In this document: piece by piece, positions 1 to 64,000 of the stretch
How the letters are laid out: each line of letters starts with the position of its first letter
Position numbering within the stretch: the stretch's first letter is position 1
IMG/VR virus record: IMGVR_UViG_3300031787_007614
Span: 248,001-312,000 of that record
Length of the DNA: 64,000 nucleotides
Direction: 5' to 3' (one strand)
Position numbers and translations under genes: made by a program
The notes under the pieces: generated by a model
What the model was told of the DNA's origin: nothing
The model's input: the letters and a program-made list of their open reading frames with translations, nothing else
The model's database searches: none

Positions 1-3000
1 ACCAGTAACAATATTACCGCCAGTTACATTACCTTGCGCACTTACTGTGCCGCCTGCTGTGACATTGGTTGTTGCACTAACAATACTGCCGTTGACATTG
101 CCACCAGTTACATTACCTGTTGCACTTACTTCACCAGCTGTTGTGATATTGCCGCCAGTGACATTACCAGTTGCTGTTACCAAACCAACTGTGCGTAAAT
201 TGCCACCAGTTACGTTGCCAGTGATTGCAGCCAAACCACCAGTGACCAAATTGCCACCTGACACATTGGCTGTGGCTGTTACTCCACCGCTAACTGTTAA
301 GTTGCCGCCATCAATGTTGCCTGTAGCACTAAGTCCAGCACCTTGTACCAAAGTGGTAGCAACCACATTACCACCTGCAACGTTGGCAGTAGAAACAATG
401 TTGCCTGTGGCTGTGATCAATCCACCTGTGACAATGTTGCCACCAATCACGTTGCCAGTAGCTGATATTGCTGTTGTGGCAGAAATCAATGCACCTTGCA
501 GATTACCACCAAAAATGTTGCCTGTGGCTGTGATTGTGCCACCTGTCAGCAAGTTGCCACCGTCAATGTTGCCTGTGGCTGAAACTAACCCTGCTGTGCG
601 TAGATTTCCACTATCAACGTTACCAGTTACACTCAAGCTAGGTAAAGTACCAATTGCAGTGGCAACCACGCCAGTTAACAAACTACCATTACCAGCATAG
701 TAGCCGGCACTGATGTTGCCTGTGGTTGTGACGTTAGAAGTAGAGTTCAATGCACTCTGAACATTACCACTCAAACTCAATCCTGCGGCATTCAAATTAC
801 CGCCTGTGATGTTGCCAGTTGCCAGGATCAAACCTGCAGTTGATACATTTCCACCAACTACGTTGCCTGTGGCTGACAAAATACCACCAGTGATGTTGCC
901 ACCAGTGATGTTGCCAGTTGCACTTACTATGCCCGCTGTGGTTAAATTTCCAGTGGCTGTGTTAGCAGTTACATTCAGTCCAGATGCACTGATTGTTCCT
1001 GTGGTGTCAATATTTCCGCCGGTGATATTGCCAGTTGCTACAATCAAACCAGTTGCACTAATTGCTCCGCCAGTAAGAATATTACCACCAGTGATATTGG
1101 CTGTTGCGCTAACTGTGGTTGCTGTTAAGATACCAGTACCAACATTGCCACCAGTGATGTTGCCTGTGGCACTAACTTGTCCAACAGTTCTAACATTACC
1201 ACCTGTGACATTGCCTGCGGCACTGATCAATCCTGCTGTGGTCACGTTGCCGGCTGCTATGGTAGCAGTAGAAGTTACAGATGCTGCTGCCAATGCACCA
1301 ACCACAAATGTACCGTAGCTGTTGACTGTGACAATTTCGTTAGCAATGCTTACGTTGCTGGCTGCAATCAAATTGCCTGTGGAGTTTTGATAACCAATAA
1401 ACGCTGAATTCTCAGCAGTGGTATAATACCACATTTGTTCGCCACGATCTTTGTTATCGTTGACTGTAAGAGGTGTGTTGTTGGCACCACGGCCTAATCC
1501 AATAATTGGATCTTGAACATTTAAGTCTGTGATGTTAATGTAGATAACATTGCCATCAACAGTCAAGTCACCACCCACAACTGCATTACCAGTGATGTTA
1601 AGTGTGGCGCCGTTGACTGTTCCAACTGTGATTAAATTACCGCCAATGACGTTGGCTGCGGCACTGATCAATCCACCTGTGACCAAATTGCCACCAGTTA
1701 CATTGCCTGTAGCAGTTACTATACCACCTGTGAGCAAATTGCCACCTGTGATATTGGCCAGTGCACTGATGTTACCACCGGTGATGCCTGGTCCAACTAT
1801 GATATTTTCAGCAATAACAGTGTTTGTGCTAGTGATATTTCCAGCTGTTCCAATATTGCCGCCAGTGATATTACCAGTTGCTGAAACTGTATTAGTAGAC
1901 AACAACACACCCGAAACTGCAATATTGCCGCCGGTGATGTTACCAGTGCCTGTTACTATACCAGTGCCAAAATATACATTACCATTGAACGCCGCGCCAT
2001 TAACATTGCCGCCTGTGCTGATTTGAGTACCAACTCCGCCGCCCAATATGTTACCGCCGGTGATGTTGCCAGTTGCAGAAATCAATCCAGCAGTGGTAAT
2101 ATTGCCGCCAGTGACATTGGCAGTTGCAATGATATTACTACCGCTTAATATATTACCTGTGGCACTTATGATGCTACCAGCAACAATGTTGCCAGTACCT
2201 GGGCCATTAGTAACTGTTAAATTACCAACTTGTGCATCACCATTACCAAGTAATTTGAATGTGCCAAACAAAATGTTGCCACCGGTGATGTTGCCCACGG
2301 CACTAACTTGTTCCAATGCATTCAAGTTGCCAGTTACAGTATTGCCAGTTACACTCACACTTGGCAGTGTACCAATGCTGGTGGCCACAACGCCAGTTAA
2401 CAGAGCACCATTGCCTAACACGTATCCACCGCTGATGTTGGCAGTGGTTGTGATATTTGCCGCGCTGGTCAATGCACTTACAACATTGCCACTTAGACTC
2501 AAGCCGGTAGCATTCAAATTGCCGCCAGTGATGTTGCCAGTTGCAGAAATCAATCCAGCAGTTAATAAATTACCACCAGTTACGTTACCTGTAATATTGG
2601 CTGTAGTAGAAACTACCAATGCAGCTATGTTACCAGTTCCAATAGTTACCAAATTGCCACCGGTTACATTACCAGTAGCACTGATCAGTCCAGTTACAAA
2701 CGCACCAGTATTGGCAAACACTGCCACATTGGCAATACCACCAACAGAAATGTTGGCGTTACCACCAGTGACACCAATATTGGCTTCTGTAGTACCGTTA
2801 GCAATCTTTGTAGGAGTACCGGCTGCAATGCCTGACAGCAATGCACCGTTACCCAAAATGTAATTACCAGCTACGTTACCTGATGCGCTGACATTGCCAA
2901 CTGTGGTCAAATTGCCACCGCTGACATTGCCTGTTGCAACAACAACACCAGTTGCACTCAATGTTGTTGCTGTGATAACGTTGGCACCAGTAATGTTGCC

Positions 3001-6000
3001 GCCAGCGCCTGTGGTAACAATGTTGCCACCTGTGACGTTACCAGTTGCAGAAACTACGCCAGCAGTCAACAAATTGCCACCAGTTACGTTACCAGTTACA
3101 ATTGCAGTGCCGCTTGTGACTATGCTTGCTACGTTGGCCGTACCAGCTGTTACCAAATTACCACCAGTTACGTTGGCAGTTACTGATACTGTGGTACCTG
3201 TGTGAGTGGTTGCGTTGACATTGGCGCCACCTAAGATATTGCCACCAGTGATGTTGCCAGTTACCGAGACTGTAGTACCTGTGTGAGTGGTTGCATTAAC
3301 GTTAGCACCACCTAAGATATTGCCACCAGTGATGTTGCCAGTAGCACTTACTTGTCCTGCTGTGGTTAGATTGCCACCAGTCACGTTGGCAGTTACTGAT
3401 ACTGTAGTACCTGTGTGGGTAGTTGCGTTGACATTAGCACCACCTAAAATATTACCACCAGTGATGTTGCCAACAGCACTAAATGCGCCAGACGCTGTGA
3501 CTATACCTGTACCATTTGGTGCCAACGCAATGTTGCCGTTGCTACCTGTAATAATTGTTAAAGCACCAGTGTCTACAATATTGCCAGCAATATTCAAGTT
3601 ACCACCAGTAATGTTACCAGTAGCACTTATTTGACCTGCTGTAGTTAGATTGCCACCTGACACGTTGGCAGTTACACTGACTGTGGTACCTGTGTGAGTT
3701 GTGGCGTTAACGTTAGCGCCACCCATGATGTTGCCACCAGTTACATTGCCTGTAGCACTTACTTCGCCAGCTGTGGTCAAATTACCACCTGACACGTTGG
3801 CTGTAGCAACAACTTGTCCTGCTGTGGTCAAATTACCACCTGACACATTGCCTGTAGCACTGATCAAGCCAGTAACATATTCGCCAGTTGCAGCATATAC
3901 CGCCACATTGGCAGTTCCGCCAACCCCAACTGCTACGTTGCCACCTGAGCTTACAATAGAAACATTTGATGTTCCGCTGACAATTTGTGTGGGTGTACCT
4001 GTTGCAACGCCTGTCAACAATGCACCATTACCAACAAAGTAATTGCCAGTCACGTTGCCTGTGGCACTGACTTGACCAACTGTGGTCACGTTGCCAGCTA
4101 TCACATTTCCTTGTGCAGATACAACTCCCAACACAGTCATTGTGTTGGAGTCTGTGTTATATGTAAATCCTGCTACTGCGCCAGCATTGCCATTGGCGTT
4201 GTAAAGCACTTGTGTGTTTGAACCAGGAACAGTTAAGTTACCAGTAATGTTGCCGGCAAAGTTACCCACAAAGTAACCTGTAGTGATAATATTACCTGCG
4301 GCACTTACTGTACCTTGAGTGCGTATGTTTGCGCCGTCAATGTTGCCTGTAGCAGTGATCAATCCTGCTGTGGTCAAGTTTCCACCAGTTACGTTGGCAG
4401 TTACTGATACTGTAGTACCTGTGTGAGTGGTTGCATTAACATTAGCACCACCTAAGATATTACCACCGGTGATGTTACCAGTTGCACTAATCAGACCACC
4501 TGTGGTCAAGTTTCCACCTGACACATTGGCTGCTGAAGTAATATTGCCTGTTGCGCTTACTTGTCCTGCTGTGGTTAAATTGCCACCTGACACATTAGCA
4601 GTAGCAACCACTTGGCCGCCTGTGTTTACATTCCCACCTGTGATGTTGCCCGAAGCACTGATTACTGTGCCAGTTACGCTTTGAGTTGTATTAATGTTGT
4701 TAGCAATAACGTTGCCAGCAACGCTGACCAAACCAGTTGAAACTAAATTTCCGCCACTGACATTGGCAGTTGTGATAATATTAGCAGTTTCAGTACCACT
4801 GGCCAAGTATGTTGAAACATCTGAGTTGGCATATCCTGCTGGCAAGCCAGTCAACGCACTGCCATTACCTAAAATGTATCCGCCACTGATGTTGGCTGTG
4901 GTTGTTATATTTGCCGCAGACACTAATGCACTGACAACGTTGCCACTTAGGCTCAAGCCTGTGGCATTCAAGTTACCACCAGTGACGTTACCAGTAGCTG
5001 TAACCTGCCCTGCTGTGCGTAGATTACCGCCATCTATGTTGCCAGTGACTGAAACATTGCCCACGGTCAATAGGTTATCATCAGTCCGGTAGGTGAGATC
5101 CACATCCGCCCGTGCTATCTGAGCTGTGGTGCGATTCTCTACAAACGTAGGGTAGTAAATGGTTGTTAGGCCGTTTGTGTCTGTTACATCAACAGTTACG
5201 GAATTGACCCCTGTGAGTTGTGAGCCATTACCTAAAATGTAGTTGCCTGAAATGTTAGCAGTAGTTGTAATATTGGCTGCTGAAACTAACGCACTAACAA
5301 CGTTACCACTCAAGCTCAATCCTGTGGCATTTAAATTACCACCTGACACATTGCCAGTTGCTGATATCAGTCCAACAGTGCGTAAGTTGCCACCATCAAT
5401 ATTGGCAGTTACACTCAATGATCCGAGTGTACCAACACTTGTGATATTAGGTTGTGCGGCTGTGCTCAATGTACCGGCAACATTGCCGCCACTGATGTTG
5501 GCAGTGGTTGTTATGTTGCCTGTTCCGCTAATAACATTTGACCCTAACGCGGCCAATAATGTTGTAACATTTGAATCTGCATAGCTGGCAGGTAAACCGG
5601 TCAGTTGACTACCATTACCAATAAAGTAGTTTGCTGTTACGTTACCAGCAACACTCATTCCTGTTGAGGCAAAAGTATAAACGTTGGTCACGCCACCAAT
5701 GTTACCAACCACGTTGCCGTTGGCCACAGGAATATTAAATTCTGTTGTGCCGTTTGAAAGTTTGCTTGCTGATCCAACATTTGAGCTGGCAGTAACGCCA
5801 GTAAGTCCAGCACCGTTACCAATGAAAATACCGTTGACAACTTGTATGTTGCCGTTGGCAAGTAGTGCGCCAATGTTGCCCGAGTAGGTTGGCAAATATG
5901 CCTGAACATTAGCGTTTGAATATGTTGCTGGCAAGCCAGTCAGTTGACTACCATTACCTAATATATAACTGCCGGTGATGTTGCCTGAAGTACTAACTGT

Positions 6001-6870
6001 GGCAGCAGTTACTGCTCCACTCACTCCAACGTTGCCGCCACCTAGGTTACCAGTGTAGGTTGGCAGGTATGCAGCAACGTTTGAATTGCCGTATGTTGCA
6101 GGCAAGCCAGTCAGTTGGCTACCATTACCAAACACATATCCAGCAGTGATGTTACCAGTAGTTGATATTGGGTTGGTGCCTAGTGCAGCCAAATTAGCCA
6201 CAACATTGGCATTGCCGTATGTTGCAGGCAAGCCAGTCAGTTGTGAACCATTACCTAAAACATAAGTGCCCTGAACATTGCCAGTAGTGATAATGTTGCT
6301 AGTGTCTGCGCCACTGGCAAGATAAGATGCCACATTGGCATTGCCATAACTTGTGAGCGTACCGCCACCGCTGATTACAGTTTGTTGACCACTTTCGTTG
6401 GTCATTATAACAGCAGTTGAGTTGGCACTGATTGTGGCATTGCCTAGGAAAATAGTGCTGTTGGAAAGATAAAGATCGTTGAACTGTGCTGTTGGGCTGC
6501 CAAGGCTGTAGGTTAGATTGGCAGCAGGAAGAATATTGGCTTTGACTGTGACTGTGTTGGTTCCAACCACAACCACATTACCGGTGCCAGCAATACCAAC
6601 AGTGACATTGCCGCCTGAACTTACAACAGCAACGTTAGATGTTCCACTTTCAATAGCAGTTGAATTGCCGGTGGCAAGCCCAGTTAACTGTGAACCGTTA
6701 CCAATAAAATACGTACCGTAAACATTGCCACTAGCAACAATGTTATTGGCAGCAGTGATACTGCCTACACCCAAAATATCATTGTTGGTCAACAGCAAAT
6801 TATCGCCACTGGCCAGCTCTTGAATCTGTGCGCTACCTGTGTTTACTACTAACGGAATCTTGTTTGCCAT
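1..6870 (-). CDS. Giant Gly/Asn/Thr-rich repeat fibre protein, >2290 aa, 3' end outside window (not in ORF track)
   Basis: ATG at 6870 gives MANKIPLVVNTGSAQIQELASGDNLLLTNNDI. The frame is still open at position 1 (…GNVTGGNIVTG), and the track lists no stop-terminated ORF from this start. It has dozens of GN(V/I)TGGN(L/I) and F(L/I)GNGSQLTG repeats, which also occur in the fibre at 60928. Confidence 0.9.
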   Translation of the reverse strand, partial: MANKIPLVVNTGSAQIQELASGDNLLLTNNDILGVGSITAANNIVASGNVYGTYFIGNGSQLTGLATGNSTAIESGTSNVAVVSSGGNVTVGIAGTGNVVVVGTNTVTVKANILPAANLTYSLGSPTAQFNDLYLSNSTIFLGNATISANSTAVIMTNESGQQTVISGGGTLTSYGNANVASYLASGADTSNIITTGNVQGTYVLGNGSQLTGLPATYGNANVVANLAALGTNPISTTGNITAGYVFGNGSQLTGLPATYGNSNVAAYLPTYTGNLGGGNVGVSGAVTAATVSTSGNITGSYILGNGSQLTGLPATYSNANVQAYLPTYSGNIGALLANGNIQVVNGIFIGNGAGLTGVTASSNVGSASKLSNGTTEFNIPVANGNVVGNIGGVTNVYTFASTGMSVAGNVTANYFIGNGSQLTGLPASYADSNVTTLLAALGSNVISGTGNITTTANISGGNVAGTLSTAAQPNITSVGTLGSLSVTANIDGGNLRTVGLISATGNVSGGNLNATGLSLSGNVVSALVSAANITTTANISGNYILGNGSQLTGVNSVTVDVTDTNGLTTIYYPTFVENRTTAQIARADVDLTYRTDDNLLTVGNVSVTGNIDGGNLRTAGQVTATGNVTGGNLNATGLSLSGNVVSALVSAANITTTANISGGYILGNGSALTGLPAGYANSDVSTYLASGTETANIITTANVSGGNLVSTGLVSVAGNVIANNINTTQSVTGTVISASGNITGGNVNTGGQVVATANVSGGNLTTAGQVSATGNITSAANVSGGNLTTGGLISATGNITGGNILGGANVNATTHTGTTVSVTANVTGGNLTTAGLITATGNIDGANIRTQGTVSAAGNIITTGYFVGNFAGNITGNLTVPGSNTQVLYNANGNAGAVAGFTYNTDSNTMTVLGVVSAQGNVIAGNVTTVGQVSATGNVTGNYFVGNGALLTGVATGTPTQIVSGTSNVSIVSSGGNVAVGVGGTANVAVYAATGEYVTGLISATGNVSGGNLTTAGQVVATANVSGGNLTTAGEVSATGNVTGGNIMGGANVNATTHTGTTVSVTANVSGGNLTTAGQISATGNITGGNLNIAGNIVDTGALTIITGSNGNIALAPNGTGIVTASGAFSAVGNITGGNILGGANVNATTHTGTTVSVTANVTGGNLTTAGQVSATGNITGGNILGGANVNATTHTGTTVSVTGNITGGNILGGANVNATTHTGTTVSVTANVTGGNLVTAGTANVASIVTSGTAIVTGNVTGGNLLTAGVVSATGNVTGGNIVTTGAGGNITGANVITATTLSATGVVVATGNVSGGNLTTVGNVSASGNVAGNYILGNGALLSGIAAGTPTKIANGTTEANIGVTGGNANISVGGIANVAVFANTGAFVTGLISATGNVTGGNLVTIGTGNIAALVVSTTANITGNVTGGNLLTAGLISATGNITGGNLNATGLSLSGNVVSALTSAANITTTANISGGYVLGNGALLTGVVATSIGTLPSVSVTGNTVTGNLNALEQVSAVGNITGGNILFGTFKLLGNGDAQVGNLTVTNGPGTGNIVAGSIISATGNILSGSNIIATANVTGGNITTAGLISATGNITGGNILGGGVGTQISTGGNVNGAAFNGNVYFGTGIVTGTGNITGGNIAVSGVLLSTNTVSATGNITGGNIGTAGNITSTNTVIAENIIVGPGITGGNISALANITGGNLLTGGIVTATGNVTGGNLVTGGLISAAANVIGGNLITVGTVNGATLNITGNAVVGGDLTVDGNVIYINITDLNVQDPIIGLGRGANNTPLTVNDNKDRGEQMWYYTTAENSAFIGYQNSTGNLIAASNVSIANEIVTVNSYGTFVVGALAAASVTSTATIAAGNVTTAGLISAAGNVTGGNVRTVGQVSATGNITGGNVGTGILTATTVSATANITGGNILTGGAISATGLIVATGNITGGNIDTTGTISASGLNVTANTATGNLTTAGIVSATGNITGGNITGGILSATGNVVGGNVSTAGLILATGNITGGNLNAAGLSLSGNVQSALNSTSNVTTTGNISAGYYAGNGSLLTGVVATAIGTLPSLSVTGNVDSGNLRTAGLVSATGNIDGGNLLTGGTITATGNIFGGNLQGALISATTAISATGNVIGGNIVTGGLITATGNIVSTANVAGGNVVATTLVQGAGLSATGNIDGGNLTVSGGVTATANVSGGNLVTGGLAAITGNVTGGNLRTVGLVTATGNVTGGNITTAGEVSATGNVTGGNVNGSIVSATTNVTAGGTVSAQGNVTGGNIVTG
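3159..3730 (-). repeat. Near-identical intragenic repeats of the fibre (unit GNITGGNILGGANVNATTHTGTTVSVT), further copy at ~4381-4480
   Basis: The DNA block gtacctgtgtgagtggttgc…ccacctaagatatt recurs near 3195, 3274, 3407, 3686 and 4415, mostly with synonymous differences. Confidence 0.8.
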
Positions 6871-6892
6871 TATCTTAATCCAATTTTATCAT

Positions 6893-7594
6893 TTATGTGG
6901 TATACACAACCACGTTGCCGGTGCGAGTCAAAACATTAAAACTGTTGTTACTGGACAATGGTACGGATACCGGAGTGGTTCTAGTGCCCACAGTTAGTGT
7001 TCTAGTAAAAACAGTGTTACCAATGTAAATATTGCCAGTGGCATTGATATTGCCGCCAGTAACGTTGCCCGAAGCACTGACCAAGCCAGTGCTGAAAATA
7101 TTTGCAGCTTGTAGGTTGCCGCTGAGAGTGAGGCCGTTGTTGTAAAACACAGCCACATTGCCAGTTCCGCCAATGCCAATTGTGACATTACCACCTGAAC
7201 TGCGAACAGCTACATTTGATGTGCCGTTAGCAATGGCTGTGCCGTTGCCAGATCCACCAGCAATACCTGTAAGCAGGCTGCCGTTGCCCACAAAATACGA
7301 AGCATAAACTGTGTCAATTCGTTTGGTTGGCGATCCTATGTCATACACAGCATCAATTGAAGGCATGATGGAACTATTGGCCTGAATGTTTCCAATACCA
7401 TTGGCAGCCAGCACCAAATTGGAATTAAGACCGTTGACAGAAATTACATTGTTGGCAATAACAACATTGCTGCCAACAGGACCTGCGGCATAAATTTCTG
7501 TAAAATTGTCATTTACAGCATCGAATGCATCACGCAACGGCTCGCCCGTGCCATCATTGGCCGCGGCGCCGGTGTCAATTATTTGTTGTGCCAT
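6893..7594 (-). CDS. Virion protein with T4 gp9/gp10-like N-terminal domain plus short fibre repeats
   Basis: The N-terminus IDTGAAANDGTGEPLRDAFDAVNDNFTEIY matches the gp9/gp10 'DGTGD.LR....N.NF.E.Y' motif. GNGSLLTG and GNVTGGN repeats follow. Confidence 0.7.
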   Translation of the reverse strand: MAQQIIDTGAAANDGTGEPLRDAFDAVNDNFTEIYAAGPVGSNVVIANNVISVNGLNSNLVLAANGIGNIQANSSIMPSIDAVYDIGSPTKRIDTVYASYFVGNGSLLTGIAGGSGNGTAIANGTSNVAVRSSGGNVTIGIGGTGNVAVFYNNGLTLSGNLQAANIFSTGLVSASGNVTGGNINATGNIYIGNTVFTRTLTVGTRTTPVSVPLSSNNSFNVLTRTGNVVVYTT

Positions 7595-7644
7595 AGGTTT
7601 ACAGGATCCTCTGGTGTATTTACCATAAGACCCAGTTTACCGTT

Positions 7645-9159
7645 TTAGGCAACTTTGGTGAAAGTAAGGTAAGAACCTGTTTTAGCGGTTATTATACCGG
7701 TGGAATTTTGCAATCTCAAGGTCACTGCGGTATCTACTGTGTTGAAGAAAGTACCCGAAATTCTCAGTGTTCTAGCAACGGTGCCGGTGCTGGCATAAGT
7801 GGTTGCCACGTCATCACTTGTGGTTTTTGTAGCTGTGGCAAATGCAGACGTACCAGTGGTTTGAGTTTCTGTAGTGAAGTTACAGGTGCCTGATGAAAAA
7901 TTAACGCTTGGAGAAATGGTCATTGATCCGTCTGGGACCAGTGTAACATAACTCACAAAAGAATATCGATTGTTAGCAGCGGCTGTAAATGTCAATGTTC
8001 CAATGTTGGCCGGGGTAGCTGAAGAAATTGGAGCATCGCTAGATTGCACAACAAAATTTGGTACTCCAATACCGTTACCAGTCAGCAGGGTTCCAATACT
8101 GACGTTGGCGCCAGAAACATTTGATGTGATAACTGCGTTTCCAGCATTGACATTGGCTGTCAAGCTGGCTGTGGTACCAATAAACACGTTGCCGCTGGTA
8201 ATGTTACCAGTTGATGTGATAACACCTTGGCTGACCAAATTACCACCTGTAACGTTGCCAGTTGTGCTGATGCCGCCGGCTCCTGCGCCAATTGCACCAA
8301 CACTGATCAAATTGCCGCCGGTGATGTTACCTGTAGCTGTTATCAATCCAGCTGTGGCCACATTACCACCAGTTACATTGCCCGTGGCTGTTACCAACCC
8401 GGCTGTGCTTAGATTGCCGCCATCTATGTTGCCAACTATGGTCAATGTGCTGGATCCGTACATGGTGCCACTAACTGCAAATGTGTGCAATGGTGCAGTG
8501 TTGGCAATACCAACGTTGCCAGATGCTCCAATGATAGCAATACGAGTGGCTGCTGTGGTGTTGGCTGTTTGAATTAAAATATTGGCATTGCCAAGAGAGT
8601 CGGAGTACACAGCTCTGATGGCAGCGGTAACTCTAGATCCTGGTGCTGCATCAGATGTAAACCATTCAATTGCTCCAATGTTGGCACCAACTGTGGTAAT
8701 AGCAGTATTTGCATCAGAAAAACGCAGAATTCTGTCTGTAGTTGCACCTGAAGTATAACTTAAAATAATATTGCTTGATGCAACAATATTTCCACCACTG
8801 ACATTGCCTGTTGCTGAAATCAATCCAGCAGTTAATACGTTACCGCCTGTGACATTGCCAGTCACAGATTCTGTTCCTGTGATAACCACACCAGTGGTTG
8901 ACCAAACTGCCACATTGGACACACCACCTACTGAAATTACTGCATTGCCACTGGCAGTGGGAATAGCAATACTGGTGGTTCCGTTAAAGATATTATCGCC
9001 AGAAATATTACCTGTGAGTGCGGCATTGCCAGTCACTGAAAGGTTACCGTTGATCACAACCGTGGCTGCATTGGCTGTCAAGCCTTCAAAAGTTACTGTG
9101 TCGGTATTTCCTACGGATTGGAATACCAAATTGCCTGCGACACGATTGTAGGTAGTCAT
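7645..9159 (-). CDS. Fibre-like structural protein with GNVTGGN repeats
   Basis: 504-aa ORF with the same repeat family as the giant fibre, preceded by CATAAATA and an AAGGA SD. Confidence 0.75.
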   Translation of the reverse strand: MTTYNRVAGNLVFQSVGNTDTVTFEGLTANAATVVINGNLSVTGNAALTGNISGDNIFNGTTSIAIPTASGNAVISVGGVSNVAVWSTTGVVITGTESVTGNVTGGNVLTAGLISATGNVSGGNIVASSNIILSYTSGATTDRILRFSDANTAITTVGANIGAIEWFTSDAAPGSRVTAAIRAVYSDSLGNANILIQTANTTAATRIAIIGASGNVGIANTAPLHTFAVSGTMYGSSTLTIVGNIDGGNLSTAGLVTATGNVTGGNVATAGLITATGNITGGNLISVGAIGAGAGGISTTGNVTGGNLVSQGVITSTGNITSGNVFIGTTASLTANVNAGNAVITSNVSGANVSIGTLLTGNGIGVPNFVVQSSDAPISSATPANIGTLTFTAAANNRYSFVSYVTLVPDGSMTISPSVNFSSGTCNFTTETQTTGTSAFATATKTTSDDVATTYASTGTVARTLRISGTFFNTVDTAVTLRLQNSTGIITAKTGSYLTFTKVA

Positions 9160-9747
9160 TTAAAGATCCTTTGTGTTATTTATGCGGTTTTGAAAGTCTT
9201 CCATTTGCATGGCAGCTAGATTTTTAATGCCCCGTAACTCAGCAATTGCCGCTGTGGTTTTGCCCATTACCCGGAAAAATCCAACGTCTGGAAAGTCCTT
9301 GCACACTCTTTGCAGTTGTTTGACCCAATTTCCTGTGTAAGTTGGGCGGGCAGAGCTTTTTTTATAGAACTCAGTGTCTGCGTACACATTGTTAAATCGG
9401 TCCCCGGCTGTGGGACCCATATCAAATCCAATGAGATACACTGCACGATTTTGATCTATAGCCGCAAGAGCCACTGCAATGGGTCCTGAACTGAATCCAA
9501 AATAATCATCCGGGACTCTATGTGCTCCTAGTCCCGGTATGGGTTTTCGAGTGTACATCCTGTGTTCACTGGCATATCCACTGTGTTGAATGGATTCGCT
9601 AATGGGCTTGTCTGTGCTGACCAAAACCGTGGGTGCAAATTCTCGATACAATGCATTACATCCATAGATTGGACCAAGCTCTTTGAGAGTTTGCAAATTC
9701 AATTCTAACCGACTGACACCATTGCCTAATACAAAACCAAAACTCAT
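9160..9747 (-). CDS. Maf/DUF115 (MptE-like, sialyltransferase-like fold) putative glycosyltransferase
   Basis: Motifs VLGNGxSR, GCNALYR, LVSTD, SSGPIA and VYLIGFD occur in the order typical of Maf/DUF115 and GT29/GT42-like proteins. Confidence 0.6.
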   Translation of the reverse strand: MSFGFVLGNGVSRLELNLQTLKELGPIYGCNALYREFAPTVLVSTDKPISESIQHSGYASEHRMYTRKPIPGLGAHRVPDDYFGFSSGPIAVALAAIDQNRAVYLIGFDMGPTAGDRFNNVYADTEFYKKSSARPTYTGNWVKQLQRVCKDFPDVGFFRVMGKTTAAIAELRGIKNLAAMQMEDFQNRINNTKDL

Positions 9748-9779
9748 AAAAAATCCTCCTAGTAGTTATCTAGGAGGAT
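9748..9779 (-). terminator. 10-bp hairpin plus U-run; terminator of the 261-aa gene that also sequesters the SD of the Maf-like gene
   Basis: The minus strand reads ATCCTCCTAG-ATAACTA-CTAGGAGGAT-TTTTT-ATG. Confidence 0.75.
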
Positions 9780-9795
9780 CCAGGGGTTAAATCAA

Positions 9796-10581
9796 TTAAG
9801 AAGTAACGTTGTCAACAATGGCCAAGTCAAGCAGATTTTGTTGTCCGCTTTGTACTGTGCCTGAGTTTGCTGCACCAGTGGTACCTGATTTGATAACTGT
9901 ACCTTCGTCTGTAAAGAAGTTGGTTGCATAACGCTTGTCAGCCACAACGCTGGCAGGGTCATAGTTTGCGCCGCCAGTCCAATCCAACAAGAACTTGTTG
10001 GTCAATTTGGAGATAGTAGTAGCAGTAGAATCAGTAACTGTAAATGTGATAGCCATCAATCCAGCTGCTGGAGTAGTGTCATCGGCCAGTACACAAACAC
10101 CCACTGAGAATGCTGCGCCGTTGCCAGATCCACCAACAGAAGTTGCTGTGAAAATTGTGCCTAATCCAAAGTTACTAGGAGCACCGGCTGCGGTCCAGTT
10201 AGTTGTTGTTCCAACAACACTAATTTGATATGCTTGCCCAACTACAAAACTGCCGTCGTTAACGCCATTGGCATCACCAACTAGGTATTTGTGTGAACCT
10301 TTTTGACGGATAATATATCCATTAGCAACGCCAATACCGCTGCCGTCAGGGGCTGCAATGTTCACAATTACGTCAATTCTAGGATTGGTTGCCGAAGGCG
10401 TATCAGTGGGGGCTGCACCACCCACCACGCCAAGATATTCAGTAGCACTGAGTGTGTCGCCTGTGTTGGTCACAGGGGCAGTTAATGATCCAAAATTTGG
10501 AAAGCCAATGTCAACGCTAACGGCTGCGCCGCCGTTGCCTGAACCAGTGCTTGTTTTTTGTATTTTAAGAGGACGTCCCAT
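9796..10581 (-). CDS. Putative virion structural protein (MGRPL N-terminus)
   Basis: 261-aa Gly/Thr-rich ORF with a strong SD (AAGGAGA), an upstream TAAATA and its own terminator. Confidence 0.6.
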   Translation of the reverse strand: MGRPLKIQKTSTGSGNGGAAVSVDIGFPNFGSLTAPVTNTGDTLSATEYLGVVGGAAPTDTPSATNPRIDVIVNIAAPDGSGIGVANGYIIRQKGSHKYLVGDANGVNDGSFVVGQAYQISVVGTTTNWTAAGAPSNFGLGTIFTATSVGGSGNGAAFSVGVCVLADDTTPAAGLMAITFTVTDSTATTISKLTNKFLLDWTGGANYDPASVVADKRYATNFFTDEGTVIKSGTTGAANSGTVQSGQQNLLDLAIVDNVTS

Positions 10582-10608
10582 TTTTGTTTCTCCTTACAGA
10601 AGTCCGAT

Positions 10609-10663
10609 GCGAGTTCTAGTCGCTACGCGGCGGGTTAAACCGCATAAAACACCGTATTGTGTT
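10609..10663 (-). promoter_or_regulatory. Structured 5' leader (three adjacent hairpins) of the MGRPL gene
   Basis: Stems AACAC/GTGTT, TATGCGG/CCGCGTA and GCGA-CTAGAAC-TCGC lie between TAAATA (10670-10675) and the SD. Confidence 0.45.
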
Positions 10664-10690
10664 GACAAGTATTTATGGAAATGTTAGAAT
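10662..10690 (+). promoter_or_regulatory. sigma70-type promoter for the TPR-glycosyltransferase
   Basis: TTGACA-17 nt-TAGAAT with an extended TG. A second, late-type TAAATA lies at 10707-10712, 5 nt before the ATG. Confidence 0.65.
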
Positions 10691-10717
10691 GTAGTCATAT
10701 AGCCATTAAATAGTACC

Positions 10718-11869
10718 ATGGAAACTGATTTTTTAATTTCACAAGGCAACCAACATCGAGCTGACCGACAATACGGTGAAGCCCTGCAATGTTATGCATT
10801 GGCATTTGCCAAAGACATGGATTCAGCAGCGGCATTCAACAACTACGGCAATGTCATGCGAGAAATTGGACATCCTCAACGAGCCATACCGTTCTTGCAA
10901 CATGCTGTTCTCTTGGATCCAAATAACGTAACTGCTAGATTCAATTTGGCAGTGGCACTGTTGTTGATGGGCGACTACACCAATGGATGGCCAGCTTATG
11001 AAGCCAGATGGCAATACGAACATCTTGCTGGCACTGAACCCAAACACCAACAGCCTCGCTGGCGTGGCGAAGATCTCAAAGACAAAACTATTCTTGTGGT
11101 AGGCGAACAAGGCCACGGAGACAACATTCAGTTTTGCAGATTCTTGTACAACTTGCATGTGGCTGGAGCAAAAATCAAGCTTCAGGTTACCGACGGATTG
11201 ATTCCTTTGTTGCAATCTAGCGACGTCATTCAGCAGTTGGGAACATACACTGACGACATGGGTGAGTTTGATTATTGGATTCCTATCATGAGCATCCCTG
11301 GCATACTTGGAGTAACGTTGGAAAATTTGCCCAGGCCAGTGAACTATCTCAACGTAGATCAAGGCCGTCAGCAAGAGTGGTTGCAGATACTGGGTCCTAA
11401 AACCCGCATGCGTGTGGGTTTTTGTTGGAGTGGGCGCAGAGATTCTTGGCTTAATCAACACAAGAGTGTGCCGTTCCCTGTAATGCTGGACATGATCAAA
11501 TCTAATCCTCAATACGAATGGATCAATTTGCAAGTTGACGCCGATCCTGAAGAAGAAGAAGCAGCCTTGCTTGAAGCAGGAGTGCAGGCCTATCCTGGCA
11601 GCGTTAAAAGTTTTGTAGACACTGCGGCATTAATTATGGCCATGGACGTTGTTATTGGCGTAGACACTGCTGTGTCACACTTGAGTGGCGCATTAGGTCG
11701 GCCCACATGGATAATGCTACAAAAATTCAGCACAGACTGGCGTTGGTTGTTGAATCAAGATTCTAGTCCTTGGTATTCAACTGCTAGACTTTTTAGACAA
11801 GAAAACTTTGATGACTGGACAGCAGTTACCAAAAAAGTCAGCCAATATCTAGGGTGGATGAAAGTTTAA
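10718..11869 (+). CDS. TPR-repeat GT-B (GT9-like) glycosyltransferase
   Basis: N-terminal TPR helices (AFNNYGNVMRE, ARFNLAVALL) are followed by EQGHGDNIQFCRF, VGFCWSG, DTAALI…VDTAVSHLSGALGRP, DWRW and SPWY…LFRQ. Confidence 0.85.
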   Translation: METDFLISQGNQHRADRQYGEALQCYALAFAKDMDSAAAFNNYGNVMREIGHPQRAIPFLQHAVLLDPNNVTARFNLAVALLLMGDYTNGWPAYEARWQYEHLAGTEPKHQQPRWRGEDLKDKTILVVGEQGHGDNIQFCRFLYNLHVAGAKIKLQVTDGLIPLLQSSDVIQQLGTYTDDMGEFDYWIPIMSIPGILGVTLENLPRPVNYLNVDQGRQQEWLQILGPKTRMRVGFCWSGRRDSWLNQHKSVPFPVMLDMIKSNPQYEWINLQVDADPEEEEAALLEAGVQAYPGSVKSFVDTAALIMAMDVVIGVDTAVSHLSGALGRPTWIMLQKFSTDWRWLLNQDSSPWYSTARLFRQENFDDWTAVTKKVSQYLGWMKV

Positions 11870-12132
11870 TTTAGATCTTGCCAGGCGCCAACTACGCCAT
11901 TATATCCACGAAATTTACCTGTGTTAATGTTGTAGTAAATCAAGCCTGCTACACCTGCAGGATCAGCTACCAATCCTAATAACTGCATAGTACTGGAAGT
12001 AGTTTTGCCAACCGCACTGACATTGCCTACATTTATAATGTCGTTATTACTTAAATTAAGATTGTCACCAACTGCTATTTCTTCAATTTGACTGCTCGCT
12101 GAGTTGACAACCAGCGGAATTCGATTAGCCAT
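11866..12132 (-). CDS. Small virion (mini-fibre/decoration) protein, N-terminal paralogue of the giant fibre
   Basis: 26 of the first 40 aa are identical to the giant fibre start. It has a C-terminal GLIYYN…FRGYNG…W motif and GATAAATA 4 nt before the ATG. Confidence 0.7.
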   Translation of the reverse strand: MANRIPLVVNSASSQIEEIAVGDNLNLSNNDIINVGNVSAVGKTTSSTMQLLGLVADPAGVAGLIYYNINTGKFRGYNGVVGAWQDLN

Positions 12133-12151
12133 GAATTATTTATCAGAGGAC

Positions 12152-12177
12152 AAAAAAGCACCCCTCGGGTGCTTTTT
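12152..12177. terminator. Rho-independent terminator downstream of major capsid gene
   Basis: AAAAAGCACCC-CTC-GGGTGCTTTTT, with A/T runs on both sides. Confidence 0.85.
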
Positions 12178-12209
12178 CGTTCCTTCCCATCCCTGGGTTG
12201 GTTCTCTGA

Positions 12210-13406
12210 TTAGGAGAATGACAAGTTAGATACTGCGATCTCACCCACATAGTCACCGGCGTTACCGAATGACGATGCAGTGTTGGTCAACTCAATGTAA
12301 CCATAACGTGTCATGAATGACACCACTGGTTCAAAGGTTGATGGATCCAACACAACACCACTGCTCATCAACGGAATGTATGGGCAGTAGAATGCAGGAG
12401 CGTCAGCTTCTGAAGAGCCTTTGTAGCCAACCAGAACTGGAGTTGTATCGCTGGCATAGCTGTCAACGAACACACGCATAGCGCCGTTTAATGTGCCAAC
12501 AAACTTGGTGTTTGTAGGTGCTTCGAAGGTGCCTTCTGTGGTACGAGCAAAAGCTGAAGTTGTTGCTGATTGCAACACTGTCAGAGCAGCTGAACTCACA
12601 ACAGCGTAGTTACCAGCGCCACGACGAGTACGTTGGGCGATCAAGTTAGCAACACGGTTGATCAAAACTGCCAATGCGGCATGTTCGTCACCAACGAATG
12701 TAGCTGTACCTGAAACGGTAGCTTGGTTGTATGTGAACTCAGTGGATGCCAATGAGCGCAAGCTCAAAAGAATCTCTTGGTCGATTTCAGCGGTAATCTC
12801 TTGAGCCAGAGCAGCCATGATTTCTGCTTCAACGTCAATACCATGCATGGCTTGTGCGTCTTGTGCAGATTCAAAAGTCCAGCGAGCTTGCAGCTTGCGG
12901 GTCTTGGCTTCAACAGCTTGTTTCAAGATTTGAACGCTGATTTGCTTACCGCCGGTACCTTCCATGCTGGCTGTTGAGCCGCCGGTGTAGGTAGTAGCTG
13001 TAGCTGTGCCTGCTGGCACAGTAGAGTAAGCAGTTGCAATTGTGAATGGGCTCAATGCTTCTTGACCAGCTGTAACGCTTGTAGCGGCAGCTGAGTTGTC
13101 AGTCAAGCTGTTGGCGTAACGCACACGCAAGGTGTGAATTTGGCCAACTGGGCCTGTCATGGGCTGAACGCCAACCAACTCGTTAGCAATAACGGTAGGC
13201 ATAACACGACGAATCACTGGCAGAATCACACGGTTAAGTGTGGCGATGTTGCCAGAAACAGTACTTCCAGAAGAAGCATTCTCTTTCAAATAGCGACGAG
13301 TATTCTCAAGAATAACTTTCATGCTATTGCGTTTGGTGCCTTGGAGGCCTTCTAACAGGGCCTCTTTGGTCTCATCCCAACGACTTTCTAATAGATCTTG
13401 TGACAT
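12210..13406 (-). CDS. gp23: Major capsid protein (T4 gp23 family)
   Basis: Motifs GVQPMTGPVGQI, VEAKTRKLQARWTFE.AQD..A.HGID.EAE, AFYCPYIPL and FMTRYG. Confidence 0.97.
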   Translation of the reverse strand: MSQDLLESRWDETKEALLEGLQGTKRNSMKVILENTRRYLKENASSGSTVSGNIATLNRVILPVIRRVMPTVIANELVGVQPMTGPVGQIHTLRVRYANSLTDNSAAATSVTAGQEALSPFTIATAYSTVPAGTATATTYTGGSTASMEGTGGKQISVQILKQAVEAKTRKLQARWTFESAQDAQAMHGIDVEAEIMAALAQEITAEIDQEILLSLRSLASTEFTYNQATVSGTATFVGDEHAALAVLINRVANLIAQRTRRGAGNYAVVSSAALTVLQSATTSAFARTTEGTFEAPTNTKFVGTLNGAMRVFVDSYASDTTPVLVGYKGSSEADAPAFYCPYIPLMSSGVVLDPSTFEPVVSFMTRYGYIELTNTASSFGNAGDYVGEIAVSNLSFS

Positions 13407-13425
13407 TTAAGTCTCCTAAAAAATT

Positions 13426-14520
13426 TTAAAGCCCTGCCAGGCGCTTCAAGTCAATCACATTGCTGCGATCTTCCTGGGCGGTCTGCTGGTTCGAAACATT
13501 TTTATCACCAGTAACTGCGGTGACGTTTTCTGTGATCACTTTATGGGCTTTCACGGAACGGTCTTCCAACACTGCTGGTAGATACTTTTCAAAAGCGTTT
13601 TTCAAACGGTTAGTTTGGACGCTTTCGAGCAAATTACGCATGACTTCTTGCTTTTCCTTGTTCAAGGGACGTAGCAATTCATCCAATGAGCTGTCACGCT
13701 CATTAGATTCTTTAATCATACGCAGTTCGCGCTCTTTATTCTCAACCAGGACTTTTGCTTTCATGGTGAGTTTAATTGCCTCAGACAATTTCTTGTCCTT
13801 GTGCGCAATTGTGTTATGCAACTTACGAACTTCGGCTTTCTCATTCAAGTGAGTAGCACCAAATTCGGTAGCATATGCTTCAAAGATACGACGACCAAAA
13901 TTGTTCTCGCGAGCAACTTTGATGTCTTCTTGCAACTGGTTTAATTCAGCCTTAAGATGTTTGCTAACAGCCTGGCTCATTTTGTTGGCACTTTCTTTAA
14001 CAAATCGTGCTTTCAAAGTTTCAAGTTTGTTACGTGCTTCACTAACTAAACGCACTTTGGTTTCCACCAAGTCACGTTTGTCAGCAGCAAATTCTTGAAT
14101 TTCTTTTGCCAATGCATGCACCACGAAGTTCTCAAGTTTTGCAACTCCTTCTGTGTGCATCTTACGGTCTTTGCGCAGTTCAGAAATTTCTTCAGCAAGT
14201 TTAGTAACCAAGAAGCTGTTAAACTTAGTGGCTGACTCTTTCATCTTGTGTTGAAACTTCACACGGTCTTCAGCCAATGCTTGCTTTTCAGTAGCAATGC
14301 TGGCTAATTCTCCTGCGAGACCTTCTGTTACCATCTTATCTAGGGCTTCTACCATCACTGTTTTGTCATGCTCATAGCGTTGTGCAAACTCCTCGCGAAG
14401 TTCTGCACGCACAATCTCACGAGCTTCTGTCAGTTTAGATTCCCAAGCTTCGTTGAGTTCTTTACTAACATCTTCGTTGATTAATCCGCTGTCAAGCAAT
14501 GGTTTAATAGCATCAAACAT
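13426..14520 (-). CDS. gp22: Prohead core scaffolding protein (gp22-like)
   Basis: Helical E/K-rich 364-aa ORF between the protease and MCP genes, with GRRIFEAY. Confidence 0.8.
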   Translation of the reverse strand: MFDAIKPLLDSGLINEDVSKELNEAWESKLTEAREIVRAELREEFAQRYEHDKTVMVEALDKMVTEGLAGELASIATEKQALAEDRVKFQHKMKESATKFNSFLVTKLAEEISELRKDRKMHTEGVAKLENFVVHALAKEIQEFAADKRDLVETKVRLVSEARNKLETLKARFVKESANKMSQAVSKHLKAELNQLQEDIKVARENNFGRRIFEAYATEFGATHLNEKAEVRKLHNTIAHKDKKLSEAIKLTMKAKVLVENKERELRMIKESNERDSSLDELLRPLNKEKQEVMRNLLESVQTNRLKNAFEKYLPAVLEDRSVKAHKVITENVTAVTGDKNVSNQQTAQEDRSNVIDLKRLAGL

Positions 14521-14532
14521 GCCTGGTTCTCC

Positions 14533-15171
14533 TTAGATTTTGAGTTCTCGGATAAGGCGTTTAACCTCACCTGCGAGATACTTCTTCACTTTGTCGTCCT
14601 GACCAGACTCTCTAGCCATCTCTAAGATCTTATGACCGTTTCTCATATTCATGAGACCTTCATAGATTGCTGTAGGATACGCATTAGGAGCACTGGGTTG
14701 GGCAACCACATCTATAGTGACTATTTCAAAGTCACTTACATGTCCGGTTCTGTCATCGACATTACCTGATCCACGACTGCTAACACCCAGCTTCACGCCT
14801 GATGTCAACAGAGTCTTTATCAATTCACCCATTGGGGTTGGCAGAATTTTCAACTTGCCGCAACCGGCATGTCCGTCCATCCACATGCCTTCAACTGTGT
14901 GACACACACGATCTAAATTGATTTTTAAATCATCTGGATGGTCCACTTCACCTAAAACGGAGTTACCGTCACGGATCTGCTCGTTGATAGTTTCTACTGC
15001 TTTGATAATTTCGTGTCGGGGGTAGATACGCTCATTTGCATTGCGCTTGTCGCCTTCAATGCAGATGCCTTTGAGATAGAGATGCTTTTTGCCGCCAACA
15101 TCAGCTTCTTCCAAAACTTGGATGTTGGCCTGGCTAAAAGTAAGATCTTCTCTTAGGTACTTAGATGACAT
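14533..15171 (-). CDS. gp21: Prohead protease (gp21)
   Basis: Motifs NANERIYP, LGEVDHP, TPMG, LGVSSRGSG and DVVAQPSAPNA. Confidence 0.95.
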   Translation of the reverse strand: MSSKYLREDLTFSQANIQVLEEADVGGKKHLYLKGICIEGDKRNANERIYPRHEIIKAVETINEQIRDGNSVLGEVDHPDDLKINLDRVCHTVEGMWMDGHAGCGKLKILPTPMGELIKTLLTSGVKLGVSSRGSGNVDDRTGHVSDFEIVTIDVVAQPSAPNAYPTAIYEGLMNMRNGHKILEMARESGQDDKVKKYLAGEVKRLIRELKI

Positions 15172-15175
15172 CTAA

Positions 15176-16057
15176 TTAACCCTTACGACCGCTTGGTAGT
15201 GGGCTTTTGGTGTTTACACCACTGGCTTGACTCTTTACAGGCGCAGGAGCAGCAGATTTAAATGCTTTCTTTCCAGCGTCTTGAGTGGGAGTTACGCCAA
15301 GTTCTTTTACTGTATTACGATATGCGGCACTGTCATGCACGCCGCCCATGCTGGTGCCAGTGTGTACTGGCTTGCTGGCCATACCAGCTGCACCTGAGTT
15401 AAATGCTACAGGACCTGCTTTGCCGTTGCCTTGTTCAGCGGTAACTGGCTTTGGGGCTGCTTTCATGCTGATGGCTTCCATCATGCCTGGTTCCATTTCG
15501 CCTGTGTCGTCCATTTCAATGGCATCGCCACCTTCTTCGGGACCAAACCCGTCGCCGTCGCCCATGTCACCCATGTCGTCGCCGCCCATCAAGCCTTCAA
15601 ACTCGGCCATCAACTCATCTAGTTTGTCTTCTAGATTCATAACGTCATCTTTGGTTGCTGGCTCATCGCTGCCGCCCATGTCGTCACCGCCCATGTCGTC
15701 ACCGCCCATGTCGTCGCCGCCAAAATCTCCGCCTTCGTCATCATCGCCCATGTCATCATCGCCTTCGGCTTCCATGCTCATGTCTTGTTCTTCGTCAGCT
15801 TCAATTTCGTCAATTAAATCATCGCTAGCATCGCCGCCCATTGCACCTTCGTCGAGTTCTTCGTCGTCAGTTTCTTCGTCGTCGGAATCGTCAGCTTCGT
15901 TTACTTCTGCTTCGTCAAGGTCTTCATCAGCCTCTTCTTGCATTAGATTTTCGTAGATTTCACGGCTTTTGGCCACCACGATGTCATGGAAAAGCTCGCG
16001 AGCTTTTTGGTCTTCGTCGTTGATCACGTATTCAATCAACTGTTCAAATTTGTTCAT
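15176..16057 (-). CDS. Highly acidic prohead core protein (gp67/gp68 position)
   Basis: D/E/G/M-rich 293-aa ORF between the portal and protease genes, with an SD and TAAATA at 16090-16095. Confidence 0.6.
   Translation of the reverse strand: MNKFEQLIEYVINDEDQKARELFHDIVVAKSREIYENLMQEEADEDLDEAEVNEADDSDDEETDDEELDEGAMGGDASDDLIDEIEADEEQDMSMEAEGDDDMGDDDEGGDFGGDDMGGDDMGGDDMGGSDEPATKDDVMNLEDKLDELMAEFEGLMGGDDMGDMGDGDGFGPEEGGDAIEMDDTGEMEPGMMEAISMKAAPKPVTAEQGNGKAGPVAFNSGAAGMASKPVHTGTSMGGVHDSAAYRNTVKELGVTPTQDAGKKAFKSAAPAPVKSQASGVNTKSPLPSGRKG
15671..15721 (-). repeat. 15-bp tandem repeat encoding (GGDDM)x3
   Basis: ccgcccatgtcgtc(a/g) occurs three times in tandem. Confidence 0.85.
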
Positions 16058-16149
16058 AAGGGAAAACTCCTATAGGTAAAGTGTGCTGTTATTTACATAA
16101 CAACCAAAAACTCTGCTGTTTAAGGAGTCAAAATGGCGATAAATGCCAA

Positions 16150-16368
16150 TTAAGCCATTGGGGCTGGGGGAGGTGAGTATTGTTGGCGCACTAGTTTGAG
16201 TTTTTCTTTGTACTCAAATGCACGGACGTCATTCATTTTTCTCAACTTGTTTAGTTGTCTCAAAGTCAAACGAGTTTTGCGCAGATCACCCAGTTGCGGT
16301 TGACTGTTGTCTTGCGATAGATCTTGATAGGCCTCAGGATCTTTTTTGAAAAATTCTTGTAGCAGCAT
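16150..16368 (-). CDS. Small head-module hypothetical protein
   Basis: 72 aa (RKTRLTLRQLNKLRKM), with a perfect TATAAATA 5 nt before the ATG. Confidence 0.75.
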   Translation of the reverse strand: MLLQEFFKKDPEAYQDLSQDNSQPQLGDLRKTRLTLRQLNKLRKMNDVRAFEYKEKLKLVRQQYSPPPAPMA

Positions 16369-16373
16369 GATTA

Positions 16374-16381
16374 TATTTATA
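16374..16381 (-). promoter_or_regulatory. T4-type late promoter TATAAATA (representative of ~15 TAA[A/G/C]TA sites)
   Basis: Exact T4 late consensus overlapping the portal stop codon; a gp55-like sigma factor is encoded in the window. Confidence 0.8.
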
Positions 16382-18137
16382 CTCCGCCAGGTGCAGCCCC
16401 AGGTGCAGCCGCGCCAGGGCCAACCATTTCGCCTGCGCCAGGCTGTTGCATTTGCCCAATTTCTTCGCCAGTGGTAATATCAGTTTCCATGCCGCCAGGC
16501 GTGATACCCACAGAACGTAAGTCAGCACCGCCTGAATTTTGCATTTCAGGGCTATCACGTTCTTCTCGCCAGAGTTCTTCGTTTTCTTTGATTTCGTCTT
16601 CACTCAATCCCAAGAAACGCTGTAGCATAAAACGTTTTGACATGTAAGGCAGTTGCTCCATGGCTGTGAATGCTTGAATTCTTGTGTTGTCTAGTTCGCT
16701 TTGACGATAACTTGCAAAGTTTTGAGGCGGTGAAAACTTCAAATTAAACAGGCTAGAGTCTATGTTAAACCCACGCCATTTCAAAAACATCTTGAATTCG
16801 TCGTCTAATTTTTGTGAAATATGCCCTTGCAAACGCTCACAATACTGGTTGAATCTGTACTCTTGTATAAGAGCTGTGCCTACTTTTCCGTCTGAAAAAG
16901 CACGGTCTGAATCGTCAGGACCAGTGGGCAAATAGCTCGATGGCACACGCAGACCACGGGCCATTTTGTTGTTAAAGTACTTTAAGTCGTCAATTTCGCC
17001 TAGGTTTTGACCGCCTGGCAATGTCTCAACTGAGCTTCCGCGGCCGTCTTGTCCTTGTGGGAAAAAGTAGTCTTCGTTGATTGACAGTGGATTGTAACTG
17101 CTATCCATCATGTTGGCTCCGCCACCTGATACCGTGGGGATTCTACGTTGATGCATTTCGTTTTTAACACGTTCCACAAACGCCATGGCCAAGTGTGATG
17201 GCATGTTGCCTACGTCAATTTTAAAGATTCGTCGTTCAGGAGCACGGCTCACACGATAAATCAAGATTGCATCTTCCAGCAGTTCTTTTTGCTTGAATAC
17301 TTTGTAAATCTGTTCTAGTACACTGCGTCCAAACGGCCAAAATACGTCTAGGCCTTCGTTCAAGCTCATGTGTATCACATGCTTGGCATCTAAACAAGTT
17401 TCGTTCATGGCAGTCATAAAGCGACTGTTGCCCACGCCGCCACCTGACCCACCATTGGGCATGGTGTAGTTGGCAGCGCCAGATACACTGCCTGTCACAG
17501 GATTGGTCATGTAGTCTGTGGTGGTCTTTGCTGCCACAGTCATGTTTTGGAAGTTGGGGTTGATGTCACGGATCACATATTGTTCAGGACGTTTGCCTTC
17601 AGATTCGTTCACAATAACTCTAGCAACTTTGGTCATGTCAACCCAGTACATTTCAAATGTTTCTGGATCACGCACAAACACCTGATCACCATACTTGATG
17701 GTGTTACGGAACAGTTTAAATATGCGCTGATCTAGTTTGTTCAGCTTGACCCACTGTTGCAGTTGTTTTTTAATGATGTCAACTTCGTGGTCTGTGGGTG
17801 TTTCGTTGTATTGAATGTCAAACGGGGTGGCGTTTGACTCGTTGATCTGTGTGGAAAACTCAGCAATAATATCCAAGCAGGCATTGATCTCTGAGTCCAT
17901 GTCCATGTTCTCATACTGATTGTAACGCTCTACTCTGTTGGGATGGCCTGAATAAACTTCGGGCAATCTGCTGGCATAGTTTCGAAAAGTAAAATCATTT
18001 ATCATCGAATCAGAGCCGTCGTTTTTGCCGTAGTTGGACAATCCAAATTGATTTTGTCCAGAAATTGGACTCATCACTCCGGATGTGTCTGCAACTTTGA
18101 AATATTTGCGCCAGCCTTGTTGTTTGGGTTCTGCCAT
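16377..18137 (-). CDS. gp20: Portal vertex protein (gp20)
   Basis: Motifs LLEDAILIYRVSRAPERRIFKIDVGNMP, EDYFFP, GSSVETLPGGQNLGEIDD and LRVPSSYL. Confidence 0.97.
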   Translation of the reverse strand: MAEPKQQGWRKYFKVADTSGVMSPISGQNQFGLSNYGKNDGSDSMINDFTFRNYASRLPEVYSGHPNRVERYNQYENMDMDSEINACLDIIAEFSTQINESNATPFDIQYNETPTDHEVDIIKKQLQQWVKLNKLDQRIFKLFRNTIKYGDQVFVRDPETFEMYWVDMTKVARVIVNESEGKRPEQYVIRDINPNFQNMTVAAKTTTDYMTNPVTGSVSGAANYTMPNGGSGGGVGNSRFMTAMNETCLDAKHVIHMSLNEGLDVFWPFGRSVLEQIYKVFKQKELLEDAILIYRVSRAPERRIFKIDVGNMPSHLAMAFVERVKNEMHQRRIPTVSGGGANMMDSSYNPLSINEDYFFPQGQDGRGSSVETLPGGQNLGEIDDLKYFNNKMARGLRVPSSYLPTGPDDSDRAFSDGKVGTALIQEYRFNQYCERLQGHISQKLDDEFKMFLKWRGFNIDSSLFNLKFSPPQNFASYRQSELDNTRIQAFTAMEQLPYMSKRFMLQRFLGLSEDEIKENEELWREERDSPEMQNSGGADLRSVGITPGGMETDITTGEEIGQMQQPGAGEMVGPGAAAPGAAPGGV

Positions 18138-18153
18138 GGTTGTTTATTTACCG

Positions 18154-21100
18154 TTAGTTTGCACTCACCTGGAGTATCTTCTTGCTGATGTCGTTGGCTT
18201 CACTCTGCTTGGCAATTAGTGCATCAATGCCGGCAATCAGCGCATCTGTTTCTGGGGAAGCGTTTTCTTTGGCTATTTTATTTGCCATTTCTGTTCCCAA
18301 TACTGTCATAGCTTCTTTGAACTCTGCAAACATTAAATCAAATGCTTCTTTCTGATTCACACCGTTTTCGGCCACAATATCATTCAATCGTTGACCTAAT
18401 AGGGGGCCTGCGCCGTCAAACATTTGAGTGCCTATTTTCATAATATTAGTATCAAAATTTGTTGCAATGCCTGAATTTATAATTTCTTTCCAGGTTGCTG
18501 GATCAGTGATGGTTTGTGATGCTTTATCAAAAGCCCCCATGGCTGTTGCAATTTCTTTAACTGCGGCAAGATCAGTACTTACTGCTCCTGTATTGTAACC
18601 CGTATATTGATTGTAGCCCATGACTGATGGGCCAATGCCGCCTTCGGCCATTACATCTTTGAAATCCAGCTTGATCGGAATTGGCTTGGATATATTCAGT
18701 GGAATTTCTTTGCCATCCATGGGAATCACAGCTTCTGGACCTTTTTCACCAATCAACGCCAGTGTGGCTTTGTCCACCATGCCGCCATCACCAAATGCCG
18801 GGATCTGTGCATGGAAGTGGCCACCTGTGGCATTTTTAGTGGCGTTGTGGTACTCATCTATAGCAAGACTGGCTCCTGACTGTTTGAGCCAACTAACAAT
18901 GCTTGCACCTTCTTCTCGTGTGGGCTTTTTGTTCAGCACAAAGTCCATGGCCTGGCCTTTGGTATGCAAGCTATTTGGACTTTTTTCATTGTGGAATTGA
19001 TCGTTAAATCCTGTAAATGCTGAAAATCCAGGCACTAGACTTTGAACATTTTTAGCCAGCTCAATCAGCTTAGGGCTGATTGCCGCGCCTTCAGCTTGTA
19101 CATCACGATTGGGATCAAATTTGAGGCCCATGGACAACAAATTGTTTTCATTGGCAGTTTTCATGCCTTGGCCGCCACCTGGGCTAACACCGCTACCTCC
19201 GCCCATGCCCCCAGCTGGTGGTGCTGCTGGAATTTTTAGGCCAGTGCCTCCACCCATGCCTGGCGCACCGCCTGAACCCGCAGAACCACTTTGTTCAGAT
19301 TGTTCTTGCAGTAGCTCTAAGTTTTCACCCAATATCTGGGTGACACTGTCAAGATATTTTTTGTGAAAATCCACAAACTCTTTTGTGCGTTTGGTGTCTT
19401 GATCAGTGTAACGTTCAATGCGTTGTATGTCTGTCAAAGTATCACGTTGAGCTACAATTACTGATTCTGTTGTTTTTTTGTTTTTATCGTTTAGCTCGTC
19501 AACAGATCTCAGTATTGCTTGATATGTGCTACCAACGTTTTGTGTGGTTCTCAAATTGTTAGTCAGTTCGTCATTGGTGTTAGTAACCACAGTTACAGAA
19601 CTGCCCATCACTTGAGATATCATATCAACACTGACTTGTCCTGAAGATACAGAAGAAGCCATTGACTCAAACATCTTGCTTAGTTTGTCATTGTTTATAA
19701 TTTTTCCTGATTGCTCAGGCACCATGAGCTCTGGACCACGTTCGCCCACAATGTAGGGATTTCGTCTGCTGACAGGTCCGCCAGCGGCACGCCCAGGAGG
19801 AGTTAATGCGGTACCTAATGCATCAGCGCCCATGCCTAAATATTTGCCAAGAACACTACCAAGGGCAGTGGCAATATATGGGCCAATCTTTCCACCTATA
19901 GCGGCTCCAGCCACAGTGCCCGCAGGTCCAAAAAGAGAGCCAACTATTCCACCTGCATAAGTACCAGCTATTTTACCACCCGCCGCACCAGCTAATGCAC
20001 CAACACCAGTTCCAACCATTTCACTGCCGCCAGATCTGTAAAATCCGCCCATGCCGTCTTTTTGTGTGGCTTCTACCACATCAACAGTTTTACCAACAAT
20101 GAATCCTAGTTTTTCGGCAATCCAGTCTGTGAGTTTGACCATTTGTTTCATAAACTTGTCCATCACTGGTTGCAGTTCTTTAAATGCAGTGGCAATAGGT
20201 TCAGTAACTCCGACCAAAGATTTGCTCATGGCAATGGCAGTGCTGATTGATTGCGACACTGTGGTCTCAAATTTTTCATTGGCATTGCGCTGCATTTCAC
20301 GCAGTTCAGCCATGGCCCGAGTGTTGGCATCACCCAGGCCACTCATCTGTTTGTTTTGTTCAACGACAATTTCAGCAGCTATCTTACTGATGTCTTGCTG
20401 GGCAAAAATAGCCAGTTTTTGTCCCTGTGCATAATCAATTGCAAAATCATTCAACAGGCCCAGCTGAGCCGTAAAGTTCAAGTCCTTATTGAATTGGCCA
20501 ATTGAGGTACCAATTTGTTTGACAGCTTGATTGGCATCAATTTGACCTGACTGCAATGCTTCACTTGATTGCATCAACTGACCTTGAGTGCTGATCACGC
20601 CCTTGACAGCAGCATCGCTGGTAAGAGCTCCAGATTGAATGTCTCTAAATGCTTGTCCTAACTCTGGAGCCTGCTTGCTCAACATAAGATTAGCTCTCAT
20701 CAGTTGATCAGCAGCAGCCATTTGTTGAGGATCCTTGGTCGCTCGCATGGCATCCAGCTTGGCACGGAATCTCTGTTCGCTGAGAGCAGATTCCATTTGC
20801 TTTTCAATTTCTTGACGTTGCATGCCTGTGAGCTTGCTGAGGCCGTCCATTTCAACAAGATATTTTCTAGCACCAGTAGCCAGTTCTTGGTTGGTTTTGT
20901 TTTGACTCTGACCAATCAAAGTTTGCAGTCTCAAATAGCCAGCTGTTCCTTCAATCTGATCTTCCAGACTGATACCAGCTGCCTCTAAGCTGACCCGGAA
21001 AGGCTTCATGGCCGCACCAATGTTGGCAAATGCCTGACGTCCTTCAAATGCTGTGCCTTTGAACAAGGCCAATTCTGCGCTGTTGGCTGCTACTGCATTG

Positions 21101-21630
21101 GTGTATACACCCAGCTCTTTCATGCTCAAGCCAAGCTTCTTGGCGTCGCGGAAGATGCCCATCATGCCATCTGAACCAGCCAGGCCAGCTTTGGCCATTT
21201 TGGTATTGGCAGCAAACAAGTTGTCGGCCATGTCGTTGGCCGCCTGAGTCATCTTAATACTAGCGCCAACTGCGGCTGTGCCCAGACCAATTAGAGCTTT
21301 GATCAAGAACCCGCCAGGCACCAAGAAAGTCAACGCAGCACCGGCTGCGGTAACTGCTTTGCTCATGCTGTCAAGTGAACTGTTAAATGCTGCGGCGCCT
21401 TTTTGGCCATCGTACATGGCTTTGCCGGCTGCAAGACCTGCACCTGCTAGGTTTCCCAGCGCACCTGCTGTTAACGCACTGGCCTTGTCAAGTTCTTTTG
21501 CTCGACGGAAACTTCCTGCTGCCAGTGCTGCCTGGGTATCTTCAGTAACTCGCCCAAAATTTCTAAGGTCGTCAGAAACTCGTGCTATGACTTCAGCCAT
21601 TTCTTGTGATGCTTGATTTACGTCCGCCAT
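18154..21630 (-). CDS. Tape-measure-like protein with embedded M15-type Zn peptidase domain
   Basis: 1158 aa, Ala/Gln-rich and helical, with Gly/Ala hydrophobic stretches and two GE(R/K)GPE motifs. It also carries SLHTKGQAMD…HFH (SxHxxGxAxD + HxH). Confidence 0.75.
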   Translation of the reverse strand: MADVNQASQEMAEVIARVSDDLRNFGRVTEDTQAALAAGSFRRAKELDKASALTAGALGNLAGAGLAAGKAMYDGQKGAAAFNSSLDSMSKAVTAAGAALTFLVPGGFLIKALIGLGTAAVGASIKMTQAANDMADNLFAANTKMAKAGLAGSDGMMGIFRDAKKLGLSMKELGVYTNAVAANSAELALFKGTAFEGRQAFANIGAAMKPFRVSLEAAGISLEDQIEGTAGYLRLQTLIGQSQNKTNQELATGARKYLVEMDGLSKLTGMQRQEIEKQMESALSEQRFRAKLDAMRATKDPQQMAAADQLMRANLMLSKQAPELGQAFRDIQSGALTSDAAVKGVISTQGQLMQSSEALQSGQIDANQAVKQIGTSIGQFNKDLNFTAQLGLLNDFAIDYAQGQKLAIFAQQDISKIAAEIVVEQNKQMSGLGDANTRAMAELREMQRNANEKFETTVSQSISTAIAMSKSLVGVTEPIATAFKELQPVMDKFMKQMVKLTDWIAEKLGFIVGKTVDVVEATQKDGMGGFYRSGGSEMVGTGVGALAGAAGGKIAGTYAGGIVGSLFGPAGTVAGAAIGGKIGPYIATALGSVLGKYLGMGADALGTALTPPGRAAGGPVSRRNPYIVGERGPELMVPEQSGKIINNDKLSKMFESMASSVSSGQVSVDMISQVMGSSVTVVTNTNDELTNNLRTTQNVGSTYQAILRSVDELNDKNKKTTESVIVAQRDTLTDIQRIERYTDQDTKRTKEFVDFHKKYLDSVTQILGENLELLQEQSEQSGSAGSGGAPGMGGGTGLKIPAAPPAGGMGGGSGVSPGGGQGMKTANENNLLSMGLKFDPNRDVQAEGAAISPKLIELAKNVQSLVPGFSAFTGFNDQFHNEKSPNSLHTKGQAMDFVLNKKPTREEGASIVSWLKQSGASLAIDEYHNATKNATGGHFHAQIPAFGDGGMVDKATLALIGEKGPEAVIPMDGKEIPLNISKPIPIKLDFKDVMAEGGIGPSVMGYNQYTGYNTGAVSTDLAAVKEIATAMGAFDKASQTITDPATWKEIINSGIATNFDTNIMKIGTQMFDGAGPLLGQRLNDIVAENGVNQKEAFDLMFAEFKEAMTVLGTEMANKIAKENASPETDALIAGIDALIAKQSEANDISKKILQVSAN

Positions 21631-21641
21631 TGAAAAACACC

Positions 21642-21661
21642 TATAAGTAGAAGTATATTTA
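21642..21661. promoter_or_regulatory. Face-to-face late promoters for the divergent tape-measure and chaperone genes
   Basis: TATAAGTA on + (21642-21649) and TAAATA on - (21656-21661) within a 41-nt intergenic gap. Confidence 0.6.
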
Positions 21662-21671
21662 TGGGTACACT

Positions 21672-22517
21672 ATGAACCAAAATCACAATCCACTTAGACA
21701 ATTTTTTAGACAACCAGCAATTTACTTGCGGTTGCCCAGCCAGGGCAAATACTGGCCCGAAGGCAGCTTAGACGTGCCTCAAAACGGTGAGCTGCCTGTT
21801 TATCCCATGACAGCCATTGACGAAATCACCTATCGCACGCCAGATGCGCTGTTTAGCGGGCAAGCTGTGGTCAATGTAATACACAGTTGTGTGCCGTCAA
21901 TTAAGAATGCCTGGCATGCTCCTGTGGCAGATTTGAATTCTATCCTAGTTGCTATTCGTATTGCCAGCTACGGGCATGAGCTTGAAATTGAAACTACATG
22001 TCCTGCTTGCAAACACATTGAGAGTTTTGCGTTAGACTTGCGCAATGCACTGGATCAGTTGACCATGCCGGACTTTTCTGCCACAGTAACTTATGGTGAT
22101 TTGGAAATTTATTTTCATCCCATGAGTTACGAAAAGCAAAATGAAATCAATCTTGAGCAGTTTGAAAATCAACGCATGATGCGCAACATCAGCATGGATA
22201 CTGAGCTCACCGAAGACGAAAAGTTACAAAAACTAGCAGAAGTGATGAAAATACTAACTCAGCTGACCATGCGAGCTCTCAAGTACTCAATTTCAGCAAT
22301 TCGTACACCAAATGCTGTTGTGTCAGAGACTGAGCACATTGATGAATTTTTGCAAAACTGCGATCGTCAAATTTTTGTTGCTGTTAGAGATCACGCAGTT
22401 GACTTGCGCAATCGTACAGAACTGAAACCTGTGCATCTCACTTGCAGTGAATGCAATCACGAACATGATCAAGCACTAAATCTGGATCTTACAAATTTTT
22501 TCGAAGCCGCCTCCTGA
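21672..22517 (+). CDS. T4 gp26-like baseplate hub / tail assembly chaperone
   Basis: Motifs LPSQGKYW, ELPVYPMTAIDE, ILVAIRIASYG, two CxxC pairs and C-terminal LTNFF; adjacent to the tape-measure gene. Confidence 0.75.
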   Translation: MNQNHNPLRQFFRQPAIYLRLPSQGKYWPEGSLDVPQNGELPVYPMTAIDEITYRTPDALFSGQAVVNVIHSCVPSIKNAWHAPVADLNSILVAIRIASYGHELEIETTCPACKHIESFALDLRNALDQLTMPDFSATVTYGDLEIYFHPMSYEKQNEINLEQFENQRMMRNISMDTELTEDEKLQKLAEVMKILTQLTMRALKYSISAIRTPNAVVSETEHIDEFLQNCDRQIFVAVRDHAVDLRNRTELKPVHLTCSECNHEHDQALNLDLTNFFEAAS

Positions 22518-22732
22518 TCCTCCCAGTAGAGGAAATTGGCGAGTACATTGACAGCCTTGATCAGGAGGCCAACGCAATTAGATCAAACAGTTTAAGATTG
22601 GCTTGGTTAATGCGCGGCGGACTCACCTACGATCAGGTGTTGGCACTAAGTTTCACTGAAAGAAAAATGATCAGCAAGATAGCCGAAGAAAACATGGAAA
22701 CCACCAACAAAACTAAACTGCCGTATTTCTAA
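22499..22732 (+). CDS. -1 frame extension (~77 aa, gp51-like), probably reached by frameshift; not in ORF track
   Basis: The -1 frame is open from 22469 to TAA at 22730-22732 and encodes RSRLLILPVEEIGEYIDSLDQE…WLMRGGLTYDQVLALSFTERKMI…KLPYF. The slippery site A AAT TTT TTC is at 22493-22502. Confidence 0.7.
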   Translation, partial: FRSRLLILPVEEIGEYIDSLDQEANAIRSNSLRLAWLMRGGLTYDQVLALSFTERKMISKIAEENMETTNKTKLPYF

Positions 22733-23232
22733 TGGACTTAGATACAGTTAAACAAGATATTGAAAACTGGATTGTGAACTTTGTAGAAGTTCCACATCCT
22801 GCTCTTGGAGGCTGGGCTCCTTGTCCATACGCACGCTCAGCACGCATGAAAAAAAGCTACGATGTACATGTTGGCGTAGATCCTTACTTTGATCTTAAAA
22901 ATCGAGCACGATGGGGCATGGGCGATAAGGAAGTTATTATCTATGCTTACGATCCTGTGGAATGGCCATATGAATTGTTCAGTGACAGTTTGAAAAATGC
23001 CAACAAGGAACATTTGTTACGCAACGATCTACTTGCACTAGAGGATCATCCCGCAGACGTTGAGATGGTGAACGGTGTGTGTATGAATCAAGGCAAGTAT
23101 GCTCTAGCTCTAGTGCAAAGTCTCAGCGACTTAAACAACAAAGCCAAACTTATGGCTGAGAAGGGATTCTATCACAACTGGCCAGAAGAGTATCTTGCGG
23201 GACTGTTTGAACATCGTAAGGATCCAAGATGA
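22732..23232 (+). CDS. DUF1415-like hypothetical protein
   Basis: W..NFVE…PCPYAR N-terminal motif, DHP, and NQGKYALALVQ. Confidence 0.45.
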   Translation: MDLDTVKQDIENWIVNFVEVPHPALGGWAPCPYARSARMKKSYDVHVGVDPYFDLKNRARWGMGDKEVIIYAYDPVEWPYELFSDSLKNANKEHLLRNDLLALEDHPADVEMVNGVCMNQGKYALALVQSLSDLNNKAKLMAEKGFYHNWPEEYLAGLFEHRKDPR

Positions 23233-23663
23233 GCTATCAGTTTGCCAGAATCGATCTCAGCCAGACCAACTACACACCAAATGTAAAGTGGGAGTATTTG
23301 CGTGAGCCCAACATCAAACAGCTAAACTCTATCTACAGAGACTATTGCAAATACAAACATTTTGCAAGTGTGATGCCTATATTTGACTGTCGTTACACAG
23401 ACCCAATGACAGATGTAATAGGATATTACGATCAAAATCGATTGGTTGCATTCAGTTTGATCCGACGCTATGATGATCATAACGCACTGTGCGATCAATT
23501 TGCATGGAACTACAACAATCCTAAACTACGGTTGGGAATTGAAACAATGAAAACAGAGTGTGCTATCTACAAGGAACGAGGATTCCAATACTTGTATCTT
23601 GAGCAAGCACACCTATACAAATCCAACATGGACGGATTTGAAATACTAGGACCACTGGAGTAA
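23229..23663 (+). CDS. Arginyl/leucyl-tRNA-protein transferase C-terminal-like (ATE_C/Bpt, GNAT fold) protein
   Basis: GYYDQNRLVAFS…FAWNY..PKLRLG…E….KERGFQYLYL resembles the ATE_C pattern; no ATE N-terminal domain is visible. Confidence 0.55.
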   Translation: MSYQFARIDLSQTNYTPNVKWEYLREPNIKQLNSIYRDYCKYKHFASVMPIFDCRYTDPMTDVIGYYDQNRLVAFSLIRRYDDHNALCDQFAWNYNNPKLRLGIETMKTECAIYKERGFQYLYLEQAHLYKSNMDGFEILGPLE

Positions 23664-23665
23664 CT

Positions 23666-24001
23666 ATGGATTTATATACAATTTGGGCAGACAAAGAAGG
23701 CGACATCTCAGACTTAGACTGGGTCAACGGAATGAAAAGTTTCTTTGATCATTTGATATCAGAAGACAAGATGGTAGACTATCGTATCACAAGATGCAAG
23801 ATGGGATTCCGTTCAATTGCGGACATGCCTGAATGGATGATTATCATGGAGTTCCGAGACATGGGTCAAATGGACTCGGCTTTCAAACGAGTAGCACCGC
23901 TTGAGGGTGAACTTGAAGTCAAACACAAGTCATTCAATCAATTTGTGTCAGGCAATATTCAACATGCTTTATTTAGAGACTGGCCAGACACATTTGTATG
24001 A
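23666..24001 (+). CDS. DUF6614-like small alpha/beta protein
   Basis: Pattern MDLYTIW…YRITRCKMG…PEWMIIMEF…QMDSAF…ALFRDWPD. Confidence 0.45.
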   Translation: MDLYTIWADKEGDISDLDWVNGMKSFFDHLISEDKMVDYRITRCKMGFRSIADMPEWMIIMEFRDMGQMDSAFKRVAPLEGELEVKHKSFNQFVSGNIQHALFRDWPDTFV

Positions 24002-24522
24002 ACATCCTCGATCATGTACCTGTAGTACCTGATTGGCCCAAACCAGGTATTAACTTTTTTGACGTAACTGGCATTCTTGCCAATCCAGAAGCATTTGATT
24101 ACTGCTGTGGATGGTTAAAGCATCAAGCACATTGGTATAATGCTTCCAGTCTTGTGGCTGTGGAAAGCCGTGGCTTTGTGTTTGCGGCACCTGTAGCAAG
24201 ACAATTAGGACTTCCACTAATCCTAGTACGTAAACGTGGCAAATTGCCCGGCCCCACAATACAACACAGCTATCAAACTGAATACAGCACTGATACCATT
24301 GAAATGCACCCACACGCTCCAGTAGGCGCACATCCATTGATTGTGGATGACTTGCTAGCCACTGGAGGCACTATAATGGCCACAGCAAATCTAATTCGCA
24401 GTCATTGGATTGACACTAAAATTTCTGCTGCTGTGATTATAAACTTGCAGAACTTGCCTGGAGGGACAGCATTGACTCGGCACAATATTATGTGGGAAGG
24501 AATGGTCAATGTTGATGAATGA
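23998..24522 (+). CDS. apt: Adenine phosphoribosyltransferase
   Basis: Motifs PDWPKPGINFFDV, ESRGF, VRKRGKLPG, Y.TEY and the PRPP-binding loop LIVDDLLATGGT. Confidence 0.93.
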   Translation: MNILDHVPVVPDWPKPGINFFDVTGILANPEAFDYCCGWLKHQAHWYNASSLVAVESRGFVFAAPVARQLGLPLILVRKRGKLPGPTIQHSYQTEYSTDTIEMHPHAPVGAHPLIVDDLLATGGTIMATANLIRSHWIDTKISAAVIINLQNLPGGTALTRHNIMWEGMVNVDE

Positions 24523-25051
24523 TATTATTTTAATAGCTATTCGAGCAGAAGCACCAGATCTCAGCCACATGATGAACTTGTTTTACACTGGTGTGGGCAA
24601 GGTTAACGCTGCCATCACTGCCAGTGAAGTTATCACAAAGTATCGTCCCCGGCGTATCATTAACTTTGGCACAGCTGGTGGTATAACAGTCGCACCAGGA
24701 TTCTATCAATGCACTCAGTTTGTGCAAAGAGACATGACTTGTGAAGCATTAGGGTGTACCCCAGGACAAACACCTTTTGAAACTAGCACACACATTGGCA
24801 ACTCTACTGGCTTAACTTGCAGTACTGGTGACAACTTTGTGATGAATCCCATACTACAAATACCAGCAGATGTTGTAGACATGGAAGCCTATGCCATTGC
24901 CAAAGCATGCGAGAAATATGGAGTTGAGTTTGTGTGTTGGAAATACATCAGCGATCAAGCCAACCAACACGCACACAATGATTGGCAACAACAAGTTGCT
25001 CAAGGACAATCACATTATGTCAACAAACTCAAAGAGTTAAACTTATTATAA
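24509..25051 (+). CDS. mtnN: 5'-methylthioadenosine/S-adenosylhomocysteine nucleosidase (PNP_UDP_1 family)
   Basis: Motifs GVGKVNAA, INFGTAG, STGDNFV, VDMEAYAIA and KYISD; the true start may be 24515. Confidence 0.85.
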   Translation: MLMNDIILIAIRAEAPDLSHMMNLFYTGVGKVNAAITASEVITKYRPRRIINFGTAGGITVAPGFYQCTQFVQRDMTCEALGCTPGQTPFETSTHIGNSTGLTCSTGDNFVMNPILQIPADVVDMEAYAIAKACEKYGVEFVCWKYISDQANQHAHNDWQQQVAQGQSHYVNKLKELNLL

Positions 25052-25509
25052 GACTTGCTACGCAAGTCTATTAACTTCGCTTGCGCTCGTTAATTGATTG
25101 ATTTTCAAGAGCGAAGCGATTAAGTATTCATGTAGATAGATCTAGTCAGACGGAACCGTTTTGCGCGGTTCCGCTGTTGTCTTCATGTGAGTATCACTAG
25201 CCAAGACATTGGAAGTAGGTAATTTATTATACACCGTATGCTAAAGGACTCTGTGCTTTTCCTTCCTACCACGATACACATATTTCTACGTGCTCTAAAC
25301 CTCGTTCCTAGTGTTTAGATTTTTATAGCCGGTGTTCTCGTATGCTAACATTCATACTATATCAATGCGTCGGCCCTATTGTTCTAGCCTCAGACTCACT
25401 TCCAATTTTTCAGGATAGTCAGATTTACTGACGGGAGTGCCTCAATATGTCACGTGTCCGGTTATTCCCCGGTTTTTCCACAGCGGTATTACAAACTGGC
25501 CCGCCAACC
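25051..25509. ncRNA. Candidate large structured non-coding RNA (or structured DNA element); minus strand favoured
   Basis: ~460 nt with no ORF >=60 aa in an otherwise gap-free region. It contains at least 7 local stems and a 9-bp long-range complement (25208-25216 / 25398-25406). Confidence 0.5.
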
Positions 25510-25776
25510 TTAAGTGTTAGGTAAAATATAACCTTTTGGAATCCAATTAACAAATTTTCCACCGCAAGTGTTGCAAACTATTTTGCCTGCATGCGGTCCG
25601 GTAGGTTTGTTGACTATTTCCCATTCATGATTTTCGTGTATGCCTAATTGTTGCCTGAGTTTTTTTCGTTGTTCGTGCCATGCTTTATCAAATCCTGTCT
25701 TTGGATTAGTCCAATACGGATCATTCAAAAAGCCAGTGTCGCTTTTGTTAGTTTTACTGTAGTCAAGTTTAGTCAT
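25510..25776 (-). CDS. Small putative Zn-binding protein (H..H, PH, CxxC)
   Basis: HENH…PHAGKIVCNTCGGKFVNW; its start overlaps the GIY-YIG stop. Confidence 0.6.
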   Translation of the reverse strand: MTKLDYSKTNKSDTGFLNDPYWTNPKTGFDKAWHEQRKKLRQQLGIHENHEWEIVNKPTGPHAGKIVCNTCGGKFVNWIPKGYILPNT

Positions 25777-26201
25777 AATTTTCCTACGATGTGTGAGCCA
25801 TGCACACGAACTTGAATATGGCCGTTATAATAATCTGTTGATTCCAATACTTTTCTTGTGAACTGTTCTCTTGCTTCAATGTACGAACATTCTGATTTTG
25901 ATTTACAATAGTAAAGTATTTCTCTGGTAAAGTTTTCGGTGCCTAAAGTGATTACGTCTGCGGTTAATTCTGGGCTTGACCCGTAGTACTCTCTCCAATC
26001 TGAATCAATCTTTGATCGTATCTTCTTCCGCTTCTTTGTGCCGTTCTTTTGTTTGACTATTTTGTATGTTGTTTTGCTAAATTTTGCTAATTTTTTGCCT
26101 ATGTACTTGCGTCCAGATAGATTATTTGTGATTAGATAAACAAAACCTACACATTCTTCGGGCAGAGTCTCAACTGGGGTGTCTTGATGTAGCCATGTCA
26201 T
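25773..26201 (-). CDS. Stand-alone GIY-YIG nuclease-domain protein
   Basis: GFVYLITNNLSGRKYIGKK, YYGSS, FTREIL, E..EQF and YYN; CATAACTA lies upstream. Confidence 0.85.
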   Translation of the reverse strand: MTWLHQDTPVETLPEECVGFVYLITNNLSGRKYIGKKLAKFSKTTYKIVKQKNGTKKRKKIRSKIDSDWREYYGSSPELTADVITLGTENFTREILYYCKSKSECSYIEAREQFTRKVLESTDYYNGHIQVRVHGSHIVGKL

Positions 26202-26234
26202 GTGCGTTTAGTGGGTTTGCCTTTCGTGTTATAG

Positions 26235-26849
26235 TTATGATTTATGATCAAAGTTTACGTAAAAAGTTGCCTCTTCTATCACTGTGTTTGGACCAACAGA
26301 GATAGCGTATGTTATAAAATTGCTAATATCTTTTAAATTAATGCCGTTTCCTGTCCAGGTGGGCCGTCCACGACTTAGTTCTGTGTCCAAGCGATCAGGT
26401 GTGATTAGCGTGGTTCTGAACTGCACCAGATTTTGTTTGAATGACTGGGTGCCCTGCCTGCTGGCATGTGCCAGTGCCGCCTTGGCCACGCGGTACGTTT
26501 CAAATCTAGGCTCAGCAGCAACAATATGATGCTCGCCCACTGATCCAATATTAAAGATGTGCCCACTTTTGCCAGCGTTTTTCCACTTGTCGTATACTGC
26601 CATGTACAAGTTTGTTTGTGCAAAGTTGGCCCAGGCTTCTTGTGGTGGCCCATCAAATGCATTGTTTACAAACACATCATAATTCAAACTTTGTTGAGCA
26701 ATCAATTTGACTGCTTGGTCATCAGTGATATCCAAGTTTGTGGATCTGCTGACACTGTCAGCACCAAACACATCCACTAGGTGTTGCCCCAGTCCTCGGT
26801 TACCGCCTGTAACTAACATTTTCATCTTTTGCTTCCTCCTTGATCCCAA
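26235..26849 (-). CDS. Short-chain dehydrogenase/reductase (start probably 26825)
   Basis: Motifs TGGNRGLG, FVNNA, NIGS and catalytic YRVAK. Confidence 0.9.
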   Translation of the reverse strand: MGSRRKQKMKMLVTGGNRGLGQHLVDVFGADSVSRSTNLDITDDQAVKLIAQQSLNYDVFVNNAFDGPPQEAWANFAQTNLYMAVYDKWKNAGKSGHIFNIGSVGEHHIVAAEPRFETYRVAKAALAHASRQGTQSFKQNLVQFRTTLITPDRLDTELSRGRPTWTGNGINLKDISNFITYAISVGPNTVIEEATFYVNFDHKS

Positions 26850-27910
26850 ACTTTTGTAAATTTTTCACCGCATGTCATAGCACATTCAAACAATCGATCA
26901 CGAGTAAACGATTCAACTAAATCACTCCACATGGGATTTTCAAAAACACCTTCGAGGCTATTGTTATGAATGTTGAGATTATCTAATCCGTAACACAACA
27001 AAAAGTCTCGTACTTGATTGCGACCACCGGGCTGACTTAATGCATTTGCTCCTGGCATTGATCCATCATAAAATCTTGCATCATACAAATTGTGATTGAA
27101 AAAGTTGCATGGTAATACAACACCTTCGGCGTTGATAGCTACTTTGCGTCCTTGCAAGGCATCACATTTGATAGTAGTAGTAGCAAAGTAGTTCTGTTGC
27201 TTTTTTAACTCAGGTAAAAATGTCATACTGCGATTCTTGTACTGTGCATCACTAGGTGGTTCAAGTACATAGTCACTTTTGGCCACTGGCCACACAGGCA
27301 TCTCTTCCAGGGTGGTGTGATTCAAAAATCTACCAGTGTTTCGAATTAGTATGTTAAAAAATTTCATACTGCTGGCCAGTTGTTTGGCCTGCTCAACTTG
27401 GTGCTCGTTGTGTTTGAATACAATATAGTTCCATTGTGCTCGTCCTCCAGCATTTATAAACGCAGCGGCGTTTTCAATAACTTTGTTGTATTTTACATTT
27501 TTTCTATACAAATGTAAAGTATCTTCTAGTCCGTCAATACCAAAGTCAATTTGTCCGTAGCCGTTCATGATACTAGAAACTTCTGCCCAGTAATCAGGAT
27601 CGTGTACTCCGCCATTGGTATGGAAGTATAACCAAAGTGTAGGAGCTTTCTTTCTAAAGTCACGTAGTATGTCTAAAAAGTCTGGATGCATGATGGGATC
27701 GCCATAACTGCCGCAAAAGAATACTTGACGTAATCTACTGCACAATTCTTCAGAGAATGCACGGTCAATTACTTCACGTGATAAGTGTGTTAACGGCATG
27801 TAAGGATTGATACCATGTCCGTTGAGGTTGCGAGGACACTGGGGACAGGCAGCATTACAATAGCTGGTGATCTCTATCTGATACTCGTCAATAGTTTTAT
27901 AATCAAACAT
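26822..27910 (-). CDS. Radical SAM enzyme with C-terminal SPASM/twitch-like Cys domain
   Basis: CNAACPQC, GDP, HTNG, IDGL, G.VLPC and CAMTC. Confidence 0.9.
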   Translation of the reverse strand: MFDYKTIDEYQIEITSYCNAACPQCPRNLNGHGINPYMPLTHLSREVIDRAFSEELCSRLRQVFFCGSYGDPIMHPDFLDILRDFRKKAPTLWLYFHTNGGVHDPDYWAEVSSIMNGYGQIDFGIDGLEDTLHLYRKNVKYNKVIENAAAFINAGGRAQWNYIVFKHNEHQVEQAKQLASSMKFFNILIRNTGRFLNHTTLEEMPVWPVAKSDYVLEPPSDAQYKNRSMTFLPELKKQQNYFATTTIKCDALQGRKVAINAEGVVLPCNFFNHNLYDARFYDGSMPGANALSQPGGRNQVRDFLLCYGLDNLNIHNNSLEGVFENPMWSDLVESFTRDRLFECAMTCGEKFTKVWDQGGSKR

Positions 27911-28397
27911 TTATTTTAAAAAAGTCCAAAGTGTCTTTGAGTATGTCATTGCCACTGCGATCCAGTGTTTGTTCTGGACTCACGCCTGCAGGATTGATTG
28001 TTTTAATAATCCAATTCAATACTGGCGCATCAAAATTCAAAATCCATGTACCGTTGTTGCCCAACCAATGACATGGCGTAATGCACTCCAAACTGTAATC
28101 TGGGTACCAACGTCCTTGATGCGTTAGCATGCAATGTTCATGATGATCTAAATCTACTCCGTCGACCACAATAGATTTTAATTCAATATGACGATCATGT
28201 TCGGCATTCTGATGTTTCCAGGCATGCTTACCAAAGTGTTCTATAGTCAATGTGTGAGTACCTGGCACTAACTCTGTGTTCACAACAATTTGTTTTTTCA
28301 CTGTGTCTTGATACAAGCATTGTTGATCAATAAAAATTTTGACTGTAGGGATACCAAAATAATCATCGTAATCAAACTCAAACAAAAATTCAGACAT
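27903..28397 (-). CDS. Hypothetical beta-rich protein in the radical-SAM cassette
   Basis: 164-aa ORF overlapping both neighbours. Confidence 0.65.
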   Translation of the reverse strand: MSEFLFEFDYDDYFGIPTVKIFIDQQCLYQDTVKKQIVVNTELVPGTHTLTIEHFGKHAWKHQNAEHDRHIELKSIVVDGVDLDHHEHCMLTHQGRWYPDYSLECITPCHWLGNNGTWILNFDAPVLNWIIKTINPAGVSPEQTLDRSGNDILKDTLDFFKINV

Positions 28398-29871
28398 TGG
28401 CCAACTCCGTAAGATATCGATCTTTGATAATACTCAAGTGATCATCACCTTTCCAGATAGTATATCCCAGATCTTCGGCCAACTTGTGCAGTTCAATGCG
28501 TCGACGCACACGTTCTGCATAGTCAAGTTCAGGTGTTGTGGTACAAATCCAATTGATGCCTTTGGCGGTGTCGCCCTTGATTGGAACAATGTTAAATTTT
28601 GCAGGATTATCAAACATAGGTGTTCCTTGTTCTACTGTCAATCCTGTGCCTAAGTTGCATCCAATAATAGTTCCTAGTGCAACATATTTCTGCCAGCGTC
28701 GTAGCAAGTTCTTGGTCTCTTCAAAGTCGGTTTGTGTTTCATTTGGAAACCCTACCAGCAACAACAAGAAGAATTTCATTTTGTACTTGCTGAACTGCTG
28801 TATGTTAAACTCAAGATCTGCGTTTGAAAATCCCTTGTTCATGATGTTTCGCAAACGTTCGCTACCAGTCTCAACTCCAGTTTCAAACATTTCTCCTCCG
28901 GCACGACTTAGCAGTTCAAAATTGTGCTCTTTGAATTGAGTTTCACTTCGCACAATCCAATAACCACTGAATGTAAAGAATCTGTCAGGTAAATTGTTTT
29001 GTTGATAAAACTCAATGATGCAGTTCAAAAATAGTTTAAAATCTTTGACGCTGCCGTTCATCAACGCATCGTTAAAATAAAAGTTACGCACACCATACTG
29101 TTGGTAATAGCCAATCATTTCATTAGCTAGTACCTTTCCGTTTTTGTATCTATATCCTCCAGCATGTGTGGGGATGTCACAAAACGCACAGCTTCTAACA
29201 CATCCACGACTGCTTTCAATTGGCAATACCCCGCCGGGGTAGGCAGTTACATATTGTTCTATTGCAAAGTCACTATAATCTGCGATGTTGTTAGTATCAA
29301 GATCAACATCATTGACCAACACATCACTGTCTAATCCAGGTACATTGCTACCAGTTAAAAAATTGTAAAAACTGTTTTCAGCTTCTCCAGCAATCCAATG
29401 ATCAATTAGTCCTTGATTTTTTAACTTGTGTGCAAAATGCATCTTGGTACTAAAGCTACCGTTTTGTTCATTGATAAGACCTTGTCCGCCTACAATGATT
29501 GTGCCTGTAAAATTTTTACGCAACAATGGAAAAAAGTCAAGACAAAATCGTTGACTTTCCCAACTGAATACACTTACTGCAATGATCTTGCAATCAAAAG
29601 CCATTAATTTTTCAACCCATGCTTGCAACCAACTAGAGTAAGTTGTTTTCTCCTCAGGCAACAGATTTTTGTTCCATTGTATCCAATATTGATCAATGGC
29701 ATTGGCAGTTGACGGATTAGAAGATTTAAAATTTTGATAAAAGTCCAAATTAATATCAAAAACTTTTGAAGTAACGCCCGCACGATTGCAAATTGATTTG
29801 AGTATGCCACAGGCACTTTGAGGCCGAGTGGCACTCAAACGTGGTATACTTAAAATCAAAACATCAGTCAT
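28390..29871 (-). CDS. B12-binding-domain-like radical SAM protein
   Basis: N-terminal IAVSVFSW…IIVGG, then SSRGCVRSCAFCD, GVETGSER and VGFPNET..DF. Confidence 0.85.
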   Translation of the reverse strand: MTDVLILSIPRLSATRPQSACGILKSICNRAGVTSKVFDINLDFYQNFKSSNPSTANAIDQYWIQWNKNLLPEEKTTYSSWLQAWVEKLMAFDCKIIAVSVFSWESQRFCLDFFPLLRKNFTGTIIVGGQGLINEQNGSFSTKMHFAHKLKNQGLIDHWIAGEAENSFYNFLTGSNVPGLDSDVLVNDVDLDTNNIADYSDFAIEQYVTAYPGGVLPIESSRGCVRSCAFCDIPTHAGGYRYKNGKVLANEMIGYYQQYGVRNFYFNDALMNGSVKDFKLFLNCIIEFYQQNNLPDRFFTFSGYWIVRSETQFKEHNFELLSRAGGEMFETGVETGSERLRNIMNKGFSNADLEFNIQQFSKYKMKFFLLLLVGFPNETQTDFEETKNLLRRWQKYVALGTIIGCNLGTGLTVEQGTPMFDNPAKFNIVPIKGDTAKGINWICTTTPELDYAERVRRRIELHKLAEDLGYTIWKGDDHLSIIKDRYLTELANV

Positions 29872-31949
29872 GCCACTTCTATATCTGTGTTGTAGCTGGT
29901 AAAGCCATTCTCTTTGATCACTTTGAGAATGTTTTCAACTCTGCTAGTAAGTTCATCTCTATGACTAACCAGCCAGATTGACTTGTGGCGTTCGCGACTC
30001 ATCTTCTTCAACAGGCCTAGTGCATTTTCCACACCTTGTGTGTCCAACCCGTTGTCAATCATCTCGTCAATAAACAACAAGTTGATGGGCGAGTACAAAC
30101 TTTCCCAAACATCACGGAATGCCCAGCTCATGCTTAAGATCAATCGATTGCGTTCGCCACGACTCAAGTTGTCAAAATCCAGTTCACGACCCAGTTCTTC
30201 AATGCTCACTGTCAAGTCGTTCATGAACTTCACTGTGTGTGGTAAGCCAATTCTATCCAAGTAGTGTGTGAGACGTTGATTCAAATAGCTCAAGTTCTGT
30301 TCAATAATCTTCTTACGCACAAACGAGTCTTTTGAGGTCAAAAGTTTGAGCAAGAAGTCCTGATGGTCTTGCACTCTAGTAAGTTCGTTTAAGTGATCGT
30401 AACTCACAACCTGTAGGGCCTGTTGTTGCATTTCGGTAATTTGTTCTGTATACGGATCGGTCTCTAGTGCTTTGCCATTGATCTGTGTCAGCAGGGTGTT
30501 CATGCGACTGCGATGATCGATTGCCTGTGTTTCGGTATCATAATGTGTGACAGGTTGTGTGCCAACTTCTACAGGTGTGTGTTCTGCTAACTGTTCAGCA
30601 TAGGGATCTGTTTCTGCACGTTTGGCATCAATCTTGTGTTGAATGTTTTCCAACTCACTAGAATGTCGAATAGCTTCTGTTTCTGTTTGGTAGTGTGTTG
30701 TGGGTTTGGCACCCAACTCGCCCAATGCGGTTAACGCATCTGTATTTTCCATCCACTGAGTATTGATAGACAATGCTTGTAGTGCTGCCTCTTGCAAGGC
30801 CTTTTCTTTTGTTGCCAATACTGTTTCGTGATTGGTATCATGGAAGTCTTGCCCGCAAGCATAGCACTTGTGATTTTTTAATTCTTCAATTTCGGCTTTG
30901 AGTTTGTTGATGACCTTTTGTTCTTTGGCCTCGTCTGCTACACATCGAGCAATGTATTTTTCTAAGTCTGTAATGTCTTTGGCTTTTTGAATGTAAGCAG
31001 CCAAATCTGTGTGTGCTTGAAGTTCTGCCAAGATGTCGATATGACTGAGTTTGTTGTAGGTTGATTCTAGCTCACCAATGTCTTTGTGTTGTTTTTGTTT
31101 CCAAGCAGTTTGTCGACCAACAAGAGCAGTATATGCATCTTGTTGTTGTTTTCTTGCAGACCACACAGCTAGATCTTTGTGAGCCAGCAGTTCTAGTTCA
31201 ATATCAATCTTTGCTAGATCGTCATACTGACCAACTAGATAAGCCACGTCACTGTCGTACTTCTTTTGCCAAAGCACTTGCCTACGCTTTAGACTCTCAA
31301 TCTGTTCTTCGATGCGTTTGTTGGCTTCTTGCACAGCACGAATTCTAAACTCTTCAGACTGGATAGCATCTTTGGTTTGTCGGTTGAGTTCTTTGATGCG
31401 GTCCGCACGTTCACTCAACAAGGTAATACCTAACAACTGCTCAATGATTGTGCGCTGGTCATTGGCCTTCAAACTTAGAAACGGTTCTGTGTAGGTGTTC
31501 AGCGCCAGCACATGTTTGAACATGTCATGGCTCATGCCAATAATACGCTCTATGGCGTCTTGTGTCTCTCTTGAATCTCCCTGTGCCTCATCCTCTGCGG
31601 CCTTGTGTTCGTTGTTTACATAGAACTTGAGTACGTTGGGTTTGCGCCCACGTTCAATTTTGTAGTCTGTGCCGTTGATATGAAAGTCTAAGCTGACCAA
31701 CATGTGTTTGGCATTGGTTTTGTTTACTAGATTGTCTTTGCGGATGTTTGACAGTGCTTGGCCATATAATGCATAACTTAGTGCATTGATGATTGTGGTC
31801 TTACCTGTGCCGTTTCTCGATCCATCGCCACCCAAGTCTAAGTTTTCACCCAGCACCAGTGTAAGATCATTGCGGTCAAAGTCAATGGCCTGTGTGGCTG
31901 CGCCTACACTCATGAAGTTTTTAACAGTGAGATTTCGTATTTGTATCAT
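29868..31949 (-). CDS. gp46: Recombination ATPase, gp46/Rad50/SbcC
   Basis: Walker A RNGTGKT, Zn hook CYAC, signature LSRGE, Walker B LFIDE and SH switch. Confidence 0.95.
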   Translation of the reverse strand: MIQIRNLTVKNFMSVGAATQAIDFDRNDLTLVLGENLDLGGDGSRNGTGKTTIINALSYALYGQALSNIRKDNLVNKTNAKHMLVSLDFHINGTDYKIERGRKPNVLKFYVNNEHKAAEDEAQGDSRETQDAIERIIGMSHDMFKHVLALNTYTEPFLSLKANDQRTIIEQLLGITLLSERADRIKELNRQTKDAIQSEEFRIRAVQEANKRIEEQIESLKRRQVLWQKKYDSDVAYLVGQYDDLAKIDIELELLAHKDLAVWSARKQQQDAYTALVGRQTAWKQKQHKDIGELESTYNKLSHIDILAELQAHTDLAAYIQKAKDITDLEKYIARCVADEAKEQKVINKLKAEIEELKNHKCYACGQDFHDTNHETVLATKEKALQEAALQALSINTQWMENTDALTALGELGAKPTTHYQTETEAIRHSSELENIQHKIDAKRAETDPYAEQLAEHTPVEVGTQPVTHYDTETQAIDHRSRMNTLLTQINGKALETDPYTEQITEMQQQALQVVSYDHLNELTRVQDHQDFLLKLLTSKDSFVRKKIIEQNLSYLNQRLTHYLDRIGLPHTVKFMNDLTVSIEELGRELDFDNLSRGERNRLILSMSWAFRDVWESLYSPINLLFIDEMIDNGLDTQGVENALGLLKKMSRERHKSIWLVSHRDELTSRVENILKVIKENGFTSYNTDIEVA

Positions 31950-32962
31950 AAGTTTTGATAAATCTTTAACAGTAACTTGTTGTCGTAGAATTCTGATTCA
32001 ATGTTAGTGAGTTGGTCTGTGACAATTTGATCCACTGACTCAAATTTAATCTCGCCTGGCGCCATATCTGTGTCTACATCTGAGTTTTTGTTTGGAATAA
32101 GCGACATCTCACGTAGGTCGTAGTCTTTCACAAACGTTTCTTTGATGAAGTTGGCTTCTTCATATGAAATCTCAATGTCTAGTCCAACACGCACATGCAT
32201 TTTGGGCTTAAGAAGAGCCGGAGCGTTGTCAATAAGGTTGGCGAGTCCGTATACTCTATACGTCGGTTGAGCAGGCCAAGCATGAAAAACAGGCGCTGCT
32301 CCCCACTCCAATATAGTAAGTCCTCGTTCGTCGTCACCAGCATCTGCATAATTATGAGGGAACGCATTACCGATGTAGGTAATATTCTTTTTAGTCTGTC
32401 GCTTGTGGAAGTGTCCGGTGAATACATGTTCAAAATTCTCAAAGTCTTCTCTGCGCACTTCGCCATGGTCTGGCATCTCTACCATGGCATTCATCAAGTA
32501 GCCGGGCAGTTCAAAGTGTCCAAACATGTACTTGCCAGTTAGTTTAGGAATACGTTTATGGTCATCGCCGCAAAGCCAAGGAGCAATAACGACGTCACCG
32601 CTACTAAACCAATCGTTACATATTTCCACATTGGGGAGATGACGTGCCCACTCCACGCTCTGAATATCACGCTTGTCGCGATAATAAAGATCGTGATTCC
32701 CAGGTATAAAATACACACGGTCAAAATTAGCATTTAGGTGCTCTAATGATCGAAGGCTATAGTTTAGGGTAACAATATTTAGGCTGGCTCGATTGTTGTG
32801 CCAGTCACCCAGAAACATGGCAGTTTCGCACCCTTCCTCTTTGGCCTTAGCAGTGGCCCATTTTACAAAGGCCAAACAATCTTCATTGTGCAGAGTTGAA
32901 TTGCTTTTGAGTCCAAAATGTATGTCAGTGAAGATTGCGGCTTTGCGGAATAGATTAGTCAT
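31946..32962 (-). CDS. gp47: Recombination nuclease, gp47/Mre11/SbcD
   Basis: Metallophosphoesterase motifs DIHFG, GD, GNHD, GH and GHFH. Confidence 0.95.
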   Translation of the reverse strand: MTNLFRKAAIFTDIHFGLKSNSTLHNEDCLAFVKWATAKAKEEGCETAMFLGDWHNNRASLNIVTLNYSLRSLEHLNANFDRVYFIPGNHDLYYRDKRDIQSVEWARHLPNVEICNDWFSSGDVVIAPWLCGDDHKRIPKLTGKYMFGHFELPGYLMNAMVEMPDHGEVRREDFENFEHVFTGHFHKRQTKKNITYIGNAFPHNYADAGDDERGLTILEWGAAPVFHAWPAQPTYRVYGLANLIDNAPALLKPKMHVRVGLDIEISYEEANFIKETFVKDYDLREMSLIPNKNSDVDTDMAPGEIKFESVDQIVTDQLTNIESEFYDNKLLLKIYQNL

Positions 32963-32968
32963 CCTGCT

Positions 32969-32997
32969 AGTATACTACTGATCCAGACTAGATACAA
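32969..32997 (-). promoter_or_regulatory. sigma70-like promoter for gp47, near-leaderless
   Basis: TTGTAT-17 nt-TATACT, 6 nt before the ATG. Confidence 0.5.
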
Positions 32998-33871
32998 CCG
33001 GTCCGGACATGGCAGCCATGCCAGCTTTGCCGGAGTTCTGTCTAGTCCACGATGGGTTCAAGCCGTTCATCTCCAGGATGTCATCTCTGATATTTTGATT
33101 TTTCTTTTCAATGTTAAGAATCCGTGTAAAGCTATTAGTGATAGCAGCGGTATAGTAAGCAAAGGGGTTTTGCGATTTAGATTCGTCAAATTGTAAACCA
33201 ATTTGACTAAGTTGAAGTAGAGCTTGTCCACGCATTTCCTCGTTGTAGGTGTAGCCACGCCAGTTGGAACGAGTGGCATAGCGTTCACACAGTTTCATAA
33301 ACATCATGGCCAGCTTCTTGGTCATGTTGCCGTGATCCTTTGAAAACTCTCCTGTGGCCAAATCGCCACGCCAATGACTCTTGCCCACCAAAAACGGTAC
33401 CTTTTGCTCGTCAAGTCTGTAGTGAAAAAACGGGGGAAAATTCACACGCACATGTGTGGGGTCTAGCACAGGTTCATCTATTAAATCTGCCAGCGGATCT
33501 TCTGACACATCATCCAAATCAAGTATGTCTTCCAGTTTCTTTTTCTTGGCAGCGGCTTTGGTAACTTTTTTGGGTGCCATGGGTATGTGTTCCCAGCAGG
33601 TGATTCTAAACACAAGATCTGTGTTGGGGATCTTCTTTTGATCAATCACTTCACCAGTTTCACGTTTGATACGATCTGCTCGATTTCTGCGAGCTTCAAC
33701 AATGGTGCGCTGATTGATTTTGTCTAGACTGGGCAAAATTATGTCGTATTGGTGATCAATTGCTGGATCACGATAACAACAGTAGGTGTTTTTGCTCAGG
33801 TGTATTTCTTTTAAAATGTCACGATTGTTAAGGTAGTTTACCTTAGGTGCGGGTTTTGCAATTAGTGTCAT
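32975..33871 (-). CDS. gp55: Late-transcription sigma factor (gp55-like)
   Basis: NYLNNRDILKEI, NWRGYTYNEEM, FDESKSQNPFAYYT and RILNIEKK; located upstream of gp47/gp46 as in T4-like phages. Confidence 0.85.
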   Translation of the reverse strand: MTLIAKPAPKVNYLNNRDILKEIHLSKNTYCCYRDPAIDHQYDIILPSLDKINQRTIVEARRNRADRIKRETGEVIDQKKIPNTDLVFRITCWEHIPMAPKKVTKAAAKKKKLEDILDLDDVSEDPLADLIDEPVLDPTHVRVNFPPFFHYRLDEQKVPFLVGKSHWRGDLATGEFSKDHGNMTKKLAMMFMKLCERYATRSNWRGYTYNEEMRGQALLQLSQIGLQFDESKSQNPFAYYTAAITNSFTRILNIEKKNQNIRDDILEMNGLNPSWTRQNSGKAGMAAMSGPVVSSLDQ

Positions 33872-33895
33872 GCAAGGGTCTCCAAGTATGTACTT

Positions 33896-33923
33896 ATTGT
33901 AGCAGATTTACAACACTTGTCAA
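33896..33923 (-). promoter_or_regulatory. sigma70 promoter of the gp55-gp47-gp46 operon
   Basis: TTGACA-16 nt-TACAAT with an extended TG, immediately overlapped by the late-type AATAAGTA. Confidence 0.65.
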
Positions 33924-33978
33924 CCTCTTGTTAAACTATGCCGTTTTTATCAGCAATAAATAAGGTATAGGAACAACA

Positions 33979-35295
33979 ATGGCTACTACAAATTCACCAG
34001 CTGAACAAAATCCTGCAACAGACCCAGAGCTGCCGCAACCGGCTGCCCCAGAAACCATTGAGTCTCGTAATCCAGCACCAGTCGGAGATGAAGGATTAGA
34101 TGCAACCAACGAAGCTGAATTGGCACAGCTACGTGAAGCAGAAGGCGTTGCAGTTTTTGCACCATCACCGGTGTTCGCATCAGGCGATGAAGCAATAGAT
34201 GCAGCCAATGAAGCTGAATTGGCACAGTTACGTGAAGCAGAAGGTCGTGCAATATTTGCACCAGCACCGGCGTCAGCATCAGGCGATGAAGCATTAGATG
34301 CAACCAACGAAGCTGAATTGGCACAGCTACGTGAAGCAGAAGGTCGTGCAATATTTGGACCAGCACCAGTAGCAACTGGCGACGCAGCATTATTGGCAGC
34401 AACCGAAGCTGCAGAATCTGCGCAGGCTGCCAATGTTGATCCCAATGATTTTGAAGCGGCAGCTGGCGCAGCCGCACAATCACAACTGCGTGATCAATTC
34501 ACACTGCAACAGCGATTTAACACATCCTCGCAAGGCGATTGGCGTGTGAGACTGAGATTGGCTCCAGGTGCAAAATATCTCTACAAAGCAGAAGATCCTG
34601 GCATTTTACGCCCATTGGTTCCCACAGATGGAATAATTTTTCCCTACACGCCAACAATATCAACTCAGTACTCAGCCAAGTACGACAGTTACAATCTCAC
34701 ACACTCAAACTATCGTGGATACTTTTATCAAAGCAGTCAAGTTGGTGATATAACTGTTACTGGAACATTCACAGCACAAGACACTGCTGAAGCTGAATAT
34801 TTGCTGGCGGTAATACACTTTTTCCGTTCAGTTACAAAAATGTTTTATGGCAAAGATCCGCAACGTGGCTCACCGCCACCATTGGTTGAGCTGTCTGGAT
34901 TTGGCGAATATCAATTCAACAACCATCCTTGTTTGGTTGCCAGTTTCAATTATACCTTGCCCAATAACGTTGATTACATACAGGTCAAGCCTAACAATCA
35001 AGGCTTAAACATGTCTGAGAGAACACCTAAAGTTTCAAGTTCTCCAGCTTCTACTATTGAAAGTGTGTTACGAAGACTAACAACTTCTCATTTACCAAAA
35101 GGTGCGCAAGGAACGCCAGCAGACTTGGGTGTGGTACGCAACACAGTAAATGGACTGGGCCAAACAACTTATGTTCCTACCAAGATAGAAATATCAGTTG
35201 TGTTGCATCCACTACAAACTCGACAGCAAGTCAGCCAAGGATTCAGTCTAGAAAACTTTGCCAAAGGTAACTTACTCAAAGGAGGATTCTGGTAA
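33979..35295 (+). CDS. Baseplate tube-initiator-like protein (gp48/gp54 or CIS tube type) with repetitive N-terminal extension
   Basis: FPYTPTI, THSNY, TVTGTFTAQ, HFFRSVTKMFYG…PPP and VASFNYTLP..VDYI; first gene of the baseplate cluster. Confidence 0.65.
   Translation: MATTNSPAEQNPATDPELPQPAAPETIESRNPAPVGDEGLDATNEAELAQLREAEGVAVFAPSPVFASGDEAIDAANEAELAQLREAEGRAIFAPAPASASGDEALDATNEAELAQLREAEGRAIFGPAPVATGDAALLAATEAAESAQAANVDPNDFEAAAGAAAQSQLRDQFTLQQRFNTSSQGDWRVRLRLAPGAKYLYKAEDPGILRPLVPTDGIIFPYTPTISTQYSAKYDSYNLTHSNYRGYFYQSSQVGDITVTGTFTAQDTAEAEYLLAVIHFFRSVTKMFYGKDPQRGSPPPLVELSGFGEYQFNNHPCLVASFNYTLPNNVDYIQVKPNNQGLNMSERTPKVSSSPASTIESVLRRLTTSHLPKGAQGTPADLGVVRNTVNGLGQTTYVPTKIEISVVLHPLQTRQQVSQGFSLENFAKGNLLKGGFW
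34084..34377 (+). repeat. 3 x 99-bp tandem repeat (33 aa, GDE..DA.NEAELAQLREAEG.A.F.P.P)
   Basis: Units start at 34084, 34183 and 34282 and are nearly identical in DNA; the third is 96 bp. Confidence 0.9.
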
Positions 35296-35597
35296 TGGCC
35301 ACAAACTACGATGCAACCAGTCCTTACTATCAAACTGGGTACTCGCAATTTTTCTTGGATGTCATGGTCAACAGACCTATTCCCAAAGAAACTGATGATA
35401 TTTTGTTCACTATAAATTTAACCTATCAGTACAGACCCGACATGTTGGCCTATGACTTGTATGGCGTGCCAGGTCTTTGGTGGGTGTTTTATCAACGCAA
35501 TCCAAACACGCTGACAAAACCTCCACTGGATTTTGCTGTAGGAACACAAATTTATCTTCCCAAAGAGTCAACACTAAAATCTACATTGGGGTACTAA
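35295..35597 (+). CDS. Baseplate wedge gp53/LysM-like protein
   Basis: YRPDMLAYDLYG…LWWVF…N…G..IYLP. Confidence 0.8.
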   Translation: MATNYDATSPYYQTGYSQFFLDVMVNRPIPKETDDILFTINLTYQYRPDMLAYDLYGVPGLWWVFYQRNPNTLTKPPLDFAVGTQIYLPKESTLKSTLGY

Positions 35598-35600
35598 CAC

Positions 35601-38309
35601 ATGGCCACAACCGCAGACGTTCCAGTTACTTCCAATGCTGGTGGAGGAGATCAAAATACCAATCCTCCAGTAAAAACACTAATTCAAACACAAGCCACAA
35701 ACGGAGATTCTCGTGGTATTAACATATACACGGAAGATGGCACATTATCAAATTTCAGAAGAAATCCTGAAACAGGAGATTTATATAATGCTGCTGGCCT
35801 GCCTGGCGGCGTTGATTTAAAAACTGAACCAGGTGTTGGCGCCAATGACAACAATCCTGCACCAAGCACAGTCAACACACAGGCCACAGTAAATGCCACA
35901 AGTCCCACTAACGAACTGATCAAGCCGCAGCCTAATGTACTAGATAAGTTTTCAAGCTATACCTATCAAGCATCAGTGTACTTGATGTCTAACGCACAGT
36001 ATGCAGCATATCAACTGTCTGAGAAAAAAACAATTAACGGTTATAATTTGCTGTTTCAAACTGGTGGAGCCCCCAACAACATTGGCGGTCCCCAAGGCCC
36101 CAAGGCTCCCCAACCACTTGCGTTTGAAGCTGGCCGCAATCCGTTTTTTCCTTACGACTACTACATAGATTCAGTAAAAGTCACCAACAAACTGTTTGGC
36201 AAAAATACCATGGCAGCACACTCGGTAACTGATTTAAAGTTCACAGTGATTGAGCCAGCCAATATTACCTTGATAGACAACATTTACAAAGCAGTGCAAG
36301 ACATAGCACCCAAAGGTGCTGCTGGCGCTGTAAATTATGCGGCAGCAATATATCTCATGGTGATTAGATTTTTTGGTTACGATGCAAATGGAAATTTACA
36401 AACAGTTGGTGTGGCAGATCCAGTCTCTGGATTATCAGACTCTAGTTCTTTGATAGAAAAATATATTCCGTTTAGAATCAAAAATATCAACTGGTCTGTG
36501 GCAAACAAACTGGTCAGCTATGATTTTGAATGTGCTCCAATTGGTCAGTTGATTGCGGGTGGTACCAAGAGAGGCACCATCCCTGGCGACATAGAACTCA
36601 CTGGCGCTAGTGTGTCTGACATGCTTAAAGGCCAAGCAGTTTACGGCGAACCTCCTGCTGCTGCCACACCCGGGGCAACAACCACAGCAGACCGAACTCA
36701 AACAGATGGTCGAGGACGTCGGACTGCTTCCAGTGATTCAAGAGTTCCGCCTAAGGCAACTGCTGCGCCCAACAACAAAAAAACCATTCAGCGTGGATTA
36801 ATTGAAGCCATGAATATCGAACAGCAACGATTGGTGTCAACTAACCAGTACACAGTAGCAGATGTATATGAATTGGAATTTGCTAACGGCGCCGAATTGA
36901 TTCAAGATGCCACTGTACAAAAACCAGGAACTCCTGTGAACAAATCTGCTACCGCAGTAAGTGCCCCAGTAACAAGCGATACTTCTGCTGCCAGCCCAGA
37001 TAAGGGTGCCATGGATACCAAAACCAGAAGTTTTGGTATCACAGCCGGCATGCAAATACTGCAAGCAATTGAACTGATTGTGAGAAACTCCAGTTATATT
37101 ACTGATCAAGCAAATTTGATTCTCAACGAAGAAAGCGGCAATCCAGAAGTCAAGCCAGGATCAGAAACGCAAGACTTCAAATGGTTCAACATTTTGATGT
37201 CAGCCACTCCGTTGGAGTATGATGAAAAACGCAACGATTTTGCTTATCGAGTAAAATTTATTATTGTGCCTTACTCACCAGCTGAAATGAAAAGCAGTTA
37301 CTTTCCTGGAGTAAAGTTTCCAGGCTTGGTCAAACGTTACCCTTGGTGGTTTACCGGAGAAAATACAGCGGTGTTAAGCTACACTGCCACTTTCAATAAA
37401 CTGTACATTCAAACATTAACTGGATCCAGTCCAGAAAATTCAGCTCTGGCCAGTATTAGAAAAACACAGGCTACCAGCATGAGAGAAATTCCTTTTATAT
37501 CTGTTCAAAGTCGCAGCACAGAATCTTCTCAAGGAGCAGGCGGCAAAGCCAACGAGCTGGGAGCCAGCGCAGCCGAGTACCTGTACAACCCATCTGACAA
37601 TGCCAGTGCCAAGATAAAAATTCTAGGAGATCCTGCCTGGATACAACAAGGATCTGTTGCTGGAGCATTGGATGCAAGTAAAATTTCATACTCCCCATTT
37701 GCACGAGATGGCACAATAAATTTTGATATCCGTGACGTGCTGTTTGAGTTGGTGTGGCAACGTCCAGAAGACTACAACTTAAACACAGGTCTTGCCGATC
37801 CATATAGCCGTACTGAAAAAATCTACGGTGATCGACAGCCCATTCAAAGTATTGTATACCGAGCAAAAGAAATTGTAAGTAGTTTTAATCAAGGACGATT
37901 TGAACAAGACATTGACGCTACAATTTATTCTGTACCAATCCCACAAAAAACAAACACAGCCACACCTGTGGCCACACCAGAATTTGCCGGACAAACTGAT
38001 GAGTTTGGCGGCGTAGATGAGGCTGTGGCTGCAAACGCCGCAAGAACTGCCGCAGCCACAGTGCGAAAAACCACAGCTACTGGACCAAGAAATGCTCCAA
38101 TACCAAGAGGTGGTCCAGGTGTGGCCAGCGACTCATTTGCGCAAGCCGAGCTGGCTAGATTTAGCAACTACACACCCACCCCCTTTAACCCGTCTGAACC
38201 AGTTGTTAGTAATGGGCAGGTGGTTGGAGCTAATACAAATCAAGGTGCAGCTATAATCTTTAGAAATGCCAACCCTCGTGGCACACAAAGAGGCGCAAGA
38301 GAAACTTAA
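35601..38309 (+). CDS. Baseplate hub protein (gp27/gp44-like)
   Basis: 902 aa between the gp53-like and spike genes, with motifs FTVIEP, KILGDP and S.F..G.FEQ. Confidence 0.55.
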   Translation: MATTADVPVTSNAGGGDQNTNPPVKTLIQTQATNGDSRGINIYTEDGTLSNFRRNPETGDLYNAAGLPGGVDLKTEPGVGANDNNPAPSTVNTQATVNATSPTNELIKPQPNVLDKFSSYTYQASVYLMSNAQYAAYQLSEKKTINGYNLLFQTGGAPNNIGGPQGPKAPQPLAFEAGRNPFFPYDYYIDSVKVTNKLFGKNTMAAHSVTDLKFTVIEPANITLIDNIYKAVQDIAPKGAAGAVNYAAAIYLMVIRFFGYDANGNLQTVGVADPVSGLSDSSSLIEKYIPFRIKNINWSVANKLVSYDFECAPIGQLIAGGTKRGTIPGDIELTGASVSDMLKGQAVYGEPPAAATPGATTTADRTQTDGRGRRTASSDSRVPPKATAAPNNKKTIQRGLIEAMNIEQQRLVSTNQYTVADVYELEFANGAELIQDATVQKPGTPVNKSATAVSAPVTSDTSAASPDKGAMDTKTRSFGITAGMQILQAIELIVRNSSYITDQANLILNEESGNPEVKPGSETQDFKWFNILMSATPLEYDEKRNDFAYRVKFIIVPYSPAEMKSSYFPGVKFPGLVKRYPWWFTGENTAVLSYTATFNKLYIQTLTGSSPENSALASIRKTQATSMREIPFISVQSRSTESSQGAGGKANELGASAAEYLYNPSDNASAKIKILGDPAWIQQGSVAGALDASKISYSPFARDGTINFDIRDVLFELVWQRPEDYNLNTGLADPYSRTEKIYGDRQPIQSIVYRAKEIVSSFNQGRFEQDIDATIYSVPIPQKTNTATPVATPEFAGQTDEFGGVDEAVAANAARTAAATVRKTTATGPRNAPIPRGGPGVASDSFAQAELARFSNYTPTPFNPSEPVVSNGQVVGANTNQGAAIIFRNANPRGTQRGARET

Positions 38310-38317
38310 GGTAGAAT

Positions 38318-39826
38318 ATGGCAGAAGAAATTGAACGCAGTAGAGGAAGACCGTCAAACTACAAACAAGATCGTGGTGGGGTTCCTGCTGAGTACGGTCC
38401 TTATGTTGGTCGAGTAATGAACAACATTGATCCTGCACGACTTGGAAGACTGCAAGTGTTCATTGAAGCATTCAATGCCGGCAGCAACAACCAAGATCAA
38501 AGCAAGTGGACCACAGTAAGTTACATGCCTCCGTTTTATGGAGTGACGCCTCCGGGCAAAACAGCTGACAACGATTCAGGTACCTATCCGGGCAATCCCA
38601 ACAGCTATGGCATGTGGTTTACTCCTCCTGATCTTGGCCTGCAAGTCATGTGTGTTTTTATCAATGGCGATCGTTCACAAGGTTACTACATTGGTGTGTT
38701 GCCAGAAAATGGTCTCACACACATGATACCAGCCATTGGCGCTGAAGCAAACTATGTAACAACCAATGTAAATCAAGAATCATATTTTGCTGAATCACCA
38801 CTGTTGCCAGTAACAGAACTCAACAGCAACAACAACAAACTAGACAACGCTGGAAGATTTTTTGATCAAGCCAAACCAGTGCAAAGCGTAGTTGCAGCGT
38901 CGTTGTTCCAACAAGGATTGGCCAAGGACACCGAACGCGGACCTATTCGCAGTTCAAGTCAACGTGAAAGCCCGTCAGCAGTGTTTGGCATTTCCACACC
39001 TGGAACAGCAATTTACCAGGGTGGACTGAAGCCTGCTGACATACGACAAAAACTCAACTCTGGTGCAGTAAAGCCAGCAGAGCTAGAAGTAATTGGCCGC
39101 ATGGGCGGACATACATTTGTCATGGACGACGGAGACATCAACGGAAGAAATCAACTGTTCCGCCTGCGTAGCGCCAAAGGTCATCAGTTCATGATGAATG
39201 ACTCTAACAATTTTATCTATCTGATTCATGCCAACGGACAAACTTGGATTGAGTTAGGACAAGAAGGTACCATTGATGTCTACAGCACAAACTCAGTAAA
39301 CGTGCGCAGTCAAGGCGATGTTAACATTCATGCTGATCAAGACATCAACATGTACGCTGGGAGAAATTTTAACATCAAAGCCAAAAACAACTTCACAGTT
39401 GAAGCTGGAGTAAATGCATCTATTACCGCACAGGCTGATTTAAAGTTGTACAGCAAAGCCACAATTGGTGTAAAGGCCGACGGGACATTGGCTTTGGAAA
39501 GCGCCAGCGGAAGTTGGGCAGCTGGCAGCAGTTTTGTTGTATCAGCCGGCGGGATTGACTTAAATGGGCCTGCTGCTCCAGCAGTAGATGCACCCAAAGC
39601 ACTGGAAAAAATCTTGCTAGACTCAACCACGTTCAGCACTTCAAAAGGATGGGAAGTTGAAAAAGACAAATTAGAAACTATTGTGCCTAGAGCACCCACA
39701 CACGAACCCTGGCCTTATCACAATGCTGGTGTTGCGTCTGAATTGGACTTTGAAGAAGGCCAGCCTGATCCTCCACCAGGCGCTGAACCTGTTCCAGCTG
39801 GAGTAGAGATTGTGAAAACAGCATGA
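38318..39826 (+). CDS. Baseplate central spike (gp5/VgrG-like)
   Basis: OB-fold GRVMNNIDPARLGRLQV and GMWFTPPDLG..V.C.F..GD, followed by beta-helix repeats (GHTFVMDD, GHQFMMND) and C-terminal PTHEPW. Confidence 0.85.
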   Translation: MAEEIERSRGRPSNYKQDRGGVPAEYGPYVGRVMNNIDPARLGRLQVFIEAFNAGSNNQDQSKWTTVSYMPPFYGVTPPGKTADNDSGTYPGNPNSYGMWFTPPDLGLQVMCVFINGDRSQGYYIGVLPENGLTHMIPAIGAEANYVTTNVNQESYFAESPLLPVTELNSNNNKLDNAGRFFDQAKPVQSVVAASLFQQGLAKDTERGPIRSSSQRESPSAVFGISTPGTAIYQGGLKPADIRQKLNSGAVKPAELEVIGRMGGHTFVMDDGDINGRNQLFRLRSAKGHQFMMNDSNNFIYLIHANGQTWIELGQEGTIDVYSTNSVNVRSQGDVNIHADQDINMYAGRNFNIKAKNNFTVEAGVNASITAQADLKLYSKATIGVKADGTLALESASGSWAAGSSFVVSAGGIDLNGPAAPAVDAPKALEKILLDSTTFSTSKGWEVEKDKLETIVPRAPTHEPWPYHNAGVASELDFEEGQPDPPPGAEPVPAGVEIVKTA

Positions 39827-41313
39827 GTGAATTTAAATTTTCTTTAGATGCGGCTGGAGAAGTATTCACAGTTAAGGCTCCTCCAGGCATGACGTTTGAT
39901 CAGGCCAAAGCTATCTTTGACAAACAAGCAAGTACAGGAAGTCTAACAGGTTTAAAAGTTGGCGATGCGTTGAGTGCAGTCACCCAAGCAACACAAGGAT
40001 TGTCGTCTGCCGCAGCCAGTTTGTCACAAGCTGCCAGTGGTATTGGCGGCACAGTGTCGGGAGCATTGCAAGGTGCATTAAAAAATATTCCTGGCGGTGT
40101 GGCTGGTGCTGCTTCAGGTATTGCTAACAGACTCACTGGTGGCCTTGGTGCACCGGGAATTTTACAAGCAGCTTCAGCATTGCCAAGCAGCATTGCTGGC
40201 GCAGTGAACTCAGGAATAAGTGTAGCTAAACAAACACTTGGCAGCATACAAAGTGCCGCGGCTGGAGCATTGGCTCCAACGGCTGCTATTGGCATACCAG
40301 ATTTTGCCAAGCAAGTGCCGGCATTGGGAGGCATTAGTAATCTATCAGTAAGCGAAGTAACTGCCAGTTTGGCGTCTGCATCTCGATCAATAGGACAAGT
40401 GGCCAATCAAGTTAGCAATTCTATAGGCGTTGGAAAATTTGGGTTTGACGGATCTCAGCTGGAAGCTGCTGGTGTTCTTAAACCTGGCACAGTATCACAA
40501 TTTTTATCCAGTGGCACCAACACATTGACTAGTGTTTTGAAAAGTCCCACGGTGTTTACAGGCAAGGCCGGCATTACCAGCCTAAAAGATTTGTTAGGAT
40601 CATTGCCAAAACAAGAAACCATACAACAAGAATTAATGAGCAATGGGTTAACTGGAGTTCAAGCCCTGGGTATTCCTACAGATAAACTCAGCGTCGGGGC
40701 CTTGGCTGGCACAGCATTAAATGCAGCCAAAAGTATACCCAATACCATGGACTGGGCACAAGGAAAAGCACTGGCCAGTGATGTTAAAACTGCACTAAAT
40801 GAAACAGCACGAAATGCAAGTTTTGCTGTGGATTTTGCAGAGACCAAAGTTGACGATGCAATGAAACAGTTGGCTCTCGGAGAGCCAGTGTTTGACACAG
40901 TAAACAGAGTCACACTAAATGCCGCTGCCATACGGGTAATTGGAAATCCAAAAATACCTCCAGTGGAATATAATAACACACCACCAAAAGTTACAACATC
41001 TGAGCTGGGAATTGAGTTTGGTATTGCTGTTGAACAGACCAATGCTATTCTTGATCAATCTGTTATTACTCTCAGCAAGAGTGATGCAAAACGAGCTAGG
41101 TTAAACAGTTACGGAAAAGACATTGCAGACCTTGAAAGCTATATCAATGACTATAATGCTGTTGATGGAAGATTGCAAGGACTCCTTCGCCAGGCCAAAC
41201 TAGCAAATGATTCGGCCCTTGTGGCCAAAATTGAAAAAGAACAACGACGAATTGCAGAATCAATCAAAGTAACCGAAAGCGCAATTGACGTGCTTAGACA
41301 GAACCTTGCTTGA
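39823..41313 (+). CDS. Hypothetical baseplate-associated protein
   Basis: 496-aa Ala/Gly/Ser-rich ORF with an ATGA overlap to the spike gene. Confidence 0.6.
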   Translation: MSEFKFSLDAAGEVFTVKAPPGMTFDQAKAIFDKQASTGSLTGLKVGDALSAVTQATQGLSSAAASLSQAASGIGGTVSGALQGALKNIPGGVAGAASGIANRLTGGLGAPGILQAASALPSSIAGAVNSGISVAKQTLGSIQSAAAGALAPTAAIGIPDFAKQVPALGGISNLSVSEVTASLASASRSIGQVANQVSNSIGVGKFGFDGSQLEAAGVLKPGTVSQFLSSGTNTLTSVLKSPTVFTGKAGITSLKDLLGSLPKQETIQQELMSNGLTGVQALGIPTDKLSVGALAGTALNAAKSIPNTMDWAQGKALASDVKTALNETARNASFAVDFAETKVDDAMKQLALGEPVFDTVNRVTLNAAAIRVIGNPKIPPVEYNNTPPKVTTSELGIEFGIAVEQTNAILDQSVITLSKSDAKRARLNSYGKDIADLESYINDYNAVDGRLQGLLRQAKLANDSALVAKIEKEQRRIAESIKVTESAIDVLRQNLA

Positions 41314-41330
41314 GCCGATAAATATTAATT

Positions 41331-41705
41331 ATGACCACATTCATTGGCTTCAACACCATAAATCAATATAAAAAATTTACCTTGGTTGACTTTGAGTTAA
41401 TCAAACGAGATCTGCTGAATGCCTTCAACATCCGTCAAGGTGAATTGCCTGGCCGCCCGCAGTACGGCACTGTGATGTGGGACTATGTGTTTGAAAATCA
41501 AATCACTGAACTGCAACGCAATATTGAAACGGAAGTTCAACGTGTGTGCGGCGGCGATCCAAGAATACAAGTTACGCAAATGGCAGTGTTTCCTCAAGAC
41601 AACGGGTTTCTAATACAGTTAGAAATAGCAGTATTGCCAGGAACTGATGCTGAATTTTTAAGTGTGTTCTTTGATAATCAACAACGCAGAGCCAGCTACG
41701 TATAA
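41331..41705 (+). CDS. gp25: Baseplate wedge gp25-like
   Basis: IKRDLLNAFNIRQGELPGRPQYGT..WD..FE and DPR. Confidence 0.88.
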   Translation: MTTFIGFNTINQYKKFTLVDFELIKRDLLNAFNIRQGELPGRPQYGTVMWDYVFENQITELQRNIETEVQRVCGGDPRIQVTQMAVFPQDNGFLIQLEIAVLPGTDAEFLSVFFDNQQRRASYV

Positions 41706-41754
41706 CTGAGCCGTTTTTTCTGGTAATAAATACAAGATCTAAAGGCAAAGAGGC

Positions 41755-44700
41755 ATGGCAAAGACCACAAGACAAACAGCAATATTTGGTGTAGAAGACT
41801 GGAAACAGATCTATCAAACCTATCGTGAAGCTGATTTTCAAAGTTATGACTTTGAAACTCTACGCAAAAGTTTCATTGATTACATACGCCTCTACTACCC
41901 AGAAACTTTCAACGACTACATTGAAAGCTCAGAATTCATTGCGTTACTAGATGTAATTGCATTCATGGGTCAAGCCTTGGCCTTTCGCACGGACCTAAAC
42001 ACCAGAGAAAACTATTTAGACACAGCAGAACGCAGAGATTCAGTTGTGCGCCTGGCTAATCTAGTCAGCTATACTGCCAAACGCAACACCGCGGCCCAGG
42101 GATATCTCAAAGTATTCAATGTTACCACAACTGAAAATGTGATCGATTACAACGGAGTGAACTTGAGCAACGTTACTGTGGACTGGGCAGATCCAACAAA
42201 CCCAGACTGGCAAGAACAATTTACCACTATCATTAATGCCGCGTTAGTAGACAGTCAACGCATTGGTCGTCCAGGCAATAGACAAACCATACTGGGTGTG
42301 CGCACAGATGAATATGCTGTCAATCTTGTGCCAGGATTCTTACCAGTCATTCCGTATAACGCCACAGTGGACGGGATTTCAATGCCGTTTGAAGCAATAA
42401 CTTCAACCAGTGTTGGTCGTGATTACATCTACGAGCCGGCGCCGCAACCAAACACCAGTTTCAATGTGTTGTATCGCAATGACCAACTGGGTTATCAATC
42501 TGCCAATACCGGATACTTTTTTGCATTTAAACAAGGCACGTTACAAAATCAAGACTTCAACTTGGCCGAGCGCATTGCCAACCGCACAGTAAACATCAAC
42601 ATTGAAGGCGTAAACAACGAAGATCGTTGGTTGTTTCAACTTGACAACGTGGGAAGCATCAGCCGTGAATGGCAATACACAGAAAACATCTACGTTGGTG
42701 CTGCTGAACAACTGACTGGCCTACGATCAATCTATTCCACAACCAGCAGAACAAACGATCAACTTACTATGATATTTGGGGATGGAGTGTTTTCAGAAAT
42801 TCCAGTAGGAAATTTCCGTGCCTATGTGCGCAGTTCTAATGGACTGCAATACATTATCAATCCTGAAGAAATGCAAAACGTAGTTTTGCCTATCAGTTAT
42901 ACTGACCGCAACGGCAATTTGCAAACTATCACCTTTACTTGTGGTATTACTCGTCCAGTAAGCAATGCCCAAGCACGCGAGCCAATTGATGAAATCAAAC
43001 AACGTGCGCCTGCTAGGTACTATACACAAAATCGCATGGTCAATGGTGAAGACTACAACTTGTTTCCTTACACACAGTACAATTCAATTATTAAATCTAA
43101 AGCATTGAATCGTGCGTCAATTGGAACCAGTCGATATCTTGACTTGGTTGATAATACCGGCAAGTATTCAAGTACCAACAGCTTTGGCAGCGACGGTGGA
43201 TTGTGGCAACAAAATATTTTACCAACTATTTTGTTCAGTTGGACCAATCGCAATGAAATTGCTGATGTGATTACCAATCAGGTGCAACCACAGTTGACTG
43301 AAAGTACCATGCGGCAGTTTTACTATGGGAATTTTCCAAGAAAGTTAATCAACACTTTAGATATCACTTGCACGGCCACAACAATTACAACCAATGCAAT
43401 TACCTGCGCTACTGCTGCATTTTTTGATTATGCTTATGTTGGCATGCCAATCACATTCTCAGGCACAGTGTTTGGTGGCATTACTGCCGACTTGCCTTAT
43501 TATGTGGTCAGTATAAATTCAGTCAACAGTACATTCACTGTAAGCACCACAGCCGGTGGATCAGCAGTTACATTAAGCTCGGCTACAGGCTCAATGAGTG
43601 CAGTTACTACTTTGAGCACAGGCGGAAGCACCTGGAATCAAAGCACCACCTTGGCCAATGAAACCACTGGTTACTTTAAAAACAGTGCAGGCACACCCAT
43701 TGCAGTAGGTGATGAATCTACAACCAATTTCTTGTACGCTATTGTTGGTAGCCTGGTACGTTTTGTGCCGCCACCGGGTTACTTTTTTGATAAAAACAAC
43801 AAACTGCAATTGGGCATTCCAACCAAAGCAGAAGAGCGTGTGGAAATTTGGGCCAGCCCCATACGAGTAACTGGCGATGGTATGAACTCAGGACTGGGTA
43901 ATCTAATCAATGGGTCAGGGCCAGTCATACTCAATAACTTTGTTCCTACTGGCGCTATTGTAGACACTATTATTCCGTTATTTGTTACAGACTTGCCATT
44001 GTCGATTGAATCTGCAATGAGTGATCAAATTGCATTGTTTCGTAATTTTGGCCTAGGATACGACAATGACGGATCCATTACAGGTACTCCGTACTCTTGG
44101 TATTTGATTCAATCTACCAACCTGAATCAGGACGCTGCCTGGAGTCAAGAGTACGCTGGTAATACTAGTGGTGCCAACTTAGACTCTTCATGGCTGATCC
44201 AGTTTGTGGTTCAAAATCAAAATTACACAATTACATTCCGTGGACTTGCATACAACTTTGGATCAGTGTTGCAAACAAGATTCTTCTTCTACGACGGTGC
44301 GCAAATCTATGACAGCCGCACTGGCACAGTGATCAAAGATTTTATCAATGTGTTAGCAGTCAACACTCAACCAAACTCCAGTGAACCGCTTGAAGGAGAC
44401 ATTTACATGACCATTACTGGTCAACCAGTTGAAAGCGACGGTTATGTGGATGACTTCCAGGTATTAGTAGGATACAGAGACTCAGACAATGATGGTGTGC
44501 CAGACAACCCAGACTTCTTTAGTGAAATAGTAGGACCAGCCGGAACCACAGGACCTTATGTGTTTTTACAACAAACTGTGGACTTTGACAACCTACAGCG
44601 TTATTTGTTGGTTGAAGAAGGCGTGGTAATTTACAGCTACGCCACCCTTGATGATATTGAATTGGTAAAAACTGAATGGTCATCTGGGCAGGTATTCTAT

Positions 44701-45435
44701 GCCTACAGCGAAGATGCATTCTATCAATTGAGCTTGACAGTAACAGGAGTGTTGGAACTCAATGCAGTCACAGGATGGATTGCAAGAACAGGACGACAAA
44801 GTTTGTACTATCAGTACAGACACAACAGTCCATTGACCAGTAGAATTGATCCAGGAACAACCAATATCATTGACTTGTATGTGGTCACTTTGAGTTATTA
44901 TAATGCCTACCAGAACTGGTTGAAAGATACCACCGGTACAGTCACTGAACCTGAACAACCAACCATTGACGATCTAAGTACAGAATATCAACGACTACAA
45001 GATTACAAGATGGTGTCAGACAACATTGTGGTCAACTCAGTCAATTTTAAACCGCTGTTCGGACTCAAGGCCGCAGCAACATTGCGTGCCACTATCAAAG
45101 TGATACGAGCACAAAATTCAACAGCATCAACATCTGAAATCAAAAGCTCAGTACTAGCAGAAATGAACAGTTATTTTTCAATTGACAAATGGAACTTTGG
45201 TGACACATTTTATTTCTCAGAACTTGCTGCCTACCTGCATCGACAACTTGGCACAATCATCAGTTCTGTAGTACTAGTTCCGTTGGATCCACAAAAGAGC
45301 TTTGGTGATTTGTACGAAATTCGTTCTCAACCCAATGAGATTTTTGCCAATGCCGCAACCATTGATAACATTGATGTGATTGAAGCATTGACCAGTACTA
45401 ACCTGCGCACAGCAGCAGGCAGCGGAGTAATTTAA
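41755..45435 (+). CDS. gp6: Baseplate wedge gp6-like (1226 aa)
   Basis: YDFETLR, DYIESS, ENYLDTAERRDSV..LA.LVSY, FGDG.F..IP and E.IDEIK.RAP..Y.TQNRMV..EDY. Confidence 0.88.
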   Translation: MAKTTRQTAIFGVEDWKQIYQTYREADFQSYDFETLRKSFIDYIRLYYPETFNDYIESSEFIALLDVIAFMGQALAFRTDLNTRENYLDTAERRDSVVRLANLVSYTAKRNTAAQGYLKVFNVTTTENVIDYNGVNLSNVTVDWADPTNPDWQEQFTTIINAALVDSQRIGRPGNRQTILGVRTDEYAVNLVPGFLPVIPYNATVDGISMPFEAITSTSVGRDYIYEPAPQPNTSFNVLYRNDQLGYQSANTGYFFAFKQGTLQNQDFNLAERIANRTVNINIEGVNNEDRWLFQLDNVGSISREWQYTENIYVGAAEQLTGLRSIYSTTSRTNDQLTMIFGDGVFSEIPVGNFRAYVRSSNGLQYIINPEEMQNVVLPISYTDRNGNLQTITFTCGITRPVSNAQAREPIDEIKQRAPARYYTQNRMVNGEDYNLFPYTQYNSIIKSKALNRASIGTSRYLDLVDNTGKYSSTNSFGSDGGLWQQNILPTILFSWTNRNEIADVITNQVQPQLTESTMRQFYYGNFPRKLINTLDITCTATTITTNAITCATAAFFDYAYVGMPITFSGTVFGGITADLPYYVVSINSVNSTFTVSTTAGGSAVTLSSATGSMSAVTTLSTGGSTWNQSTTLANETTGYFKNSAGTPIAVGDESTTNFLYAIVGSLVRFVPPPGYFFDKNNKLQLGIPTKAEERVEIWASPIRVTGDGMNSGLGNLINGSGPVILNNFVPTGAIVDTIIPLFVTDLPLSIESAMSDQIALFRNFGLGYDNDGSITGTPYSWYLIQSTNLNQDAAWSQEYAGNTSGANLDSSWLIQFVVQNQNYTITFRGLAYNFGSVLQTRFFFYDGAQIYDSRTGTVIKDFINVLAVNTQPNSSEPLEGDIYMTITGQPVESDGYVDDFQVLVGYRDSDNDGVPDNPDFFSEIVGPAGTTGPYVFLQQTVDFDNLQRYLLVEEGVVIYSYATLDDIELVKTEWSSGQVFYAYSEDAFYQLSLTVTGVLELNAVTGWIARTGRQSLYYQYRHNSPLTSRIDPGTTNIIDLYVVTLSYYNAYQNWLKDTTGTVTEPEQPTIDDLSTEYQRLQDYKMVSDNIVVNSVNFKPLFGLKAAATLRATIKVIRAQNSTASTSEIKSSVLAEMNSYFSIDKWNFGDTFYFSELAAYLHRQLGTIISSVVLVPLDPQKSFGDLYEIRSQPNEIFANAATIDNIDVIEALTSTNLRTAAGSGVI

Positions 45436-48400
45436 TGGCACGAGTACGCTCAGTAGACTTTCTTCCGCAAATTTTTCAAACTGACACTAACAAACAGTTT
45501 TTAGCGGCCACACTTGATCAACTGATTCAAGAACCTAAATTTAAAAAGACACAAGGCTTCATTGGCCGTACAGTCGGCCCGGGTGTAAATCCCAACGACA
45601 AGTATGTGGTAGAACCAACAAAAACACGCAGTGATTATCAACTAGAACCAGGAGTGGTCAGTTTAGATCCTGCTGATACCACAACAATTAAAAATACCAT
45701 TACCTATCCAGGTATGCTTGATGCATTGGAGTTCCAAGGATCACCAACGCAACGACCAGACAGATTGTTTTCAAGTGATTACTATACTTGGGATCCGTTT
45801 ATTAATTTTGATACATTTGTAAACTTCTCTCAGTATTTCTGGTTACCCAATGGACCCAACGCAGTTGACGTTGCGGCCACAGGAGTGCCGGTAACAGACG
45901 ACTTTGAAGTCACAAGAGCCAATGGCGTTTATACATTTTCTGGAATATCCGGCGAGAATCCAACTATTGAAGTGGTGCGTGGCGGCAGCTATACATTCCA
46001 GGTTGCACAAAACTCTACAGAAACTGTAAACTACCGTGTTGGAAATTCTGGTATTTCTGCATATACCATTGACTTCCTCAACAACCCCACACTAACGCTG
46101 GCTCGTGGAAACACCTATGTGTTTAATTTGAACTTGCAAGGCGATTTTCCGTTCTGGATCAAAACTGAACAGACACTAGGATCAGCTAATCCTTATAACG
46201 ATGGTGTCAGTCGCAATGGATCAAACTTTGGCCTTGTGACATTTACTGTGCCAAGAAATGCACCAAACACATTGTACTATGTGAGTGGCACACAAACTAA
46301 CATGCGCGGTACGCTGAACATTGTGGATGGAACACCTGGCACTGGTCCAGGATTTTGGATACAAACAGAGCCAGGTGTGTCTGGCAAAATTCCTACCACA
46401 CCCAACATCAGTTCACGTGACGTGTTTGGTGTAACCAACAATGGTGAAGACCTTGGCACAGTGATTTTCAATGTGCCTACAAAAACAGCTCAGAGTTTTT
46501 ATTACAATTTGCCAGTGTTCAGTCAAAATGTTGATTTGCTCACAGAACTCAAATTTGAACAAATCAACAATCAACCTCTAGACACGTTCATTGAGACCTA
46601 CGGCGGCATTGACGGAATAACCAGTCTCAACAACAGAACTTTAATTTTTACAAATTCAAACACTGATGCTGAAAGTGGTGGGTGGATTCGAACCAGTTTC
46701 TTTGACCCACTAGAAGCAGGGTCTGCCAATAACGGATTGATTGGCAGCTTTGACACTGAACCATTCTCTTACACAGCAGAAATTGCCCCAGAAGATAGAT
46801 ATCAACTTTGGCAAATCAACTACGTAGTAAGTGATGGAATTACCTATCTTAGATTGTCTAGAATAGCTACTATTGACAATTTGAACAAATGGACCATTAG
46901 ATATGGCACTGTGTACAGCAGTACCAACTGGTACAAAGATGCCGCAGGTACGTTTAGACAAATCCCTCTGCTGACAGCTTTGTTAAACACCTTGTACTAT
47001 CAAGATGGCACAGATCCAGAAATTTTTGGTACAATTAAACTGTTGGATGAAACAGAAAGTTCTACTCTGTTCATTGATGACATTTTGGGACAAAAAAATT
47101 ACACCAGCCCTAACGGTGTATCTTTTACCAACGGATTAAAAATAGTATTTCGGGGCGATGTTATTCCAGCAAGCTACAGTAGTGGAACAATATCTTTTGT
47201 TTGCACATCTACCAACGCTGGGTTCAACACAATTAGCACAGCAACCACAGAAGATTTGTATGTTGGTCAACGGGTAGTATTTACTGGCACAGTGATTGGA
47301 GGATTAGTTGCTGGACAATCGTATTACGTTCAGAGTATTGTAAACTCGTTTCAATTTACGGTATCAAGTGTAGTTGACGGCAGTGCTGTGACTCTAACCA
47401 CAGCCACAGCCGACATGAATGCCACCGCTATCAACTATCGTGAATATTATGTGGCTGGCGTAGGTACTGCTATTGAGTTGTTGCCTGTTACAAATTTTGT
47501 CACTCCAGAATCTTATGTAATCAATGACAATGATTCTAGCTTGCCAGTGCCTGAAGAATTGGATTATTTCACAATTGATCGTGCAAGTCAAGACCTTAAT
47601 TCTTGGACACGTTCAAACCGTTGGTTCCACATTGATGTGATCAATGCTACGGCTGCTTATAACAACACTGTGGCCACACTAGACAACAACTATCGTGGCA
47701 AACGTCCAATTATTCAATTTCAACCAGACATTAGACTGTTTAACATGGGTACTCAGGGCAAACAACCTGTGGACATAATTGATCAGTTAGAGACAGATGC
47801 ATTCTCTAACATTCAAGGATCAACTGGATACTCAGTAGACGGATATACTTTTACAAATGGTACCAGAGTTATTTTTGCTGCTGACGAAGATCCAGATGTA
47901 AGAGACAAAATTTATGTAGTAGAATTTATTGTGCCTGACACAGTGCCGCCACTGATTGCACAACCTATTATCAATCTCACACTGGCGTCTGACGGCGAAG
48001 TATTGACTGACCAGTCTACACTGTGCTTGTCAGGTGACACGTTGCAAGGATTAACTTTCTGGTATGACGGAGCTGCTTGGATTGAGGCGCAACAAAAAAC
48101 TGGAGTTCAACAGGCACCGTTGTTTGACGTGTATGACGCTGATCGAGTTAGTTTTGGTAATCAAGCAAAATATCCCAGCTCAGACTTTATTGGTAGCAAA
48201 CTATTCAGTTATGCAATTGGCGACACAAGAATACTTGATACAGTTTTAAAAATTCCATTACAGTATCTCAGTATCTCCAATGTGGGAGATATTGTGTTTG
48301 ACAACAACCTCTACAAAGATACATTTGTATACACCAGAGATAACGTATCAGTAACTGTTGCTATTAGCTCTGGCAGTGCTAGAGAATATGCTGACAGAAC

Positions 48401-51400
48401 AGCATACACAAGATTAATTGGGTGGCAGAATGCAATTACTACTACCCAAATGTATCAACAATTTAAGTTTACTTACAATACTGGAATATTAAAATTGGAT
48501 GTGCCAGTTATTAACCAAACTGGTAATTCTGTACCAGTGGTCAAAGTTTATGTTGGTAGTGTATTCCAAGATCCTACCAAATACACTTACGTTGTAAGTG
48601 GCAACAATACTACCATTACATTACTCAACACTTATGTAGTGGGTGACATTATTGAAGTTTTGGTTTTAAGCGATCAAATTAGCGCCGCGGCCTTTTATCA
48701 AGTGCCATCTAACCTGCAGAACAACCCGCTTAATGCCAACAGCACCAGCTTTACACTAGGAACCATACGTCAAAACTACGAAAGTATTTGCGAAAATTTA
48801 CCAGGCATCCAAGGTGCTATTGCTGGTGCTAACAACACTAGAGACCTTGGCAATATCATTCCTTATGGATTGACTATCCTACAACAAAGTGCTCCAATGA
48901 CTTTGGCTGGATATTTCTTGCGCAGTGAAGAATACAACATCTTCAATGCATTGACCTACAACAGTAGAGAATACACTAAGTTTAAAAGTATCATGCTGGA
49001 AAATGTGACTCAGCAAGAAATCAATTTTCAAACTACTGCTCAAATCTTAGACACTGCTATTGAAGAAATCAATGCTGGTAAAGTAGAAACACAACCATTC
49101 TACTGGTCAGACATGCTGCCATCGGGTGCGGTGTATACTGAAAACACCTACACTGTGAGTTTTATTACGTCTAGTGTGTTTGATACTGTGCAGGTATACA
49201 ATTATACATCTGCAAATTATTTAGGGTTGAACGTATACCTCAATGATCGTTTGCTCACTCGTGATTTAGAATATTCTGTGGCCACAGACGGACCTCGTGT
49301 GACTATTTTGGTCACACTGTCGGTGGGCGATCAAATTGCCATCAGAGAATATACAAGCACTTATGGCAACTTTGTTCCAAACACTCCTACCAAACTTGGT
49401 TTGTACCGTGCTTTTAGACCAAGAATTACAGTTCAACAAACCAGTACAGGCGAACAAACAGTACTGATCGGGCACGATGGATCAGTTACAAAAACATTTG
49501 ATGACATTAGAGATGATGTGTTGTTGGAATTTGAAACTAGAATTTTTAACAATTTAAAATTAGACGGCAATCCTGTTCCTATGGTGGCAGCTGATGTTAT
49601 CCCAGGACAGTTTAGAGACACTGGATTTACCTACAGCGAAGTCAACAATATTTTGTCACAAGATTTTCTTAGCTGGGTGGCCTGGAACAAACTTGACTAC
49701 AACACACAAGACTATCAAGCCAACAATGAGTTTACATGGAACTATAGTGAAGCGCAAAACAAACTCAACAATGATTATTTGTTAGGAGCCTGGCGCGGTA
49801 TCTATCGTTACTTTTACGACACTCAACAACCAGAATACACACCTTGGGAAATGCTGGGACTCAGCATCAAACCAGACTGGTGGGATGACACCTACGGGCC
49901 TGCACCTTACACTGAAGGTAACTTAGTGCTTTGGGACGACATGGAAGCTGGGTATGTCAGAGACCCAGTTGCACCTTATTATCTGCCAAAATATGCAAGA
50001 CCAGGACTGACATCAGTTATTCCCACAGGCGGCGAAGGAGCATTGCTAAGTCCATTTGATTCGGTAGTAGGGACCTGGGATGAAGGACAATTCCGTAAGA
50101 GTTGGAGCATTGGCGACGGTGGCCCAGTTGAAGCTTCATGGTGGAATTCAAGTTCATATCCGTTTGCAGTCATGCGCCTGTTGGCCTTGACACAACCAGC
50201 TAAGTTTTTTGCATTGTTTGCTGATCGTGATTTGTATCGCTACCAAGAAGAATTTGGACAATATCTATATGATGACCGGTACAGACTAGATGCCAATGGT
50301 ATTGAAATATACGGCAATGGTGTGAGCAAAGCCAGTTACATTGACTGGATTGTGGACTACAACAGACAATCAGGAATAGATTCAACTGAAGATTTAACTG
50401 CTGACCTGGCCAATCTTGATGTGCGGTTGTGTTATCGCATGGCCAGCTTCTCAGACAAAAAATACATTAAACTTTACACTGAAAAAAGCAGCCCAGCCAG
50501 CACCAATACCAGCTTTTTGATTCCTGACGAAAGTTACAATTTACTGCTGTACAAAAATCAACCATTTGACCGAGCCAGCTACAGTTCAGTATTGGTTCAA
50601 ACAGTGCCAGGCGGCTATGCAGTATTTGGCTACAGTACCACACAGCCTTATTTTAGCATACTGCAAAGTCAAAGCGGAGGGCAATTGCGCACCATAACTG
50701 TGCTGGACACTAGAATTCAAGTGCCAAAATCTTATACCAATACTGTGGTACAAGTTCCGTATGGATTTATATTTGATACCAAAACAGCAGTAGTTGACTT
50801 TTTGTTGAGTCTGGGCCAATATTTAGAAACTCAAGGTCTTACTTTCACAAACAGAGCCAATGGGTATGAGCTTGACTGGAATCAAATGGCCAATGAATTT
50901 TTGTATTGGGCAGCACAAGGCTGGAGCGATGATGCATTAATTGCATTAAACCCATTGGCATTCCGACTTAGTGTTACTAAGGAACAAGCAGTTGTTGACT
51001 CAATTCAAGCACAAACCAGTGAAAACATTCTACTAGATCAAAATCGTAGAGAGTTGCCTACTCGACAATTGAACATTGTTCGCATTGACAACACATTCAG
51101 TGTTGAGCCTTTAGCTGATCAAACTCTAAGTTTTATCGACATCAAATATACATCTTACGAACACATGATTGTGTTGGACAATGCAAGTGTGTTTGGAGAC
51201 TTGATATACGATCCAGTGACTGGTGCAAGACAAAATCGTTTGAACTTGGTATCCACTACTTCTACCGAATGGAATGGTGCTGTGGACGCACAAGGATTTA
51301 TTCTCAATCAAGACAATGTAGAAGAATGGCAAAATTATAAAATTTACAGCAAAGGTACGATTGTCAAATACAAAGGCACCTATTGGAGCGCCATGGCAAT

Positions 51401-54400
51401 TGTTCAGCCTAGCGAGACATTTGACTATAACGAGTGGGTACAAAGTGATTACTCTCAAATTGAATTGGGAATGTTGCCTAACCTTGCAAACAAAGCCAAT
51501 CAGTTGGCCAACAGTTATGATATTAATGCTGCCAACTTAGAAAGTGATAATGATCTATTGAGCTATGGCCTTATTGGCTTTAGACCTCGGCAGTACATGG
51601 CAGCATTAAATTTAGATGATGTGAGTCAGGTAAACATCTATCGACAGTTCTTGGACTCCAAAGGTACTATCCTAAGTGCAGAATTGTTTAGTCAGGCAGT
51701 GTTAGGAAAAGAAACAGGCGACTATAACATTTATGAAAACTGGGCGGTACAACGTGCAGTATACGGAGCCAACGCCAATCGCAGTTATTTTGAACTGCGA
51801 TTGAATCGTGCGCTGCTAGATGCCAGCCCAAGTTTGGTGCAGGTAATATTGCCTTTGGAATCCAGCAAAGCTGATCAAACTGTTTTGTTGGAAAATGTAT
51901 GGAAAGAAAGTTTTAAACTTACTTCGCCTAACATTCTTCCAACAACAACTGAATTGCCAACAGATACTGCACTTCCATCAGCTGGATATGTAAATCTTGA
52001 CGATGCTGACATTACAGCATTTGACATTGATGATCCTGCTAGCCTCGAAGCCAACATTAATAATATCAACGTAGGTACAAGTATTTGGGTCGCCAAAGTC
52101 AATGACTATGATTGGAACATTTACCGAGCTGAGTCAGTACCAGGTACAATCAGTCATGTATGTGATAATTTGAATAACACCAGCCGTGTGATTTTTACTG
52201 CTGACCACGGACTTGTTGCTGGCAATAGAATTATTATCAGATTTTTTGATACAGAAGTTGATGGTGTATATGATGTGTTGTCTGTTGTTAATTTGAACAC
52301 AATAAACATTGCTTTTAGATTTTTAAGCAATCGAACAGTAGTTAACGGTACTGGCCTAGCGTTTACTTTAAAAACCATGAGAGTAAGTCAAGCCAGCAAT
52401 GTAGACACTCTTCCATATGCCAACAGTTTGCTGTTTGGTGCAAAAGTTTGGGTTGACGACAATGGAGATGGTTTGTGGCAAGTGATTGAAAAACAAAACA
52501 TTTTCAGCGAAGTTACTTCAATTGCACCAGAGTATCTAGATGCCACAGAGGCATATGGATCAAGCGTATCTCAGGCCACTAATAGATTTGCTGCTTTAGT
52601 CGGCAGCCCAAGATATGGATTTCCAACGTCTGCAAATCCAAAAGGCGGCGTTTACACTTATGTAAGAAGCACAAGCGATGTTTACCAGCCAGCTAGTCCT
52701 GTATCAAGCGGCGATGCGCTATTGACTTTGGATATAACTGGAGCAAGAGCGTATGGTACTTCAGTAAAATTTGGCAACAAAGACTGGGCAGTTGCAGGAG
52801 CACCATTGAGCTTGGGATCAGCCAGTCAAACCAATAACGGCTATGCCTGTGTAATCTATCGTGACACTGGATCTTATTTGCCAGACACCAACCCATATTT
52901 TAATTGGCAACTGTTGACCACTCCTGGTAGTGTGAGTGCAGACCAAGGAAGATTTGGCTATTCTGTAGCAATGAGTCTTGACGAACGTTGGATGTACGTT
53001 GGTGCACCTGATGTAAACAAAGTGTATGCTTATGGCCGGGTTGACTGGGAAGATCAGTACTTTAGAACTGTAGGCAACGGATCTACAAAAGTATACTTGA
53101 TCAATGATTACATCACTATAAGTGCAGCCACACAATTGCGTGTCACAGTTGATGGTGAGATTCAAACGTTGAACACAGATTACACAGTAAATGCTGCGTT
53201 GAACACAGTGACATTTGTGTCTGCACCTGTAAGTGGATCTGATATTATCATTCGTCGTATTGCATTGCAAGATCTTGATGGCGCTGATTATTTCAGTGTA
53301 ACAGCCACTGGTGGATCGGGATCAGGAGCCTTGTTCACAGTTAGCAGACGTCGCGGAACTGTCACAGTTGGCGTTCAAGATGGCGGTACAGGTTATACTG
53401 TGGGCAATACATTGACTATTCCTGCTACCAGTTTTGGCGGCGGCACAGTGCCAGCCAATGATATTACATTTACGGTGGGCAGTGTAATAAGTGGTGAAAT
53501 TATCACTATTAGCACACCATCGTACACACCGCCAGCATTGGCAACTGTATTCTCATTAAATGAATATTTCTATCAAGTTGCACTGACAGACAGCACAATA
53601 TACAGTTTTCAAATTGAAGTTGATGGAGTGCTTCAACGACCAAACATTGACTACACATTTAACACTTCAACCAAAGATGTTACCTTCTTGAATTCACCAG
53701 CCAGTGGCACCAGTATTTTGGCTCGAGCCAAAGACTATTGGTTGTATGTTGACACACTCACTGCTGGCGGTCTAGCTGCTGGCGCTCAATTTGGCTACAG
53801 CGTGAGTTGTAGTACTGATGGTCGTCAAGTCATGATTGGTGCGCCGTATGCCACTGCTGATGGAGAAACTGAAGCAGGTGTGGTATATGTGTTTGATCGC
53901 AATGTGCAAAAGTTTATCTGGAACAATGATCCAAGCTCGTCAAGTTTCACGGTGCTAGGTACACCAGTTGCGCCGGTGAGTGTGATTGTAAACAATCAGT
54001 TCTTGACCAATCAAAACTCCACCACACAAGATGCAAGCAATACCTTTACGGTCAATGGATCTACTGTGACTGTGAATCTTGCAAGCAATTTACAATCAGG
54101 TGATATTGTTGAAATTGAAACCAATCAGTTTGAACTGTTGCAAATCGTAACACAAGACGCTGTAGCTGAATTTAGCAACTTTGGGCAGAGTGTTGATCTC
54201 TGCAAATACAATTGCAGTCTATACGTTGGCGAACCGCAAAGCAGCATCCAGATTTACAAAGGTGGTGTGGTTGAACGAAGTCTAAATCAAAGCAGAGTGT
54301 ATGGTGTAATTACTGCGCTGAATGCCAGTCCTGCCCTCACAGCTGGCAATACTTTGCGGGTGAACAATATGGATGTGGCGGTACCAACAGCACCCAACAA

Positions 54401-57400
54401 CACTGTGTCTGGTTTGGCCGCAGCCATTAACGCTGCTGTGCCCAATGTAACAGCCACAGTGACCAGTGGCCTGCTCACACTCAGCGTGACAAATTTTGAT
54501 TCTGCGCCTGCTGGAAACAAACTACAAGTGGCCCCAGGCAGCATAGGAGCAGCATTTGACAGTCTTGGATTTAACACATTTGAATGGACACAAACAATTC
54601 AAAGCCCGTACCCTGTAAAATTTGCTGGGTTTGGCTCCAGTATCAGCGTTGATGATACTGCAACCACTTTGGTAGTAGGTGCTCCTCGTGGAACCATGTA
54701 CTTGATCACAATATTTGATGACTATGTAGAGTTGTTTGATGCAGGTGCAACATCATTCTTTACCACTATAGATCAAAGTGGTGCTGTTTACACATATGAT
54801 TTGTTGAACAGTGCCAACAGTAGCATAACCAATCCAAGCAAGTTTATTTTTGGTAATCAGATTGCCATAACTTCAATTGATTATCTGGATCAGTTGGGAG
54901 TTTCGGTTGACTACACATCTGGAGTGCTTTGGATGGGCGCACCTGGTACAGACTTCGGGGACAGTAGCAGTAGCAATTACGGTCAAGCTCATGTGTGGCA
55001 AAATGCCACACGATCACCAGCTTGGGCTCCAATTAGAATTGAACAACCAGTTGTTGATGTGCGTCTGTTAAACAGCGTTTTCTTGTATGACAGAATATCA
55101 TCGGCCACAACAGAATTTTTAGACTTCTTTAATCCATTGCAAGGCAAGATACTTGGTGCTGCTCGTCAGAACATTGATTACATTGGCGCAGTTGACCCTG
55201 GCAGTTACAATGTAGGACCAGTTGGAGTGCGCGGCACCACCTGGGGCGCAGAACATGTGGGAGAAATTTGGTGGGATATCAGTACAGTAAGATTTATTGA
55301 TCCCAACCAAGACGATATTGTTTACGCCAGCCGACGTTGGGGACAAGTGTTTCCTGGCAGCTCAATTGATGTGTATCAGTGGATTGTGAGTTCTGTTCCA
55401 CCTGCTAACTATGCTGGTCCTGGAACACCTTACAGCATATCTAGTTATACTATCAACACTGTGTTAAGTCGAGATGGCAACTTTAACACTCAATACTTTT
55501 TCTGGGTGCGTGGTATCACTGATGTGGCCACACAGAAAAATAAAACTCTTAGTGCAGCAACTATTTCTCAGTATATTGAAAATCCTCGATCAACTGGCAT
55601 TGCATATCTAGCACCAATTAATTCCAGCACAGTTGCATTATACAATTGTGAAACATTAATTGAAGCTGAAGATACCATACTCCACATTGAATTTGATAAA
55701 GAACTAACCAATGCCAATGTTCACGTGGAATATGAACTGATAGCTCAAGGGCGTGCTGATGGCTTCTTGAGTGATAATCTCTATAGAAAACTACAAGATT
55801 CATTCTGCGGAGTTGACACAGCAGGTAATATAGTGCCAGACATTAATCTGGGGCCAGCTGAACGTTACGGAGTACAATTCCGTCCTCGACAGTCAATGTT
55901 TGTTGATAGATTTGCGGCACTAAAAAATTACATTGTTCGAGCCAATACTGTATTAAAACAGTACACAATAAGTGAAAGCCGTAGCTTTGCTTTGTTAAAC
56001 AGTGCTGAACCTGAACTGCCATCTACAACGATAGTTAATGGAGCAACAGTAATTAACTGGAACAAGCGGATACCTAACTTAGAAATTTTAACTTATAATT
56101 TTGAAGCACCTGGCGGCGACGCCATTGGTTACAAATATCTTGTGGTTAGCGACAGTGACAATCGAGGTCTTTGGACAATTTACACTGTAGAAGAAAATCC
56201 AAACACTGGCAATCCAGAATTGGTATTGAGTCGAGTGCAAAATTATCGCACAACAGACTACTGGAGTTACATTGACTGGTATCGTCCAGGATACAATTCC
56301 AGTATCAAACCTGTGGCAGAAGTTCCAACTTATTCTAGCTTGGCAACAATATCTGTGACCACAGGAGCCAGCGTAAAAGTAACTGCAAATGCACAAGGCA
56401 AATTTGAAATTTATCTAAAAACTGATCTTGGATTTGAGCGTGTGGGACTTGAAGATGGAACTATTGCAATTTCTGCAGAAATCTATGATTATGCTCTTGG
56501 AAGATTTGGATTTGACGTTGAAGTGTTTGATGCACAATACTTTGACCAAGAACCTGTAATTGAAACAAGAAAAATTATCCAAGCTATCAATGAAGAATTG
56601 TTTGTGGATGATTTGGCCATTGAACGAAATCGCAGTTTGACTTTGATGTTTGACTTTATACTCAGCGAGTTTGCTGCTCCTGAATGGCTGGTCAAAACAT
56701 CACTGATTGACGTTGATCACAGAATTCGAGAATTGCTGCCATTCCAGAATTACAGCCGTGACAATCAAGAATTTGTGATTGACTACCTTCAAGAAGTAAA
56801 ACCATATCACGTGCAAGTGCGCGAGTTCAATCTCACGTACTTTGGCAACGACTTGTACCAAGGAGATTTAACAGACTTTGACGTTCCAGCGTTTTATAAC
56901 ACCACATTACCTGTACCACAATATACAAGTCCTATCTTGTTGCCGTACGCACACAGCGCGGCTCAAATTAGTAACACACTAAGTGATACTGAATCAACTG
57001 ATCAAATTTGGACAGAGTGGCCTTACAGTCAGTGGTACAACAATTATCTGTTGAGCGTGGAAACAATTGTTGTTACATTCAACGGAACTGGATACACTAC
57101 TGCACCTCAGGTTACCATAGTAGGAGATGCGGTAACGCCCGCAGAAGCCACTGCTTTGATTAATTCAGCAGGACAAGTAGTAGCAATCAACGTAACCAAT
57201 CCTGGCAGCGGATACCAAGCAACTCCCGCCATAGTGTTTTCAGGTGGTAACGGCACAGGCGCTCAAGCCTATGCCAACATGATTAACAGAAACTCAGCTG
57301 ACTTTGATGCACAAGTTTACAACGTTAACCCTGCGGTAAATTTTGATCAATGGGAAATTGATACCAATAGCAACATACCTCTTACCACGGTGAGAGCATT

Positions 57401-60137
57401 CAAAACAGTAATCAAGTACGACCGTTATCAGTATCAAACATCAGTACAAACTTGGAGTTCTACTGGAATTTACCTCAACGGAACTTTGGTACGTTATGAT
57501 GATCGTGTGTGGAGTGCTGACAGTAGCGACGGAAGTTCAGCTGTGGTTGGCCCTACATTTGATCTTGAAGATTGGGTGGAAGTTGACCCGGGCACATTGA
57601 GTGGTGTAGACCGTACCATGGGCTACTATGTGTCTGGCATTAACTCGCCAGGACTTGAATTGCCTTTGTTGATTGATGGTGTTGACTACCCAGGAGTTCA
57701 AGTGTGGGGTGATTACTTCTTGGGCACAGAAATTGTTGATGCTCAATACGAAAGTGAATTTACAGACATTGAATTAGGGCTACGCAACACAGATGTCAAT
57801 GTAGACGGCGGCGAATTTATTGGGCCTTACGAAGGACATGCGCCAGAAGAATTGGTCAACGGATCAGAGTTTGATACATTGGACATAAGAGTTTATACTC
57901 GACCAGGATCTGACTGGCAAATGGACGGTCATGGATTCCAAATTGGTGTTATCAACTATGTGTACAACCCAGCAACATCTTATATTTTGAGCTGGAGCGG
58001 AGTGGTAGATCATCCAGTGCAAGTACTGGTTAGCAATCAAACGTCAGGGCGTACCATGACATTAGATGTGGATTACTACATCAATTGGGGCAACGAAACT
58101 GTAGAAATTGTTCCTAGCGAAGGATTTGCCACTGATGATGTTGTGAACATTTCAGTATATGAATTAGGTGGCGGCAACCAGTTGTATCGGGACAACTATA
58201 CTGGTGCAGAAATTGGAAATTCAGTGATAATTCCAGTAGACGATGCAGAAATCTACACTGTGGCTATTTTTGTCAACGGCGAATCGTCTGCTGTCCCGTC
58301 TTGGGAACCATACTACGATGCAGATGCCTGGAACATTTTGCAAAGTTATCCAATCAACATGGTGGTTATTAATACCAGTGTTTACTACAGATCAATACAG
58401 GCAGTACCAGAAGGCACTGATATAACTGACACAACGTATTGGGAAGTGTATGTTCCCACATTGTTGACCAAAGTAACTTTGGCCAGTACACCCGGCGATG
58501 CTGACGGTATCGCATTGGTAGCATTTGGAATTCAAACACCAACACAATACTCATGGTCTACTCCACAAGTTCAATATCAAGTGGTTGATGCAACAGTGAT
58601 CAGCACTAGTGGATTTACATTAGATAATTCTGTTGCAGGAACAAATCCTGCCAACATGATTGTAACAGTAAATGGACTGCGCTTGACTCCCCCAGCTGGC
58701 ATTGAGTGGCAGGGAGACGACAGCTCAACCAGTTTTGGCCTGCCACAGAGATTGGGAAGTAGCTTTTTACAATCAACTATTAATGCCATAACAGATATAC
58801 AAGTATACAAAAACAGTGAGTTGCAAGTACAGAGCTTTGGTGCAACAGCTGGTGACTATTCTGTAACCAACTGGGACGGATCTAACACTCCAGGAAGACA
58901 AGTGGTGTTCAATGCTGCGCCAGCGGCTGGTGATACAATTTTAATTTCAGTAAGTACCCTGGCTGATTATAGTCTGGCAGGATCGTTATTGCAACTCAAT
59001 ACAACACCACCATTGGATAGCATAATATCAGTAACCACATTCAATGAAACCACTCAGCAAAGTATTGCCACATTAGTGTTTGTTGGACCAATTGTTGAAG
59101 GTATTACTATTGCAGAACCCTACGACAGCACTGATTTTGATACTGGATCAGTCAGCGGATTGCCAGGATCGTTTGACTACAGCGCAGGTACTGCTATCAG
59201 CAAAAATGATTTTTATCTAGATCGTCCAGGCATTGAAGCAGGCAGACTATGGGTAACATTAGATGGTTATCGTTTGTTTGAAGGTCAAGATTACACTGTG
59301 GTAGACGACTACATAATTTTGGCCAGTGGTGCAATTGGCACATCTCAAATTTTAGCTGTTACAGAATTTACTGAAAGTCTAGTGCCCGAAGCATCCGCAT
59401 TCCGCATATTCCAAGACATGCGTGGAGTTCAAGGAACTTACAGAATTACACCAGCAACCACAACCACGCTAACACAACCTTTGTTGGCTGCTGGCAACAC
59501 AATTCATGTGGCTGATGCAAACGCATGTGCTGAACCCAATTTGCCAGAAGGTATATTTGGTATAATTACCATCGACGGTGAGCGAATCATGTACAGAGAG
59601 CGCAATGTGGGCACACATACCTTGACAGGTCTGCGTCGCGGCACAGCAGGAACAGGTGCAGCCGACCATGAAACTGGCGCAGATGTGTATGACATGAGCC
59701 GCGGCAATTTGTTGGCCGAGCAGTATCAAAACTATGTGGTAAGTGATACCAGTGTTGGCGATGGTTCAACAACAATATTCTATGCCCCAAGTATTGATAT
59801 CAGTGACTTTGGTGATTCCAGCAGCATTTACACAGAAACTATAGAAGTATATGTTGGAGGTGTTCGTCAGTATAACTACAGCGATAGTTCTGTATCAATT
59901 GAGCCCGGGCAATATCGTTGGATTGTAACTGATTTTGAACCGCTAGCAATTGAGTTTATTACTGATTCAAACCCAATTGATCCTATGTTAGCACCTCCTC
60001 CAGGCGTGGAAATAACCATATTGCAACGCCGCGGCTTGGGCTGGTACGGAACCGGAATCAAAGTCAATGACGGTTTGGCCCTGCAAGAAACTGACACACC
60101 GCAGGCAAGGTTCTTGACCGGGCGGAACGGAGCATAA
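45435..60137 (+). CDS. Giant 4900-aa baseplate wedge/structural protein (gp7-position) with FG-GAP-like propeller repeats
   Basis: Continuous ORF coupled to gp6 (TAATG). It has repeated FG.SV…VGAP…G.VYV motifs, EVKPYH and G.GY…P.I.FSGG modules. Confidence 0.85.
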   Translation: MARVRSVDFLPQIFQTDTNKQFLAATLDQLIQEPKFKKTQGFIGRTVGPGVNPNDKYVVEPTKTRSDYQLEPGVVSLDPADTTTIKNTITYPGMLDALEFQGSPTQRPDRLFSSDYYTWDPFINFDTFVNFSQYFWLPNGPNAVDVAATGVPVTDDFEVTRANGVYTFSGISGENPTIEVVRGGSYTFQVAQNSTETVNYRVGNSGISAYTIDFLNNPTLTLARGNTYVFNLNLQGDFPFWIKTEQTLGSANPYNDGVSRNGSNFGLVTFTVPRNAPNTLYYVSGTQTNMRGTLNIVDGTPGTGPGFWIQTEPGVSGKIPTTPNISSRDVFGVTNNGEDLGTVIFNVPTKTAQSFYYNLPVFSQNVDLLTELKFEQINNQPLDTFIETYGGIDGITSLNNRTLIFTNSNTDAESGGWIRTSFFDPLEAGSANNGLIGSFDTEPFSYTAEIAPEDRYQLWQINYVVSDGITYLRLSRIATIDNLNKWTIRYGTVYSSTNWYKDAAGTFRQIPLLTALLNTLYYQDGTDPEIFGTIKLLDETESSTLFIDDILGQKNYTSPNGVSFTNGLKIVFRGDVIPASYSSGTISFVCTSTNAGFNTISTATTEDLYVGQRVVFTGTVIGGLVAGQSYYVQSIVNSFQFTVSSVVDGSAVTLTTATADMNATAINYREYYVAGVGTAIELLPVTNFVTPESYVINDNDSSLPVPEELDYFTIDRASQDLNSWTRSNRWFHIDVINATAAYNNTVATLDNNYRGKRPIIQFQPDIRLFNMGTQGKQPVDIIDQLETDAFSNIQGSTGYSVDGYTFTNGTRVIFAADEDPDVRDKIYVVEFIVPDTVPPLIAQPIINLTLASDGEVLTDQSTLCLSGDTLQGLTFWYDGAAWIEAQQKTGVQQAPLFDVYDADRVSFGNQAKYPSSDFIGSKLFSYAIGDTRILDTVLKIPLQYLSISNVGDIVFDNNLYKDTFVYTRDNVSVTVAISSGSAREYADRTAYTRLIGWQNAITTTQMYQQFKFTYNTGILKLDVPVINQTGNSVPVVKVYVGSVFQDPTKYTYVVSGNNTTITLLNTYVVGDIIEVLVLSDQISAAAFYQVPSNLQNNPLNANSTSFTLGTIRQNYESICENLPGIQGAIAGANNTRDLGNIIPYGLTILQQSAPMTLAGYFLRSEEYNIFNALTYNSREYTKFKSIMLENVTQQEINFQTTAQILDTAIEEINAGKVETQPFYWSDMLPSGAVYTENTYTVSFITSSVFDTVQVYNYTSANYLGLNVYLNDRLLTRDLEYSVATDGPRVTILVTLSVGDQIAIREYTSTYGNFVPNTPTKLGLYRAFRPRITVQQTSTGEQTVLIGHDGSVTKTFDDIRDDVLLEFETRIFNNLKLDGNPVPMVAADVIPGQFRDTGFTYSEVNNILSQDFLSWVAWNKLDYNTQDYQANNEFTWNYSEAQNKLNNDYLLGAWRGIYRYFYDTQQPEYTPWEMLGLSIKPDWWDDTYGPAPYTEGNLVLWDDMEAGYVRDPVAPYYLPKYARPGLTSVIPTGGEGALLSPFDSVVGTWDEGQFRKSWSIGDGGPVEASWWNSSSYPFAVMRLLALTQPAKFFALFADRDLYRYQEEFGQYLYDDRYRLDANGIEIYGNGVSKASYIDWIVDYNRQSGIDSTEDLTADLANLDVRLCYRMASFSDKKYIKLYTEKSSPASTNTSFLIPDESYNLLLYKNQPFDRASYSSVLVQTVPGGYAVFGYSTTQPYFSILQSQSGGQLRTITVLDTRIQVPKSYTNTVVQVPYGFIFDTKTAVVDFLLSLGQYLETQGLTFTNRANGYELDWNQMANEFLYWAAQGWSDDALIALNPLAFRLSVTKEQAVVDSIQAQTSENILLDQNRRELPTRQLNIVRIDNTFSVEPLADQTLSFIDIKYTSYEHMIVLDNASVFGDLIYDPVTGARQNRLNLVSTTSTEWNGAVDAQGFILNQDNVEEWQNYKIYSKGTIVKYKGTYWSAMAIVQPSETFDYNEWVQSDYSQIELGMLPNLANKANQLANSYDINAANLESDNDLLSYGLIGFRPRQYMAALNLDDVSQVNIYRQFLDSKGTILSAELFSQAVLGKETGDYNIYENWAVQRAVYGANANRSYFELRLNRALLDASPSLVQVILPLESSKADQTVLLENVWKESFKLTSPNILPTTTELPTDTALPSAGYVNLDDADITAFDIDDPASLEANINNINVGTSIWVAKVNDYDWNIYRAESVPGTISHVCDNLNNTSRVIFTADHGLVAGNRIIIRFFDTEVDGVYDVLSVVNLNTINIAFRFLSNRTVVNGTGLAFTLKTMRVSQASNVDTLPYANSLLFGAKVWVDDNGDGLWQVIEKQNIFSEVTSIAPEYLDATEAYGSSVSQATNRFAALVGSPRYGFPTSANPKGGVYTYVRSTSDVYQPASPVSSGDALLTLDITGARAYGTSVKFGNKDWAVAGAPLSLGSASQTNNGYACVIYRDTGSYLPDTNPYFNWQLLTTPGSVSADQGRFGYSVAMSLDERWMYVGAPDVNKVYAYGRVDWEDQYFRTVGNGSTKVYLINDYITISAATQLRVTVDGEIQTLNTDYTVNAALNTVTFVSAPVSGSDIIIRRIALQDLDGADYFSVTATGGSGSGALFTVSRRRGTVTVGVQDGGTGYTVGNTLTIPATSFGGGTVPANDITFTVGSVISGEIITISTPSYTPPALATVFSLNEYFYQVALTDSTIYSFQIEVDGVLQRPNIDYTFNTSTKDVTFLNSPASGTSILARAKDYWLYVDTLTAGGLAAGAQFGYSVSCSTDGRQVMIGAPYATADGETEAGVVYVFDRNVQKFIWNNDPSSSSFTVLGTPVAPVSVIVNNQFLTNQNSTTQDASNTFTVNGSTVTVNLASNLQSGDIVEIETNQFELLQIVTQDAVAEFSNFGQSVDLCKYNCSLYVGEPQSSIQIYKGGVVERSLNQSRVYGVITALNASPALTAGNTLRVNNMDVAVPTAPNNTVSGLAAAINAAVPNVTATVTSGLLTLSVTNFDSAPAGNKLQVAPGSIGAAFDSLGFNTFEWTQTIQSPYPVKFAGFGSSISVDDTATTLVVGAPRGTMYLITIFDDYVELFDAGATSFFTTIDQSGAVYTYDLLNSANSSITNPSKFIFGNQIAITSIDYLDQLGVSVDYTSGVLWMGAPGTDFGDSSSSNYGQAHVWQNATRSPAWAPIRIEQPVVDVRLLNSVFLYDRISSATTEFLDFFNPLQGKILGAARQNIDYIGAVDPGSYNVGPVGVRGTTWGAEHVGEIWWDISTVRFIDPNQDDIVYASRRWGQVFPGSSIDVYQWIVSSVPPANYAGPGTPYSISSYTINTVLSRDGNFNTQYFFWVRGITDVATQKNKTLSAATISQYIENPRSTGIAYLAPINSSTVALYNCETLIEAEDTILHIEFDKELTNANVHVEYELIAQGRADGFLSDNLYRKLQDSFCGVDTAGNIVPDINLGPAERYGVQFRPRQSMFVDRFAALKNYIVRANTVLKQYTISESRSFALLNSAEPELPSTTIVNGATVINWNKRIPNLEILTYNFEAPGGDAIGYKYLVVSDSDNRGLWTIYTVEENPNTGNPELVLSRVQNYRTTDYWSYIDWYRPGYNSSIKPVAEVPTYSSLATISVTTGASVKVTANAQGKFEIYLKTDLGFERVGLEDGTIAISAEIYDYALGRFGFDVEVFDAQYFDQEPVIETRKIIQAINEELFVDDLAIERNRSLTLMFDFILSEFAAPEWLVKTSLIDVDHRIRELLPFQNYSRDNQEFVIDYLQEVKPYHVQVREFNLTYFGNDLYQGDLTDFDVPAFYNTTLPVPQYTSPILLPYAHSAAQISNTLSDTESTDQIWTEWPYSQWYNNYLLSVETIVVTFNGTGYTTAPQVTIVGDAVTPAEATALINSAGQVVAINVTNPGSGYQATPAIVFSGGNGTGAQAYANMINRNSADFDAQVYNVNPAVNFDQWEIDTNSNIPLTTVRAFKTVIKYDRYQYQTSVQTWSSTGIYLNGTLVRYDDRVWSADSSDGSSAVVGPTFDLEDWVEVDPGTLSGVDRTMGYYVSGINSPGLELPLLIDGVDYPGVQVWGDYFLGTEIVDAQYESEFTDIELGLRNTDVNVDGGEFIGPYEGHAPEELVNGSEFDTLDIRVYTRPGSDWQMDGHGFQIGVINYVYNPATSYILSWSGVVDHPVQVLVSNQTSGRTMTLDVDYYINWGNETVEIVPSEGFATDDVVNISVYELGGGNQLYRDNYTGAEIGNSVIIPVDDAEIYTVAIFVNGESSAVPSWEPYYDADAWNILQSYPINMVVINTSVYYRSIQAVPEGTDITDTTYWEVYVPTLLTKVTLASTPGDADGIALVAFGIQTPTQYSWSTPQVQYQVVDATVISTSGFTLDNSVAGTNPANMIVTVNGLRLTPPAGIEWQGDDSSTSFGLPQRLGSSFLQSTINAITDIQVYKNSELQVQSFGATAGDYSVTNWDGSNTPGRQVVFNAAPAAGDTILISVSTLADYSLAGSLLQLNTTPPLDSIISVTTFNETTQQSIATLVFVGPIVEGITIAEPYDSTDFDTGSVSGLPGSFDYSAGTAISKNDFYLDRPGIEAGRLWVTLDGYRLFEGQDYTVVDDYIILASGAIGTSQILAVTEFTESLVPEASAFRIFQDMRGVQGTYRITPATTTTLTQPLLAAGNTIHVADANACAEPNLPEGIFGIITIDGERIMYRERNVGTHTLTGLRRGTAGTGAADHETGADVYDMSRGNLLAEQYQNYVVSDTSVGDGSTTIFYAPSIDISDFGDSSSIYTETIEVYVGGVRQYNYSDSSVSIEPGQYRWIVTDFEPLAIEFITDSNPIDPMLAPPPGVEITILQRRGLGWYGTGIKVNDGLALQETDTPQARFLTGRNGA

Positions 60138-60147
60138 ATAATAGACC

Positions 60148-60297
60148 ATGTCAAATACCGAAGTTAATAAACCTCAGAATCCCAAACCCGCTGATCCACA
60201 GCGCCGCCCAAATGAGCAGGGCACTATTTCTGTGCAGGCTCACATGAGGATTTTTGATCCAAAAACCCAAAAAACTTATGTGGAGGGAAGAGCATGA
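60148..60297 (+). CDS. 49-aa small protein (not in ORF track)
   Basis: MSNTEVNKPQ…PNEQGTISVQAHMRIFDPKTQKTYVEGRA; CATAAATA lies 7 nt upstream and the stop overlaps the next gene (ATGA). Confidence 0.7.
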   Translation: MSNTEVNKPQNPKPADPQRRPNEQGTISVQAHMRIFDPKTQKTYVEGRA

Positions 60298-60899
60298 TAG
60301 TACCAGGACTGTGCAAAATTGAAGGATTTGTAAAAATACATGACCCAGTTTCGGGCGAAATTTTACTAGATAAAAAGAACGCAATTCACTACGAAAATAT
60401 ATCCATTGCCATGGCCCAAACACTGAGCAATAGAGGACTGGGTAGAATATACGAAATGGCATTTGGCAACGGCGGCAGCTCTGTAGATCCCACAGGCGTG
60501 ATCACTTACTTGCCCCCAAATACCACAGGACAAAACGCTGATCTTTATAACGAAACATACGCCAAGGTTGTGGACGATAATGATGCAGCAGACACTGACC
60601 CAACCAATAATAAAATGACAGTGCTACACACATCGGGCACAGTGTACACAGATATCTTGGTAACTTGTTTGCTGGACTACGGCGAACCACCAGAACAACA
60701 GGCTTTTGATAATTCTACCAATTTCAATGGTGAATTTGTTTTTGACGAACTGGGACTCAAATCCTGGAATGGATCTGCTGACGATTTAAGATTGATTACA
60801 CATGTGATTTTTCACCCTGTGCAAAAGAGCTTGAACCGTCAAATTCAGATTGACTACACACTGCGGATACAGACGCTGAGCAACATAAACGCTGTATAA
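60294..60899 (+). CDS. Baseplate/tail-fibre attachment protein
   Basis: KNAIH, MAFGNGG, FDELGL and LITHVIFHPVQKS.NR.IQIDYTLRI; position between the wedge and fibre genes. Confidence 0.6.
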   Translation: MIVPGLCKIEGFVKIHDPVSGEILLDKKNAIHYENISIAMAQTLSNRGLGRIYEMAFGNGGSSVDPTGVITYLPPNTTGQNADLYNETYAKVVDDNDAADTDPTNNKMTVLHTSGTVYTDILVTCLLDYGEPPEQQAFDNSTNFNGEFVFDELGLKSWNGSADDLRLITHVIFHPVQKSLNRQIQIDYTLRIQTLSNINAV

Positions 60900-60927
60900 A
60901 TATTCGAACTAGGAACAGGTAACTGAC

Positions 60928-62709
60928 ATGGCATATACAATTACACTAACAGACGGCACAGTTTTTGCAACTATTGCTGATGGTGCAACAAACACCGCAA
61001 GCGCAATGACATTAGTGGGCAAAAACTACGCTGGATACGGTCAATTTTTGGACAATAACTTTGTTCGATTGTTGGAAAATGGATCTAACACTTCGGCGCC
61101 CGCTGCTCCGTTGACCGGACAGTTGTGGTGGGACAAAACCAACAACTTGCTGAAAGTTTACAATGGTTCTGTATTCAAAACTATTAGTGCTGCCACTGCA
61201 AGTTCTAGTGCTCCTGCATCAAACGTCACTGGCGACTTGTGGTATGATACCACTAACCAGCAGCTGAAAGTTTGGACTGGCGCTGCATTTATTGTGGTTG
61301 GCCCAGCATACAGTGCCAGCCAAGGAACGTCAGGTGCAATTCCTGAAACCATTACAGACTCAGTTGGTGGTACAAAATACATTACCAGTTTGTATGTAAA
61401 CAACAACCGTGTGGGTATTGTGTATGATACATCAAGTTTTGTTCCTCAAGCCAGCTTGCAAGCAACATTCCCCACAGTTTATCCTGGCATTACATTAACA
61501 GCTACTAATAGCCCAATTTTTGCTGGTACTGCAAACAATGCCAGCTACCTTAACAGCTTGACCAGTTCACAATTCATGCGCAGTGATACCAATACTTCTA
61601 CCACTGGTATTTTGCGTGTGTTAAACAATTCAGGATTGTTTGTGGGTGCAACCAACGCATTCAGCGTAACACAAAGTTCAAATGATGCACAAATCCGCGG
61701 AGACATTTCAGGCGGCAATTTGATTATTCAAGCCAACGTGGGCGGAACTATCTACAACGTTGCTAGAGCATTAGGAGGCAATGGAACATTTGCAGTGGCC
61801 AATGCTGCCACAGTTGGCACCACACTTGGCGTTACAGGCAACGTCACAGGCGGTAACGTATTAACAGGCGGATTGGTCTCAGCCACAGGCAACGTCACAG
61901 GCGGTAACGTGATTGCAACCACCTTGGTACAAGGTGTCACAGTCAGTGCCAGCGGAAACGTACAAGCTGGCAACTTGCGTACTACTGGCCTGGTGTCGGC
62001 CACTGGTAACATTGATTCAGCTGGTAACATTGCTGGCACTTTCTTCCTTGGTAACGGCAGCCAGCTCACAGGGTTGAGCGCAGCGGTTAGCGTGACCAAG
62101 ATTGTTAACGGATCCACTGAAGCCAACATTGGCGCACCAGGTGGTAACGCCAACATTTCTGTAGGCGGAACAGGAAACGTAGCAGTGTTTACAACTTCTG
62201 GTGCAATTCTTACAGGCCTAACTGTGCCTAGTATTGACAAGTCTGGCACAAACGCTGTAGGCAACATTGGGTCATCTGTGAATTATTTTAACCGTGTGTT
62301 TGCCACAGCTACCACAGCCTTGTACGCTGACGTTGCAGAACGTTTTGAAGCAGACGAGTTACTAGAACCAGGCACTGTGGTTGAACTAGGCGGCACAAAA
62401 GAAATCACTCGAGCACGTAAAGATCTAAGCGAAAATGTGTTTGGTGTGATAAGTACTAGACCAGCTTATACCATGAACGGTGGCGCAGGCGAGGACGATA
62501 CACATCCTCCAGTTGCAATGACTGGGCGTGTACCAGTTCAAGCAATTGGTGTAATACACAAAGGTGATAGATTGGTCAGCGCAGGCAACGGTGTTGCTCG
62601 TGCTGCACAAGCTGGTGAAGCCACAGCCTTCAATGTAATTGGCCGATCACTAGATAACAAACTAGACGCTGGATTGGGTACAATTGAAGCTATTGTGACA
62701 ATAAAATAA
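60928..62709 (+). CDS. Tail fibre with C-terminal intramolecular-chaperone (peptidase G2/S74-like) domain
   Basis: LVGKNYAGYG, GQLWWD and GNVTGGN repeats, then C-terminal YADVAERF…GTVV…GVIS..PAY.MN…VAMTGRVP…KGD.LVS. Confidence 0.8.
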   Translation: MAYTITLTDGTVFATIADGATNTASAMTLVGKNYAGYGQFLDNNFVRLLENGSNTSAPAAPLTGQLWWDKTNNLLKVYNGSVFKTISAATASSSAPASNVTGDLWYDTTNQQLKVWTGAAFIVVGPAYSASQGTSGAIPETITDSVGGTKYITSLYVNNNRVGIVYDTSSFVPQASLQATFPTVYPGITLTATNSPIFAGTANNASYLNSLTSSQFMRSDTNTSTTGILRVLNNSGLFVGATNAFSVTQSSNDAQIRGDISGGNLIIQANVGGTIYNVARALGGNGTFAVANAATVGTTLGVTGNVTGGNVLTGGLVSATGNVTGGNVIATTLVQGVTVSASGNVQAGNLRTTGLVSATGNIDSAGNIAGTFFLGNGSQLTGLSAAVSVTKIVNGSTEANIGAPGGNANISVGGTGNVAVFTTSGAILTGLTVPSIDKSGTNAVGNIGSSVNYFNRVFATATTALYADVAERFEADELLEPGTVVELGGTKEITRARKDLSENVFGVISTRPAYTMNGGAGEDDTHPPVAMTGRVPVQAIGVIHKGDRLVSAGNGVARAAQAGEATAFNVIGRSLDNKLDAGLGTIEAIVTIK

Positions 62710-62721
62710 CGGGATACAAGA

Positions 62722-63672
62722 ATGACATATTCATCAGGCGGCTTAATTCAGGCCACAGATTACAACGGTTTTGTTAGCACCACTGCTGGCGCCAACGTTA
62801 ACGCCACCTGGAACACAACATATGGGCAAACAGCAGTAGGCACAGTGAGTGCTGCTGGCACAGTAACAGCCACACAATGGGCCAGCTTGGTAAACACTAT
62901 CAGCTCGCAGGCCAGCCATCAAGGCACTACAATTACTGCCAGAAGTGCTCCGACCACAGGAACTCTTGTGAGTGTGTTGGCAGCAGTAAACACTGACCTT
63001 ACCAATACCTACAACAATCGATATCAAGCTGTGGCTGTTGGCTCGCAGTTTACTGGCTGGAGTGGTACAAATTCTAAAACAGCAGCCACATCAGGTGCTA
63101 CCTGGACTATTACTTTTACTAATACTGTTACCTTTGCATCATCTGCTGCTGCTCAATATTTTTTCAATGCTGGAGGCTTGGTGAAAATTGACGTGGCCAA
63201 ATCAGCAACAGGACAAACAGGCGATCCAGAATGGAATGACTTGGCCTCAACCCTGTGCGGCGATATTTGGATTTCAGGACTGGCATCAGCTCACTCCATC
63301 GCTGGTACATCATACACTGGTGTAACCAAAATTGGCGGAACTGGTACACCAAATACATTGACCACAGGCAACGGTTGGGATGCCCTAACCGCTGGTGGAG
63401 CTGCCGTGATAGTTTACAAACAATTTGCTGACACAGCACCTTACACTGCAAACTTCATTCAGCACTCGCTTGCTAAAAATGCAGGATCAACTGCATTGAC
63501 TATCACCACGCTTTGGTCAGCATCTGACGGCGACCCAATTTCAGGCGGTACGGCTGCTTCAGGTGCAACACCTGGCACAGCGCCTTGTACCATTGTGACC
63601 TACTATCCACCTAGCACAACATATCTAAGCGCAAGTTGGGGAACCCCTTCAGTCGCCGCAACAACAGCTTAA
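62722..63672 (+). CDS. Thr/Ala/Gly-rich virion structural protein
   Basis: MTYSSGGLIQATDYN, YGQT, V.ATQW and FFNAGG; located in the tail cluster. Confidence 0.65.
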   Translation: MTYSSGGLIQATDYNGFVSTTAGANVNATWNTTYGQTAVGTVSAAGTVTATQWASLVNTISSQASHQGTTITARSAPTTGTLVSVLAAVNTDLTNTYNNRYQAVAVGSQFTGWSGTNSKTAATSGATWTITFTNTVTFASSAAAQYFFNAGGLVKIDVAKSATGQTGDPEWNDLASTLCGDIWISGLASAHSIAGTSYTGVTKIGGTGTPNTLTTGNGWDALTAGGAAVIVYKQFADTAPYTANFIQHSLAKNAGSTALTITTLWSASDGDPISGGTAASGATPGTAPCTIVTYYPPSTTYLSASWGTPSVAATTA

Positions 63673-63676
63673 CCAA

Positions 63677-63710
63677 AAGGGTTGTAAACCCTTGCACTCT
63701 CTGTTATAAT
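63677..63710 (+). promoter_or_regulatory. sigma70-like leaderless promoter with hairpin over the -35
   Basis: TTGTAA-17 nt-TATAAT with an extended TG, 5 nt before ATG 63716; stem AAGGGTT-GTA-AACCCTT. Confidence 0.55.
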
Positions 63711-63715
63711 TCAAT

Positions 63716-64000
63716 ATGGATACTGAAAACTTAATTGCTCATGCACGAGCAAGATTTGATCACGCCACCGCCAAACGTATTCTCCGAGAAAAATACGAAG
63801 CACGGATGATCTTTGCGCACGACGGCGGTATGTGGCGTGCTGGCCCTGAACTCATAAACATCTTGGCCACTGTGCCTCCGGGCAATGCAGTGTTATTGGA
63901 CTTGTATGAAACTCCTGTACAAGTTAGACCCGAAGAATTGCGTGGTATGGCCATGACTCGCTGGCAAGAGCAAATGAATGCTTGGCTTGCAGAACACAAC
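63716..64000 (+). CDS. Hypothetical protein, possibly tail-fibre assembly related; partial, runs off window
   Basis: MDTENLIAHARARFDH…FAHDGGMWRAGPELI…LLDLYETPV, open to the window end. Confidence 0.7.
   Translation, partial: MDTENLIAHARARFDHATAKRILREKYEARMIFAHDGGMWRAGPELINILATVPPGNAVLLDLYETPVQVRPEELRGMAMTRWQEQMNAWLAEHN

Follow-up and report, generated by a model that had tools for sequence, protein, structure and literature searches.

The window analysed here is a 64,000-nt stretch (positions 248,001 to 312,000) of the IMG/VR virus record IMGVR_UViG_3300031787_007614. Positions 25052-25509 of this window form a 458-nt ORF-poor gap between convergent genes, which a first-pass annotation had flagged as a hairpin-dense non-coding element downstream of a stand-alone GIY-YIG nuclease gene. 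This observation was confirmed, although the RNA is encoded on the minus strand, running from about 25520, where it overlaps the last codons of an 88-aa ORF, to 25051. The features of the locus are as follows:

24509-25051, plus strand: PNP_UDP_1-like gene, convergent with the genes below.
25051-25522, minus strand: whole ncRNA gene ("class 1 SegE-downstream RNA"), comprising a core and a conserved 3' tail, about 470 nt.
25051-25069, minus strand: terminal hairpin AGACUUGC-GUAG-CAAGUCU, the probable 3' end, shared back to back with the end of the PNP-like gene.
25077-25119, minus strand: first part of the 3' tail, a long hairpin in the window.
25131-25520, minus strand: RNA core of 17 helices, including long-range helices and pseudoknots.
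25215-25335, minus strand: pseudoknotted centre, in which H9/H14, Ha, Hb and Hc interleave.
25510-25776, minus strand: 88-aa ORF of unknown function, an optional insert between nuclease gene and RNA, whose stop codon lies inside the conserved 5' end of the RNA.
25773-26201, minus strand: 142-aa GIY-YIG nuclease gene, domain only.
26230-26238, minus strand: ATAACTATA, a cassette-specific motif and candidate promoter of the nuclease gene.

To investigate whether the gap is under selection, it was compared with related loci. The gap is 80-100% identical in nucleotides in relatives whose 88-aa protein is only about 60% identical, and conservation starts at 25520, inside the end of the ORF. There is no 3-periodicity and every frame contains stops, which indicates that the conserved segment is not coding. 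Fold energy in the single sequence is unremarkable on the plus strand (z -1.6) and modest on the minus strand (z -3.2), so the case rests on comparative data. In an 18-sequence alignment, 23 of 88 pairs are compensatory. Across 51 distinct relatives, a 17-helix model with pseudoknots is 96.8% paired and 37 of its 84 pairs show double changes, against 21±1.7 in shuffles, none of 500 of which reached this value, and 5-9 in slid controls. G·U cells outnumber A·C cells 324 to 25, which fixes the strand.

The helices of the core are H1 (25520-15 with 25350-45), H2 (25505-01 with 25486-82), the closing helix H3 (25481-77 with 25136-32), H4 (25472-69 with 25461-58), H5 (25448-42 with 25365-59), H6 (25438-35 with 25397-94), H7 (25432-28 with 25422-18), H7b (25415-13 with 25403-01), H8 (25389-86 with 25375-72), H14 (25335-30 with 25236-31), H9 (25329-26 with 25243-40), H10 (25319-13 with 25300-294), H11 (25293-90 with 25279-76), Ha (25272-70 with 25255-53), Hb (25269-65 with 25219-15), Hc (25263-60 with 25248-45) and H15 (25174-67 with 25157-50). 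In the pseudoknotted centre, Ha has six pair types (GUG/CAC, GAC/GUC, GAU/AUC and others), Hb changes from GUAGG/CCUAC to GCAGG/CCUGC, and H14 changes from CACCG/CGGUG to CACUG/CAGUG and CACUA/UAGUG.

Most of the stems proposed in the first-pass annotation were supported across the family. AGACTTGC/GCAAGTCT (25051-69), TCTAAAC/GTTTAGA (H10), GTCAG/CTGAC (H7), CCGG/CCGG (H4) and GCGG/CCGC (H2) all covary, and the long-range ACACCG/CGGTGT pairing corresponds to H14, while CGGAACCG/CGGTTCCG (H15) is strictly conserved, with only wobble-compatible one-sided changes and no double changes. In contrast, CTAGT/ACTAG and AGAC/GTCT, the outer stems of its proposed nested domain, are not supported across the family, and neither is the long-range ATTGGAAGT/ACTTCCAAT, which conflicts with two covarying helices. 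TCGCTT.CGCTC/GAGCG.AAGCGA exists in the window, but in relatives it is replaced by a UUCG-type hairpin plus a hairpin whose loop reads GAGCGNNAGCGAA; the GAGCG-NN-AGCGAA motif of this region is kept in myovirus-like and podovirus-like contexts and also follows a second RNA class (class 2, below). The duplication of CGTATGCTAA is real, where one copy pairs with the 5' end of the RNA (H1) and the other flanks H9/H14. The terminal hairpin covaries in columns 510-528 of the 18-sequence alignment, but it is followed by UUAUAAU rather than a U-tract and was not called by a terminator scan.

The RNA belongs to a family that is absent from Rfam 15. The only hit in the gap at E≤10 was a 16-bit miRNA chance match, nothing fell inside the RNA in six diverse relatives, and the whole window contains only freshwater-2, which is located elsewhere. 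ARAGORN detected no tRNA or tmRNA, and blastn returned no match in GenBank phages. Motif scans of IMG/VR, where nearly all hits were true relatives, yielded 147 distinct full-length core sequences (125 at <95% identity) from freshwater and marine phage metagenomes, whereas none of 120 motif hits in bacterial genome contigs was real.

The nuclease matches Pfam SegE_GIY-YIG (PF19835) at E 1.4e-32 over the whole profile, as well as PHROG 447, which is misnamed "NAD synthetase", and features the hallmark invariant residues FVY, YIG, R93 and YYN126. It is 40% identical to PSSM2_218 of P-SSM2 (E 5e-20), which belongs to the same GIY-YIG family, but aligns to residues 4-102 only of T4 SegE, and so lacks the C-terminal DNA-binding part of that protein, as the first-pass annotation had stated, while carrying a lysine/arginine-rich insertion. 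The 88-aa ORF shows no significant similarity to the SegE C-terminus; it has one CxxC and no Pfam, PHROG or Atlas lead, and its earlier description as a Zn-finger protein is putative. Its homologues are 39-100% identical, and a deletion variant appears as a joint from 25520 to 25789. The TAACTA previously proposed as a late-type promoter is part of ATAACTATA, which is unique in the 64-kb window and is conserved, often preceded by AGGCA, upstream of the nuclease gene in close relatives. Contigs from RNA libraries cover the nuclease gene, where metatranscriptome depth is highest, and the RNA, but depth falls to about 0 upstream of 26257, and words from the RNA occur in at least 14 metatranscriptome runs. 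This is consistent with transcription, although these contigs carry no direction and DNA carry-over in the RNA libraries cannot be excluded.

To determine how closely the RNA is linked to the nuclease, we examined 127 distinct RNAs with enough upstream sequence. Of these, 119 have the GIY-YIG gene within 450 nt upstream on the same strand; the 88-aa ORF is present in 42 of the 127 copies and absent in 77, where the nuclease ORF abuts the RNA. Six copies have no nuclease upstream, and in two further loci the nuclease lies downstream of the RNA. The RNA occurs without the nuclease in other phage types, with a promoter-like motif of its own. Other upstream neighbours are a RusA-like resolvase and, about 760 nt upstream in one locus, an HNH gene. 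AGGC lies within 45 nt upstream of the RNA 5' end in 83 of 123 copies, against a background of 14%, and an AGGCAnTATyAT motif also recurs elsewhere in one nuclease-free contig (L259). Conversely, the RNA is found at 0 of 80 P-SSM2-like loci, where the median gap from the nuclease gene to the next ORF is about 0, and the cultured phages Melnitz, S-SRM01 and P-SSM2 lack a downstream RNA.

The slot downstream of the nuclease gene also appears to be swappable. Two related loci, L008 and L010, have flanks that are 93% identical in DNA and the same nuclease, but a different RNA, and nucleases 93-97% identical to that of the window carry an unrelated RNA class instead. A second class (class 2), of roughly 330 nt, is itself widespread, and all 107 of its loci with room have the nuclease upstream. 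Sister loci L027 and L029 instead carry Polynucleobacter-1 (RF01718) in the same slot, at 118 and 108 bits, 23 nt after the nuclease stop codon in L027, while L030 and L033 have protein-coding inserts. Between the window and a further related locus, L020, the nuclease gene is 88% identical in nucleotides, against 70-72% for the flanks. The neighbourhood matches that of T4 segE: in T4, segE and uvsW converge on the uvsY-25-26 block, and here a gp26-like gene lies at 21672-22517. Every related locus recovered at this position has the nuclease gene, and it appears fixed in the lineage sampled rather than sporadic, although across phages its contexts vary and one copy is broken in P-HM2.

Polynucleobacter-1 is an orphan structured RNA from freshwater and estuary metagenomes that was reported "downstream of genes ... 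with possible homology to PSSM2_218" (Weinberg et al. 2010, PMC2864571), a location shared with the RNA described here, although those authors did not identify the neighbouring gene as a GIY-YIG nuclease. Both RNAs contain a CUAUCC-loop-GGA hairpin string, a resemblance seen by eye only, but the RNA of the window does not match the RF01718 model even at E≤10, is about three times longer and has a different helix order. HEARO/ωRNA, which functions with IscB in OMEGA systems, is likewise a large ornate RNA found by gene-neighbourhood linkage to a small nuclease gene of a mobile element, but HEARO lies upstream of its ORF, ends in a variable guide and is obligatory for an HNH/RuvC nuclease at a transposon end, whereas here the RNA is downstream of a GIY-YIG gene and each partner occurs without the other. 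GOLLD and ROOL are also large, highly structured RNA genes of phages or prophages, found mainly in metagenomes, including lake water, and their biochemical function is unknown; the present RNA has no sequence or structure match to them in Rfam, is smaller (about 0.47 kb against 0.6-0.8 kb) and neighbours a nuclease gene rather than tRNA genes. Like SegB, which sits among tRNA genes in T-even phages, the nuclease sits beside a highly conserved RNA gene.

The comparative data show that the gap is the gene for a non-coding RNA of about 470 nt with multiple pseudoknots, read from the minus strand and belonging to a widespread family that is not in Rfam 15. What follows is inferred, and is favoured with only moderate confidence. 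In this T4-like phage, the RNA would be transcribed as the 3' part of the transcript that starts at ATAACTATA, possibly also from a promoter of its own associated with the AGGC-containing motif, and the covarying terminal hairpin is taken as its 3' end. We interpret the RNA as an autonomous accessory RNA gene rather than a subunit of the nuclease, and as one of at least three interchangeable RNA cassettes (class 1, class 2 and a class containing Polynucleobacter-1) in the cargo or target slot of a free-standing SegE-type homing endonuclease gene. By analogy with T4 SegE, which cuts in its downstream neighbour uvsW, and with SegB, the nuclease would cut genomes that lack the cassette at or near this slot during mixed infection, and repair would then copy the nuclease gene and the adjacent RNA gene together, which would keep the two side by side and spread them. 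Homing into an empty site is thus inferred rather than seen, as no nuclease-free copy of this exact locus was found in the T4-like lineage, and conserved gene order within one phage lineage could alone explain much of the adjacency. The size, invariant unpaired stretches and pseudoknots of the RNA point to a trans-acting RNA with a specific tertiary fold, such as a protein-binding or catalytic RNA, rather than a simple regulatory hairpin array.

The interpretation in the first-pass annotation was partly supported: a conserved, ornate non-coding RNA does lie directly downstream of the nuclease on its strand, without an Rfam match and strongly linked to it, but the inference that the two form an RNP, with the RNA as guide or scaffold by analogy to HEARO and IscB, was not. 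Such a partnership, in which the RNA could also be a DNA-binding surrogate, an inhibitor or an immunity factor, is unlikely on present evidence but not excluded. Three RNA classes all abutting the stop codon of one protein family is also what such a partnership would predict. Further points in its favour are the nuclease gene directly upstream on the same strand in 94% of RNA copies and in 107 of 107 class 2 loci, the reported location of Polynucleobacter-1 downstream of this gene family, the correlation of nuclease and RNA identities between loci (rho 0.63), the coverage of both genes in RNA libraries, the lysine/arginine-rich insertion of the nuclease and the absence of a recognisable DNA-binding domain, which leaves site recognition unexplained and room for an RNA partner. 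However, besides the nuclease genes without RNA, the RNAs without nuclease and the exchange of RNA classes between near-identical nucleases, RNAs about 86% identical to that of the window sit beside nucleases only 56-59% identical to its nuclease, RNAs 81-84% identical between other loci pair with nucleases 50-56% identical, and ORFs of 0.3-2.4 kb can sit between the two genes. The 51-sequence alignment contains no constant-length hypervariable unpaired segment, and the best match of the RNA to the rest of the window is 12 nt, equal to shuffles. In the boldest form of this idea, which we also consider improbable, the domain-only protein would use the RNA as its missing DNA-recognition or regulatory module, making the pair an RNA-guided, RNA-scaffolded or RNA-gated homing endonuclease, with the three RNA classes as alternative specificity or immunity cassettes and the RNA-free cyanophage homologues as a separate, protein-only branch.

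Less likely still is a cis-acting 3' element of the nuclease mRNA, such as a protective structure, a processing or termination module at the convergent junction, or a translational control. The upstream ORF always ends within the first 13 nt of the conserved RNA, with its stop codon inside H1, the RNA lies where two transcription units converge, ends in covarying hairpins and is probably co-transcribed, but about 390 nt with invariant unpaired stretches and pseudoknots is far more than stability or termination needs, homologous nuclease genes manage without it, and the same RNA stands alone behind unrelated genes with a gap of 90-250 nt and a promoter-like motif. A replication-origin primer RNA or packaging signal, which the first-pass annotation had raised as an origin or packaging site, was neither supported nor excluded and seems very unlikely. 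T4 oriF lies in the syntenic uvsY-25-26 neighbourhood, and a structured RNA of about 0.5 kb with its own promoter is the format of ColE1 RNA II; however, no iterons or tandem repeats were noticed on reading the gap and its alignments, rather than by a dedicated repeat scan, there is no AT-rich unwinding block (GC in the gap is 0.39-0.44, like the flanks), three unrelated RNA classes and protein-coding inserts occupy the same slot, and the G·U bias along the whole length argues for selection on RNA rather than on double-stranded DNA. A group I or group II intron, or another known ribozyme or RNA missed by Rfam, is largely refuted, even though GIY-YIG genes often accompany group I introns, the Rfam group I model is insensitive, and the RNA has a GAUAUAGU string resembling the group I "S" element. 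GAUAU is base-paired in the strongly covarying helix H5, there are no exons, as the sequence before the RNA differs between loci (an 88-aa ORF, the nuclease ORF or non-coding DNA) and that after it is a hairpin tail followed by genes on the other strand, and no spliced joint appears in RNA contigs. No Rfam intron (including RF00028), tmRNA, RNase P, GOLLD, ROOL or HEARO hit was obtained at E≤10, and, in a comparison made by hand only, the helix order inferred from covariation did not fit P3-[P4-P6]-P7-P3'-P8-P7'.

Large RNAs with complex pseudoknotted folds are rare, and those known have almost all turned out to be ribozymes, RNP cores or guide RNAs; the present family, as far as tested, is confined to phage contigs. 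The rule that a SegE-type GIY-YIG gene is followed by one of several large RNAs also explains the 16-year-old orphan motif Polynucleobacter-1. If these RNAs are partners of the nuclease, this would be the first RNA-dependent GIY-YIG enzyme that we know of, whereas if they are cargo or targets of a homing endonuclease, they show selfish nucleases spreading non-coding RNA genes between phages.

To establish what occupies the gap downstream of the nuclease gene, we examined its gene content and flanking genes. Window 25052-25509 is a 458-nt stretch with only short ORFs (30-45 aa), and it lies between convergent genes. The relevant features are:

up to 25051 (+), a PNP_UDP_1-like phosphorylase gene, which ends at this position
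25510-25776 (-), an ORF of 88 aa with no family assignment
25773-26201 (-), the gene for a 142-aa GIY-YIG protein, which precedes the 88-aa ORF with an ATGA overlap
26230-26238 (-), the motif ATAACTATA upstream of the nuclease gene
22732-25051 (+), flanking genes of metabolic type: DUF6614, a phosphoribosyltransferase and a PNP/UDP-type phosphorylase
26235-29871 (-), flanking genes of metabolic type: a short-chain dehydrogenase and two large ORFs (362 and 493 aa) that look like radical-SAM enzymes, judged from their cysteine motifs alone

ARAGORN detected no tRNA or tmRNA in the gap, and no Rfam family matched it at gathering score or at E≤10; Rfam searches of six relatives were equally negative. 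The only Rfam family seen elsewhere in the window is an unrelated freshwater-2 RNA (RF02980; 68.6 bits) at 10579-10664 (-), immediately upstream of a gene for a 261-aa protein (9796-10581, -). A blastn search of GenBank phages, with both the window and a marine relative as queries, matched only the nuclease gene. The fold energy of the single sequence is not striking (z of -1.6 on the + strand and -3.2 on the - strand), and this sequence alone would not have settled the matter. Identical copies of the region lie on IMG/VR contigs of 220, 364 and 286 kb, which are long for a T4-like phage with Kyanoviridae-type genes and are either genuinely large genomes or concatenated assemblies.

To determine whether the gap encodes a structured RNA, protein-seeded searches of IMG/VR were used to collect 60 loci (loci from these and the later searches carry L numbers below). 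The gap is 80-100% identical in nucleotides, even where the neighbouring 88-aa protein is only about 60% identical, and conservation begins sharply at CUAACAC (25520), inside the last codons of the upstream ORF. An 18-sequence alignment gave 88 predicted pairs, of which 23 carry compensatory double changes. Two conserved motifs of 15-16 nt were then used to scan IMG/VR, each returning at least 120 hits, and nhmmer showed that nearly every hit is a true relative. This yielded at least 147 distinct full-length core sequences, 125 of them below 95% identity. By contrast, none of the 120 motif hits examined in bacterial genomes was real by nhmmer, although these hits are not exhaustive and absence from bacteria is not proven.

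A hand-curated model of 17 helices and 84 pairs, including pseudoknots, was scored on 51 diverse members. In total, 96.8% of cells are paired, compared with 89.0% in shuffles, and 37 pairs carry double changes, compared with 21.0±1.7 in shuffles (0 of 500 reached this value), while sliding the 3' partners by 1-3 columns leaves 5-9 such pairs and 30-39% pairing. G·U cells number 324 against 25 A·C cells, so the helices work on the minus strand and lose seven percentage points of pairing on the plus strand. The model features a long-range 5' helix (H1, CUAACA/UGUUAG), a closing helix (H3, GUGGA/UCUAC), several covarying hairpins and a centre in which helices H9/H14, Ha, Hb and Hc interleave as pseudoknots (25215-25335). 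In almost every context this core is followed by a conserved 3' tail consisting of a UUCG-type hairpin, a hairpin with loop GAGCGNNAGCGAA and a terminal hairpin with loop GUAG.

The first-pass annotation had described a hairpin-dense non-coding element at this position, and that observation holds. Most of its stems are kept, and the three that it placed at 25051-25119 belong to the 3' tail, but CTAGT/ACTAG and AGAC/GTCT are not conserved and ATTGGAAGT/ACTTCCAAT is contradicted by two covarying helices that use the same bases. Two elements proposed by RNAalifold were also set aside. A local hairpin UAAC/GGUU at the 5' end is broken in L024 and L052, and the long-range H1, which includes a C-G to U-A double change in L168, was kept instead. 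A helix GUGAGU/ACUCAC (25400-25395 with 25192-25187) competes with H6 (25438-35 with 25397-94), in which GAGU pairs with ACUC. Both fit every sequence, but only H6 shows a true compensatory change, so the former could still be an alternative conformation.

To investigate how closely the RNA is tied to the nuclease, we recorded the position of the GIY-YIG gene for 127 distinct full-length RNAs with at least 750 nt of upstream sequence. The link between the two is real, and was found from RNA motifs and not from the protein.

Position of the GIY-YIG gene relative to the RNA (number of copies among 127)
Abuts the RNA (≤60 nt), same strand: 77
60-450 nt upstream, with a small ORF between, as in the window: 42
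450-1100 nt upstream: 1
Downstream of the RNA: 1
None within 1 kb upstream: 6

However, this association has limits. The nuclease-free copies lie in different phage types, where some follow tail-fibre and lysis-like genes, some follow a RusA-like resolvase and one has an HNH gene about 760 nt upstream. These copies are preceded by a promoter-like AGGCAnTATyAT motif, which also recurs elsewhere in one of the contigs, L259. AGGC lies within 45 nt of the 5' end of the RNA in 83 of 123 members, compared with 14% of background windows. Across many loci (for example L214:13519, L224:5227, L259:5911 and 8220), a recurrent AGGCA-containing motif (AGGCAnTATyAT, AGGCATAACTATA, AGGCAnnGGTAAGTA) precedes both the nuclease gene and the RNA, and is possibly a promoter class of these phages or a 5' extension of the RNA. 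Conversely, the nuclease family is very common without any RNA. It is encoded by 462 GenBank phages, there is no large downstream gap in Melnitz, S-SRM01 and P-SSM2, and none of 80 P-SSM2-like IMG/VR loci has the RNA, with a median distance to the next ORF of about 0.

The position downstream of the nuclease gene is also swappable. Contigs L008 and L010 are about 93% identical in DNA to the window on both sides and encode virtually the same nuclease, but window 25105-25787 is replaced there by an unrelated non-coding sequence of about 330 nt, which we call class 2 (L008:4596-4930, - strand; also in L010, L020, L022, L025 and L488-L607), the RNA of the window being class 1. This second widespread candidate RNA has no Rfam match, and shares strings of 8-10 nt and the 3' hairpin tail with class 1. 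A scan of IMG/VR with an 18-nt class-2 motif provided at least 107 loci with enough room, and all 107 have the nuclease upstream on the same strand, 88 of them within 900 nt. Two further contigs, L027 and L029, carry the Rfam motif Polynucleobacter-1 (RF01718; 118 bits at L027:4843-4979 and 108 bits at L029:4827-4963, both on the - strand). In L027 this motif starts 23 nt after the nuclease stop codon and is followed by about 280 nt that share a 3' domain with class 2, so the Rfam motif may be only the 5' domain of a longer RNA. L030 and L033 have protein-coding inserts in the slot.

Literature searches for an RNA linked to a GIY-YIG gene found only the 2010 supplement that described Polynucleobacter-1 (Weinberg et al. 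2010, PMC2864571), which states that most examples lie downstream of genes homologous to P-SSM2 locus PSSM2_218. That gene encodes the 145-aa 'NAD synthetase', which is 40% identical to the window nuclease. The rule that this gene family is followed by a structured RNA was therefore glimpsed before, without the gene being recognised as a GIY-YIG nuclease, and now covers at least three RNA classes.

The 142-aa protein matches the whole Pfam profile SegE_GIY-YIG (E 1.4e-32) as well as PHROG 447, a family misnamed 'NAD synthetase'. Many GenBank records use this name, which looks like a propagated misannotation. The protein aligns to residues 4-102 of T4 SegE, has a lysine/arginine-rich insertion and stops where the roughly 100-aa C-terminal region of SegE begins, while the hallmark residues FVY, YIG, Arg and YYN are invariant. 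A PDB sequence search with the nuclease found nothing. In Prochlorococcus phage P-HM2 (161341-161925) the homologue is split into two annotated ORFs and is probably a decayed copy. The 88-aa ORF shows no significant similarity to the C-terminus of SegE, and Pfam, PHROG and Atlas searches with it gave no assignment. This ORF is optional. In a natural variant (L011, L012, L013 and L035; junction 25520/25789) it is missing, with 22 other nucleotides in its place, and the nuclease ORF runs straight into the first bases of the RNA and ends at the same TAA. The variant is seen both in viral contigs and as a joint in an RNA-library contig.

The genome neighbourhood mirrors that of T4, in which segE and uvsW converge on the uvsY-25-26 block, as here a gp26-like gene lies 3 kb away on the converging strand. 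The motif ATAACTATA is unique in the window and is conserved upstream of the nuclease gene in close relatives. Depth in four metatranscriptomes falls to about zero just upstream of this motif, while the nuclease gene and the RNA are covered. The contigs carry no strand information and depth sums over relatives, so this shows presence in RNA libraries and not a mapped transcript. Words from the RNA occur in at least 14 metatranscriptome runs.

The first-pass annotation had inferred that the RNA could form an RNP with the nuclease as guide or scaffold. Its interpretation is only partly supported, as the structured RNA and its link to the nuclease gene were borne out but the RNP inference was not supported. 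Against a partnership, each partner occurs without the other, and RNA classes swap behind an almost unchanged protein. RNAs about 86% identical to that of the window sit beside nucleases only 56-59% identical to its nuclease, and other locus pairs show the same discordance. A guide RNA in particular was rejected, as the alignment shows no constant-length hypervariable unpaired segment and the best complementarity to the other 63.5 kb of the window is 12 nt, no better than shuffles. On the other hand, the adjacency is very tight, the nuclease has no recognisable DNA-binding domain, three RNA classes all start at the stop codon of one protein family, and nuclease and RNA identities are correlated (rho 0.63). 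We regard a partnership as unlikely but possible, and a truly RNA-dependent nuclease, which is one form of it, as less likely still.

Of the other readings, a cis-acting 3' element of the mRNA is doubtful, an origin or primer RNA is very unlikely, and an intron or known ribozyme is a remote possibility. A group I intron, including a permuted one suggested by GAUAUAGU and GACUAGA strings, was rejected because GAUAU is paired in the covarying helix H5, there are no exons and no spliced joint appears in RNA contigs. A hidden protein gene was also rejected, as variation shows no 3-periodicity and every frame has 4-13 stops, while an antisense ORF cluster seen in some relatives is absent from the window. 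More speculatively, GGA motifs in loops could suggest a CsrA-type sponge, and self-cleavage at the 5' edge of the RNA can be envisaged.

Collectively, the analysis itself establishes a minus-strand RNA gene of about 470 nt with pseudoknots, which belongs to a new and widespread family that is phage-restricted as far as tested, and which is adjacent to a SegE-type GIY-YIG gene. The remainder of our interpretation is inference: that the RNA is an autonomous accessory gene occupying the cargo or target slot of a free-standing homing-endonuclease cassette, and that repair after a double-strand break would copy nuclease and RNA together. T4 SegE, which acts on its downstream neighbour uvsW, and SegB, which lies among tRNA genes, are the precedents for this view. 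The nuclease gene is 88% identical between the window and L020, while the flanks are 70-72% identical, which fits lateral spread, although stronger purifying selection could also explain it. The architecture of the RNA suggests a trans-acting RNA with a defined tertiary fold.

The family is new relative to Rfam 15, to GenBank phage records and to the literature that could be searched, whereas a large orphan phage RNA tied to a small nuclease gene has precedents in Polynucleobacter-1 and HEARO. An RNA-dependent GIY-YIG enzyme would be the exciting reading but is currently the less likely one. The RNA represents a solid new class of large RNA, and its association with this nuclease family explains an old orphan motif.
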